DNA of 59,357 nt from a bacterium (GTDB taxonomy: Bacteria > Babelota > Babeliae > Babelales > CAIQNR01), in assembly GCA_947505805.1 (NCBI GenBank), contig CANNMA010000001.1, forward strand, positions 1-59,357, written 5' to 3'. The notes below the pieces were generated by a model. The model worked only from the letters and a program-made list of their open reading frames with translations. It did no database searches and was not told the DNA's origin. The position numbers and the translations under genes were made by a program. Positions 1 to 59,357 of the stretch are shown here, one piece after another. Positions within the stretch are counted from its first letter, which is position 1, and each line of letters starts with the position of its first letter.

Positions 1-1001
1 ATTTGAATGCTTGGATCTTGAGTTACATCAACCATACATAAATTCATTGCAATGCGTCCGCGAATAGGAAACATTTTATTTTTTATTTTGACATGGCTTT
101 GATTTGAAAGCATTCGATTGTAGCCATCACAGTAGCCGATAGGAAGCGTTGCAATTTCAGTTGGTGTAGTTGTTTGATACGTGCAATCATAGCCAATAAA
201 ACTTCCAGCAGGGACCGTTTTTCGAGCGACCACACGAGTTTTCCATTCCATAACAGGGTGCAAAGAAAAGTTACGATATAGTAGTTCTGTGCGTACTTTG
301 TTTTCAACTGATGACCAAAGTCCGTACGTAGAAATTCCAAATCGAGCAAAAGTGAAGTGGCTTTCTGGTAGTGAAGTAATTGCTGCTGAACAGGCAAAAT
401 GTTTGTAACGAATAAAGAGTTTACTTGTCGTTTCTATGCTTTCAATCACGTTATGGAATCGTTCAAGTTGTACATGAGAAAATGAAAGATCGCTTCGTTC
501 AGATGCAGCAAAATGAGAAAAAATACCGTGTATTTCAATATGAGAAAGCTGTGCGCATTGCATAATAAATTCATAAGCTTGGGTGTAGTGAATGCCCAAA
601 CGGGAAAGACCAGTATCAACTTTTATATGGACCGAAATCCGTTTACTAAGTCGTTGCCCAATACTATTAAGTTCGAGTGCTGTTGGCAGATCATAGAGAA
701 CGACGTCAATTGTTTCGGTAGCTATTTTTTCAAAGTCCGCATCAAGAAAACTCAAGACTAAAAGAGGCTTAGTGATTCCGTTGTTTCGTAAGGTAACTGC
801 TTCAGACAAACTTACCACACAGAGATAATCAACGAGTGGAGATTCGTTTAAAATCGATCCAACTTCAATCATTCCATGGCCATAGGCATTTCCCTTAATG
901 ACCGGCGCAAGAACAGTGTGGGGTGAAAGTAATTGCTTGTATTGCTTGATATTATGAAGCAATGCGCTTTTACTTATTTCAATCCAACTGTGGCTTGTCA
1001 T
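1..1001 (-). CDS. alr: Alanine racemase (PLP-dependent), C-terminus cut by the window edge
   Basis: Absent from the ORF track because there is no stop inside the window. Minus-strand translation from the ATG at 1001 reads MTSHSWIEISKSALLHNIKQYKQLLSPHTVLAPVIKGNAYGHGMIEVG, which contains the V-x-K-x-N-A-Y-G-H-G PLP-lysine motif. The same frame still reads MFPIRGRIAMNLCMVDVTQDPSIQ at position 1. Frame checked at both ends (1001-74 = 927 = 309 codons). Confidence 0.85.
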   Translation of the reverse strand, partial: MTSHSWIEISKSALLHNIKQYKQLLSPHTVLAPVIKGNAYGHGMIEVGSILNESPLVDYLCVVSLSEAVTLRNNGITKPLLVLSFLDADFEKIATETIDVVLYDLPTALELNSIGQRLSKRISVHIKVDTGLSRLGIHYTQAYEFIMQCAQLSHIEIHGIFSHFAASERSDLSFSHVQLERFHNVIESIETTSKLFIRYKHFACSAAITSLPESHFTFARFGISTYGLWSSVENKVRTELLYRNFSLHPVMEWKTRVVARKTVPAGSFIGYDCTYQTTTPTEIATLPIGYCDGYNRMLSNQSHVKIKNKMFPIRGRIAMNLCMVDVTQDPSIQ

Positions 1002-1006
1002 AGAGA

Positions 1007-1606
1007 TTAACTTTCTAGTGCTTGAAGGTGTGCTTCGATAGCATTAAGTTCTTGTTCAATAGCAAAATAACTTTTATCAGCCGTATGGAGTAAAAATAAG
1101 AAGGCATCATCATCACCATTAGATTTTTTTGAATCAATATCGCAATGACAGTTGTACTGGAATCCAGGTTTTTGTTGATGAGCAGCTATTAATTTTTCTT
1201 TTTGATCTACAAATGCAAAATGTATGTCCTCACATTTTTGTACTATTTCACCACAGTAATTACGTAGTGTTGTTTCTATATTTGTATTTCTGATTTTTTC
1301 GTCATAAAAGAGATCTAGTTTTTTTTGTAGATTGCATGCATATCCGCTGACTGAACCATGTATAAAGCATAATCTATGACTGGTAAATTGCTCTGCTGGA
1401 ATCAGGTGTTTACTTAAAAAATGTTCCGAAAAAAGAGAATCATGGGTTGTTTGAATTTCTTTATCTGCACATTTACCAGCAAAAGCTTGTAAGCGTTTAT
1501 TAAAAATTATCGAACTACTAGAATTTTCTTGCGGTGCTTCAGCTGCTTCAAGTAGCCCGATTCTAATAATAAGAATTACAGTGACGTAGAGTATGTTTTT
1601 TTTCAT
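1007..1606 (-). CDS. Secreted hypothetical protein, tandem paralog 1
   Basis: 199-aa ORF. Signal-peptide-like N-terminus MKKNILYVTVILIIRIGLLEAAEAP. Shares the LEAAEAP junction and the C-terminal FAIEQELNAIE motif with the next gene. Confidence 0.6.
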   Translation of the reverse strand: MKKNILYVTVILIIRIGLLEAAEAPQENSSSSIIFNKRLQAFAGKCADKEIQTTHDSLFSEHFLSKHLIPAEQFTSHRLCFIHGSVSGYACNLQKKLDLFYDEKIRNTNIETTLRNYCGEIVQKCEDIHFAFVDQKEKLIAAHQQKPGFQYNCHCDIDSKKSNGDDDAFLFLLHTADKSYFAIEQELNAIEAHLQALES

Positions 1607-1619
1607 AAATATTTTTCAG

Positions 1620-2177
1620 TTAACTTTCTAACTCATCTTGTTCGTCTTTAATAGCATCAAGTTCTTGTTCAATAGCAAAAAGACGTTCATCGTATGCTTG
1701 TACTAAAAGGAGAATAGTATCATGTTTAGATTTTTCTACACCGATACAAGGGCATGTTCTTGCTGATTTACGTTTTTCTTCTTCAGTTGCTATAGAATCT
1801 ATTTGAGTTTCGAGTTTATTTTCAGCATCTTTCCGACTCTCATCAAGACTTATTTTTTTAGGGTTCCTGCTTGGTTTTCGATCACATTTGTCGCTAACAA
1901 TTTTTGAGTACGTAGCAACTAATTTAATTACGGAGCACTGAGGATGCAAAACAGTTTCTTCTTGCTGTGAAGCGATTATGTATTTAGTCATAAAACGCTC
2001 TGAAAATATATCAGTAGGGTTCATTTGAGTCGCTTGATCTACAAATCGACTAGTAGCTTTCAGCTTTTCATTAAAAGCTATTGCGCTATTGGGGTCCTGT
2101 TTTGGAGCTTCAGCAGCTTCAACGAGTTGTGCAGAAAGAGCAAAAAATGTTGCAATAAACAGTATATTTTTTTTCAT
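1620..2177 (-). CDS. Secreted hypothetical protein, tandem paralog 2
   Basis: 185-aa ORF. N-terminus MKKNILFIATFFALSAQLVEAAEAP and C-terminal FAIEQELDAIKDEQDELES parallel the gene at 1007-1606. Confidence 0.6.
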   Translation of the reverse strand: MKKNILFIATFFALSAQLVEAAEAPKQDPNSAIAFNEKLKATSRFVDQATQMNPTDIFSERFMTKYIIASQQEETVLHPQCSVIKLVATYSKIVSDKCDRKPSRNPKKISLDESRKDAENKLETQIDSIATEEEKRKSARTCPCIGVEKSKHDTILLLVQAYDERLFAIEQELDAIKDEQDELES

Positions 2178-2269
2178 AAGAATTCCTTGGTAATGAAAAC
2201 AACATGAATTTAATGTAAGGTTTTTTCATTAAAACGCAATACAGTCTGCCTTTTTAAAAGTTTTTTAGC

Positions 2270-2914
2270 TTATTTCTTCTGAAGCTGAAGCTGATAGGTA
2301 ATAGGCCGTTTTTCTTCACATAGTTCTTTTAAAGCTGCAAGGCCCATAAATCCGCTAGTCGCCATAACTACTGTTCTTAATTCTTTCAAAGTGCTTCCAA
2401 AAAATTGAGGTAAATTATCCCCTAAAAAAGACGCGTAACCCCAGTTATACGTTGTTCTTGTTGCTGAATATGCGAATAACGCGACGCTACCAGTAAGAAG
2501 TAAAAAATTGCCTACAAGGCGAGTTCCTCCAGAGAGTTCAGGTTCTTTTTTTATAACTCCAGCTTTTTCTAAGAGGGCAAGCGCTTTTTCTTGTGCTTCT
2601 TTACTTATTTCTTTGTTGTCATTTTCAATATCATCAAGGTAGCGGGGTATTCTTTTTATGCTTGACTCATTTGTTTGCGAGCTTGAATTTTTGTAGGCTG
2701 GTACATCAGGCGAGGCTTCTCTTTGAGCATCTGTTAAAGCACTAATTCTTATGAGTTCTGAATTGTCTGTGTTGTCTTCAGAGAGATCGTCTACGCTGGC
2801 TTCAGAATTAGCGCGTGAAGATCTTTGAGATGTTTCTACAAATTTCCATGATGATGCATAAAAAGTAGACGAGCTTAAAAGAATAAGGAGTGAAAATAAG
2901 GTGGTTTTATGCAT
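2270..2914 (-). CDS. Secreted or membrane hypothetical protein (start trimmed)
   Basis: The ORF track extends to 3157, but those 81 extra codons overlap the divergent rlmB start. The internal ATG at 2914 is preceded by AAAGGAA and opens the signal peptide MHKTTLFSLLILLSSSTFYASS. The middle is Ser/Asp/Glu-rich and the C-terminal third is hydrophobic. Confidence 0.55.
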   Translation of the reverse strand: MHKTTLFSLLILLSSSTFYASSWKFVETSQRSSRANSEASVDDLSEDNTDNSELIRISALTDAQREASPDVPAYKNSSSQTNESSIKRIPRYLDDIENDNKEISKEAQEKALALLEKAGVIKKEPELSGGTRLVGNFLLLTGSVALFAYSATRTTYNWGYASFLGDNLPQFFGSTLKELRTVVMATSGFMGLAALKELCEEKRPITYQLQLQKK

Positions 2915-3129
2915 AGGGGTTCCTTTGTGAGAAGGTAAAGAGATTATTTTTAAAAAATGCAATTTCTTGCAGGAACAGCTTTGTTTGTAATTTTTTATAA
3001 ATAGTAATTCATAACGATCAAAATGATAGGGTTTTTCTGAAAAAATGCAATCAGAGTTCATTCTTTCTATGTTTTTTGGGTGTGGTATACTAGAAAAATC
3101 TTTCAAATTTCTAAAACGGTGGCAAAAAC

Positions 3130-3864
3130 GTGAAAAAAAATTCCCAAAAAGTAGCAATGGAATTGGTCTATGGAGTACATCCTGTTCGTGAACTTTTAGC
3201 TCAAAAAAAGCGAAAAATTTACGATGTGTTGACGCTTGTCAATGAACCAAAATTGTGGGAGCAGATAGAACCACTTTTGCCAAAGTATCCTTATGCTATT
3301 CATAGATTGTCTCGACCAGCGCTTTCTGAGCGTATTGGTACCACCGACCATCAGGGAATTGCTGTTCTAGCAGAACCGTTTCCTTATCGTAAAAAATTCT
3401 TTGACCCTAAAAAAGAACAATTTTTGGTTATGCTTGATGGAATTCAGGATGTTAGAAATTTGGGAGCTATTATTCGTTCTGCGTATTGTACCGGTGCTGA
3501 TGGGGTTATTCTTATGCAAAGACAAGGTGCCGCTTTAAATGGCGCAGCACTTAAAGCTTCGGCTGGTCTTGCAGAGCGCATGAACATTTATATGGCAATA
3601 TCGCCTGCTGTTGCTTTAGCTGAATTAAGAGAAGCTGGTTATAACGTGTATGTTGCTGCACTGAGTAAAGATGCAAATGCTCATACAATCGAATACAAAA
3701 GACCGCTTTGTTTAGTTATTGGAAGTGAAGGTACTGGTGTTTCTCCTGTCGCACTAAAGACGGGAACCATTGTTACATTGCCACAAAAAAGCACTGATGT
3801 TTCTTATAATGCTTCTGTTGCTGCTGGCATTTTGCTTTCGCTCATTGCTTTTAAAAGCGAATAA
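3130..3864 (+). CDS. rlmB: SpoU/TrmH-family rRNA 2'-O-methyltransferase (RlmB-like)
   Basis: Motifs YGVHPVRELL, HQGIAV, LDGIQDVRNLGAIIRSA, VIGSEGTGVS and SYNASVAAGI are typical of SpoU-class methyltransferases. GTG at 3130 follows GGTGG. ATG at 3157 is an alternative start. Confidence 0.8.
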   Translation: MKKNSQKVAMELVYGVHPVRELLAQKKRKIYDVLTLVNEPKLWEQIEPLLPKYPYAIHRLSRPALSERIGTTDHQGIAVLAEPFPYRKKFFDPKKEQFLVMLDGIQDVRNLGAIIRSAYCTGADGVILMQRQGAALNGAALKASAGLAERMNIYMAISPAVALAELREAGYNVYVAALSKDANAHTIEYKRPLCLVIGSEGTGVSPVALKTGTIVTLPQKSTDVSYNASVAAGILLSLIAFKSE

Positions 3865-3966
3865 ATCAAAACTTCTTTTAGCCTTAAAAATCGTGCTTTT
3901 GGAAAAAATTATTGACTATTATGCATCAAAAACCTTATAAAAAGAGAGAGATCTTACAGGCACTGC

Positions 3967-4716
3967 TTGGGGGAAAAGGGTGTGAAAAAGGGTGTAGTCA
4001 TAAGCGTTTTTTTAGGTATGAGTTTGAGCGCTCTTTTAGGGTGGCGATATTGGGAAGATATACGAGTAAAAACTGTATGTCGGCCTACATTTTTATGTGT
4101 ACCGTCTTGTCATGTTAAGTCTCTTTTATCAGAGCAGTCTATTGAAAAAATACAACATTTTTTTAATAAGCATTCCTCTGGTTATTCATCATGTAAAGCT
4201 TGTGCAGATCAATTACAAAAAACATTTCCTTGGATTCAAAAAGTATCATTTGAGCATACAAAAAACTCAGTATACAAGGTTTCTTTAGCGATTTCTGACC
4301 CCTGTTGCTGCATTAATTCAGAAAAAATTCTTACTTCATCGTATCATTTGACTGATCAAAGTATGTGGTTGAGTTCTGTTTTAAAAAACTTGCCACATAT
4401 TACTGTTAAAAAAGGTGCTTCTGTTGATGAATGGGGCTCTTACGTAAAAAATCTTTCTCATGCAATAACAGATCAGTATGCGGTAGAATGGGTTACTAAG
4501 TCGCGTATTTATTTCAGGGATAAAAAAGATGATTCACGAACTGTGCTTTTGAGTTCTGCCGATTCTTCGGTTGAGCTACTTTTGCAGCGAGAATGCATCC
4601 AATTGAAAGAATCATTACAAGCGAGAATACCAGTTTCTAAGGGACAAAAAAGAGATTGGATTATCGATCTGAGGTTTAAAAATCAAATAATAGTTTTTGA
4701 AGGGGGAAAAACATGA
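3967..4716 (+). CDS. ftsQ: Cell-division protein FtsQ/DivIB-like
   Basis: 249-aa ORF with one N-terminal TM segment (VVISVFLGMSLSALLGW). It lies directly upstream of ftsA and overlaps it by 4 nt. The call rests mainly on synteny. The start is uncertain (TTG 3967 or GTG 3982). Confidence 0.5.
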   Translation: MGEKGVKKGVVISVFLGMSLSALLGWRYWEDIRVKTVCRPTFLCVPSCHVKSLLSEQSIEKIQHFFNKHSSGYSSCKACADQLQKTFPWIQKVSFEHTKNSVYKVSLAISDPCCCINSEKILTSSYHLTDQSMWLSSVLKNLPHITVKKGASVDEWGSYVKNLSHAITDQYAVEWVTKSRIYFRDKKDDSRTVLLSSADSSVELLLQRECIQLKESLQARIPVSKGQKRDWIIDLRFKNQIIVFEGGKT

Positions 4717-5948
4717 AAAAAATATTTTCTGATCGTATTGTGACTGCAATTGATGTGGGGACAACAAAAATTTGTGTTCTTATTGGGCAACAACTTGCAG
4801 ATGGAGAGGTTGAGCTGCTTGGTATTGGACGTGTTCCTTCTGAGGGGCTTAAAAAAGGTATTGTTTTTGATATGGCTAAAACAGTTCGTTCTATTAAAAA
4901 AGCGGTTGAAGAAGCGCAACTTATGGCAAATATTACGATAGATTCAGCAGTTGTTGGAGTATCGGGTGCTCATATTCAATCTCGTAATGCCTATGGAGCA
5001 GTTCCAATTGGAAAAAAGGGAGTTACTCGGGAAGATATAGCGGCAGTTATTGCGACAGCTCAAGCGGTTCCCCTTGCTGAAGGACAACAAGTTTTACATG
5101 TTTTACCGCAGTATTACAGCATTGATGGGCAGGATAAGATTCAAGATCCTCTTGGTATGTTTGGGGTTCGCCTTGAAGTTCAAATTCATATGATTACTGG
5201 GTCAGTGACTTCGGTGCAAAATTTAGTCACTTGTTGTGAGCAGGCTGGGGTAAGAGTGCAAGATCTTATTCTTGAACAACTTGCTTCTGCTGAAGCTGTT
5301 CTTAATCAAGATGAGCGTGAACTTGGTGTTGCAATGATTGATATCGGTGGAGGAACGACTGATTTAGCGTTGTATCATGAAGGAAGTATTATTCACACAA
5401 AGGTGATTTCTGTTGCTGGAAATCACTTTACTCATGACTTGGCGGTGGGACTTCGCATTACATCAAAGGATGCAGAACGGATTAAGCGAGAGTATGGACT
5501 TGCAACGGCTGCTCTGTTAGAACAGGATTTCAGTGTTGAAGCAGAAATGGTCCAAGGGGGAACAATGCGGATGGTACAGATGAGTGAAATTGCCGAAATC
5601 TTAGAAGCTCGCAGCAAAGAGCTACTTTCGTTAGTGCACGAAGAACTGATAACACGTAAGCTAGGACATTTTTTAGTTTCAGGACTTGTGATTACTGGTG
5701 GTGGTAGTCTCCTTGAAGGACTTTCTAATGTTGCGCAAGAAATCTGTGGTGTTCCTGCTCGCATTGGTCATCCTCGTATTACGCATAATGATCCTGAAAT
5801 TCTTGAAAGTCCGATGTATGCAACAGGGTACGGTCTTTTGCTGTGTGCTCTTAATAAGCAACGTTCTTTACATGCACACAATCGAGATTATGCAGGTCTT
5901 TCTGGAGTTTTAATGCGTATGAAATCTTGGGTTTCTGACTTCTTTTAG
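4713..5948 (+). CDS. ftsA: Cell-division protein FtsA (actin-like ATPase)
   Basis: Motifs AIDVGTTKICVLIG, DIGGGTTDLA and ITGGGSLLEGL match FtsA, and the gene sits immediately upstream of ftsZ. Confidence 0.9.
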   Translation: MKKIFSDRIVTAIDVGTTKICVLIGQQLADGEVELLGIGRVPSEGLKKGIVFDMAKTVRSIKKAVEEAQLMANITIDSAVVGVSGAHIQSRNAYGAVPIGKKGVTREDIAAVIATAQAVPLAEGQQVLHVLPQYYSIDGQDKIQDPLGMFGVRLEVQIHMITGSVTSVQNLVTCCEQAGVRVQDLILEQLASAEAVLNQDERELGVAMIDIGGGTTDLALYHEGSIIHTKVISVAGNHFTHDLAVGLRITSKDAERIKREYGLATAALLEQDFSVEAEMVQGGTMRMVQMSEIAEILEARSKELLSLVHEELITRKLGHFLVSGLVITGGGSLLEGLSNVAQEICGVPARIGHPRITHNDPEILESPMYATGYGLLLCALNKQRSLHAHNRDYAGLSGVLMRMKSWVSDFF

Positions 5949-5970
5949 ACGTATAAAAGAGGAGAAGAAA

Positions 5971-7593
5971 ATGATACTTTTTGATGAACAAGAAAAAGAT
6001 CAAAACTCAACAACCCGGATTAAAGTTGTGGGGGTTGGGGGAGCTGGGGGAAATACTGTAAACTTTATGATCAAATCAGGTCTTAAAGGAGTTGAATTTT
6101 ATGTTGCAAATACTGATGTCCAAGCGCTTGAAAATTCACTTGCAAAAGTAAAAATTCAACTTGGACCAAAATCAACAAAAGGTCTTGGTGCAGGAGCAAA
6201 TCCAGAAGTAGGTAAGCGAGCAGCTGAAGAAGATATCGACAAAATTATAGATTCTTTTGCCGATGCGGACATTGTGTTTGTAACAGGTGGTTTGGGTAAA
6301 GGGACAGCATCAGGAGCTATTCCTGTTATTGTTCGCACCTTAAAAGAAAAAGGAATTTTAACGATTGTTATTGTTACAAAACCTTTTGCTCATGAAGGTA
6401 AGCGTCGAGCTGCTATTGCAGATCAAGCATTAGACACGATCAAAGGGCTTGCAGATACACTGATCGTTATTCCTAATCAAAAACTCTTAGAAGTTACTGA
6501 TAATTCAACATCAATGATGGATGGATTTGGTATGATTTATCAAATTCTAAATCAATCAGTTAAAAGCATTTCAGATATTATTACGGGCGCTGGTTATATC
6601 AATGTTGATTTTGCAGATGTCAGTGGAATTATGAAAGATAAAGGGCTTGCTGTTATGGGCACAGGAAGAGCATCTGGTCCTGGTCGTGCAAAAAAGGCTG
6701 CTCTGGAAGCAATTTCTTCTCCTCTTCTTGAAAATATGAGTATACAAGGTGCTCGTGCAGTACTTCTTAACATTACCGGTGGTCTTAATTTGGGACTTCA
6801 TGAAATGAGTGAAGCGGCATCAGTTATTTATGAACTTGCTGATCAAGATGCAAATATCATTGTAGGTTCTGTTATTGATCCACTTTTGGAAGATGAAGTT
6901 TCAGTTACGGTGATAGCAACTGAACTTTCTGGCGTGCAGTTAGAAAGAAAAGCATTAGAAAAAGAGTCAGTGTTCTATACCCCTGTTAGACTTCATCAAC
7001 AAAAACAGCCGGTAAGTGTGGTTGAAAAAAATGTTGAAAGAGTTGAAGTAGTTAGGCAAGAGTTACAGGCTCCTGTTGCTGCTGTAGTTGTAGTTGAGGC
7101 AAAGCAAGAAGTTCCAGTGGTACAGCAGGCTGCATCTCATGCACCAGTTATGCCTGTTCAGGAACTTAAACCTTTTCAAGAAGAATCAGTAGTTATTGAG
7201 CAAAAACTACAAGTAGCATCACCAGAAGTTATTGTTTTACCAGTCGCAAAAAAAGAGCTAGCGATCGGAAATGATCGTATAGATGGCGCTTGTTGTCAAA
7301 CAGAAAAAATAGTTTCAGTGGAACAATCTTGTGCGATTAAACCACTTACAGAAGAAGAAGAGTTTGAGCTTTTGTTAAAAGAAGAAGAAGCATTACGTTT
7401 AGAAGAGTCTTTAAGGCTTGTCCCAAAAGCTAATGAGCAGAATGAGCAATTAGCTTCGGCAGCTACTAGTGAAGCTGTTAAAACACAAAAAGATTCTTTT
7501 TCAACAGGTACAGTTGGGATGATTGATATCAATGATCTTGATGTTCCTGCATTCATGAGAAGGGAAGCAAAAGAAAAGCAAAATAGAGAGTAA
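5971..7593 (+). CDS. ftsZ: Cell-division GTPase FtsZ with a long C-terminal linker
   Basis: Contains VVGVGGAGGNTVN, the tubulin signature GGLGKGTASGAIPV, and the C-terminal peptide DINDLDVPAFMRRE. Total length is 540 aa. Confidence 0.95.
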   Translation: MILFDEQEKDQNSTTRIKVVGVGGAGGNTVNFMIKSGLKGVEFYVANTDVQALENSLAKVKIQLGPKSTKGLGAGANPEVGKRAAEEDIDKIIDSFADADIVFVTGGLGKGTASGAIPVIVRTLKEKGILTIVIVTKPFAHEGKRRAAIADQALDTIKGLADTLIVIPNQKLLEVTDNSTSMMDGFGMIYQILNQSVKSISDIITGAGYINVDFADVSGIMKDKGLAVMGTGRASGPGRAKKAALEAISSPLLENMSIQGARAVLLNITGGLNLGLHEMSEAASVIYELADQDANIIVGSVIDPLLEDEVSVTVIATELSGVQLERKALEKESVFYTPVRLHQQKQPVSVVEKNVERVEVVRQELQAPVAAVVVVEAKQEVPVVQQAASHAPVMPVQELKPFQEESVVIEQKLQVASPEVIVLPVAKKELAIGNDRIDGACCQTEKIVSVEQSCAIKPLTEEEEFELLLKEEEALRLEESLRLVPKANEQNEQLASAATSEAVKTQKDSFSTGTVGMIDINDLDVPAFMRREAKEKQNRE

Positions 7594-7614
7594 GTAATTA
7601 TTTTTTAGGTATAT

Positions 7615-7649
7615 GAAAAACCCCAGAATTTTAAAAGCTGGGGTTTTTT
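7615..7649. terminator. Bidirectional intrinsic terminator between ftsZ and the ankyrin gene
   Basis: GAAAAA-CCCCAG-aattttaaaag-CTGGGG-TTTTTT. The stem is flanked by an A-run and a T-run between convergent genes. Confidence 0.6.
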
Positions 7650-7657
7650 AGTAATTG

Positions 7658-8185
7658 TTAGACTAGACCTTTGCCAAGATCTTTTTTTCTTGATCGATCT
7701 TCTTTCATCAGTATACGTGCAGGGCAACGACCGAAATCATCTTGAATATAGAGGTCAGCTCCAGCTCGAATAAGAGTTTCCACAAGAGGCGTACAGTTTC
7801 TAGTTGCAGCTATCATAAGAGCGGTTTGACCGTAAATTCCACGAAGGTTTACATCAGCACCAGCTGCGATAAGAGCTTGCGTTGTAGCAAGATTGCTGAC
7901 GTGTGCAGCTATGGTAAGAGCAGTTTCACCGTTTTGGTTTTGAAAATTTATAGTAGCGCCAGCGTTAATAAGAATTTGCGCAATAGGACAATATCCTGCA
8001 AGTACAGCTACCATAAGAGGCGTATGATCAAGACCATTTACGGTATCTAGAAGAGTGCCGTTTCTGATAAAAGCTTGTACAGATCGAATATCATTGAGTC
8101 CGACAGCCATTGTTAAATTACTAGCATGCAGTGCTGAAAAGCTGCTTATTGCGCAGACAAGTGTTATAAGAATATTTTTTTTCAT
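7658..8185 (-). CDS. Signal-peptide ankyrin-repeat protein, paralog 1
   Basis: Three to four ANK-like repeats (DHTPLMVAVLAGYCPIAQILINAGATIN, NGETALTIAAH..ALIAAGADVN, YGQTALMIAATRNCTPLVETLIRAGADL). N-terminus MKKNILITLVCAISSFSALHA. The start is placed at the second ATG, because the track start at 8197 lies within the Shine-Dalgarno GGAG. Confidence 0.8.
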   Translation of the reverse strand: MKKNILITLVCAISSFSALHASNLTMAVGLNDIRSVQAFIRNGTLLDTVNGLDHTPLMVAVLAGYCPIAQILINAGATINFQNQNGETALTIAAHVSNLATTQALIAAGADVNLRGIYGQTALMIAATRNCTPLVETLIRAGADLYIQDDFGRCPARILMKEDRSRKKDLGKGLV

Positions 8186-8217
8186 GATTTTCTCCATTTA
8201 AAAAGATAAGTAAAGGG

Positions 8218-8751
8218 TTAAAATACCCCTCTAGCAATCGTTTTTGTTTTTGATTTGTCTTCTTTCATTAATAGTCGTGCTGGACAGTCTCCCGCATTAT
8301 TTTGAAGATAAATATCAGCACCAGCAGCAATAAGAATAAGAGCGGCTGGCATATTAAGATTTTGTATAGCAAGCATTAAAGCAGTATCCCCATTCCTATC
8401 TTGAAGATTAAGATCGATAGAAGGGGTAGCGATAAGAGCTTGTATGTTACTATCGTTTCCATTACATGCAGCATACATTAAAGCAGTCATGTCATGGTTA
8501 TCTTGCAGATTAACATCAGCATGAGCATCAATAAAAGCTTGTAGTATGTTGGCTGGTCGATGCATTATTACAGCCATCATAAGAGCGCTGCAACCAGCTT
8601 CATCTTGAAAATTAATAGTAGTACTAGATGTAATAAGCACTTGAATTGTTTCCAATTTTGAATATACAGCAGCACGTATAAGCTGACTGCCTTGTAGTAC
8701 TGAAAAACAACTTGTTAAGCAGCCAAGAAGTATAAGAGTATTTTTTTTCAT
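8218..8751 (-). CDS. Signal-peptide ankyrin-repeat protein, paralog 2
   Basis: ANK-like repeats (AGCSALMMAV..AFIDAHADVN, HDMTALMYAACNGN, NGDTALMLAIQNLNMPAALILIAAGADI). Shares the C-terminal CPARLLMKED motif with the gene at 7658-8185. Confidence 0.8.
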   Translation of the reverse strand: MKKNTLILLGCLTSCFSVLQGSQLIRAAVYSKLETIQVLITSSTTINFQDEAGCSALMMAVIMHRPANILQAFIDAHADVNLQDNHDMTALMYAACNGNDSNIQALIATPSIDLNLQDRNGDTALMLAIQNLNMPAALILIAAGADIYLQNNAGDCPARLLMKEDKSKTKTIARGVF

Positions 8752-9042
8752 GATTTTTTCCATTTTAAAAAGATAAAAACTGATATATATAATTTCTATT
8801 AGTATATGTGTTATTTGAAAAATGTCAAAATTTTATTATTTTGAATATGTGTATATAGAGAAATAAGCTTATTGAGGGATAAGGTTTTTGTGAATTACTA
8901 TTTAAAATATGCTACAAAGCATTAGAGCCCTTTTGAGATTGAGATTTAATCGTAAGTTTAATTGGTTTAAGCTGTTCTTGATAATGATTTGAAAAAACAG
9001 GTTATATCCCTTATACTAAACGAACTTTTGAAAAAATTTCAG

Positions 9043-9119
9043 GTGCCCGTAGCTCAGTTGGATAGAGCAACGGATTTCTAATCCGTAGGTCGCTGGTTCG
9101 AATCCAGCCGGGCACACCA
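9043..9119 (+). tRNA. tRNA-Arg (anticodon TCT)
   Basis: Hand-folded cloverleaf. Acceptor GTGCCCG/CGGGCAC, anticodon arm ACGGA-tTTCTAa-TCCGT, T arm GCTGG-TTCGAAT-CCAGC, CCA encoded. Confidence 0.9.
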
Positions 9120-9122
9120 AAA

Positions 9123-9359
9123 ATCTCCAAACAAAGCTGTTTCATATACTTCCTTTATTCGTTACAAAGTGAGCGCGATTTCAGTTATTGCATTGGTAAA
9201 ACCAATACTATTGAGCGTCGGCTACAGGAACATAGATCTGGCAACTGTGATCACACTGTAGACTTAGTGCTTTGGAAACTTCTTTTTTATAGTGTATTTC
9301 ATGATAAAATTAAACCTGATGTTTTTGAACTTTATTTATTCCTGAAAATACATATTTGA
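9123..9359 (+). pseudogene. GIY-YIG (UPF0213/URI-type) nuclease-domain reading frame with no canonical start codon
   Basis: The frame is open from inside the tRNA to the TGA at 9357. It reads [73 protein letters not shown]. The pattern GIY..YIG-x-T-x4-RRL-x-EH-x-SG..E..K fits small GIY-YIG proteins. There is no ATG, GTG or TTG upstream of the domain in this frame. Confidence 0.45.
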
Positions 9360-9677
9360 TCTTTTAAAATAACAATGTCTTTGATGTTGTCTAAGGCTTA
9401 TGAAAAAAAATGCACAATAGATACATTTAGCAAAGTTTTTATGTGTTTCCTGTATATGGCTATTTCTGATTTTGGCTGTAACAAATTTTTGTTCGCAACC
9501 ATGACATCCAAAAGACATGGGTTTAACAGTCTTTGCTTTTGGATATAAGACCGGTTGGGGTGCAAGTGATACTAGAGCGTGTACAGCTTCTTGACCTTCT
9601 ATTTCATAAAAAACTTTTGCTGATTGCATAGTTAGAGTGATTGTGAGTAGTGCGGTGACGATTAAAATATTTTTCAT
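9336..9677 (-). CDS. Signal-peptide protein with a eukaryote-type C2H2 zinc finger
   Basis: 113 aa. N-terminus MKNILIVTALLTITLTMQSA. Finger 1 is FGCHGCEQKFVTAKIRNSHIQETH (C-x2-C-x12-H-x4-H with Phe at the canonical position). A second, incomplete finger is CIYCAFFFISLRQHQRH. Confidence 0.6.
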   Translation of the reverse strand: MKNILIVTALLTITLTMQSAKVFYEIEGQEAVHALVSLAPQPVLYPKAKTVKPMSFGCHGCEQKFVTAKIRNSHIQETHKNFAKCIYCAFFFISLRQHQRHCYFKRSNMYFQE

Positions 9678-9939
9678 AATAAACCTGGTTTGCAGTAATT
9701 AACGTGAACTTAATGTGGAAAAATAATCAAAAAATTGAAAATTTGGCAAAAAAATAAGGTTTCTTTTTTTAAAGAAACCACAAATAAGAAGTGCTATTTT
9801 CTGTGAAATAGATAGTTTTTGCAAGTTTTTACAAAAACTATTGGTAAGATAGTTTTATTTTTTTACGTAAACATTTTATGTATGAATCATTATTTATAAG
9901 AAGTAGTGTTATAAGTGATTGAAAAAGAAAGAAATACTT

Positions 9940-10728
9940 ATGTTAAAAAATAATTATGTCGTAATTATGAGTTTGCTGTGTTTAATTCATGTAAGTTTTG
10001 CGAGCGAAAAACGGGCGATTATTATTGGTTCTAGTTCTGGTATGGGCCGCGCAGTTACTAAGCTTCTGAGTAGTGATGGTTATGTTGTCGGTATTGCAGC
10101 TCGGAGATTACCTCTTTTGGAAGTGTTGCAAAAGGAACTTGTAGGACCTTCTTTTATTAAGCAAATGGATGTTGCTCAACCGCAAGAAGCGGTAAAGGCG
10201 CTCAAAGAGTTGATTGAAGAAATGGGTGGTCTAGATCTTTTGATTATAACGGTTACGGGTTTTAGGGAATCATCAAGCAAGGCTGTTTTTGATACAGATA
10301 TTTTAGGTTTTTATGCTTTGGCAGATGTTGGGTTTACTTTTTTTGAAAGTCAGCAGCACGGGCATTTTGTTGGTTTTTCTTCGATTGATGGGCTTAGGGG
10401 AATTGCTTTTGCTCCAGAATATTCAGCAGCAAAATCATTCTGTTCTCGCTATATGGAAGCAAAGCGAAATTATTTTATGCAAAAAAAGATTCCGATAACT
10501 GTTACTGATATTATGCCTGGTTGGATTAATAGTTTAGAAGATCCTAATTTTCTTGAAAAATATCCTCATGCGTATTGGGTTGATTCTCTTGGTGATGCTT
10601 CTCAAGATATTATGGAAGCCATTCAGAATAAACTATCCGTTGCGTATATCACAAAACGTTGGAAGCAGGTTGCAGATATCTTAAAGATAATGCCTGACGA
10701 ACTGTATAACGCATTGGGTGGGTTATAA
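9940..10728 (+). CDS. Short-chain dehydrogenase/reductase (SDR) with a hydrophobic N-terminus
   Basis: Glycine-rich nucleotide-binding turn IIIGSSSGMGRAV and catalytic YSAAKSF (YxxxK). The track start TTG at 9919 is the alternative start. Confidence 0.75.
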   Translation: MLKNNYVVIMSLLCLIHVSFASEKRAIIIGSSSGMGRAVTKLLSSDGYVVGIAARRLPLLEVLQKELVGPSFIKQMDVAQPQEAVKALKELIEEMGGLDLLIITVTGFRESSSKAVFDTDILGFYALADVGFTFFESQQHGHFVGFSSIDGLRGIAFAPEYSAAKSFCSRYMEAKRNYFMQKKIPITVTDIMPGWINSLEDPNFLEKYPHAYWVDSLGDASQDIMEAIQNKLSVAYITKRWKQVADILKIMPDELYNALGGL

Positions 10729-11018
10729 GCATTAAAAATAAATGATTCTATTATCCCACTATACCAAATTGACCTAGAACTCCATAATCAACAACTGGTT
10801 GAGCGCTTTAATACAATCCTGAACCGATTGACGCGTATGATTTTTGGCTGATACTTTGGATGTAAGTATTTGACTAGAACTCTGATGGCACAAAACTCGC
10901 TTTTATTTTTATTCAAAATGAATTTATTCCATTGGGCAGTCTTACTGTGATAGAGTTGTAAAGCAGAAGCTTCTAGTACGCATAGACTGTTAACCGTAAT
11001 CATAAAAAGGGGGATTAT

Positions 11019-11942
11019 ATGCTTAAAGGGGTAAATGGGATTTGGTGGTATGTAGGTATAGGAATTTTTTTTGGATTTCAGGATAGTTATGGGGTTCACG
11101 ATAGGCAGATTGTTTGGGATGACCCACTATTACTTGTTTATGCTAAAAAGAGATTTTCTGAAGGTATTTTTGATATCAATGGGAAATGTCTTTTAACAGA
11201 AAGTGATATCAGAAAGTCTTTTTTTGCCTGGGATCTTAATGATGTTCTTCTTAAGCCTATTTCTTTTAAAGCTTTGATGTATAAGTTTTTAAAATTTGTG
11301 TGGAGTAGAGGGTTTCTGTATACCGTTATTGTGTTTAGTGATTACTATCGAGCATTTCATATGGCAAAACAGTTGAAGCTTTCTGCTCGTGCATCGGATA
11401 AAAACGCTCTGTTATTGCATAGAGCATATCGTATTGTTGCGCGTGATGTTTTTCCAAACAATCAACAAGCGGCTGAAGATGTAGTAAGTAGGTTGGAATG
11501 GTTGTATCCAGAAATGTATCATCTTGATCACGCGGTTGCTACTATCGTTCAGGGATTGGAAAAACAGGGAATTAAAAACGTCGTTTGTACAAATATGGGT
11601 GATTCTTGGCTTTCAAAACAGATTCAGCTTTTTGAAGAAGATAAGCATGAAACAAGAAGTTTTCAAGAAATAAAAGATTATCAATGGGCAATTAGATTTT
11701 TAAAACAGGAAAAAAATTTTACTCCTTCGGTTGCCAACTATTGGATAGGTAAACCTGATTCTAAGGCATATCAACAATTGCTTGAAAATAATCCTGGGCC
11801 TTACAGATTACGTATTTTTGTAGATGATCAACCTATAAATGTTGAAGCAGCGGTTCGTAATGGTTTTGATCTAGGTATTCTCTTTAAAGATTCAGAATCA
11901 TTTCAAAAAACATTGAAAAAACTTGGTTTTTTATTTGTCTGA
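11019..11942 (+). CDS. HAD-superfamily hydrolase-like protein
   Basis: The ATG is preceded by AAAGGGGGA. Motif I-like WDLNDVLL (second Asp replaced by Asn), motif II VVCTNMG, motif III GKPDSKAY, motif IV IFVDDQPINVEAAVRNG. Confidence 0.55.
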   Translation: MLKGVNGIWWYVGIGIFFGFQDSYGVHDRQIVWDDPLLLVYAKKRFSEGIFDINGKCLLTESDIRKSFFAWDLNDVLLKPISFKALMYKFLKFVWSRGFLYTVIVFSDYYRAFHMAKQLKLSARASDKNALLLHRAYRIVARDVFPNNQQAAEDVVSRLEWLYPEMYHLDHAVATIVQGLEKQGIKNVVCTNMGDSWLSKQIQLFEEDKHETRSFQEIKDYQWAIRFLKQEKNFTPSVANYWIGKPDSKAYQQLLENNPGPYRLRIFVDDQPINVEAAVRNGFDLGILFKDSESFQKTLKKLGFLFV

Positions 11943-12180
11943 AGTTGGTTGGTTTTCATAAGTTTTCTCAACCTTTTTGTCAGATGGCGGTGTAATATAT
12001 TGTTTTTTAGATTAATGACTACTGTCATTAGCTTCTAAGGGATATTTATTTATCGAGTTGCTAGCGTATGTTTAGTTGAGCTTTAAAACTAAAAAAGGAG
12101 TTTGATACGCTTTTAAAAATACTTTTGATTGATAGACTGAGCACTATTATTCATTATTTTTGTCAAAGGTGCATGATTTT

Positions 12181-12681
12181 ATGAGTCAAGCTGTTATCGG
12201 TGTTTATATGGTTATTCTGATGCAAGAAGACCTTGCAGTGGGTACAGAGTTTTACAAAAAACTTGGTTTAAAATTGATTTTTCACATTCCTGGCAAGTGG
12301 AGTGAGCTTGAAGCTGGGGGAATAAAAATTGGACTCTGCCCATCTAAAATAGCAGCAAAAGGGGACCATTCAGAGCATGTTTTTCAAGCGACTAAAGGGA
12401 GTCATTCCGGGCTTGTTTTTCAGGTAACAGATGTTGTGGCAACGTATAAAACGTTACAAGAACAAGGTATTGTTTTCTTAAATGAGCCTACTGTTGCAAC
12501 GCACGGGATTATGGTTTCTTGTGCAGATCCAAGTGGTAATATGTTTGATTTGTATCAACCAACTCATGATAAATTAAAAAAAGCAGTGCATGGTGCCGGC
12601 CTTTGCCCTGGTGGTGCATGCGGCTCTAATCAAGACGAATCATGCTGTAAAATAGATAAAACAAGGACCGGCTGTTGTTAA
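12181..12681 (+). CDS. Glyoxalase/VOC-fold protein with a Cys-rich C-terminal tail
   Basis: VOC-like beta-alpha-beta pattern (FYKKLGLKLIFH..WSELEAGGIKIGL.., GIMVSCADPSGNMFDLYQP). The tail is CPGGACGSNQDESCCKIDKTRTGCC. ATG 12181 is preferred over TTG 12160. Confidence 0.6.
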   Translation: MSQAVIGVYMVILMQEDLAVGTEFYKKLGLKLIFHIPGKWSELEAGGIKIGLCPSKIAAKGDHSEHVFQATKGSHSGLVFQVTDVVATYKTLQEQGIVFLNEPTVATHGIMVSCADPSGNMFDLYQPTHDKLKKAVHGAGLCPGGACGSNQDESCCKIDKTRTGCC

Positions 12682-12856
12682 TCCCGTTATAACATTATTT
12701 AAGCCTGTTTTTTTAGAAAATCTTAGTGTTGTTCTATAAAAAAATTGCACTCATTTTTTTTTGCTTTATACTAGGTCTCATTATAAAAAGTATAATGGGG
12801 TGTAGGTGTGTAAGTAGCCATCTGCAAACTGTTTTAAACAGAAAGGATTTTTCACA

Positions 12857-14847
<1,991 letters not shown>

Positions 14848-14898
14848 TCTTTAATTCTGTTTAGTGCGATATGCATTAAAATAGTTTTAAAACTATAA

Positions 14899-14930
14899 AG
14901 CCTGAGTGTAAAAGCTCGGGCTTTTTTTTT
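14899..14930 (+). terminator. Intrinsic terminator after groEL
   Basis: AGCCTGAG-tgtaaaa-CTCGGGCT followed by T9. The stem has one G-U pair. Confidence 0.6.
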
Positions 14931-14974
14931 GATACTTTTGTACAAGATGTAGGTCTGCTAAAGAATGAAAAAAA
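14922..14974. repeat. Miniature palindromic relative of the 27537-27935 foldback element
   Basis: An exact 13-mer ACAAGATGTAGGT (14942-14954) equals 27554-27566. The 11-mer TGCTAAAGAAT (14956-14966) is the reverse complement of 27544-27554. The sequence is flanked by a T-run and an A-run, like the full element. Confidence 0.45.
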
Positions 14975-15038
14975 TTTGTCTTAAAGGCATTAAAACGCGG
15001 ACATCATAACCATAAGGGAAATCTGCTAAAATCTTTAA

Positions 15039-15671
15039 TCACTCACCCCGTACAGGAATAAGTTCTTTTCTACAGGAAGGGCAGTGTGAGGATGTCTCTT
15101 TAAATTGATCATAACATGTTTCATGAAGATGATGCCCACAGGTAAAATGGCTCATCTTTTCATCGCTATCTTCTTGCAGGCAAAAGCAGGGAGTTTCATA
15201 TGACTTTATTTGGTTAAGTGTTGGTCTAAAAATATTGAATCTGCTTTTTTCAAAATGATGCTGTAAGTATGTTTTTGAGAGGGCCAATTTTTCTGGAAAA
15301 TAATGGTTAAAATATGAACAGGCAACTCCTGTTATAGAACTATACAGTAGGGGACGATCTTTAGGGTCTATATCATTTAAAACAATACTTTCATAAGCTT
15401 TCATAAGACTGACATACATTATTAGGCCTCCAGAAAGAATGCATGCTTGTTTTATAGTATCTTTATAAGTTGCTCTTTCTTCTAACACTGCTTCTCGCAT
15501 TTGATCAGTTTGATCAAATAGATAAGACATCCCTTTAAAGCTAGTAATTCCAGCAACACTATGCCCAGCGATTAACCCAATAAGATAACTGGTGGGTAGT
15601 TCTGCCGAAAAAGATTGCGAATGTAGTGAACATAACAGTATGAACAAGGCTGTGAGGATATTTTTTTTCAT
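15039..15671 (-). CDS. Signal-peptide, multi-hydrophobic-segment protein with a C-terminal RING-H2-like finger (family 1)
   Basis: 210 aa. N-terminus MKKNILTALFILLCSLHSQSFSA, with Gly/Ala-rich hydrophobic segments. The C-terminal finger is C-F-C-x13-C-x-H-x2-H-x2-C-x10-C-x2-C (PCFCLQEDSDEKMSHFTCGHHLHETCYDQFKETSSHCPSC). Confidence 0.7.
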   Translation of the reverse strand: MKKNILTALFILLCSLHSQSFSAELPTSYLIGLIAGHSVAGITSFKGMSYLFDQTDQMREAVLEERATYKDTIKQACILSGGLIMYVSLMKAYESIVLNDIDPKDRPLLYSSITGVACSYFNHYFPEKLALSKTYLQHHFEKSRFNIFRPTLNQIKSYETPCFCLQEDSDEKMSHFTCGHHLHETCYDQFKETSSHCPSCRKELIPVRGE

Positions 15672-15775
15672 CTTAACTCCAAACTACTATCTAGACTAAA
15701 AAGTGATTACTATCTGATTTAAAAAAAGAAAAACAGGTTAATCGATCATTCTCATATTGAAAGTCGTTAAGTTTT

Positions 15776-16258
15776 TTAAAGATGTTTAATTTTTTCAGAT
15801 TCATCCATAACGCTTGATACATAAGTGTCTTTTTTTGTGTACCATTCATAGGCAGCTCCTGAAAGGTCCCAGAGAGCTTGTGCTGCCGCCCCTTGAAATG
15901 CATAGATAACAGCTTCATCAGCTGTTGGTACGGCTGAATGTTTTGGAGTCATGTAAAGAATCGCCATCATTCCAGTAATGGTCAAGCTGTTTAAAATAGT
16001 ATTTTTAATGATACGTTTTTCTTTTTGACTGAGTATTTTACGAGGGTCTTCTAAAAAATCTTTAGAAAACTCTGTTTCTAGAGCAAGCTTTGTAAGATTA
16101 TAAAAAGCTGCACCTACTCCTGCTTCCAGTAAGGGCCGAACAACTGTTTTTGTTAATTCGAATTGAGAGCTGAAAGGTTCTTGTTGGTCACAGCAAAAAC
16201 TGTCTGCGTTTGAAAGTAAAATAATCATACTCATGAGCATTACATTGTTTGTTTTCAT
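15776..16258 (-). CDS. Family-1 paralog lacking the RING module
   Basis: The start is trimmed to the ATG at 16258 (MKTNNVMLMSMIILLSNADSF). It has the same signal-peptide plus Gly/Ala-rich hydrophobic architecture as its two neighbours but no Cys/His finger. Confidence 0.55.
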   Translation of the reverse strand: MKTNNVMLMSMIILLSNADSFCCDQQEPFSSQFELTKTVVRPLLEAGVGAAFYNLTKLALETEFSKDFLEDPRKILSQKEKRIIKNTILNSLTITGMMAILYMTPKHSAVPTADEAVIYAFQGAAAQALWDLSGAAYEWYTKKDTYVSSVMDESEKIKHL

Positions 16259-16335
16259 GTATTTTCCCCAAATTTTAATAAATAAAAATAAAATAATGGG
16301 AAAGTATAACGTAATCAATAAAACTATCTATACAA

Positions 16336-16947
16336 TTATTCGCCTCGCACAGGGATAAGTTCTTTTCTGCACAGTGGGCAAAGCTGGCAGGTCTCTTTAA
16401 GTTGGTTGTAACAGGCTGTATGAAGATGATGTCCACAAGTAAAATGGCTGATTTTTTCATCGCTGTCTTCTTCTAAGCAAAAACAGGGAGTGTCGTACGA
16501 TTCTATCTGATCAACTGTTGGTCTAAAAATATTTAATCGACTTCTGATAAGACATTTTTTCAAAAGATTTCCAGAAATACGACTCATTGCATTTAAAGAT
16601 GCTCCTGTTACTGCTCGTATACAGTGATAGCGGTGGGTAGCCCCTTGCTCATATGACTGAGAAAGTACAGCAATTATGCCTACGAGTGCTGCGCTGTTAA
16701 CAAGAACTTTTGTAATGATATGGATATCTGATCGAGAAAACTCTTGGTTAGTTGTCAGATCGATTTCATGAGCAAGAGCATTAAGATTAAAAAGCAGAAA
16801 TCCAGTTGCAGTTTCCATCAGTGCTTGATGTGTTCCATCAAAAGCTTCTTCCAGTACTGCAACATTTTCTTGAGTTTGCTGTGCGCAAAAAATCTGCCCA
16901 TGCAGCATGAGCGTTATAAAAAAAGCCTTTATGAGATGATTTTTCAT
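16336..16947 (-). CDS. Signal-peptide, multi-hydrophobic-segment protein with a C-terminal RING-H2-like finger (family 1)
   Basis: The C-terminal ~65 aa are nearly identical to the gene at 15039-15671 (SRLNIFRPTVDQIESYDTPCFCLEEDSDEKISHFTCGHHLHTACYNQLKETCQLCPLCRKELIPVRGE). The start is set at the ATG after GGAGG. The track start is a GTG inside the SD. Confidence 0.7.
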   Translation of the reverse strand: MKNHLIKAFFITLMLHGQIFCAQQTQENVAVLEEAFDGTHQALMETATGFLLFNLNALAHEIDLTTNQEFSRSDIHIITKVLVNSAALVGIIAVLSQSYEQGATHRYHCIRAVTGASLNAMSRISGNLLKKCLIRSRLNIFRPTVDQIESYDTPCFCLEEDSDEKISHFTCGHHLHTACYNQLKETCQLCPLCRKELIPVRGE

Positions 16948-16984
16948 AGTAACCTCCACATATGAATAGTATGAATTTTCTATC

Positions 16985-18697
16985 TTAGTTGAATGATCTG
17001 CTTGTTAATTGAAGGCCTCTTTTAATGGTTTCAGTATCGATCAGGCCACCTTTAATGTTTAAAATGAAGTCACGCAGTTCTTGAGTGTCATTAATAGTTA
17101 GATCGAGTGCGTGAAGAGCTTTTCGGTACTCTTCTTTTTTTGCATAAAAAGCAGTTTGTCCTTTATCATACGCATCGTATAGGGCAAGGCTGTGTTCATT
17201 GCGACAAAGATAATTTGCTTGCCTTGCAATACCAGTAATTTTTTCAAATATTAGGACTGCTTTTCTAGAGTTATTGAGAAGTTGGAAGAACACTGCGTTA
17301 AGGATATCTGTAAAAATATTTTCATTATGATATTGAATTTCAAGATTATTATAAATTTGTGTACATGCTGTTTTTAAAAAAGTGACATTCTCTTGATTAG
17401 CCCCATTATCTTCGTTGAATAGTTCCATAGCTTTTATTATTCGATTAAAAAAATTACAATTTCTTTGAGTGAGTTTATTAGTAGGTGTAAGCCCTAAGCA
17501 GATGCGCAAAGAAGGAGCGTCTATAAGATTACATCGTTTAAAGTTGTTACTGATCATTTGCGAATAATCTTCAAATGAATACATAGAAATTTGTGTGATT
17601 AGAGTCCATGACTCTTTAAGATCAGTACCAATTTTTTCAAGTTCATCTTGACTGGGTAATTGGTATTTTTGTGCCTGCTCAAAAAGAATGCGAGTTTTAG
17701 TAAGAAGCGATGTTAGTGCCGCTTCAGTAGCGGTAACATGTTCCCATTCTTCATTATCATCATCAGTTTCTGCGCAAGCAGCGGCCATATGCCCTTTATA
17801 GCCTGTCGTTCGTTCTGGTTCTTGAGCATCAACATCAAACTGACCATGCATTGAATCATAGAGCATTGGAACGAGTACTTTTCGAGGAATTGCTGGCATA
17901 AAAGGTGCTATTGGTTGTTGTATCTGTGCTTGAACGACTGGTTCAATTGTTGGTTGAATTATTGGGGCAGGTTCAATAGCCGAAGGATGTATTGGTAAAG
18001 GAAGTGGAAGTTCTGGAGTGTCTGGATTACTGTCATCATCATCATCACTTCGAGAATCAAAAAATTCTTCAGGTTCAGGGCAAGAAGGTTGATCAATTGG
18101 GTCATTTGTAGTTGCAAGTGGGAGTGCGGGAATAGCAGGTTGTACATTAACTGGAAGTTGTGGTGCAGATTCAGCAGCTTGAATTGGTAATTGATCAGCT
18201 GCAGGTACTGGTTGTGGTTGAATAGGTTCTGGTTGTGCGGGCTCGTTATGTATTGGATTATTGTTTGGTGCAATAGGCTGTGCGTCAGCTTGTGGTTGTT
18301 CAGGGATTACATTGTTGTGGGCTGTTTTAGAAAAATAGTTATACAGTTTTGTGCTTATGAGTCCGCTCACTACAATCGGTGCTAGGATAGAAGCAGCTTT
18401 TTGTGCAGGAGTTAACGTATCACCTACCAAAGATGAAACAAGGTATGAAACAGGATATGCACAGGCAGGAGTTAAAAAGCCTATTCCAGCTGTTATACCG
18501 ACGGCTTTAAGACTACCTTTGGTAATGGTATGCGATGGATTAATTTTGCTATCTGCATAAGCAATCATCGAAGGAATTGCCATTCCTACTGCTACTACAG
18601 ATGATTCTTCTAAGAAAGGAACAGAGCTAGCAGCAGGTAGTTGAGTAGTAGTTGTCAGCATAGATCCTGTAAGTGCAATAATAAATAATTTTTTCAT
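16985..18697 (-). CDS. Family-2 hydrophobic module, then a P/Q-rich linker, then a helical C-terminal domain
   Basis: The N-terminal ~125 aa align by eye at roughly 60 percent identity with the product of 20702-21121 (KGSLKAVGITAGIGFLTPACAYPVSYLVSSLVGDTLTPAQKAASILAPIVVSGLISTKLYNYFS). This is followed by a ~150-aa Pro/Gln-rich stretch, an acidic DDDDD patch, and ~270 aa of predicted helices. Confidence 0.65.
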   Translation of the reverse strand: MKKLFIIALTGSMLTTTTQLPAASSVPFLEESSVVAVGMAIPSMIAYADSKINPSHTITKGSLKAVGITAGIGFLTPACAYPVSYLVSSLVGDTLTPAQKAASILAPIVVSGLISTKLYNYFSKTAHNNVIPEQPQADAQPIAPNNNPIHNEPAQPEPIQPQPVPAADQLPIQAAESAPQLPVNVQPAIPALPLATTNDPIDQPSCPEPEEFFDSRSDDDDDSNPDTPELPLPLPIHPSAIEPAPIIQPTIEPVVQAQIQQPIAPFMPAIPRKVLVPMLYDSMHGQFDVDAQEPERTTGYKGHMAAACAETDDDNEEWEHVTATEAALTSLLTKTRILFEQAQKYQLPSQDELEKIGTDLKESWTLITQISMYSFEDYSQMISNNFKRCNLIDAPSLRICLGLTPTNKLTQRNCNFFNRIIKAMELFNEDNGANQENVTFLKTACTQIYNNLEIQYHNENIFTDILNAVFFQLLNNSRKAVLIFEKITGIARQANYLCRNEHSLALYDAYDKGQTAFYAKKEEYRKALHALDLTINDTQELRDFILNIKGGLIDTETIKRGLQLTSRSFN

Positions 18698-18740
18698 AAT
18701 AACCTCCATGGTTTTTTATTAATTGGTAGTAGTAATGTTT

Positions 18741-27536: not shown

Positions 27537-27935
27537 TTTTTTAATTCTTTAGCACAAGATGTAGGTATGCCCTCTGCGGGCAGCACCAAAGAGGTTGCTC
27601 ACCCAACCTCTTTGGAAACAAGGGTGCAAACATGCTGTTTGATGGCCTGTCGGCTACAACCTTGCGCCCATTAGGGCGACAACTCAGTTCCGCCTGATAT
27701 CGATTTTTTTATAAAAAAGATATTGTTGTTTTCTGTAAGCGAAACATAAGTAGTTATTCCGTATCAGGATCTCTTGTTTGAGGTCGTAAGCCCGCAGGAG
27801 CTGGACCGAGTTTGATCCGTAAAAAGCGATTAAACAGCATGTTTACACCCTTGTTTCCAAAGAGGTTGGGTGAGCAACCTCTTTGGTGCTGCACGCATAG
27901 TGCGCACCTACTTCTTGTACTAAAGAATTAAAAAA
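27537..27935. repeat. 399-bp GC-rich foldback element with 104-nt inverted arms (candidate MITE or structured-RNA locus)
   Basis: The left arm 27537-27640 is the reverse complement of the right arm 27832-27935 with 8 mismatches by hand alignment. Each arm carries a perfect 12-bp hairpin, CCAAAGAGGTTG-ctcacc-CAACCTCTTTGG, and a short hairpin. No long ORF is present. Confidence 0.75.
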
Positions 27936-28062
27936 CACTTTATCTTGATGGGTAAGATTTTTTTAAGCAACGACTTAAAAAGGATCAAAACTATTGATTT
28001 ACTTTTTGATTCCTTATTACAATTTGTATCCAGTTATCAAAACTTTAAAAAGGAGACTCGAT

Positions 28063-29061
28063 ATGAGTAAAAATAATCTTCTTGTTATAACGGTCCTGCT
28101 TGCGTTAAGTGGACACCTTGTAGGAAGCGATGATGTCAGAAAATCTGGCAAAAAAGAAAAGAAAGACGATGCATCTACTCATGTAACTCATCATAGAAAT
28201 CATCAAACTCGTTTCCATGAACATATTGAAGAAAAAAGACAAAGACGAATTGAGCATGAAAAAGCAAGAAAAGACAGAAACATGTCTGATCAAAACCATC
28301 ATTTGGATACCATAGAACATCACTTGGGAGATGCTTTAGTAGAGCAAAAAGATGCACAAAAAGAATCACGAGAATCATTTAAAAGAGTCAGCGATAAAGA
28401 TCTTAGAAGAGGTCGTCAATCTAAACCTCTCCATCCAGTAACACAAACAAAAAAAGTAACACGGTTGAATGAAGCAAGAAAAGACGTTCAAGAAAAAATA
28501 GCTAAAATTCGCAAAAGACAAGGTGAATTGTCTTCAGATGGGCAAGATCAACTTCGTCGTCAATTAAAACAGGAACATATGCTTGTAGATCGTTTAGATG
28601 CTCAAGTTGAAGCGCAAAGACAAGAAATTAAAGATCTTCAAGATAGGCACTCAACTCTTCGTCATCACGATATGAAAAAAGCAAATCGTCTTGCAGAAGA
28701 TAAAGATCTTCACAATGCAACTAGACTTGATAAGCGTGATGCAGCAACGCATGCTGATACAGATCGTATGCATGTTCGAATGGTTGAATTGGGACAAATT
28801 CGTTCTGATAAAGACATGAGATTGGAAAAAGTGATTGCGGCAAAACGTCAACAACTTGAACCAGTTAAAGCTAAGTTGGAAGACGCAAAAGCAAAAATGC
28901 ATGAAACAGAAGCTAAGTTACTTCTTGATCCTAAAGAAGAAGATAAAGCTGATGCAGCATTAAAAGATGCAAAAGCTGGAGCGGTTCCTGCGCAAAAAGG
29001 TCTCTTTTCAGAACGAGCTCGTCATCTTTCAGCAGCACGTGAAGAATTGAGAATGCTTTAA
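28063..29061 (+). CDS. Signal-peptide, highly charged His/Lys/Arg/Glu/Asp-rich coiled-coil protein
   Basis: The start is trimmed to the ATG at 28063, which follows AAAGGAG (MSKNNLLVITVLLALSGHLVG). The rest is low-complexity charged sequence such as HVTHHRNHQTRFHEHIEEKRQRR. Confidence 0.55.
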   Translation: MSKNNLLVITVLLALSGHLVGSDDVRKSGKKEKKDDASTHVTHHRNHQTRFHEHIEEKRQRRIEHEKARKDRNMSDQNHHLDTIEHHLGDALVEQKDAQKESRESFKRVSDKDLRRGRQSKPLHPVTQTKKVTRLNEARKDVQEKIAKIRKRQGELSSDGQDQLRRQLKQEHMLVDRLDAQVEAQRQEIKDLQDRHSTLRHHDMKKANRLAEDKDLHNATRLDKRDAATHADTDRMHVRMVELGQIRSDKDMRLEKVIAAKRQQLEPVKAKLEDAKAKMHETEAKLLLDPKEEDKADAALKDAKAGAVPAQKGLFSERARHLSAAREELRML

Positions 29062-29100
29062 TAAACAGTATGCTTCTGTTGAAGTGATGCAAGAATTAAA

Positions 29101-29132
29101 AAAGGGCTTTTGGATTTAACCAAAGGCCCTTT
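29101..29132. terminator. Bidirectional hairpin between convergent genes
   Basis: AAAGGGCTTTTGG-atttaa-CCAAAGGCCCTTT. The 13-bp stem has one mismatch. Confidence 0.55.
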
Positions 29133-29154
29133 GTATTTCTAAGAAATCTCTTTT

Positions 29155-31620
29155 TTAAAAATCGTAATATCCTGAAAATTGAACTTCACTGAGTGGTTCA
29201 CCTTTGCGACGATCAAGTTTTAAACCCCAATCAACGCGAATCGGTTGCGGTTCAAGAAGTCGTAGTCCAATTCCAATACACTGTCTAAAGTCAAATGAGT
29301 TATTACGTAAATGATCAGGGCGAATAGAGCGAGAATCAGGAGTATCCCAACCGGAACCACCATCGTAAAAGACTGATCCTTTGATGTTTAAATTTTGAGT
29401 GATAGGAAATACAAGTTCAAAATTTACAAACAGAGCTTTTTTGCCACCGATAGGTTCACCTTGCCATTCATCTGTTATGGTAAGGCCATTTGCAACCCAC
29501 ATAGGACTTATTTGACCAAATCGCCAACCACGAACACTTGCAGGACCACCAATATTAAAGAGTTCGCGATACGGAATTTGATGTTGTCCAAATTGGGTAA
29601 TAACGCCCCAATGCATATGTGCATGGAATACAAGCTGGTAATCGCCAATCACTGAGGTATACCAATGAGCATCTCCTTCTATTTTAAAAAACCCGATGGG
29701 AGTATTAAGACAAGGAATGGCAACTTTTGAAGCGATATCCCATTTATAGCCTTCTGAAATGTGAATATGATGATTTAAGAAGTTTTGACGGATGGTATTT
29801 TGAAGTTGTACAAAATAACCTCCCAAAAACCGTTGATCGAGAATGAGTTGATATTCTGCTTGATCAACTGGGTCAGTGCTTACGGATGCTCTTGGTGGAG
29901 TTCCTAAATAATTAATTTGTTGAAAGCCACAATCGAATAAAAACATGGTGTCATTAAGTTGTTTTGAAACGAATCCTGCATTGACTGATAAACCAATTTG
30001 TTTTTCTCCAACGGTGCTTTTTACTTGTTTGATCTCGTCGTAACTGGTGTGGTTAAAGATTCCATCAATTCCAACACGAATTGGTTCGTCCATGAACCAA
30101 GGATTTGCAAAGCTAAAATTTAATGCTTTTTCTTCAGAACCTATGCGTCCTGTAAGATTTGCATAATATCCCTTTCCAAAAAGGTTTCGATCAATTGCAG
30201 AAACTTCAGCCATCAAACCTGTGTTTGAAGAGTCAAGTCGCGTTGGACTACCACCGTAACTTGTTTTCCATTCAAAACGACCTGTTTTAACTTCTTTAAC
30301 AAGAAGGTCAAGGTCAGCAGTATCATCACTCAGGCGATTGATTTTCCAGTTAACACCTTCTTTTAGATCAAAAAATCCAAGTTGAGCAACACGAGCTTTT
30401 GAAGCTTCCATGTGTGGTGTTGTTAGTAAATCACCTTCTTCGATAATAAGTTGGCGTCGAATAACTTTATCTCGAGCTTTTTCATTACCGAAAATATTTA
30501 TTTTGTTAACGTGAACGGTATTTCCAGGGTGTGAGTAAAAATGTATTGAGACTGTCTTTTTTTCTTCATCAGGTTCTATAGCAGGGTCAATATCGGCATA
30601 AATATAGCCCTTTGATCCCCAGAGCATCCGCAGTTGTTCAATTGAAATTCGAATGAGTTCGCGTGAATAGAGTTGTCCGACTTTAATAGGAACAACATCA
30701 AGTAAATCACTTTCAGTAAGTGGATCACTTGCTGGAGCATTAATGCTTGATATTGTGTAAAGATCACCTTCTTCAATGTTAAAAACAACCGTAATGTCTT
30801 TCTTTTTTTCATCAAAGTTGATGTCTGCGGTTGGAACTTTAGCGTTCAAGTAACCATTACTTTGGTAGAACTTTTCAAGTGTTTCTCTGTCTTGTTCGAT
30901 AGCAAGAGGGTTATAGGTTCCGGCCCTATCAATAACTCCCAAGATCCAATCTTCTTGTGTGAACAAAAGAGAACGCAGTTTTTTGCTACCAAAATGTTTG
31001 TTTCCTGAAAAGCGTACTTTTTTAACAAGTCCCATAGGACCTTCATCTATGATAAAAGTAGCAATTCCCTTTTCGTCTTCCATAACGAGTTCTGAAGTTA
31101 TTTTTGCAAAGTGGTGGTTTTTTTCTGCGTAATATTGTTCTAATGCATGAGCATATTTGGCAAGTTCCCGTTCTTCGGCTGCAATAATATCTCCAAGTTT
31201 TTTCTTAAGAGCTTTTGTTTCAACGTTTTTATTTCCTTTGAAGACAATTTCTTTAAGAGGAGTTTTTTCTTCTAAAACAACATAAAGATCAACAGTCTTT
31301 TCATCAATATCGACTGTCTGAAACGAAATTTGTTTAAAATACCCAAGATCATAGATGTTACGTATTGCACTACTGGTTGGAAATTTATCAAATAAGTCTC
31401 CTGATTCAAACGGGACTTTGCTTAAAATAGTGTCTTCAGGAAGAAGGCTGAGCCCTTGGACGATTATATGCCGTATATATTTTTTTTCTTCTTCGTCATC
31501 ATTATTTTGAGAAGAATGAGCTGTTTGTGAAGGGTAATTTCCGGCAGCGGACATGAATGATAGATGTAAAGTACTGCTCAGTAACAAGAGACATAAAAAA
31601 CTGTTTTTTTTTGGCGACAT
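29155..31620 (-). CDS. bamA: Outer-membrane protein assembly factor BamA (Omp85)
   Basis: 821 aa. It has a signal peptide, repeated POTRA-like modules (IRHIIVQGLS.., IKEIVFKGNK.., VKKVRFSGNK.., VNKINIFGNE..), and a C-terminal barrel ending in QFSGYYDF. Confidence 0.85.
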   Translation of the reverse strand: MSPKKNSFLCLLLLSSTLHLSFMSAAGNYPSQTAHSSQNNDDEEEKKYIRHIIVQGLSLLPEDTILSKVPFESGDLFDKFPTSSAIRNIYDLGYFKQISFQTVDIDEKTVDLYVVLEEKTPLKEIVFKGNKNVETKALKKKLGDIIAAEERELAKYAHALEQYYAEKNHHFAKITSELVMEDEKGIATFIIDEGPMGLVKKVRFSGNKHFGSKKLRSLLFTQEDWILGVIDRAGTYNPLAIEQDRETLEKFYQSNGYLNAKVPTADINFDEKKKDITVVFNIEEGDLYTISSINAPASDPLTESDLLDVVPIKVGQLYSRELIRISIEQLRMLWGSKGYIYADIDPAIEPDEEKKTVSIHFYSHPGNTVHVNKINIFGNEKARDKVIRRQLIIEEGDLLTTPHMEASKARVAQLGFFDLKEGVNWKINRLSDDTADLDLLVKEVKTGRFEWKTSYGGSPTRLDSSNTGLMAEVSAIDRNLFGKGYYANLTGRIGSEEKALNFSFANPWFMDEPIRVGIDGIFNHTSYDEIKQVKSTVGEKQIGLSVNAGFVSKQLNDTMFLFDCGFQQINYLGTPPRASVSTDPVDQAEYQLILDQRFLGGYFVQLQNTIRQNFLNHHIHISEGYKWDIASKVAIPCLNTPIGFFKIEGDAHWYTSVIGDYQLVFHAHMHWGVITQFGQHQIPYRELFNIGGPASVRGWRFGQISPMWVANGLTITDEWQGEPIGGKKALFVNFELVFPITQNLNIKGSVFYDGGSGWDTPDSRSIRPDHLRNNSFDFRQCIGIGLRLLEPQPIRVDWGLKLDRRKGEPLSEVQFSGYYDF

Positions 31621-31772
31621 CCGTGACTCCTACGCAGAGTGCAATGGTTTAGTATTTTTCCGATTCCATGATAAAATAAGCAAACATGATACTATGTTTT
31701 GAGAATTTAGCCAGCTTAGTTGAGCTCAGAATCAACGACTTTTTGTTGGCATGCTAAGAGAGGGCCTAATCG

Positions 31773-33116
31773 ATGTTAACGGTAACCAATAGTTTGACTA
31801 GGAAAAAGGAACAGTTCACCCCGATAACCCCAAAAAAGGTGAATTTATATGTATGTGGAATTACTCCCTATGACTATGCCCATATTGGCCATGGTCGTTG
31901 TTATGTGACATTTGATCTTCTGTATAGTTATCTGCGTTTGCATGGATATGATGTTCGCTACTGCCGAAATTTTACTGATATTGATGATAAGTTGATTCAG
32001 AAGGCTGAAAAAGAATATGGAGATAAGCATCGTTATACTGAAGTTGCTCAAAAATACATAGATGCATTTCATGAAGATATGGAATCGCTTTTGTGTCTTA
32101 AGCCTGATGTAGAACCTCGAGTAACTGAATCAATGCCATCGATCATTAGTTTTATAGAAGGTCTTATTGAAAAAGGATATGCCTACGTAGTTGATGGTGA
32201 TGTGTATTATCGAGTGAGAAAGTTTGCTGAGTATGGAAAGCTTTCTAATCGCTCTTTGGATGATCTTGAAGTTGGTGCGCGCGTTGAACGTAATGATAAG
32301 AAAGAAGATCCTCTTGATTTTGCATTATGGAAACATGAAACCGATAAAAATTTTTGGAAGAGCCCTTGGGGGCATGGTCGTCCAGGCTGGCATATTGAAT
32401 GTTCTGCTATGGCACGAGATCATTTAGGTGATCATATTGATATTCATGGTGGAGGCATGGACTTGCTTTTTCCTCATCATGAAAATGAAATTGCCCAATC
32501 AGAAGCTCTTTTGGGTGGTACTTTTTCTCAGATTTGGATGCACAATGCGTTTGTTCGTATCAATCAAGAAAAGATGTCAAAATCGCTTGATAATTTTTTT
32601 ACGTTGCGTGATGTTTTTAAAAAATATAATCCGATGGTCGTTCGATTTTATTATTTACAGCATCATTATCGTAGTCCGCTCGATTTTTCATTTGAAGGAT
32701 TGGATTCTGCAGAAAAGGCATATCGTAAATTATGTAAACAGTATGTTGCTCATGATGCTGATAGTGGAATAAATCTTGATACGTATCTTGAACAGATACA
32801 GTCAAATGTTTTTTTTAAGTCTCTTGTAAGCTTTGTGGCTGATGATCTTAATACGGTCGGATCATTAGGGGTATTGTTTGAAAATCGTTCGTTAGATACT
32901 GAATCTGTGGCTGCTGGAAGATTTTTTATGCAGTATGTTTTGGGTCTTTCTTTAGAACCGCTTCCTGAAAAAACTGTTGAAATAACTTCTGAGATTCAAT
33001 TTCTTCTTGACGAGCGAGAAGCTGCTCGTATTGCAAAAAATTGGGCATTAGCAGATGCTTTGCGCGATCAACTTACTGCTCTTGGCTTTGAAGTTCAGGA
33101 TAAGAAAAAAAGCTAA
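31773..33116 (+). CDS. cysS: Cysteinyl-tRNA synthetase
   Basis: CGITPYDYAHIGHGR (HIGH motif), KMSKS, and WHIECSAM, the zinc/cysteine-site motif. Confidence 0.95.
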   Translation: MLTVTNSLTRKKEQFTPITPKKVNLYVCGITPYDYAHIGHGRCYVTFDLLYSYLRLHGYDVRYCRNFTDIDDKLIQKAEKEYGDKHRYTEVAQKYIDAFHEDMESLLCLKPDVEPRVTESMPSIISFIEGLIEKGYAYVVDGDVYYRVRKFAEYGKLSNRSLDDLEVGARVERNDKKEDPLDFALWKHETDKNFWKSPWGHGRPGWHIECSAMARDHLGDHIDIHGGGMDLLFPHHENEIAQSEALLGGTFSQIWMHNAFVRINQEKMSKSLDNFFTLRDVFKKYNPMVVRFYYLQHHYRSPLDFSFEGLDSAEKAYRKLCKQYVAHDADSGINLDTYLEQIQSNVFFKSLVSFVADDLNTVGSLGVLFENRSLDTESVAAGRFFMQYVLGLSLEPLPEKTVEITSEIQFLLDEREAARIAKNWALADALRDQLTALGFEVQDKKKS

Positions 33117-33145
33117 GCATATTCGCTGTAGTTTTAATGTATTTT

Positions 33146-33190
33146 AATAACTCTTAAAAGATATCGTTATTTTTTAAGAGTTATTTTTTT
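33146..33190 (+). terminator. Intrinsic terminator after cysS
   Basis: AATAACTCTTAAAA (33146-33159) pairs with TTTTAAGAGTTATT (33172-33185), followed by a T-run. Confidence 0.6.
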
Positions 33191-33307
33191 AGTTGAAAAG
33201 TATAGAGAGAATATTTTATGAACATTGTTAGTGTGTCTTTTATTACAATCAACACAAAAAAATTTGAAAACAGTGTTGATTAAAAACTTCGAAAGGAAGT
33301 TAAGAAT

Positions 33308-33898
33308 ATGAAAAAAACAATGTTTGTGCTCTCTCTTTTTTTAGCTCCAATGGCTCTGATTTCTGCAGGTTCTGATGAATATTTGGAATTAGATTTGGTT
33401 CCTCAAGATGCTGGTTATATAGATTTAGATGGTGATTTATATTTGGAAATAGAAGTCGATTCAAATGGAGAGGATCAAGGTGCCGTTGGTACTCAGGATT
33501 ATCTTCCGATGGGTGCTGAAGGGGAAGGGTATGTGCTGATGGATGATGCAAATCCGTTAGATCAATCTCTTGTTGATCAATTTAATTTAGAATTTACTGA
33601 AGATAAAATTGTTAAAATTAAAGAGATTATGGCAAAGGTAAAAGGACGTGTTTGGGGATTTAAGCATGATGCCCATGAAACATTAACAGTTGATGAGCTT
33701 GTATTATTAAAGCTTTTTTCAGAAAAAAGAGATTTGGATGCTCAGCATGGCAAACTAAAAAAAGAAGTTTCTAAGTTTGTTGAAACATGGCCTGAAAATC
33801 ATATTAATAGACGAGTACAAAAAGATAAAACATCTAGACGTCAAAGCCGTTTTGCGGTTAAAAAAAACAAAGAAAAAGAAAGCAAATCTAAGCCATAA
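33308..33898 (+). CDS. Secreted acidic/basic bipartite hypothetical protein
   Basis: 196 aa. N-terminus MKKTMFVLSLFLAPMALISAG, an acidic D/E/G-rich N-terminal half, and a Lys-rich C-terminus. Confidence 0.5.
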   Translation: MKKTMFVLSLFLAPMALISAGSDEYLELDLVPQDAGYIDLDGDLYLEIEVDSNGEDQGAVGTQDYLPMGAEGEGYVLMDDANPLDQSLVDQFNLEFTEDKIVKIKEIMAKVKGRVWGFKHDAHETLTVDELVLLKLFSEKRDLDAQHGKLKKEVSKFVETWPENHINRRVQKDKTSRRQSRFAVKKNKEKESKSKP

Positions 33899-33922
33899 GT
33901 TAATAAAATAGTAAATAAAAAA

Positions 33923-33957
33923 AGGTCCGAAATTTAAAAAATCTCGGACCTTTTTTT
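33923..33957. terminator. Bidirectional intrinsic terminator
   Basis: AGGTCCGA-aatttaaaaaatc-TCGGACCT, flanked by an A-run and T7, between convergent genes. Confidence 0.6.
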
Positions 33958-33989
33958 ATTATAAAACTTAAACATTTTAAAATGTAATG

Positions 33990-34427
33990 TTAAGAAAAAA
34001 TTGCTTTTTTAAGTTGGTCTTCTGTTTGAGATCCAATCAGTTGTTTGTCTAAAACTCCTTTTTTAAAGACCAAAAAAGAAGGGATTTTATTTGTTTCAAC
34101 AGGATGGTCGGTTGTTATTTTTTTGCATAGTTCTGATTTTTTATTAAAAGAGGGCCCGATATCAAGGTAGGCATACAGTACATTTTGATCATTCATAGAA
34201 CGACCTATTTTTTCGAACAGTGGTTTTATATTATTACAGTAAGGGCACCATTGTGCAGTTACCATTATAACTGTACAGTCGGCTTCCATTGCTTTGTTAT
34301 AATCAATCTCTGTCGTAATTTCTAAAAATGGATTTTGTGGAGTATGTTTTAGAGAATTATTTTTTTTCGATGAAGCGTCAATGTGAAAATGTAACAGTAA
34401 CAGAGATGCGAGTAGACAGCGATTCAT
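33990..34427 (-). CDS. Exported thioredoxin-fold protein with a CPYC active site
   Basis: 145 aa. Signal peptide MNRCLLASLLLLHFHIDA, then VTAQWCPYCNNIKP. Confidence 0.65.
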   Translation of the reverse strand: MNRCLLASLLLLHFHIDASSKKNNSLKHTPQNPFLEITTEIDYNKAMEADCTVIMVTAQWCPYCNNIKPLFEKIGRSMNDQNVLYAYLDIGPSFNKKSELCKKITTDHPVETNKIPSFLVFKKGVLDKQLIGSQTEDQLKKAIFS

Positions 34428-34444
34428 GATTCCCTCAATTTATA

Positions 34445-34768
34445 TTAAAGACCTATAAAATCTTCGATTTTTTTACGTAAATCTTCTTTGTTCATGTAGC
34501 CAGTTTCTTTGTGGCGGATTTCACCATTTTTTATGAAAATGAATGTTGGAACAGAAGTAACTCCATATTGAATTGAAAGCTCACGGCATTCATCAACATT
34601 TAATTTTGCAAATTTACAGTTGTCGCCAAGTTCTTTTTCTAGTTGATCAAAAATGGGATTCATTTGTTGGCATGGACCGCACCAGGTTGCATAGACGTCT
34701 ATAATGATAGGAAGAGCTGTTTCATTAACTTCTTTTGAAACATTTTCTTTAGTAATTACGATGGCCAT
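34445..34768 (-). CDS. trxA: Thioredoxin
   Basis: 107 aa. IIDVYATWCGPCQQMNP and TSVPTFIFIKNGE. Confidence 0.85.
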   Translation of the reverse strand: MAIVITKENVSKEVNETALPIIIDVYATWCGPCQQMNPIFDQLEKELGDNCKFAKLNVDECRELSIQYGVTSVPTFIFIKNGEIRHKETGYMNKEDLRKKIEDFIGL

Positions 34769-34876
34769 GAGGATCCTTTTGGTAAGAAATAATTTTTCAA
34801 TTTTTGCATTTATTTAAGATAGCTGATGCGATGAAAAAAGCTATGAACCAGTAACTGATTTACAGAAATAATTTTT

Positions 34877-35491
34877 TTATGAAAAAAGATTTTGAACATA
34901 CAAAAGAAAGCCTTTTCTTTTTGAATTATACGTTGATGAAGCGGTTTTTTTCGGTTTGTTTTTAGAATCTTGATCAGAATTATTTTGTTTATAACCTTCA
35001 AGTTGTATTGTTTTGACGGCGCTCATCATGATTTCTTTTTTAATTGGTCCAGCAGGATTTACTTCTTCACACGTTAATTTTTTATTGCTTTCAATAATGT
35101 ATTCATTTTTGATTTGTGACTCAGAAGAATCAGAGGGCATTTTTGAGTAAACACATATTGTTATATAGTCACGATTACGATATTTTTGAGATTTTTGATT
35201 AACGTCAACAGTGACCTTATCTATTTCAGCAAGATCAAGCAGTGTTATATTTACTGATGGGTCGTATGTTTCAGGAGCTACAGAACTAGGAGCAACTTGA
35301 TAGACAGGGACCTGTTTATACAGTCTTTCTAAGGTTATGTTTTCGGCTTTAAAAGATTTATCAGAACCGTCGGTTATTGTTCCATAAAAATTAACGACCG
35401 GTTTATTATTGCCATTACTGCTGTCCTGACTAAAATTGGCAAGCAGTAAAAAACTGGCAGATGCGAGGGCAAGGTGGATATTTTTTTTCAT
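34877..35491 (-). CDS. Secreted hypothetical protein
   Basis: The start is trimmed to the ATG at 35491 (MKKNIHLALASASFLLLANFS). I recognise no motif. Confidence 0.5.
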   Translation of the reverse strand: MKKNIHLALASASFLLLANFSQDSSNGNNKPVVNFYGTITDGSDKSFKAENITLERLYKQVPVYQVAPSSVAPETYDPSVNITLLDLAEIDKVTVDVNQKSQKYRNRDYITICVYSKMPSDSSESQIKNEYIIESNKKLTCEEVNPAGPIKKEIMMSAVKTIQLEGYKQNNSDQDSKNKPKKTASSTYNSKRKGFLLYVQNLFS

Positions 35492-35778
35492 ACGATTACT
35501 CCTTAAAGGTTTTAAAACCATAGTTCACCATAGCTTTGTGCAAAGGTGGAATGTTATCACGATAAATGATCGTATTTGTTGTACTACACCAGGACACTAG
35601 GCGCAAGCTTCTTGCTTTAAAGAGAGAACGATAGGTTAGAAAACTGGCTTGGAGAGAAAAGAAATCTGACAAAAATTTATTTTCTGAGCTTAAAACAGCT
35701 ATAAAGGGCGACTTGCAGCCATTTTAAAAGCAGTTACACTTAGAAAGTATAGTAATTTTTTAAAAGAAAGGACTTTCT

Positions 35779-36465
35779 ATGATACATAATTATACTATGC
35801 CAACTTCAGCTCGTGACTTTATGTATAAGGTCTATGGATGGATGTCAGTTGCGTTAGCTGCGACTGCCGCTATTGCCTATTATATTGGCTCAACTCCTGC
35901 GATGTATACTCCTATTTTGCAAAATAAAATCTTATTTTTTGGAATTATGATTGCTCAATTGGCAATTGTTGTTTTTCTACAATGGAAGATTAAAAGCCTG
36001 ACATACACAGAAGCAGTTATTGCTTTTTTAAGCTATGCAGCTTTGACAGGGATTACTCTTTCAACAATTTTCTTGGTCTATACTATGGCTTCGATTTATA
36101 CCGCTTTCTTGATCACAGCAGGTCTTTTTGCGATTATGTCCGCTTATGGGTATCTGACTAATGCAGATTTGAGTAGCATGGGTAGTTTTTTAGTCATGGG
36201 ACTTTTTGGAATCATACTTGCGATGTTTGTAAATATGTGGTTTCAGAGCCCTCTAGCGAATTATTATATTTCCTTGGTGGCAGTTGGTATTTTTACCCTG
36301 TTGACTGCGTATGATGTTCAAAAATTAAAACGTCTTGCAGAATCGATGATGGTCGATCCTGAAACAAAACAAAAAATGGCAATTATTGGTGCTTTAACTC
36401 TTTACCTAGATTTTATTAACTTGTTTTTGAATCTTCTTCAGGTAATGGGTAAAAAGCGTGACTAA
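35779..36465 (+). CDS. BAX inhibitor-1/YccA-family membrane protein
   Basis: About seven TM segments and the family-typical LLTAYDVQKLK motif near the C-terminus. Confidence 0.75.
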   Translation: MIHNYTMPTSARDFMYKVYGWMSVALAATAAIAYYIGSTPAMYTPILQNKILFFGIMIAQLAIVVFLQWKIKSLTYTEAVIAFLSYAALTGITLSTIFLVYTMASIYTAFLITAGLFAIMSAYGYLTNADLSSMGSFLVMGLFGIILAMFVNMWFQSPLANYYISLVAVGIFTLLTAYDVQKLKRLAESMMVDPETKQKMAIIGALTLYLDFINLFLNLLQVMGKKRD

Positions 36466-36500
36466 GTAATAAAACAATACATTTTATATAAATATTAAAA

Positions 36501-36529
36501 AGTGAGGGCTTCACGGCTCTCACTTTTTT
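36501..36529 (+). terminator. Intrinsic terminator
   Basis: AGTGAG-ggcttcacggct-CTCACT followed by T6. Confidence 0.5.
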
Positions 36530-36561
36530 CATTCACATAAAGATAAGCGGGTAGGTACATA

Positions 36562-38454
36562 ATGATTCAACTTAAAGATATTTGTCTTAATTTTGGTAGT
36601 CAGGCAGTTTTTGATCATCTTTCGATGAACGTTAATCCTGATCAACGAATCGGTTTGGTAGGGCGTAACGGGTCTGGTAAATCAACATTGTTAAAAGCAA
36701 TTGATGGATTACAACATTTAGATAGTGGGGCTATTTCAGTAACAGGAAACATGAATGTTGCTTATATGCCTCAGGAAATGGTGCTTGCAAGTACTCGTTC
36801 TATTTTGGATGAAGCGGTTAGTTCTTATAAAGATGTAGGACCACTTCGTGATCGGTTTCTTTATTTGGAACCACTCTTGGAAAATCAAGACAGTGCCGTT
36901 ATAGAAGAATATGCAGAAGTTGCAGAACGCCTTTCAGAGCTTAATGTTGAATATGCTATTGCTGAAACAAAAAAGATGCTATTAGGTCTTGGGTTTAAGA
37001 TTGAACAGTTTGGTCATCCCGTTAATACGTTCAGTGTAGGCTGGCAGATGCGTATTGTTCTTGCAAAATTGTTGTTACGGCAAGCTGATTTTTATCTTTT
37101 TGATGAACCAACTAACCATTTGGACCTTGTTGCAAAAGACTGGTTCTTAGACTTTTTAAGAGACATGGACTGTGGGTTTATGCTTGTTTGTCATGATAAA
37201 TATTTTCTTGATGGTCTTTGTACCGTTATTTTAGAACTTGATCGTGGTAAAGGAACTACGTATTACGGTAATTACACGCAATACGAAGAAGAAAAAGAAT
37301 CACGTCTTCAGGCATTGCTTCAAGCACAAACTCTTCAACAAAAAGATATTCAACGCAAAAAAGAGACAATTGCTCGATTTAAGGCAGTTGCAAGTAAGGC
37401 AACTTTTGCAAAAAGTTTGCAAAAATCACTTGATAAGATAGAAGTTATTGAAGTTCCTACTGATGCTCGAAAAGTGCGTTTTACATTCCCTCCTACAGTG
37501 CGTCCTGGTCGTGTTGTTCTTGAAGTAAAAGATGTTGCTTTTAGTTTTGAAAATAAACAAATTTTTGATCAGGTAACGTTCCAAATTGAACGTGGAGAAA
37601 AAGTTGCCCTTGTTGCTCCTAACGGGGTTGGTAAGACAACGTTATTTAATGTAATTTGCGGAAAATATAAACAAACTCATGGTAAAATCGATCTTGGCTA
37701 TAATGTTAAATCGACCATTTTTGAACAAGACCAAAATCGTGTTCTTGATCCTCGTAAAACGATTATCGATGAAGTATGCGATAACACTATGAATAAATCT
37801 GAACAAGAAGTTCGTTCATTTTTGGGTGCATTTTTGTTTGGTAAGTCTGAAATTCAAAAAAAGACGAGCGTTTTAAGTGGTGGTGAAAAAAATCGTCTGA
37901 GTATGGTTAAAGTACTACTGCAAGATGCTAACTTTTTGCTCCTTGACGAACCTACTAACCATTTGGATATTCCTTCTAAAGAAATTTTATTGAGAGCATT
38001 ACAGCAATTTGATGGAACGCTTTTGTTCGTATCTCACGATCAAGATTTTGTGAATCATTTGGCAACTCGTATTATTGAATTAACTCCTCATGGAGTGCAT
38101 AGCTATGCAGGTAATTATGAACTGTATCTTCAACAAAAAAGAGATGCAGAGCGAATTCTTGCAGGGCGTGATGGTGGTAAATCTTCAAAAGGTGGTCAAT
38201 CAGGATCAAGTGATGCTGATGATAAGGAAGATCGTAAGGTTGCATTTTCGTTAAAGAAAGAACAGCAGCGTCTCGAATCTAAAATTCAACGTTTAGAAAA
38301 AGAGATTGGTACCTTGCAAGCATCATTTGCAGATGTTGATTATGGTACTCCTGAATTCGATACAATTTCTGATTCACTTGATACTGCACAGGCTAACTTG
38401 CAAGAAGCTCAAACAGAATGGGAATCAGTGGTCGAAAGATTAGGAAAACTTTAA
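36562..38454 (+). CDS. ABC-F family ATPase (two ABC cassettes, no TM domain)
   Basis: Cassette 1 has GRNGSGKST, FSVGWQMR and LFDEPTNHLD. Cassette 2 has APNGVGKTT, LSGGEKNR and LLLDEPTNHLD. The inter-domain linker is Q/K-rich and the tail is a C-terminal coiled coil. Confidence 0.9.
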   Translation: MIQLKDICLNFGSQAVFDHLSMNVNPDQRIGLVGRNGSGKSTLLKAIDGLQHLDSGAISVTGNMNVAYMPQEMVLASTRSILDEAVSSYKDVGPLRDRFLYLEPLLENQDSAVIEEYAEVAERLSELNVEYAIAETKKMLLGLGFKIEQFGHPVNTFSVGWQMRIVLAKLLLRQADFYLFDEPTNHLDLVAKDWFLDFLRDMDCGFMLVCHDKYFLDGLCTVILELDRGKGTTYYGNYTQYEEEKESRLQALLQAQTLQQKDIQRKKETIARFKAVASKATFAKSLQKSLDKIEVIEVPTDARKVRFTFPPTVRPGRVVLEVKDVAFSFENKQIFDQVTFQIERGEKVALVAPNGVGKTTLFNVICGKYKQTHGKIDLGYNVKSTIFEQDQNRVLDPRKTIIDEVCDNTMNKSEQEVRSFLGAFLFGKSEIQKKTSVLSGGEKNRLSMVKVLLQDANFLLLDEPTNHLDIPSKEILLRALQQFDGTLLFVSHDQDFVNHLATRIIELTPHGVHSYAGNYELYLQQKRDAERILAGRDGGKSSKGGQSGSSDADDKEDRKVAFSLKKEQQRLESKIQRLEKEIGTLQASFADVDYGTPEFDTISDSLDTAQANLQEAQTEWESVVERLGKL

Positions 38455-39971
38455 TCTTTTTCCATCCATAGGGTACCAAAAGTATAGAGTTTGACCCTTG
38501 GATTGAATTGACAGGCTACCTTTAAAAGTTCTGATGCGCAGCCAATGATAACAGTTGATTTTGATAAAATCATTGCATGAGCAAGTTTAAGTTCATTGTT
38601 TTTGATAATCGATAGCTCTGGTTTAATTACATTTTTATATCGTTTAAGTACCTCTTTAGAAAAGTTGCTGCAGGTACTGACGAGAATAATTGTATAATTA
38701 GCCGGGGCTTCTTGTAGTTCTTTATCAAGTTGATTGAGAAGGTCAAAAGAGTTTTGTGTCCCGTCATAATAGAGACTTATGATATAAGGCTTAATCCTAT
38801 TTTGAGTCATAAATATATCTATTTGTTGACCTAATGCCGGTTCTAATTTGATGTACTTTGTTATGAGTTCATTCGCTCTGAGAGGGTTCATCTCAAAGAG
38901 ATTATTTGGACCAAATACATCAATCATGTAATCGGTTATTTTGAATGATGTATCGGGATTGCCAGTGCTAATCTCTTTAAAATAGCGTTGCCACCAGTTA
39001 GATTTTTTTTCTGAAAGAGGATTATTATATTCAGTTGAAACTGTGCTTTCAAAACCAGTAATGATCCCTTTTTCATACTGATCGAGCAAATACAAAACAG
39101 TATGTAATTTCATAAATATAGTGTGTCGATCAGGATGAATTTCCTCTTTATAATTTTTAGTAAGATCGATGACTGGCATTGAAGGATTGAACTTTAATGA
39201 ACAGCTACTGAGGTTTGATGTTGTGCGATAGAGCTTTGAGCATTGTGCTAATAAAAGACAATCTAAAAGAGCATCTTGCCCCAATTGGTAAGCATTTTTT
39301 GAACGTGGATAATGGATCGGTTTTGAACTGTTTGAACGGAAAGCGCTTGTGCTGATAATGTGTCCAGGGAATTTTTCTTGGATGAACATAAGAAAATTTT
39401 CATCATCAGTAGCAACAAAAAAAAGTACGTTACTATTAACATGTACCTCCAACGCAAGTACATCACATACTTCTTCATATGGGATAAGTGGACCATCAAC
39501 TTTTTTATCCGTACCTCGATAATGAATGCCTATAACATGATTGTCCTTGAAATAGGTTTCAGTAAACGCATTAAGTTTCATCTGAATAGTAGGCTTTATG
39601 CGAATATATTTTTGTATGAGTTCGTATCCTCGTTTACGAGACATGATAAATTGTGAAGAAACGGAAAATGTTATTTTTCGATAGAGGGGAAATTTTTTAG
39701 CGGTAGAAGTTATATCGCAGCTAATAGGTTCAAAATAATATTCAAACCAATTTGAACCATAATTAGGATCGTAATATAACCCTTTATTTTCAAAATCAAT
39801 GATAAGTCCATTGCATGTTGGATCACGATCATAAAAATCAAGCGTCCCAAGAATGGTATTAAAAATATTAAAAAAACCGGCTTCATACGGTGGATGAGTC
39901 AGTCTATAGGTTGTGGGGAATATTGAATTTTGTAGAAATACTAACAACCACAAAAGATTGCCTTTATGCAT
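38451..39971 (-). CDS. Signal-anchored GT23-like (FUT8/NodZ-type) glycosyltransferase with an internally duplicated domain
   Basis: 506 aa. N-terminal anchor MHKGNLLWLLVFLQNSIF. VIGIHYRGTDK resembles the HVRRTDK motif of alpha-1,6-fucosyltransferases, and FFVATDDENF resembles their ATDD motif. The second half repeats the fold but with degenerate motifs. Confidence 0.5.
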   Translation of the reverse strand: MHKGNLLWLLVFLQNSIFPTTYRLTHPPYEAGFFNIFNTILGTLDFYDRDPTCNGLIIDFENKGLYYDPNYGSNWFEYYFEPISCDITSTAKKFPLYRKITFSVSSQFIMSRKRGYELIQKYIRIKPTIQMKLNAFTETYFKDNHVIGIHYRGTDKKVDGPLIPYEEVCDVLALEVHVNSNVLFFVATDDENFLMFIQEKFPGHIISTSAFRSNSSKPIHYPRSKNAYQLGQDALLDCLLLAQCSKLYRTTSNLSSCSLKFNPSMPVIDLTKNYKEEIHPDRHTIFMKLHTVLYLLDQYEKGIITGFESTVSTEYNNPLSEKKSNWWQRYFKEISTGNPDTSFKITDYMIDVFGPNNLFEMNPLRANELITKYIKLEPALGQQIDIFMTQNRIKPYIISLYYDGTQNSFDLLNQLDKELQEAPANYTIILVSTCSNFSKEVLKRYKNVIKPELSIIKNNELKLAHAMILSKSTVIIGCASELLKVACQFNPRVKLYTFGTLWMEKD

Positions 39972-39973
39972 TA

Positions 39974-40801
39974 CTATTTTGATTCCGATAGTTCTGGATA
40001 TCTGGCTATAATACTATTTCTTTCTTTATAAAACCGATCACTTTTGATTTGAGCAGAAGAAAGCCCTTCTGGGTTTTCATAGATAAGTCCTGTCAGAAAA
40101 TTTGGAATTTTATAAAAAATTGAACTTTTAGTTGCAGCTGTAATCCACATGTCATGATCTCCAAAAATTGTAAATTTTTCATTAAAAAATCCGTATTTTT
40201 CATGCATTGATTTACGCCACATTGGCTGTGGTCCAGGTAAACATTGAGTTAGATGTTGTAATGCAAATGTTTGAACTTGAAACCACCATCTATAGTTGTT
40301 ATTTTCAAACGTTTGATTAGCTGTATAGGTAATTAGATAATCGCCGTAGACTAAATCAATAGTTTTGTCTGCTTCAAGAGCTTTTGCTTGAATACGAATT
40401 CCGTCGGGATTTCTTCTATCATCAAGGTTAGCGTTGGTAACTAAATCAGCAGATGCTAATTTTATACCCATATTCCAAACTCCATAGAGTCCGGGATCTT
40501 TGTAGAGCTTGATATAAGTTATATTAGGATACTTTGGTAAATATTCTTTTATAGTTTCATATTCATTACCTGGAGAGTTTGCATTAATTAAAAGAAGTTC
40601 ACATTCATTAAAAATGGTTTGACGAATGATGTCTTCCATAAATCCTTTAATAAATTCATCCCCTTTGTATATTGAAGTTATAATTGTTACGCGGGGTTTA
40701 AAAGTTATTACATTGTTTAAATCAAATTTTGTATTTGAACTGATCTTATTGAAACTAATTATTATTACCACTATCAAAGTAAAATATTTTTTTATATTCA
40801 T
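39974..40801 (-). CDS. Signal-anchored family-2 glycosyltransferase
   Basis: VTIITSIYKGDEFIKGFMEDIIRQT, NANSPGNE and NANLDDRRNPD (DxD-type), which are GT-A/GT2-like. The ATG at 40801 gives MNIKKYFTLIVVIIISF. The TTG at 40840 is the alternative start. Confidence 0.7.
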   Translation of the reverse strand: MNIKKYFTLIVVIIISFNKISSNTKFDLNNVITFKPRVTIITSIYKGDEFIKGFMEDIIRQTIFNECELLLINANSPGNEYETIKEYLPKYPNITYIKLYKDPGLYGVWNMGIKLASADLVTNANLDDRRNPDGIRIQAKALEADKTIDLVYGDYLITYTANQTFENNNYRWWFQVQTFALQHLTQCLPGPQPMWRKSMHEKYGFFNEKFTIFGDHDMWITAATKSSIFYKIPNFLTGLIYENPEGLSSAQIKSDRFYKERNSIIARYPELSESK

Positions 40802-40821
40802 TATATTCTTTCGAAAAAAAA

Positions 40822-42336
40822 TTATTCCATCTCTTTCCAAGATTTTCCAACTTTATGAACTGGTATTGTTGGATTAAATTGAGAAGCTATTTGTATGGTT
40901 TCTGATGATGAGCCGATTATTTCATTTAATTTAGAAAGTAGTATGGCTTGGGCAATTCCAGCCTCATCTTTGGATGTGTTGATATCCATAGTAATAACAG
41001 GTGAGTATCTTTTTTTCATTTCATTGAAAAAATATTGATCTGAAGTAATTAGTACTATTTTGTATGGGGTAGGACATTTTTTTATTTGTTCATCAAGTTT
41101 ATTAAATATCCAAGAATACCATCCATGTTCATAGTAAACTCCAATTATGTAATGATTTTTACATTCTTGATTAATAAACGTATTAATTTTTTCTAATAAT
41201 GTTGGTTGAATTGTAATATATTTTGTTATAAGTTCATGTGCTCTGTTAGCAGACATCTCAAATATATTGTTGATTCCTAAAACTAACGAAGAATAATAAG
41301 GTATTTCAAGTTGATCATTTGTACCAATGCTTAATGGTTCAAAGCATGTTTTCCACCAATTTGAGCATCTATTCTGAGGATATTCGGTAGATATTACTGG
41401 TAAAGTAATAGAAAACCCTGTTAATTCTTTGTGTTCATATTTATCCAGTAAGGATAAAGTAGTATTGAAGAGAGCAAGAGTATTGTATTCATACATTTCT
41501 ACCTCTTCCCATTTACTTTTATTGAGTTGAATAACAGGAATTAAGGGATTAATTTTTTGAGCTGTATCGCTTAAGTTTGATGCTGTTCTATAAACTTTTG
41601 AACATTTTGAGAGTAATAAACAATCAAAAATTCCATCTTCTCCTATCTGATAGGGATCACGAGAGGGAGAGCGATAAGGAGGTTTTCCATCTGAAGAGCG
41701 AGTTGCATTAGAATTAATAATTTTTCCTGGGAATTGTTTTTGCATAAAAGAAAGAAAATTTGCATCATCGGTGGCAATAAAGATTTTTAGATTTTTCTGT
41801 TCTTTGATTTCTCTTTCTATGAACAGTTTTAATACTTCGTAGGAAACTTGTGGAGCTTCTTCCTGCTTATCTGTTCCTCGATAATGAATACCAATTATCT
41901 GGTTATTAAAAAAGTTTTCTAGAAGAAATGTATCTAATTTTTTTTGTATATGCGGTTTTAGATGAATATATTTTTTAATAAGTTCATGACTACGTGTTCT
42001 TGATAATCCAAATTGACCAAAAAAAGAAAAATTTATCTTTTTGTAGTTAGGAAATTTTTTTACTTCATTGTGATTTGCTTTAATTTCAATTGGCTCAAAG
42101 TAATAATTCCACCAATTAGGCCCACGACTTGGGTCGTAGTACAATCCTTGATCTTCGAAATCAACGATAAAGCCATCATCGTTTTGTAACGTGTCATAAA
42201 AATCAAGAGCTCCTAAAACGCTGTGAAATGCACTAAAAAATCCTGCAGTAAAAGGAAAATGAGTTAATTTGTATGTTACAGAAAGTGTGCAATGGTTAAA
42301 AATTATGAGTAAGGAAAATAATAATTTTAATTTCAT
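40822..42336 (-). CDS. Signal-anchored GT23-like glycosyltransferase, paralog of the gene at 38451-39971
   Basis: 504 aa. IIGIHYRGTDK and IFIATDDANF. The N-terminal 60 aa align closely with the paralog (YKLTHFPFTAGFFSAFHSVLGALDFYD versus YRLTHPPYEAGFFNIFNTILGTLDFYD). Confidence 0.5.
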   Translation of the reverse strand: MKLKLLFSLLIIFNHCTLSVTYKLTHFPFTAGFFSAFHSVLGALDFYDTLQNDDGFIVDFEDQGLYYDPSRGPNWWNYYFEPIEIKANHNEVKKFPNYKKINFSFFGQFGLSRTRSHELIKKYIHLKPHIQKKLDTFLLENFFNNQIIGIHYRGTDKQEEAPQVSYEVLKLFIEREIKEQKNLKIFIATDDANFLSFMQKQFPGKIINSNATRSSDGKPPYRSPSRDPYQIGEDGIFDCLLLSKCSKVYRTASNLSDTAQKINPLIPVIQLNKSKWEEVEMYEYNTLALFNTTLSLLDKYEHKELTGFSITLPVISTEYPQNRCSNWWKTCFEPLSIGTNDQLEIPYYSSLVLGINNIFEMSANRAHELITKYITIQPTLLEKINTFINQECKNHYIIGVYYEHGWYSWIFNKLDEQIKKCPTPYKIVLITSDQYFFNEMKKRYSPVITMDINTSKDEAGIAQAILLSKLNEIIGSSSETIQIASQFNPTIPVHKVGKSWKEME

Positions 42337-42432
42337 CAGATATCCTTATTAGTTTGTTATTTTTAATGTTAGCAAACTAATAAGGAATGATTTTTAGGTC
42401 AAATTATAGTTTTATGAGAATTTTCAGTTGTT

Positions 42433-43188
42433 TTAAAAAGGATTTTTTGTTCTGCAGTATGCGCATTCATTTTTTTGTTTGAGCCATTCTTTTAAGCAGT
42501 TGGCATGAAACCAATGTCTACATTTGGTTAATCGTGTTTCTTTAGTAAAAGGCTCAACATTTTCTAAGCAGATGGTACAAGTACTGTCTTTAAAAAGATC
42601 TTTACAAAAATGTTGTGTTTCTAGAGGAGCGTCTTTATCTAGCCCATATGCTCGTAATTCTGTATTCATATCATTTTTTTTGAAAATGCCATGTCTGAAC
42701 ATAAGTGATAATTTTTTATATTTTCCCGCATCCATAAGTCGTTTGAGATCTTTTTTCTTTATGGCTTCAATATCTGTTGATTCGCCTATTTTTTTTGATT
42801 TGCCTTGAAGGTAAGGGACTTTCATTTGTAAAAAAAAGGGAATAAAAGCAAGGTGTTTTTTTTCTAGAATTTTAGAATAATTTGATGATGAATGATGTTT
42901 ATTTATCGAAAGATCGGCCCCATTTTTTAATAAATATCGAGCTGCTCCAAAAAGTTTTTTTTCTATTATTCGATCGAGAGGAGATTTTTGAGTTATAGGG
43001 TCATAGGTGTTGATATTAGCATTTCCTGCTGTAAGGGCTCGTTCAATATCTTCATGTGAGTCTTTTTCTATTCCCCAAAAAAGTAATCGATCGGCATAGG
43101 TAAGATTACGATTATCATGGGGCAAGGATGCGTATAATGAAAGGGTGTTGGACATCATGACCAGAATTGTAAGTATTTTAGTTTTCAT
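42433..43188 (-). CDS. Signal-peptide protein with ankyrin-like repeats and a canonical C-terminal RING-H2 finger
   Basis: The finger is C-x2-C-x15-C-x-H-x2-H-x2-C-x10-C-x2-C (CTICLENVEPFTKETRLTKCRHWFHANCLKEWLKQKNECAYC). ANK-like sequence SPLDRIIEKKLFGAARYLLKNGADLS. N-terminus MKTKILTILVMMSNTLSLYA. Confidence 0.7.
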   Translation of the reverse strand: MKTKILTILVMMSNTLSLYASLPHDNRNLTYADRLLFWGIEKDSHEDIERALTAGNANINTYDPITQKSPLDRIIEKKLFGAARYLLKNGADLSINKHHSSSNYSKILEKKHLAFIPFFLQMKVPYLQGKSKKIGESTDIEAIKKKDLKRLMDAGKYKKLSLMFRHGIFKKNDMNTELRAYGLDKDAPLETQHFCKDLFKDSTCTICLENVEPFTKETRLTKCRHWFHANCLKEWLKQKNECAYCRTKNPF

Positions 43189-43215
43189 ATATTCTCTTTT
43201 TTTTATTTTTATTCT

Positions 43216-44553
43216 TTATATTTTTGGATCAATCGTTTCAGAAAGGGAATAGGATATTTTTTTACGGAGTACAAAAATTCCCCACAAGTTGATTATTAAT
43301 AGTAAAACTCCAACGGTAGACATGATCGTCAACAGTTGTCGTTCTGTTCCAATAAAGGAGAACAGTAAAAATATTGGAATTGCATAGCCTATATAGAGCG
43401 ATTTGCCATAATGGGGAGAAAGAAATTGGGCAGCTTTTTGTCCTACAGAAAAGATAGCAATGATATTTGAATAGCCAAGCAAGAAGATAAATGCAGGCCA
43501 GAGTATTGCGATAAATGAAATATAATTTTCAATCGCAAGGGCAACAATGTGACCTTCATGGATTCCTTGGTTCCAAAGGCCTGTTACCAAAATGAGTAAA
43601 ACACTCATGGTGCATACGACAAAAGTATCAAGAAAGATACCAAAAATGCTTAAGGCTGCTTGTTTTGCAGGGTCGGCCTCTTCTGTTTCACTGTTGATAA
43701 CTGCGGCATACCCAATGGCAATGTCGCTTGAATAACAGGCTCGCTTCATACCATGAGACATTCCCATTAAAATCGTTGATCCTGCAAATCCTCCAACTGC
43801 TGCGTGACCTGTGAAGGCAGATGTAAAAATCAATTTAAAAATACCAGGAAGGAGAGCTATGTTTTTTATAAAAATAAAAATGGATACTGAAGAGAAAACT
43901 GCAAAAAAGATAGGAATAGTGATGCTTGTTATAGTCCCAACCCCTTCAATTCCTCTTCGTGTTGCGTAAATAATTGCTGCGAGTAAAAAAAATACAACGA
44001 GATAATGGTTGAGCCCCCACATTGAAGTCATTGTATGAGTAATGATCCGAAACATATACATGTCCGCCCCATAGATACAAAGTAGCGCAGAAACTATACG
44101 AGGGATCCAACTATTTGAAGTTGCTTTTTGTAAGAAATACATCGGTCCGCCGTCGTAACTATCAGATTGATTTTTAACTCGATATTTAATGCCAAGATAA
44201 ATTTCTGCATATTTAACAATCATTCCGATGATTGCAGCAATCCACATCCAAAAAACAGCTCCGGGTCCACCAATTTGAACAGCAGTGCAGACAACAACAA
44301 TATTTCCAATACCCATACATCCACCCAACGAAGCAAAAAAGGCTTTTAATGGATGAATACCTCGTTTACCAGTGTCATGTTCTGTTTTAAAAAATGAAAA
44401 GAAAAGAGCAGTTATTTTTCTGAAATTAACTATTTGAAACCAGTGTGATTCTATTGAAAGAATAATTCCTAGAAGAAGAATTGCTGGTATACCAACATAA
44501 TCCCAAACATATTTATCAATTAGAGCAAGTAAGTAAAAAAAAGCCTCAAACAT
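43216..44553 (-). CDS. Alanine/glycine:cation symporter (AGCS family)
   Basis: 445 aa, polytopic. The family motif is GGPGAVFWMWIAAIIGMIVKYAEIYLGIKYR. Confidence 0.85.
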   Translation of the reverse strand: MFEAFFYLLALIDKYVWDYVGIPAILLLGIILSIESHWFQIVNFRKITALFFSFFKTEHDTGKRGIHPLKAFFASLGGCMGIGNIVVVCTAVQIGGPGAVFWMWIAAIIGMIVKYAEIYLGIKYRVKNQSDSYDGGPMYFLQKATSNSWIPRIVSALLCIYGADMYMFRIITHTMTSMWGLNHYLVVFFLLAAIIYATRRGIEGVGTITSITIPIFFAVFSSVSIFIFIKNIALLPGIFKLIFTSAFTGHAAVGGFAGSTILMGMSHGMKRACYSSDIAIGYAAVINSETEEADPAKQAALSIFGIFLDTFVVCTMSVLLILVTGLWNQGIHEGHIVALAIENYISFIAILWPAFIFLLGYSNIIAIFSVGQKAAQFLSPHYGKSLYIGYAIPIFLLFSFIGTERQLLTIMSTVGVLLLIINLWGIFVLRKKISYSLSETIDPKI

Positions 44554-44758
44554 GCACTCTCCCCAGGTATAAAAAAAACAATGTCACTATTCCTGAGAAT
44601 ACTGACATTGTAACCATTTTTGCATTATTTTCTTTAAAGAAGTTGATGAGAGGCTCAAAAAAGAGCTTTTGAGTAAATGAAAGACAATTCCCATGCAATT
44701 TAAAATGTTCTAGTTGTGGATGGTGCGTCTCTTTCATTTATTATCTCCTTAAGAAATC

Positions 44759-45205
44759 TTATTCTTCGTCTTCTTCATCATCTTCTATGCCGAGACTTTC
44801 TAAATCAAATTCTGGTGCACGCTCATCTTCTTCTTCGTAATATTCGATAAGTTCTTTGTTTGAAACAGGCACATCAATATGTTCAAGAAGAATTCTTTTT
44901 TTGAAGCCACCTTTTTCAGCAAGTTTTTTAGCGCGAGCAGCATCAATTGTTTTTTGATCTATCTTTAAAAGAGCTTTGAATTCTTCTAAAACAGCTTCAA
45001 AATCAGCTAGTTCTTCGATAAGTTCATTAAGATCTTCTGAAGAAAAAACTTCTTGCATTTCTTCAATCAGTTTTTGTGTTACTGCTTCAAGAAAGTCATT
45101 GTCATCTTTAAGTTCTGTGTAGGTAGGGATTGAACCTTCCTTTTTAAAGACTTCGAGCATGTTGTCACGGATCAATTTATTTTTAAAAAAACGTTTTGTG
45201 TTCAT
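44759..45205 (-). CDS. MazG-like NTP pyrophosphohydrolase-fold protein (KLVRD-type) with an acidic tail
   Basis: KNKLIRDNMLEVF, IEELADFEAVLEEF and AEKGGFKKRILLEHI match the small all-alpha MazG-like family. The C-terminus is DDEEDEE. The ATG overlaps the stop of the upstream MutS-like gene (ATGA at 45202-45205). Confidence 0.65.
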   Translation of the reverse strand: MNTKRFFKNKLIRDNMLEVFKKEGSIPTYTELKDDNDFLEAVTQKLIEEMQEVFSSEDLNELIEELADFEAVLEEFKALLKIDQKTIDAARAKKLAEKGGFKKRILLEHIDVPVSNKELIEYYEEEDERAPEFDLESLGIEDDEEDEE

Positions 45206-47391
45206 TGGGCATCCTTTTCGCCATTGTTTTCTGCGAGAATATCTGTCGCTTTGTTAAGAAAGGTATCATTAAACCCTTCTCTTTTCAAAATTTCAAAGGC
45301 GATATTTTGATGTGATATTCCCTTTTCTAATTTATACGGATAAACGAGGTTATTATGTTCGTCAAAACGAGCTGTTACTTTATAGTTAGCAAAGAGTCCT
45401 GGATATTCTTCTTCAAGGAAAGGAACTTTTGGAAAGTGAGTAATAGTAATACACATATTATTAGGGAATGTGCTTAGTTGTTCGATAAGAGCATATGCAG
45501 CTGCTTGCCCTTCATAAAAGGTTGTTCCATTAAAAACTTCATCAACAGCAGTGAGCGTAAAGTCAGGAATTATTTGTGATTGTGCTGTTTGAATAAGTTC
45601 ACGAGCTCTGCAGGCTCCAGCTTTAAAATGTGATTTTCCAGCAGCGATATCATCTGTAATATTTAAGTAGGTAATTATTTTTGCAAAAGGAGTGAAGATA
45701 AGTGATTCTGCTGTCGCAATTCCAAATGTTTGGGCCAAAATAATATTGATTAAAAGACCTTTCATAGTGGTTGATTTACCACCAGCATTAGGGCCAGTAA
45801 CGATTATATTTTTTGGATTTGCATAACCAATCATAAGAGAATTGGAAACTGCTTTATGGGCAGGAAGGCTTGGGTTCCAAAAGTTTGTAATAGCAAGTGC
45901 CGGCTCTTGAGAACATATATATTGCGGAAAGCATACAGGAACATTCTTTGCTTCAAATTTTTTAATAAGTCTTACGCAGGATAAGTATGCATCAAGCTCA
46001 CCAACAATCATCATTGGATGCACTAATTTATTTTTCACTTTATGTAGAAGTTGATAGGCAACATTACATCTACCATACCAAGAAAAGAATGATGCTTCAC
46101 CCTGAAAGGTACTTGTTTGTAGGAGTGTTAAAAGTTGATTCATGTCTTTTGATTCTTTTCCTAGATCATTTAATTCATTTTCTAGGTTTGCAATAGCTGG
46201 GCAATAGAGTTTTAATGTTGGGCATTCACGAGTTTTTTGAGCTATTTTTTTGAGAGCATCAATATACTGTGAAGCATAAATAAGTTTTGTTTGTAAGCAG
46301 TGTCTAAAAGCGAAAATGTAGCGTAAATAATCTGGAAAAAAGAGTGCTGGATAACCAGTAAATGGTCCAACAACAAGCGTTTCTGCTCCTGTAATGGCAG
46401 GTCTAGCAGATTCAGAATACATTTTTTTAATTCCCCAAAATACAAAACCAAAGAAGCTGATGCGTGCACTTGTTGTTAAGCCATCAATATATTCTTTGAT
46501 GTCAGAGTCTTTAGAGAATAAATTAAGCCCTGTAAAATAAGAAAAACCAACTAAAGGAACGGTAAATGCAGTAAGCGCCATTACACCATTAGCAGTAACA
46601 GAACTTGCAAGTTTGGTGTAGGCATTCATTTCAACAAGTCCAGGAGTTGTATTGATATATTTTGAGGCTTTTGGCGCCCAAGAGATATTAAGTTCATCTT
46701 GTTTGAGTGCATCAAAAAAGATGTCTTCATGCCACAAAGAGAGAATAATATTTTCTGCTTCTTTAAATCGAACAAGTTCTTTTTCAAATTCTGCAAACAG
46801 CTTTTCATTCTGATAAAGTTCGCGAATAATTTTTTGATTACTTAAAAGTACTTCTGGTTGGCAGGTTGGTTCAATTAATTTTTTAAAAAAGATAACCTTA
46901 CCAGCTTCAGTTACTGTTTCATCTATTTTTGCGCCAAGATAATGAGTAACGTCCGATTTTGGTCCGCACAAGATTTCAAGATCTTGCCAAGAATTTTTAT
47001 CAAGGACTGTGTTGGGAGTAAATGGATGTTTTTTTTCATATTGGGCAAACAGCATCAGGGTGAGTCGGCGTTTTTCTTTAGGGTCAAGATGTAAATGGTC
47101 ATCAAGGGTATCAATAAGCACCTCATGCCATTTTTTGTGCCCTTTAGACTCCATATTTTCTGAAGCTTTAAAATCAGAGCTCATTTGATTCAGTGTTTTC
47201 ATGTTTTCTTGAGCAATGGTATCAAAAATAAGATTGTCTGTTTCAGGAAGAACAAAAATCGTTTGATCCGAGATAAACTTTGTAATTGATGAGGTTTCGG
47301 CGTTAATAGTTTGCGTTGAGCAGCTTATTATGAACGTTACAAGGCTCATTCTTGATATAATTGAACGAATGTCTTTGAATGTTACTACCAT
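45202..47391 (-). CDS. Membrane-spanning MutS-family ATPase (domains III and V only)
   Basis: 729 aa. Walker A VTGPNAGGKST and Walker B/D-loop LTAVDEVFNGTT. MutS core-like sequence SWQDLEILCG..THYLGAKIDETVTEAGKVIFFKKLIEP. It has an N-terminal hydrophobic segment and three central hydrophobic segments. I see no mismatch-binding GDFYE-type motif and no Smr domain. Confidence 0.7.
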   Translation of the reverse strand: MVVTFKDIRSIISRMSLVTFIISCSTQTINAETSSITKFISDQTIFVLPETDNLIFDTIAQENMKTLNQMSSDFKASENMESKGHKKWHEVLIDTLDDHLHLDPKEKRRLTLMLFAQYEKKHPFTPNTVLDKNSWQDLEILCGPKSDVTHYLGAKIDETVTEAGKVIFFKKLIEPTCQPEVLLSNQKIIRELYQNEKLFAEFEKELVRFKEAENIILSLWHEDIFFDALKQDELNISWAPKASKYINTTPGLVEMNAYTKLASSVTANGVMALTAFTVPLVGFSYFTGLNLFSKDSDIKEYIDGLTTSARISFFGFVFWGIKKMYSESARPAITGAETLVVGPFTGYPALFFPDYLRYIFAFRHCLQTKLIYASQYIDALKKIAQKTRECPTLKLYCPAIANLENELNDLGKESKDMNQLLTLLQTSTFQGEASFFSWYGRCNVAYQLLHKVKNKLVHPMMIVGELDAYLSCVRLIKKFEAKNVPVCFPQYICSQEPALAITNFWNPSLPAHKAVSNSLMIGYANPKNIIVTGPNAGGKSTTMKGLLINIILAQTFGIATAESLIFTPFAKIITYLNITDDIAAGKSHFKAGACRARELIQTAQSQIIPDFTLTAVDEVFNGTTFYEGQAAAYALIEQLSTFPNNMCITITHFPKVPFLEEEYPGLFANYKVTARFDEHNNLVYPYKLEKGISHQNIAFEILKREGFNDTFLNKATDILAENNGEKDAQ

Positions 47392-47627
47392 AATATAAGC
47401 ACCTCGTACTGATAGCGATTTAAAATATCCTCACACTTTAGAAAGCTTAGTCTAATAGACTTTTTGAATACGTCAAAATCTTTTAGGGCCTTCTAGTCGC
47501 AATATAGCTTATTTTTTACAAAATTAGTTGAAGTAATCGAAAATAGATTTGCAATAGATTTTTAGATTTTTTTGATCTATTGAACTGAAAGTAAGTAAAT
47601 ATTTTTTAATAAAGTTTTTTAAAAATC

Positions 47628-47716
47628 TGGAGGAGAGGGTGGGATTCGAACCCACGATCCTTATTAGGGATAACGGTTTTCAAGACCGCCGCAATCGACC
47701 ACTCTACCACCTCTCC
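47628..47716 (-). tRNA. tRNA-Ser (anticodon TGA)
   Basis: The reverse complement is GGAGAGG..GCGGT-cTTGAAa-ACCGT with a long variable arm, T arm GTGGG-TTCGAAT-CCCAC, and CCTCTCC-T-CCA. Confidence 0.9.
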
Positions 47717-47773
47717 AACAAGATATTTATAAATACTTCATAGGATTTACTACGCCTTAAAACGTAAAAAAAC

Positions 47774-47850
47774 TGGTGCGCCCAGAAGGAGTCGAACCTA
47801 CAACCTTCAGATCCGTAGTCTGACGCTCTATCCAATTGAGCTATGGGCGC
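47774..47850 (-). tRNA. tRNA-Arg (anticodon ACG)
   Basis: The reverse complement is GCGCCCA-TA-GCTC..TCAGA-cTACGGa-TCTGA..GTAGG-TTCGACT-CCTTC-TGGGCGC-A-CCA. Confidence 0.9.
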
Positions 47851-47995
47851 CCATAATCTATGGGTATTTTAAACTTTATATTTCATAGAACTTTTAATTG
47901 ATACTTATGTGTTGTTCTTAAGTTAAAAACAATATGGCTACATGTAGTTCTTATATCTAAAAACTAGCACCGGTCGAGGCTTAATAGGCAAAGAC

Positions 47996-48087
47996 TGGTG
48001 GAGAGAACGAGATTCGAACTCGTGATCCAGCTTCCGCCAGAAACTTGCTTAGCAGGCAAGCGCTTTCGACCACTCAGCCATCTCTCC
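47996..48087 (-). tRNA. tRNA-Ser (anticodon GCT)
   Basis: The reverse complement is GGAGAGA..CTTGC-cTGCTAa-GCAAG with a long variable arm, T arm ACGAG-TTCGAAT-CTCGT, and TCTCTCC-A-CCA. Confidence 0.9.
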
Positions 48088-48188
48088 AAAATTGTTTTTT
48101 TTCGCATATATCAATAAGGTTATAAAAGAATACGGAATTTACGTATTAATGCAAGTTTTAAAACACTCAAAAAGCTAAGTGGTTCGGT

Positions 48189-48476
48189 ATGGCGTTAATT
48201 TTTGATATAAAAGTTGTTCCCTTATCTGGTAGATTTTCTGTAATCAGAGATAAATCAGGTGAGCTTAAATGTTTTTTAAAAAGCGCTCCAGAAAAGGGCG
48301 ATGCTAATCGTGAGCTTATAAAAGAACTTTCTAAATTATTAAAAATTACTCAAAGTGAGCTTGAAATTGTGGCTGGCCTGACGAGTCGCAAGAAAAAAAT
48401 TAAAATTCATACTTCCTTTACGTATGCCCAGTTATGTATAGCTTTGGCAGTAGTTTACCAGAATCAATGTGTTTAA
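48189..48476 (+). CDS. DUF167/YggU-family small protein
   Basis: 95 aa. The pattern IKVVP..G......LK..L.SAPEKGDANRELIKELSKLL.....LEIVAGLTSRKKKIKI fits the YggU fold family. Confidence 0.6.
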   Translation: MALIFDIKVVPLSGRFSVIRDKSGELKCFLKSAPEKGDANRELIKELSKLLKITQSELEIVAGLTSRKKKIKIHTSFTYAQLCIALAVVYQNQCV

Positions 48477-48533
48477 TGGTTGGGAAATAAAGAACATAAT
48501 TTTTGAATGAAACCTGGAAAAGGAGAAGGGTCA

Positions 48534-50387
48534 ATGAAAAAAATGAATCAGATTTTTTTAATAGTAGTAGGTATGGGAACAATGTCCTTACGGGGTGCAT
48601 TGCCATCATTAAATACAGAGGTAGCTGTTTTTGAAAAAGAGATTTCAGAATTAGAGCTTGAACTTGCAGCAATGAATACTTTAGACACTCAAAAGCTAGA
48701 TCCTGTGAAGCCAGATCCTGTGAAGTCAGATCCTGTGAAGTCAGATCCTGTGAAGCCAAATCCTGTGAAGCCAAATCCTCCTACAAAGCCTGATCCTGTA
48801 AGGCCTGATCCTGTGAAGCCAAATCCTACAAAGCCTGATCCTGTGAAGCCTGATCCTGTGAAGCCTGATCCTGTGAAGCCTGATTCTACAAAGCCAAATC
48901 CTGTGACAAAGCCTGATCCTGTAAAGCCAGATCCTGTGAAGCCTGATCCTGTGACAAAGCCTGATCCTGTAAGGCCAAATCGTGTGAAGCCTGATCCTAC
49001 AAAGCCTGATCCTGTGAAGCCTGATCCTGTGAAGCCAGATCCTGTAAAGCCAGATCCTGTGAAGCCTGATCCTGTGAAGCCTGATCCTGTGAAGCCTGAT
49101 CCTGTAAAGCGAGATCCTGTGAAGCCAAATCCTGTGAAGCCTGATCCTGTGAAGCCTGATCCTGTGAAGCCAAATCCTGTGAAGCCAAATCCTGTGAAGC
49201 CAAATCCTCCTACAAAGCCTGATCCTGTAAAGCCTGATCCTGTGAAGCCAAATCCTACAAAGCCTGATCCTGTAAGGCCAGATCCTGTGAAGCCAGATCC
49301 TGTGAAGCCAAATCCTACAAAGCCTGATCCTGTAAAGCCTGATCCTGTGAAGCCAAATCCTGTGAAGCCAGATCCTACAAAGCCAGATCCTGTGAAGCCA
49401 AATCCTCCTACAAAGCCAAATCCTGTGAAGCCAGATCTAAAAAAAGAAGAGCTTCAAAAGCAGATGACAGCCCTTGTTGTTCCTTATTTAGATGCGCTTA
49501 CAGATTTAAAAGTTACACCATTTGGGAGTAAAACAGCTGGCAAGGATTCAGACCTTCTAGCTTCTCAGGAAGTTGTTGAATATCAAACATTATTAGCGAT
49601 GTATCAAAAGAAATATTATTCAAAAAAATCTGATGCTACTTTGCAAAAATATCAATTTGGTTCTGCTTTGTTACAAATTATAAATGTAAAAAATACATTC
49701 AGTTCTCAGTTATTAAATGCTGATATGGTTATGACAACAAAACAGGGTGAAACTTTGTCGCAAAATCAGGTTATGGCACTTGATCCTGATGCTGAATTAA
49801 AGAGAATTGCAGCTAGTTATGAAATGGCTTATACCGACTTCATTAATTTTTTACAAAAAAATGTAACGTTTAATTCTGTGCTTGCTCCTCTTGTGATGAT
49901 TGGATATCAAAATTTTTCTTTGTACGCTCAAGCAATTTTGAATGATACACCACTGATTTCTATTTCTGTTGTTAACCCACCTGTTGTAAAAATAGTTCCT
50001 GCTCATGTTTATAATGCAAAAGCAGATGCGTTTATTCGTGATAATTTTACCGATGAAGCCTTTAAGAAGAATTTCAATGTTACAAATTATTCAATAGTAA
50101 AGACTGTTGCGCAGTATAAAAAACTGTATTCTAAGACTGAAGAAAATGGTGCTGTCTATGAAATGTGGGCTATGTATGCTCCTGCAAGATATTTAGAGCT
50201 TCGTTATCTAGCAGGATTTGATGTTTCTTTAGAATCTTCATTTATACCTGCGTTTAATGCTTATGTTTCAACCTATAGAACTCTTTTAAATAAGCTTCCT
50301 GAGCCATATAGAACAGAGTGTTCTGAGCTTTTGCAAGAATTTCAGTTGGTAGCCGATTGTTTATCAATAGGGAATGTTCTTGGTTAA
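48534..50387 (+). CDS. Secreted protein with a ~245-aa KPDPV pentapeptide-repeat spacer and a globular C-terminal domain
   Basis: ATG 48534 follows AAAGGAG. Signal peptide MKKMNQIFLIVVGMGTMSLRG. The tandem K-P-(D/N)-P-(V/T) units are followed by a ~315-aa non-repetitive domain. Confidence 0.7.
   Translation: MKKMNQIFLIVVGMGTMSLRGALPSLNTEVAVFEKEISELELELAAMNTLDTQKLDPVKPDPVKSDPVKSDPVKPNPVKPNPPTKPDPVRPDPVKPNPTKPDPVKPDPVKPDPVKPDSTKPNPVTKPDPVKPDPVKPDPVTKPDPVRPNRVKPDPTKPDPVKPDPVKPDPVKPDPVKPDPVKPDPVKPDPVKRDPVKPNPVKPDPVKPDPVKPNPVKPNPVKPNPPTKPDPVKPDPVKPNPTKPDPVRPDPVKPDPVKPNPTKPDPVKPDPVKPNPVKPDPTKPDPVKPNPPTKPNPVKPDLKKEELQKQMTALVVPYLDALTDLKVTPFGSKTAGKDSDLLASQEVVEYQTLLAMYQKKYYSKKSDATLQKYQFGSALLQIINVKNTFSSQLLNADMVMTTKQGETLSQNQVMALDPDAELKRIAASYEMAYTDFINFLQKNVTFNSVLAPLVMIGYQNFSLYAQAILNDTPLISISVVNPPVVKIVPAHVYNAKADAFIRDNFTDEAFKKNFNVTNYSIVKTVAQYKKLYSKTEENGAVYEMWAMYAPARYLELRYLAGFDVSLESSFIPAFNAYVSTYRTLLNKLPEPYRTECSELLQEFQLVADCLSIGNVLG
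48698..49436 (+). repeat. In-frame 15-bp tandem repeat array (occasional 18-bp units)
   Basis: Units are AAGCC(T/A)(G/A)ATCCTGT(G/A). There are roughly four dozen of them, and blocks at about 48775 and 49200 show higher-order similarity. Confidence 0.9.
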
Positions 50388-50399
50388 AAGATGGTATAA

Positions 50400-50442
50400 A
50401 AGGATAGAAATAGTAAATTCGTTTGACGGATCTATCCTTTTT
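50400..50442 (+). terminator. Possible terminator after the repeat-protein gene
   Basis: AAGGATAG (50400-50407) pairs with CTATCCTT (50432-50439), followed by a T-run. The loop is long (24 nt). Confidence 0.4.
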
Positions 50443-50479
50443 CATTACTCTTTCACTTTAACTTGATTGACATAAATGC

Positions 50480-50566
50480 GCCGGGATGGCGAAATTGGTA
50501 GACGCACGGGACTCAAAATCCCGCGGTGGCGACACTATGCCGGTTCGAGTCCGGCTCCCGGCACCA
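50480..50566 (+). tRNA. tRNA-Leu (anticodon CAA)
   Basis: Acceptor GCCGGGA/TCCCGGC, anticodon arm CGGGA-cTCAAAa-TCCCG, long variable arm, T arm CCGGT-TCGAGTC-CGG, CCA encoded. Confidence 0.9.
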
Positions 50567-50618
50567 TGCTTTTATGTTTTTGCCACAGAACTTCTTAGAA
50601 ATAAAAAAGAATGAGAAT

Positions 50619-50942
50619 ATGAATAAGTCCTGTGTTTTTTGTAAAATTATTGCTCAAGAAATTCCAGCTACAATTATTGATGAAACTGATGATGTCATAG
50701 TTATCAAAGACATTAATCCTCAGGCTCCTATTCATTATTTAATTATCCCCAAAAAACATATTTCTGCTATTAGTCAAATGCAGCCAAGTGATTCTTTATT
50801 AGCGGGCTCCCTATTGATGGTGGCTCAAAAATTATCTGAAAAATCTGCTGAAACTAATCAGTTCAGATTGGTTAGTAATAATGGGGCTCAAGCAGGTCAA
50901 GTTGTATTCCATATACATATTCATTTTTTAGCTGGTTATTAA
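50619..50942 (+). CDS. HIT-family (HinT-like) nucleotide hydrolase
   Basis: CVFCKIIAQEIPA and the histidine triad VFHIHIHFLAG. The track start at 50526 overlaps tRNA-Leu, so the ATG at 50619 is used. Confidence 0.85.
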   Translation: MNKSCVFCKIIAQEIPATIIDETDDVIVIKDINPQAPIHYLIIPKKHISAISQMQPSDSLLAGSLLMVAQKLSEKSAETNQFRLVSNNGAQAGQVVFHIHIHFLAGY

Positions 50943-51076
50943 TCATCTACATTTTTTTCCAAGTCCAGTTGTCGTTATAGATGAAAAGAGTAATCAATTT
51001 TTTTTAGTAATTGCTTTTTTTTTATTGGTATAAGTAATCTTACTTTTATGGGTTACGGGGTAGTAAGGAGAAAGTA

Positions 51077-52801
51077 ATGAAGAAAAGTTTTTTATTTGTA
51101 GCAATGATTGCTGTTTCAGGATGTATTCTTGCGCCTGATCCTATTGAATTTAATCTTGAAAAAAATCCTTCTGACGATCAGTCAGGCAATCATCCTGGCG
51201 ATGATTTGGATGATCCTAATAATGATTCATCTTTAAAGCCTCATAAACCTAGGGTTGAAGGTATTAATTCTGACCCTAATCTTGCTGGTAGTCAAAAAAG
51301 ACATCCAATTTCTGGCTTGAAGCCTCCAGCTCCACAAGTTCCGATTGATACGCAGGTTGTTCAATCAACTTTTGATCAACCACTTTCTCAAGAGACTTTA
51401 AGTCAAATATTTGATTTATTGAATCACGGTAATCAGGTTCCTAGAGAAATTCCAACTACTAATAATCATCCGGTAGACAATGAAACCCTTATCGAAAAAC
51501 GTAGAATGTTTATAGATGCTGCTAAAAATGACCCTTTAATTGACGTAGCTCAAAAATATTTAGATTTGAACGAAACTGATTCTACTAATAAAACAAAAAT
51601 AATAGGGGAATTATTGGAAGGGGTGAGCGAGGTTTTATCCAATGTTCATAAAATTGATAGAATGGATGAACCAACTGTTGAAGCTTTGAGGGGGCTTGTA
51701 GCTCGAATTTATAAAGAAGAGCCAATTCTTGTTCTTGATGGTGCAACATTTTTGAATAATAAACTTATTAAACTTACCGAATCACTTTTTCGAGCACAAC
51801 ATCAAGTAGCGTCTCAACAGCTACAGGGTGAAGTGAAAATAGATAACCTTTTTTCTAATAATTTGTATTCAAAAAAAGGTATAGACGATCTTGAAAGTTT
51901 CATGACCACGCTTTTAGAAAAGCAGTATGATTTTGAACAAACCTTAGAAGCAATTTCTGCTCAAAAAATATTACTTGATGATCAATTTAAAATTATACAG
52001 TCTCATTTAACGACAAATGCTCTTTTTACTAAGCTTGAGTTGATTGAACAAGCTTTTAAGGGTGCTGTACAAAAACTTAAAAAGCAAAAACTACAAGCAT
52101 TTGAGTTTGCGGTTACACTTGGAACTAAATTGGAGTTGGCCCAAAATGAGCTTCTTTGGCAAGATTATTTACTGCAAATAGATAAGGGAACAATTTTAAA
52201 GCAGCAAATTGCTACTGAAACAGATCCAGTTGCCTTAAAGTCTTTACATCAAGCACTAGAAGAGAATGATAAACTTGTAGCTGAAAAATGGGATTTTTTC
52301 TATAAATGGATGTCCGATGTGTTACCAGAAAAACCTCAAGAGCCTTTAACTGATTGGCAAGTTTTTTTTGAAGAAGTAAAAAAAAGGGTAATGGCTTTTT
52401 TTAAAGATCTTGCAAATGCATTTTCACAAGCTAAAGGATGCTTTGATAAAGTACAAAAATTCTTTATAGCTAAAGGGAAATTTGAGATGCTTAAAAATCT
52501 TTTTCAAAAATCTTCTACTAGTAAGTCACAAATGATATCAAATAAAGTTTTTCATGATTTAGCAACTCGATTACTAAATCAACAAAAAATTGAACTGTTG
52601 GATCCAAAAAATCAGCGATGTGTTTTGATGAATGATCAGCGAAATACTCTTGTTATGGAGATACAAAGTTTTATTAATACTATTCGTGGTGGCGCTTCTA
52701 ATCAAAAAGCTACTATTGGCTCTCGTGATCAACAGCATAAAGATGAACAGATGGTTATTCAAAGTATGGATGCGGTGCAGAGTCCTTCTAAGAAAAAGTA
52801 A
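51077..52801 (+). CDS. Putative lipoprotein, largely coiled coil
   Basis: Lipobox MKKSFLFVAMIAVSGC. A Pro/Asp/Asn-rich N-terminal region is followed by ~400 aa of helical heptad-like sequence. Confidence 0.55.
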   Translation: MKKSFLFVAMIAVSGCILAPDPIEFNLEKNPSDDQSGNHPGDDLDDPNNDSSLKPHKPRVEGINSDPNLAGSQKRHPISGLKPPAPQVPIDTQVVQSTFDQPLSQETLSQIFDLLNHGNQVPREIPTTNNHPVDNETLIEKRRMFIDAAKNDPLIDVAQKYLDLNETDSTNKTKIIGELLEGVSEVLSNVHKIDRMDEPTVEALRGLVARIYKEEPILVLDGATFLNNKLIKLTESLFRAQHQVASQQLQGEVKIDNLFSNNLYSKKGIDDLESFMTTLLEKQYDFEQTLEAISAQKILLDDQFKIIQSHLTTNALFTKLELIEQAFKGAVQKLKKQKLQAFEFAVTLGTKLELAQNELLWQDYLLQIDKGTILKQQIATETDPVALKSLHQALEENDKLVAEKWDFFYKWMSDVLPEKPQEPLTDWQVFFEEVKKRVMAFFKDLANAFSQAKGCFDKVQKFFIAKGKFEMLKNLFQKSSTSKSQMISNKVFHDLATRLLNQQKIELLDPKNQRCVLMNDQRNTLVMEIQSFINTIRGGASNQKATIGSRDQQHKDEQMVIQSMDAVQSPSKKK

Positions 52802-52825
52802 CGGTTGTTTACTATAGATTAATTA

Positions 52826-54505
52826 ATGATCTTTCTTTTTAAAAATTTTGTTTTTGTTACATTGGTTTTGATATCGATAATTTTAATGAAAGATAGAAGT
52901 ATGGCATTGATTACTCTTGTATGCGCGGTTTTGTTTTCTATTTTTTCAACAAGCGTTATGGCATATATAGCGATGGCAACACCAATTGGTCCTTGGATGG
53001 GGCCAACACTCGCACTTTTAGGAATTCTTTTGATGCGATTTTTTCCATCATATACTACAGAAAAAGTTCTTTTATCAGTAGTTGCAGGATCTATTGGTGG
53101 AATTATGGCGATAGCTTTTGGATTTTCATTTCCTACCTTATATTTTCTTGATAAACCTTTTTTTACCGCATGGGCATCAAATCCGTATCAGTTTATTTCA
53201 GGAGTTACATTGCTAGCCTCTGCAGCAGGTTTTCTTGGATTATGGGTTGCTTCTATTTCGGCAAAATCCCTTTTAGAAGATCAGCAACTTGCTTTTCCTG
53301 TTGGGACATCGATTTATAAGATTACAAGTTCTTTGAATAATGTGGCCAAACTAAAACAGCTTTTAGGGGGATTTTTTGCAACTACAATCTATTCTTGCGC
53401 ACAAATGAGCAGTTGGTTTCAAACACATATTCTTCCAGAAAATCTTGTTTTAAGTAGATCTTTTTCTCTTGGTTTATTTTCTATTCCATCTATTCAATTT
53501 ACTATGAGTATGATGCCAATGCTTTGGTCTATTGGGTTTATAGCAGGAAGTATGATTACGGTGCCGCTGCTTATAGGTTCTCTTAGTAAGATTTTCATTG
53601 TTGATATTTTGAATAAATATTATTTTTCAGAGCTTTCAATTTCAGAATTTCTATTCGCCTTTTGTAGTGGAATGGTTGTAATAGGTGCATTTTATGGTCT
53701 TATTTCTATGCCAAAACAGTTATTTGATTTTTTGCAAAAGTGGATCAAAGGTTCAACTGTTAAAACTGATAGAAAATCTTTACTTATGGTTTTTTTTACC
53801 GCCCTTCCTATTTTTATCTTTGTATCGTATGTTTTTTTTCAATCTCATTTTTCATTCCCTGCGCAATGTTACAGTATTCTTTTTTCTATTATTTGTGCGT
53901 ATCAAATTGCGGTGATTGCAGGGAAAATAGGTCTTGCGCTTCTTGGAAGGTTTGCAACTTTTGTTATGGTCCCCGGTATGTTTTTATTTGGACTTGATGC
54001 CTTGCAAGTTACGGTACTGGCAACGTTTGTGGAGGCTTGTGGTGGAATAGCAACAGATGGTCTTTTTGGTCGTAAAGCGGGAATGCTTGCAGGAATTGAT
54101 CAAAAAAGAATTGCTCGGTATCAGTTATTTGGAGTTGTTGTTTGTTCAATAACTTTGGGTGTGGTTATGTGGTTGCTGGTGAATCATTTTGAATTAGGAT
54201 CAGAGGTATTGTTTGCTGAAAGAGCTCAAGGAAGAGCGCTTTTGGTGAAGGCGATTCATTTTGATTATTACGTTGTGTTATGTGGTATTGCATATGGATT
54301 TATTCTTAAATGTACTCAGGTTAATCCTATGCTAGTACTTGGAGGTCTTTTAATGCCTCTTTCAATGACCCTTGGGTTGGTCTTTGGTGGAATATCGTCA
54401 TTACTTGTTGGCAAAAAAATTGATCTTGAGCCATTGTGTTCGGGTATGCTTGCCGCATATGCATTTTTCATGATTATTCAAGCTGTGATTGTATTTATGC
54501 ATTAA
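52826..54505 (+). CDS. Polytopic membrane protein, possibly an OPT-family transporter
   Basis: 559 aa with about 14 hydrophobic segments. The N-terminal pattern (AYIAMATPIGPWMGPTLA..EKVLLSVVAGSIGGIMAIAFGFSFPTLYF) resembles bacterial OPT proteins. This is recalled by eye only. Confidence 0.4.
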   Translation: MIFLFKNFVFVTLVLISIILMKDRSMALITLVCAVLFSIFSTSVMAYIAMATPIGPWMGPTLALLGILLMRFFPSYTTEKVLLSVVAGSIGGIMAIAFGFSFPTLYFLDKPFFTAWASNPYQFISGVTLLASAAGFLGLWVASISAKSLLEDQQLAFPVGTSIYKITSSLNNVAKLKQLLGGFFATTIYSCAQMSSWFQTHILPENLVLSRSFSLGLFSIPSIQFTMSMMPMLWSIGFIAGSMITVPLLIGSLSKIFIVDILNKYYFSELSISEFLFAFCSGMVVIGAFYGLISMPKQLFDFLQKWIKGSTVKTDRKSLLMVFFTALPIFIFVSYVFFQSHFSFPAQCYSILFSIICAYQIAVIAGKIGLALLGRFATFVMVPGMFLFGLDALQVTVLATFVEACGGIATDGLFGRKAGMLAGIDQKRIARYQLFGVVVCSITLGVVMWLLVNHFELGSEVLFAERAQGRALLVKAIHFDYYVVLCGIAYGFILKCTQVNPMLVLGGLLMPLSMTLGLVFGGISSLLVGKKIDLEPLCSGMLAAYAFFMIIQAVIVFMH

Positions 54506-54596
54506 AAGCTTTATTCTACGTATCTTTATTCTCTGCTTATAGCAGTAAAGAGAATAAGCAAAGTGCAGTGCGTGAATTTTCTTCCGAAAAATAGAT

Positions 54597-55907
54597 ATGA
54601 GCTTTATGAAATTTAGATATCAAGAAAGTTGTGGAGTTTCTGTAGAAAAACTTTTGCAGATAATTCATGATAAAGGGCTTTATGATTTTCAAGAAAATCT
54701 TTCTAGGATTGTACAGAATGATGATCACTATAGCGATTCTGTTTCATGTGTAAATCTTCCTGAAGATCAAGATCTCTTTATTCAGGTTCAAACCGCAGTT
54801 GTCGATATACAAGCATTACAGCCAACTGTGCTTGTTGTGGTTGGGATTGGTGGATCAAGTTTGGGAGCAAAAGCTGTTTTGCAAGCGATTCAAGGAAGAG
54901 TGCGCGATTCTCAAGGTCATGCTTTGCGGGTCTATTTTGCAGAGACAGTTGATAGTGATCGAATGTATACAATTATGACAATTCTTGAAAAAGAGCTTGG
55001 AGTAGGTAACACGATTATTATCAATGTGGTGACAAAATCAGGAACTACGCTTGAGACACTTGCAAATTTTTATGTTCTTGTTGCTCTTCTTAAACAGTAT
55101 CGGCCCTATGATTATAAAAAATATATTATTGTAACAACTGATAATGGTTCTCCATTGTGGATTCATGCTCAATCTGAAAAGTACAGACTTTTAGAAATTC
55201 CTAAAAAAGTTGGTGGTAGGTATTCACTTTTTTCAGCTGTAGGTCTTTTTCCTCTTGCCTTGGCTGGAATTAATATTGAAGCATTGCGAGCTGGTGCATC
55301 TCATATGACACAGCAATGTTTTAATAAAGACATGAGATTAAACCCTGCTGCTATGAGTGCTGCCATTCATTATTATTACTATCGACAACATATACGTATA
55401 AGTGATCTTTTTATGTTTTCAGTTGATTTAGAAGCTCTTGGGAAATGGTATCGGCAATTAATGGCAGAAAGTCTTGGAAAAGAATTTGATGTTAATGGGG
55501 CTCGAGTATTTGCGGGTATTACGCCGACTGTTTCATTAGGAAGTATTGATTTGCATTCAGTTGCGCAGCTCTATCTTGGTGGTCCACGAGATAAATTTAC
55601 AACATTTGTTTCTGTCGCAGAAAGTGCTCATTCGATAACGATTCCAGAGGATGCACCTTTATGGAAGGGGAAAGCATTTTCGGGAATTATGCATGCACTT
55701 GCGCAAGGTACTCAAGCTGCTTATTTAAAGACTGGGCGGCCTTTTTCTACTGTTGTTTTGCCAGCAAAGAATGAATATTCGATTGGTCAATTTGTGCAGT
55801 GGAAAATTATGGAAATGATGTATCTTGGTTTTCTTTTGCAAGTTGATTGTTTTGATCAACCTAATGTTGAACTTTATAAAAAAGAAGCTCTTCAGTTACT
55901 TGAATAA
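54597..55907 (+). CDS. pgi: Glucose-6-phosphate isomerase
   Basis: VVGIGGSSLGAKAV, VVTKSGTTLETLANF and VGGRYSLFSAVGL. Confidence 0.9.
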   Translation: MSFMKFRYQESCGVSVEKLLQIIHDKGLYDFQENLSRIVQNDDHYSDSVSCVNLPEDQDLFIQVQTAVVDIQALQPTVLVVVGIGGSSLGAKAVLQAIQGRVRDSQGHALRVYFAETVDSDRMYTIMTILEKELGVGNTIIINVVTKSGTTLETLANFYVLVALLKQYRPYDYKKYIIVTTDNGSPLWIHAQSEKYRLLEIPKKVGGRYSLFSAVGLFPLALAGINIEALRAGASHMTQQCFNKDMRLNPAAMSAAIHYYYYRQHIRISDLFMFSVDLEALGKWYRQLMAESLGKEFDVNGARVFAGITPTVSLGSIDLHSVAQLYLGGPRDKFTTFVSVAESAHSITIPEDAPLWKGKAFSGIMHALAQGTQAAYLKTGRPFSTVVLPAKNEYSIGQFVQWKIMEMMYLGFLLQVDCFDQPNVELYKKEALQLLE

Positions 55908-55944
55908 AAAGAATAATCAGTTTAGTAGGTGTTAATAATAAAAA

Positions 55945-55980
55945 AAGCTCTTCAGCTATTTGTATAACGAAGAGCTTTTT
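55945..55980. terminator. Bidirectional intrinsic terminator between pgi and prfB
   Basis: AAGCTCTTC (55945-55953) pairs with GAAGAGCTT (55969-55977). It is flanked by an A-run and a T-run. Confidence 0.6.
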
Positions 55981-55995
55981 GTGAATTGGAATCAT

Positions 55996-57102
55996 TCAGT
56001 GAGCTGAAGAATTTTGTACAAGACAGCTTTCAATAAATCCCATAAGATCTCCATCAAGTACTAAATCAGGTTGTTGAGATTCAAAGTCAGTGCGATGATC
56101 TTTAATCATTTTGTAAGGGTGTAAAACATAAGAACGAATTTGTGAGCCCCACTCAATTTTCTTTTTTTCATAGGAAGCACTTTTTGCAAGAGCTTCTTCT
56201 TCTTGTTTTTGCGCTAATTTTGCTTTGAGCATTTTTAAAGCAGTTTCTTTGTTTTGAATTTGAGATCGTTCATTTTGACATTGAACAACAATTCCTGAAG
56301 GGATATGTGTGATTCGAATAGCAGATTCAGTTTTGTTAACGTGTTGTCCGCCCGCTCCACCTGCTCGATAAGTATCGATTTTTAAATCTTCTGTATTGAT
56401 AGCAATTTCAACCTTTGGGGTTTCAGGAACAACATGTACTCCTGCAAAAGAAGTGTGACGACGTTTATTTGCATCATAGGGAGAAATTCTTACTAAACGA
56501 TGAATACCATGCTCATTTTTTAAAAGGCCATAAGCATTTTTACCTTTAACAAAAAGAGTTGCGCCTTTAATGCCGGCTTCTTCACCTACAACATAATCAA
56601 TAATAGAGAAATCAAAATTCTGTTGTTCGCAAAATCGAGTGTACATTCGAAGAAGTATTTCTGCCCAGTCTTGTGATTCCGTTCCACCAGCTCCGCAGTT
56701 GATACTAATAAAACAGGGTGATGTATCTTGTTCGTCATGGAGTAGAAGTTGAATTTTGAAATTGCGAATAGCTTTAGCTAATTGTTTAACATCGATGGTT
56801 AGTTTTTGAAGTTCAATTTCATCATTTTTAAAAAGATCAATAAGGCCTGCAGTGTCTTCGTAGCGAGCAATAATATCATGATACTGTTCCCGCTGGTTTT
56901 TTAACGCTTGTAGTTCTTTAAGGATGTTGATTTGAGCAGCATCTTGCCAATTAGAAACCGCTTGTCCTTTTTTTTCGAGAATAATAATTCGATTATCGTA
57001 GTCCGCATTTTTCCAATATGTTTTAATAATGGCAACATCCGGTTCTAACTGTTTTAATTCTTCAGTGAGTATATCAAGTATCATAGTATTCCTTAGATTC
57101 AT
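55996..57102 (-). CDS. prfB: Peptide chain release factor 2 (single uninterrupted frame)
   Basis: GGQ motif (RAGGAGGQHVNKTESAIRITHIPSGIVVQCQNERSQ), RISPYDANKRRHTSFA (SPF-type tripeptide, here SPY), and GSQIRSYVL. Confidence 0.9.
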   Translation of the reverse strand: MNLRNTMILDILTEELKQLEPDVAIIKTYWKNADYDNRIIILEKKGQAVSNWQDAAQINILKELQALKNQREQYHDIIARYEDTAGLIDLFKNDEIELQKLTIDVKQLAKAIRNFKIQLLLHDEQDTSPCFISINCGAGGTESQDWAEILLRMYTRFCEQQNFDFSIIDYVVGEEAGIKGATLFVKGKNAYGLLKNEHGIHRLVRISPYDANKRRHTSFAGVHVVPETPKVEIAINTEDLKIDTYRAGGAGGQHVNKTESAIRITHIPSGIVVQCQNERSQIQNKETALKMLKAKLAQKQEEEALAKSASYEKKKIEWGSQIRSYVLHPYKMIKDHRTDFESQQPDLVLDGDLMGFIESCLVQNSSAH

Positions 57103-57282
57103 GCTGATGGGTTTGTTTTTACGGGTAGATTGTTACTCTACCACGAATTAAAAACTGGTGCTAAAATGAGTTGTTTAAAACCAATTTTTAATCCACGATG
57201 TGGCTTGAAAATCATGAGCAAAAAAATAATATTTTGAGACTATTTTTGAGCTCACTATATATAAGGAAGGAATTTCACCAAA

Positions 57283-57873
57283 ATGAATGGTAAAGTTTTT
57301 ATTATTTCGGGGCCATCAGGGGTTGGTAAAACAACAGTGGTTGAAGGAGTCATTTCAAGTTGGTCAAATAAGTCCCATCCTCTTGAGCGAGTAGTGACGT
57401 ATACAACTCGTGCTGCCAGACCGCATGAGGTGGATGGAAAAGATTATCATTTTATAACGATGGAAGAATTTCTCTTAAAAAGAGAACAAGGATTCTTTTT
57501 GGAAACAAGTACATTTTGTGGTCACTCATATGGTTCGGCTCGGTCTGTTCTTGAAAAAGTAAAAATAAGCTTATGTTCTTATCTTTTAATCTTAGATCAA
57601 GAAGGAGCGCGAGCACTTAAATCTGTTGAAGGGATCGTTTTGATATGGTTGATGCCCCCTACATTAGATGCATTACGAGATCGACTTGAAAAGAGAGCGG
57701 AGGATTCTAGAGAAGTTATAATGAAAAGAATAGAAAAAGCGCAAAGAGAAGTTACTCAAGAAAAAAAAGATATGATGTATGACTATCACGTTATAAATAC
57801 TGACTTAAAAGACACAATAAATACGCTCAAATGCCTTATAGAAGCTATTATTGGCAGTGTTCATAAAGAGTAA
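57283..57873 (+). CDS. gmk: Guanylate kinase
   Basis: P-loop ISGPSGVGKTT and TTRAARPHEVDGKDYHF. Confidence 0.9.
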   Translation: MNGKVFIISGPSGVGKTTVVEGVISSWSNKSHPLERVVTYTTRAARPHEVDGKDYHFITMEEFLLKREQGFFLETSTFCGHSYGSARSVLEKVKISLCSYLLILDQEGARALKSVEGIVLIWLMPPTLDALRDRLEKRAEDSREVIMKRIEKAQREVTQEKKDMMYDYHVINTDLKDTINTLKCLIEAIIGSVHKE

Positions 57874-58141
57874 TTAAGGGAAGTTAGTATTAATTTTTTA
57901 AGAAATGTTGACTCAAAAACATAGTAGTTTTTTAACTTTATTTTTATCGGAAAAGAAAAAGCTTGCTTTTATTGAACCAGCGGTTACAATAGGATCATGT
58001 TTTTGGGAAGTAGCAAAAACAATTGACATTAAAGACGCTAAAAGACAGATGCTAAACAGTACGAATCAGCAACAAAAAGTCTCGCAAAAACGAGCTTAAG
58101 ATTTATCAACAAAAACCTTCAAAAAAAACTTCAAAAAAAGT

Positions 58142-58169
58142 TTGACAACGCAAAAAGCACCTGTATAAT
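58142..58169 (+). promoter_or_regulatory. Consensus sigma-70-type promoter for the rRNA operon
   Basis: TTGACA (58142-58147), a 16-nt spacer, then TATAAT (58164-58169), about 175 nt upstream of the 16S 5' end. Confidence 0.6.
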
Positions 58170-58213
58170 AGATTCTACCTTTAGCAAACAAGTTGCAATT
58201 AGAAAAAATTAAA

Positions 58214-58226
58214 AGCTCTTTGAAAT
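58214..58226 (+). promoter_or_regulatory. boxA-like antitermination element in the rRNA leader
   Basis: AGCTCTTTGAAAT resembles the rrn boxA core GCTCTTTAACA. It lies between the promoter and the 16S gene. Confidence 0.4.
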
Positions 58227-58343
58227 ACATAAGAAACTCATAAAATAAGTCGTAACACGATTAAGATAATTTTTCTTAGTCTGTTATGAATAAAAATTTG
58301 TCCACAGAAAAAGTGACAGGATTACCCAACAAAAGCAATTTTT

Positions 58344-59357
<1,014 letters not shown>

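Follow-up and report, generated by a model that had tools for sequence, protein, structure and literature searches.

A palindromic foldback element with inverted two-hairpin modules upstream of a Babeliales cell-division operon, and related modules in other Babeliales and in Clostridia

Genomic context

The DNA analysed here (hereafter the window) is a complete contig of 59,357 bp. Its FtsI homologues are named Candidatus Babeliales, and its gene content (e.g., ankyrin and RING proteins, a Bax inhibitor, FtsA/FtsZ) fits an intracellular member of the Dependentiae. A GC-rich foldback element lies in a spacer between two divergently oriented genes, with an ftsL-like gene (27150–27434, minus strand) followed by ftsI on the left, and ORF332 (28063–29061, plus strand) on the right. 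A reading of the element as a CIRCE-like region upstream of groES/groEL was discarded, as the left-hand genes are the ftsL-like gene and ftsI instead. The features of the element and its spacer are the following:

27536–27936, no strand: whole foldback element, a non-coding insertion of 401 bp with the ftsL-like gene on one side and ORF332 on the other
27536–27646, plus strand: left arm, 111 nt, present also in the independent contigs L001 and L002
27826–27936, minus strand: right arm, 111 nt, complementary to the left arm in reverse orientation apart from 10 mismatches, its outer part present also in contig L003
27537–27568, plus strand: left outer terminus, T6-AATTCTTTAG-CACAAGATGTAGGT, with GTAGG 3 nt before the first hairpin (hp1)
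27904–27935, minus strand: right outer terminus, mirroring the left one
27569–27619, plus strand: left two-hairpin module, consisting of hp1 (27569–27581), the linker AGCA, the second hairpin hp2 (27586–27615; 12 bp, loop of 6 nt) and AAAC
27853–27903, minus strand: right two-hairpin module, with hp1 at 27891–27903 (GCAC-tatgc-GTGC) and hp2 at 27857–27886
27644–27655, plus strand: left third small hairpin, GGCC-TGTC-GGCT, then ACAACCTT (recognized by eye and by a weak mirror alignment)
27790–27801, minus strand: right third small hairpin, GCTCCTGCGGGC on the minus strand, within the block TGTTTGAGGT...CCGAGTTTGAT
27665–27678, plus strand: interior hairpin, CGCCC-atta-GGGCG (from the sequence and a DNA fold)
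27700–27722, no strand: central AT palindrome, TCGATTTTTTTATAAAAAAGATA
27405–27526, minus strand: ftsL-proximal spacer block outside the element, conserved with the closest relative and forming the left boundary of the insertion zone
27987–28062, plus strand: ORF332-proximal spacer block outside the element, conserved with the closest relative, with a promoter-like site at 27994–28023

Structure of the element

The foldback arms were delimited by a repeat search (111 nt each, 91% complementary, 179 nt spacing), and their base-by-base comparison gave 10 mismatches over 111 nt, 8 of which fall within the 104 nt that an earlier, first-pass annotation of this DNA had assigned to each arm. The higher GC content that it had described was also confirmed, with 0.44 in the element vs. 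0.27 and 0.34 in the 500-nt flanks and 0.36 in the window. Each arm carries, as reported before, a short hairpin and a perfect 12-bp hairpin, the latter (CCAAAGAGGTTG-N6-CAACCTCTTTGG) being present exactly twice in the window, with 0.00 occurrences expected from shuffled sequences. The short hairpin hp1 reads GCCC-tctgc-GGGC in the left arm and GCAC-tatgc-GTGC in the right arm when read in the same sense, so both halves of its stem changed. The folding z-scores of the element were extreme (−20.8 and −23.9, with 0 of 100 shuffles equally stable), which is a trivial consequence of the long inverted repeat.

From the outside inwards, each arm consists of T6-AATTCTTTAG-nACAAGAnGTAGGT, hp1 and hp2, AAACAAGGGTG-AAACATGCTGTTT, and the third small hairpin (GCC-tgtc-GGC on the left). 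The two modules are inverted, their loops, linkers, and tails being mutual reverse complements, and are spaced by 241 nt from hp2 to hp2 and by 309 nt from hp1 to hp1. Further inwards, the two halves of the element mirror each other weakly as far as CCTGATA (27693–27699) and TATCAGG (27762–27768); this pair, the CGCCC-atta-GGGCG hairpin, and the AT palindrome had all been listed by the first-pass annotation and are all present. The element is built of two inverted copies of one unit (outer terminus, hp1, hp2, and third hairpin) that flank a degenerate, mirror-symmetric interior with the central AT palindrome.

The element encodes no protein. The longest overlapping open reading frames have 54 and 46 amino acids, in agreement with the previous statement that none reaches 60, and neither of these two had a Pfam match. 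When the window was searched with a covariance model of the module (R1), only the two arms matched (left module: 58.8 bits, E = 5e−14; right module: 56.4 bits, E = 2.5e−13), i.e., the 59 kb hold one full copy, in addition to a relative that consists of termini only.

Verification in independent assemblies

Logan contigs of SRR7054680 and a contig of ENA ERZ27280198 were 100% identical to the window, arm-specific variants included. A foldback assembly artefact, in which the palindrome would be a chimera, is suggested by the behavior of short-read k-mer assemblies, which break in a 47-nt perfect inverted stretch (the Logan contigs end inside it), and by the coverage of the element in parts only, as no independent contig spans it as a whole. 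Against this, 10 positions differ between the arms, and independent assemblies of two samples contain both arm-specific versions, each next to its own unique flank; besides, the interior is asymmetric and the same architecture recurs in other genomes. Because the independent assemblies match the window down to the arm-specific variants, we consider a chimeric artefact very unlikely, to the point of being negligible, as the first-pass annotation had argued from the arm mismatches. Annotators should mask or label the element, since short-read assembly of these MAGs is interrupted by it.

The orthologous spacer in related genomes

Four relatives (82–71% FtsI identity) share the gene order bamA, ORF, spacer, ftsL, ftsI, with orthologous spacers of 256–294 nt vs. 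628 nt in the window, and the two-hairpin module is absent from this spacer in all four. The position between two divergently transcribed genes and a palindromic architecture that suits dimeric DNA-binding proteins could point to a regulatory region specific to this locus, i.e., a protein-binding palindrome controlling the divergent ftsL-ftsI operon and ORF332. This reading is highly improbable and is largely refuted by the relatives, all of which lack the element despite the kept gene order and aligned promoter-proximal blocks, and the same module was found at unrelated loci and in unrelated phyla. No promoter-like or terminator-like sites were found inside the window element. The window copy is probably a passenger insertion upstream of a cell-division operon, and for the window itself the finding is modest.

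The mid-spacer sequence of the closest relative (82% FtsI identity) is unrelated to that of the window and does not align with it, which yields no clean empty site from which an exact boundary or a target duplication could be read. No direct repeat abuts its ends (G27536 and C27936), the flanks being ...TTATGA and ACTTTA.... The TTAA noted previously at both ends is part of the inverted repeat.

Searches for known RNAs and enzymes

Rfam searches over the element returned nothing at the gathering thresholds or at E-values up to 10, and no match was obtained in L004, L019, L024, and 12 related loci (described below). The nearest candidate, Clostridiales-2, was rejected as an identity since it reached 16 bits vs. 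a gathering threshold of 58.6 and only reflected a generic GC hairpin. The element is hence not a known RNA gene and matches no Rfam family, in keeping with the first-pass comparison with RNase P, tmRNA, SRP, and 6S RNA motifs, all of which were negative here too.

Among the 45 ORFs of at least 150 amino acids in the 59-kb contig, no transposase or recombinase domains were found with Pfam. Searches by tblastn with approximate Y1 query sequences revealed no Y1/HUH gene in the 474 kb examined, no match to TnpA, TnpB, or omega-RNA was found, and no transposase was present among the ORFs of the Babeliales loci. In the searchable literature we found neither an account of elements of this kind in Dependentiae nor one of this repeat in Clostridia, and no description of REP/REPIN-type repeats was found for Firmicutes or the candidate phylum Dependentiae.

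Related modules in other genomes

The exact hp2 pattern had no matches in GTDB genomes, being too specific as hp2 stems vary, and matched a single locus (L004) in JGI metagenomes. This locus harbors a GC-rich element of ~490 bp between two convergent genes, with a 25-nt terminal inverted repeat whose copies are ~480 bp apart. On its right side the hp2 sequence of the window is followed by GCCC-gcgta-GGGC, while the left side holds four tandem 32-nt hp1 units, the small-hairpin stems of which covary (GTCC/GGAC, CGC/GCG), and a different large hairpin (CCAAGGGTATC-cttgtc-GATACCCTTGG). A contig from a viral collection (L005; 54% GC) ends in GCCC-tgcgc-GGGC-AGCG-CCAAAGGGGC..GCCCCTTTGG.

A scan of GTDB genomes with the shared core GCCCTnnGCGGGCAGCnCCAAAG (20 specified bases, ~1 chance match expected) recovered 34 loci. 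Two of them, each with two inverted matches ~500 bp apart, are located in one Candidatus Babeliales MAG; the others include copies near-identical to the Babeliales ones in two 34%-GC MAGs labelled Pseudomonadota, as well as loci in one 44%-GC MAG, two Butyricicoccus MAGs, and one Eubacteriales MAG, and 25 loci come from one Clostridiaceae genome. Nearly all core matches are also closed by CTTTGG at the correct distance and have a tail of the form AAWC, neither of which was demanded by the search pattern. The conserved unit is this hairpin module rather than the long arm. It consists of hp1 (4 bp with a TnnGC loop, GCCC-TnnGC-GGGC), AGCR, hp2, and AAWC, where hp2 has an invariant CCAAAG/CTTTGG base, a variable distal stem of 3–6 bp, and a loop of 2–6 nt. 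The module occurs singly, in tandem, and in inverted pairs in many other genomes, and related copies vary in presence between Babeliales genomes.

On one Babeliales contig, the copies L013 and L019 lie beside different neighbouring genes and are 95.9% identical over 584 bp. L019 has terminal inverted repeats of ~70–85 nt and TATA on both sides, inside a larger AT palindrome. Partial copies adjoin full ones in L013, L025, and L044. Several features outside the two hairpins recur as well. The block TGTTTGAGGT...CCGAGTTTGAT around the right third hairpin is also present in Babeliales copies, the third hairpin of the window resembles, by eye, CGCCTGCGGGCG of the Clostridial copies and CGCCTGGCGGCT of L004 and L015, and the central AT palindrome has counterparts in L044 (812–835), L004, several Clostridiaceae copies (CGATTTTTTTGAAAAAAATCG), and upstream of the Butyricicoccus module.

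In gut Clostridia the module appears to reach hundreds of copies. In Butyricicoccus it is found as single copies. The genome of Clostridiaceae strain 9 had 87 matches to R1, with ~73 full modules, in 183 kb (~1 per 2.5 kb), and the modules of this group are single, tandem (45-nt period), or inverted. Their repeat blocks span 100–340 bp, with two to four per 8-kb locus, and a repeat census of the Clostridiaceae loci revealed no long IS-like repeat.

Some candidates were rejected. A terminal-motif scan of viral contigs gave 6 matches, all within AT-rich coding sequence and attributed to chance, and L006 and L022 lack hp2 and were likewise regarded as chance matches. Neither the element nor the Clostridial unit was matched in annotated plasmids and phages.

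Covariation of the hairpins

The stems vary in a paired manner across the family. Variants of hp1 include GCCC/GGGC, GTCC/GGAC, CGCC/GGCG, and GCAC/GTGC, the last of which (that of the right arm of the window) was found again in the Babeliales copy L025, and the distal stems of hp2 include GGGGC/GCCCC, GGGAC/GTCCC, AGAGGTTG/CAACCTCT, GTATTG/CAATAC, and GGTGTG/CACACC. In an alignment of 19 distinct modules, 95.3% of the hp1 and hp2 cells were paired (standard pairs), compared with 27–57% in a control in which the 3′ partners were slid by 1 to 3 columns. Changes on both sides were seen in 7 of 16 pairs, and none of 500 shuffles reached the observed pairing or covariation score. As the modules were gathered by pattern and by a regular expression that fixes hp1 and the hp2 base, the informative covariation is that of the distal hp2 stem and of the hp1 variants. 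An additional case is provided by two Butyricicoccus species that have the module at an orthologous site between tRNA-Cys and a malic-enzyme gene; the overall identity of this region is 97%, and in hp2 a G-C pair of one is replaced by A-T in the other, a compensatory change accompanied by loop changes. The structure is under selection, the hairpins of the module being kept by compensatory change; the paired hp1 change described from the two arms by the first-pass annotation is therefore borne out at the level of the family. A further candidate, hp2 (12-6-12) as the core site of a tyrosine recombinase, was dismissed because the family has stems of 9–12 bp and loops of 2–6 nt.

The covariation bears on whether the element is a classical MITE, i.e., an internally deleted IS whose DDE transposase binds double-stranded terminal inverted repeats, with hairpins being incidental. 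Terminal inverted repeats of considerable length, both in the window (111 nt) and in L019, the small size and lack of an ORF, the near-identical copies at different loci, and the TATA on both sides of L019 inside its AT palindrome are all compatible with such an origin. Nevertheless, binding of double strands does not need covarying hairpins, the modules can also stand alone or form head-to-tail arrays, hp2 or inner sequences differ between the two arms in each of L004, L013, and L019, one copy is bounded at hp1 without an outer repeat (see below), no target duplication was seen at the flanks of the window copy, and no parent IS with matching termini, i.e., no long repeat or transposase, was seen in the loci examined (~0.5 Mb). 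Taken together, we regard a classical MITE as unlikely.

Gain, loss, and placement relative to genes

Two filled/empty pairs were found between L044 and the Babeliales genome DALYEP01 (L053). In the first, the spacer between the convergent bamA and ORF measures 688 nt in L044, with the element, vs. 68 nt in L053, which has a canonical bidirectional terminator in its place. In the second, located after cysS, the shared flank reaches the first base of hp1, meaning that the hairpin module itself is the boundary of this copy. Copies of the module family are gained or lost between related genomes; the evidence for gain, loss, and dispersal pertains to this family and not to the exact subtype of the window.

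In the Clostridiaceae, 14 of the 16 modules with a called gene at most 100 nt upstream sit 40–80 nt past its stop codon and in the same sense (based on crude gene calls), and the Clostridial copies are placed upstream of separate canonical terminators. This sense bias could mean a function at the RNA level. The element might then be a structured RNA or terminator cassette that is useful to the host (3′-UTR stabilizers, bidirectional terminators in which the T/A runs of the AT palindrome serve both directions, or arms that are each a small RNA gene), with dispersal being secondary. Consistent with this, the element of L004 and L044 is flanked by convergent genes, each of which reads hp1 and then hp2, the L044 element stands in place of the terminator of L053, and the structure is conserved across phyla and at the orthologous single-copy site of two Butyricicoccus species. 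The window copy fits poorly, since it is situated between divergent genes, with no upstream transcript reading in, contains no promoter-like or terminator-like site, and is dispensable at this locus in all relatives; moreover, no hairpin is directly followed by a T-run, the Clostridial copies precede terminators of their own, and Rfam offered no match. We consider such a cassette, as the primary nature of the element, quite improbable.

Comparison with known repeat systems

REP/REPIN-type repeats are well studied in Proteobacteria, where they are mobilised by RAYT, a Y1 HUH transposase whose gene is single-copy and in most cases flanked by REPs. The family described here shares with REP, BIME, and REPIN repeats short, GC-rich imperfect palindromes that are kept as hairpins in intergenic DNA, the occurrence as singletons, head-to-tail arrays, and inverted doublets able to fold as one long hairpin, and a very high abundance in some genomes that varies between relatives, often with a location between stop codon and terminator. 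REP dimers have a typical spacing of 20–100 bp and some lie inside longer carrier palindromes (PMC3733652), which is comparable to the modules of the window inside their T6-AATTCTTTAG...GTAGGT termini. A GTAG (or CGTC) tetranucleotide at one stem foot is the REP hallmark (PMC3733652), and a REP family is as a rule confined to a lineage, co-evolving with its RAYT (10.1101/2021.07.10.451892; PMC6006769). In contrast, the unit of the present family has two, possibly three, hairpins in 43–51 nt instead of one 20–40-nt stem-loop, and the same unit sequence is found across phyla (Clostridia and Dependentiae). GTAGG occurs 3 nt 5′ of hp1 only in the window arms, while L004, L015, the L019-type copies, and all Clostridial modules have no GTAG/CGTC there. 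The inverted doublet of the window, whose GTAGG ends point outside (head-to-head in the sense of PMC3733652), is spaced by ~240 nt and not by 20–100 bp, and no RAYT was found on the contig or in the 474 kb searched with approximate queries.

Rickettsia palindromic elements (RPE) are likewise palindromic, non-coding, dispersed repeats with varying copy number in an AT-rich obligate intracellular bacterium. The window element differs from these and from CGTC-tagged repeats in having no CGTC tag, a larger size (401 bp), and an unrelated sequence, and no insertion into coding sequence was seen.

Bacterial MITEs, such as the Correia elements of Neisseria and the QMITEs of Coxiella, have an identifiable parent IS and target-site duplications (TA for Correia; PMC5896051). 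Like these, the element falls within 100–600 bp, has terminal inverted repeats and no ORF, is intergenic, and could form a long RNA hairpin (PMC5896051), and its family resembles them in having several copies that are dispersed and polymorphic for insertion, with filled/empty pairs at three loci. The differences are that neither a parent IS nor a target duplication was seen, and that it is the internal hairpins, not the terminal repeat, that are conserved and covary. With the PATEs derived from IS200/IS605, the family has in common subterminal hairpins, conserved foot bases, and a presumed recognition of single-stranded DNA, and no target duplication was seen here either; however, the end hairpins of IS200/IS605 are on the same strand and their ends are not inverted repeats, whereas the window modules are inverted. 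In Clostridia the repeats behave more like REP/BIME than like a classical MITE derived from a transposase.

Probable origin and significance

The element is probably a palindromic repeat of the REP-doublet (REPIN/BIME) or foldback-MITE type, mobile and non-autonomous, which was acquired in the spacer between ftsL-ftsI and its divergent neighbour. Both alternatives of the first-pass interpretation hold, the non-autonomous foldback/MITE-like element as well as the pair of inverted structured modules, and the repeat family to which the element belongs, with copies in other Babeliales and in Clostridia, appears to be undescribed.

As a possible mechanism, local hairpins would be extruded from single-stranded DNA, and the hairpins together with their invariant foot bases (AGCR-CCAAAG...CTTTGG-AAWC) could serve as the recognition signal for an enzyme that acts in trans and would be encoded elsewhere in the genome. 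The likeliest candidate is a structure-specific transposase of the HUH/Y1 type (RAYT or IS200-type). Recognition of this kind is suggested by the covarying stems, by units that are single, head-to-tail, and inverted, as in REPs (PMC3733652, PMC3116915), by one boundary that coincides with hp1, and by the fact that no target duplication was seen. The window copy would be a tolerated passenger, both promoter-proximal blocks being left intact, while for copies that are transcribed, be it within a 3′ UTR (Clostridia) or from a position between convergent genes (L004, L044), the hairpins may also stabilise or terminate transcripts. Several observations count against a mobile repeat of the REP-doublet or foldback-MITE kind: the contig and the 474 kb searched gave no transposase and no Y1/HUH gene, respectively, the family does not conserve the GTAG/CGTC tag, the 59 kb contain no more than a single full copy plus the termini-only relative, the module spacing is far above that of REP dimers (PMC3733652), and the sense bias in Clostridiaceae could instead reflect an RNA-level function.

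A more far-reaching proposal, which we put forward tentatively and think rather unlikely, is that the CCAAAG two-hairpin module represents a distinct, horizontally spreading superfamily that gut Clostridia and protist-associated Dependentiae share, has a partner other than a GTAG/CGTC-RAYT, and doubles as a portable 3′-end cassette, the window holding a two-faced version between divergent genes.

What is unusual in any case is the conservation across phyla, as the module family keeps a 30-base signature of sequence plus structure across very distant phyla and in genomes from 34% to 60% GC. It does so without the tags that define the known REP superfamilies and is very densely spaced in at least one genome of the Clostridiaceae. 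Discovery of the mobilising enzyme would extend the known range of hairpin-recognising transposition systems, and a role of the modules in transcripts would make them an instance of mobile 3′-end elements. An RNA structure comparison of the interior of the Babeliales copies identified only 2 covarying pairs among 3 sequences, too few to indicate a conserved structure.

A termini-only relative in the window

One further feature of the window carries the outer termini of the element:

14925–14973, no strand: termini-only relative located after the groEL terminator, with the left terminus (T7..CTTTTGTACAAGATGTAGGT) and an inverted outermost terminus (CTAAAGAATGAAAAAA)

The miniature relative seen here by the first-pass annotation is real, except that it is restricted to the termini and has no hairpins. 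The motif of the left outer terminus was found again at 14935–14954 and at 27906–27925. The terminal motif shared with the relative (CTTTnGnACAAGAnGTAGGT, 17 specified bases) had 3 matches vs. 0.00 expected, and the outermost 16-mer on its opposite strand (TTTTTTnAnTCTTTAG) had 3 matches vs. 0.36 expected, both patterns having been designed after the relative had been seen. It may be a deletion derivative of the element or an unoccupied carrier palindrome.

Occupied and unoccupied sites

The spacer between the convergent bamA and ORF genes was compared between two related genomes, one filled and one empty. In the Ca. Babeliales genome DALYEP01 (locus L053, 8476-8543), a bidirectional terminator of 68 nt lies there (AAAAAAAGCTCTC-taaat-TGAGAGCTTTTTT), whereas in CAZMYL01 (locus L044, 463-1150) the spacer is filled by a 680-bp foldback element and the terminator is missing. 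In the closest relative of the window genome, the place of the element in the ftsL-upstream spacer (L047, 1728-2005) is taken by about 125 nt of unrelated sequence, in which GGCYYTTTTTTATT occurs twice in direct orientation. The window itself carries a termini-only relative of the element:

14925-14973, left terminus and inverted outermost terminus, with no hairpins

Two readings apply to this copy: a derivative formed by deletion, or a carrier palindrome that is unoccupied. It lies directly 3' of the groEL terminator, inside the spacer of the convergent groEL and RING-finger genes.

Tandem and single modules

The hairpin module was also found in head-to-tail arrays, with a period of 45 nt in Clostridiaceae and 32 nt in a JGI metagenome (L004):

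L018, 879-1010
L024, 845-1112
L034, 769-991
L046, 5942-6028
L004, 3387-3512

In the Clostridiaceae arrays, hp2, the second hairpin of the module, carries an A-C mismatch in internal units (CCAAAGGGC...GCCCTCTGG); it is perfect in the last unit alone. Single modules occupy an orthologous site, the spacer between tRNA-Cys and a malic-enzyme gene, in two Butyricicoccus species:

L030, 2481-2524
L040, 2842-2885

An AT palindrome and a TATAAT box come before both modules. The two loci diverge most in hp2 and in the approximately 40 nt that follow, while the rest of the region is 97% identical.

Reading frame within full-length elements

A 62-codon ORF (MLLSDDTFDAATFTPLRYIVAVTIRK...) is open in frame in full-length Babeliales elements (L019, ~4343-4531; L044, ~630-818), and copies 85% identical to each other differ there by substitutions only. 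The window element has no counterpart of it, and with three sequences its retention in the Babeliales elements may be due to chance.

Taxonomic labels

The CAZMYL01 MAG (L025, L044) is titled "uncultured Pseudomonadota", a label that is probably wrong because its GC content is 34%, its elements are near-identical to those of DALYEP01, and the bamA-cysS gene order in L044 is Babeliales-like. The same label is borne by CAZHJT01 (L015; 44% GC), which has a single module. The name given to one FtsI homologue (P0030) assigns it to an Alteromonas MAG, yet the protein shares 60% identity with the Babeliales FtsI.

Other content of the window contig

Eukaryote-like proteins are numerous on the contig: four with RING fingers, two with ankyrin repeats, one homologue of Bax-inhibitor-1, and a pair of NodZ/FUT8-like (fucosyltransferase-like) ORFs on either side of a family-2 glycosyltransferase. 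These and further features lie at:

15039-15671, 16336-16959, 18741-20672, 42433-43188; 7658-8763; 35779-36465; 38451-42336, genes of the eukaryote-like proteins as a group
47628-48087, minus strand, tRNA-Ser, tRNA-Arg, tRNA-Ser cluster
58344-59357, partial 16S rRNA gene (first 1010 positions), the contig end falling inside the gene
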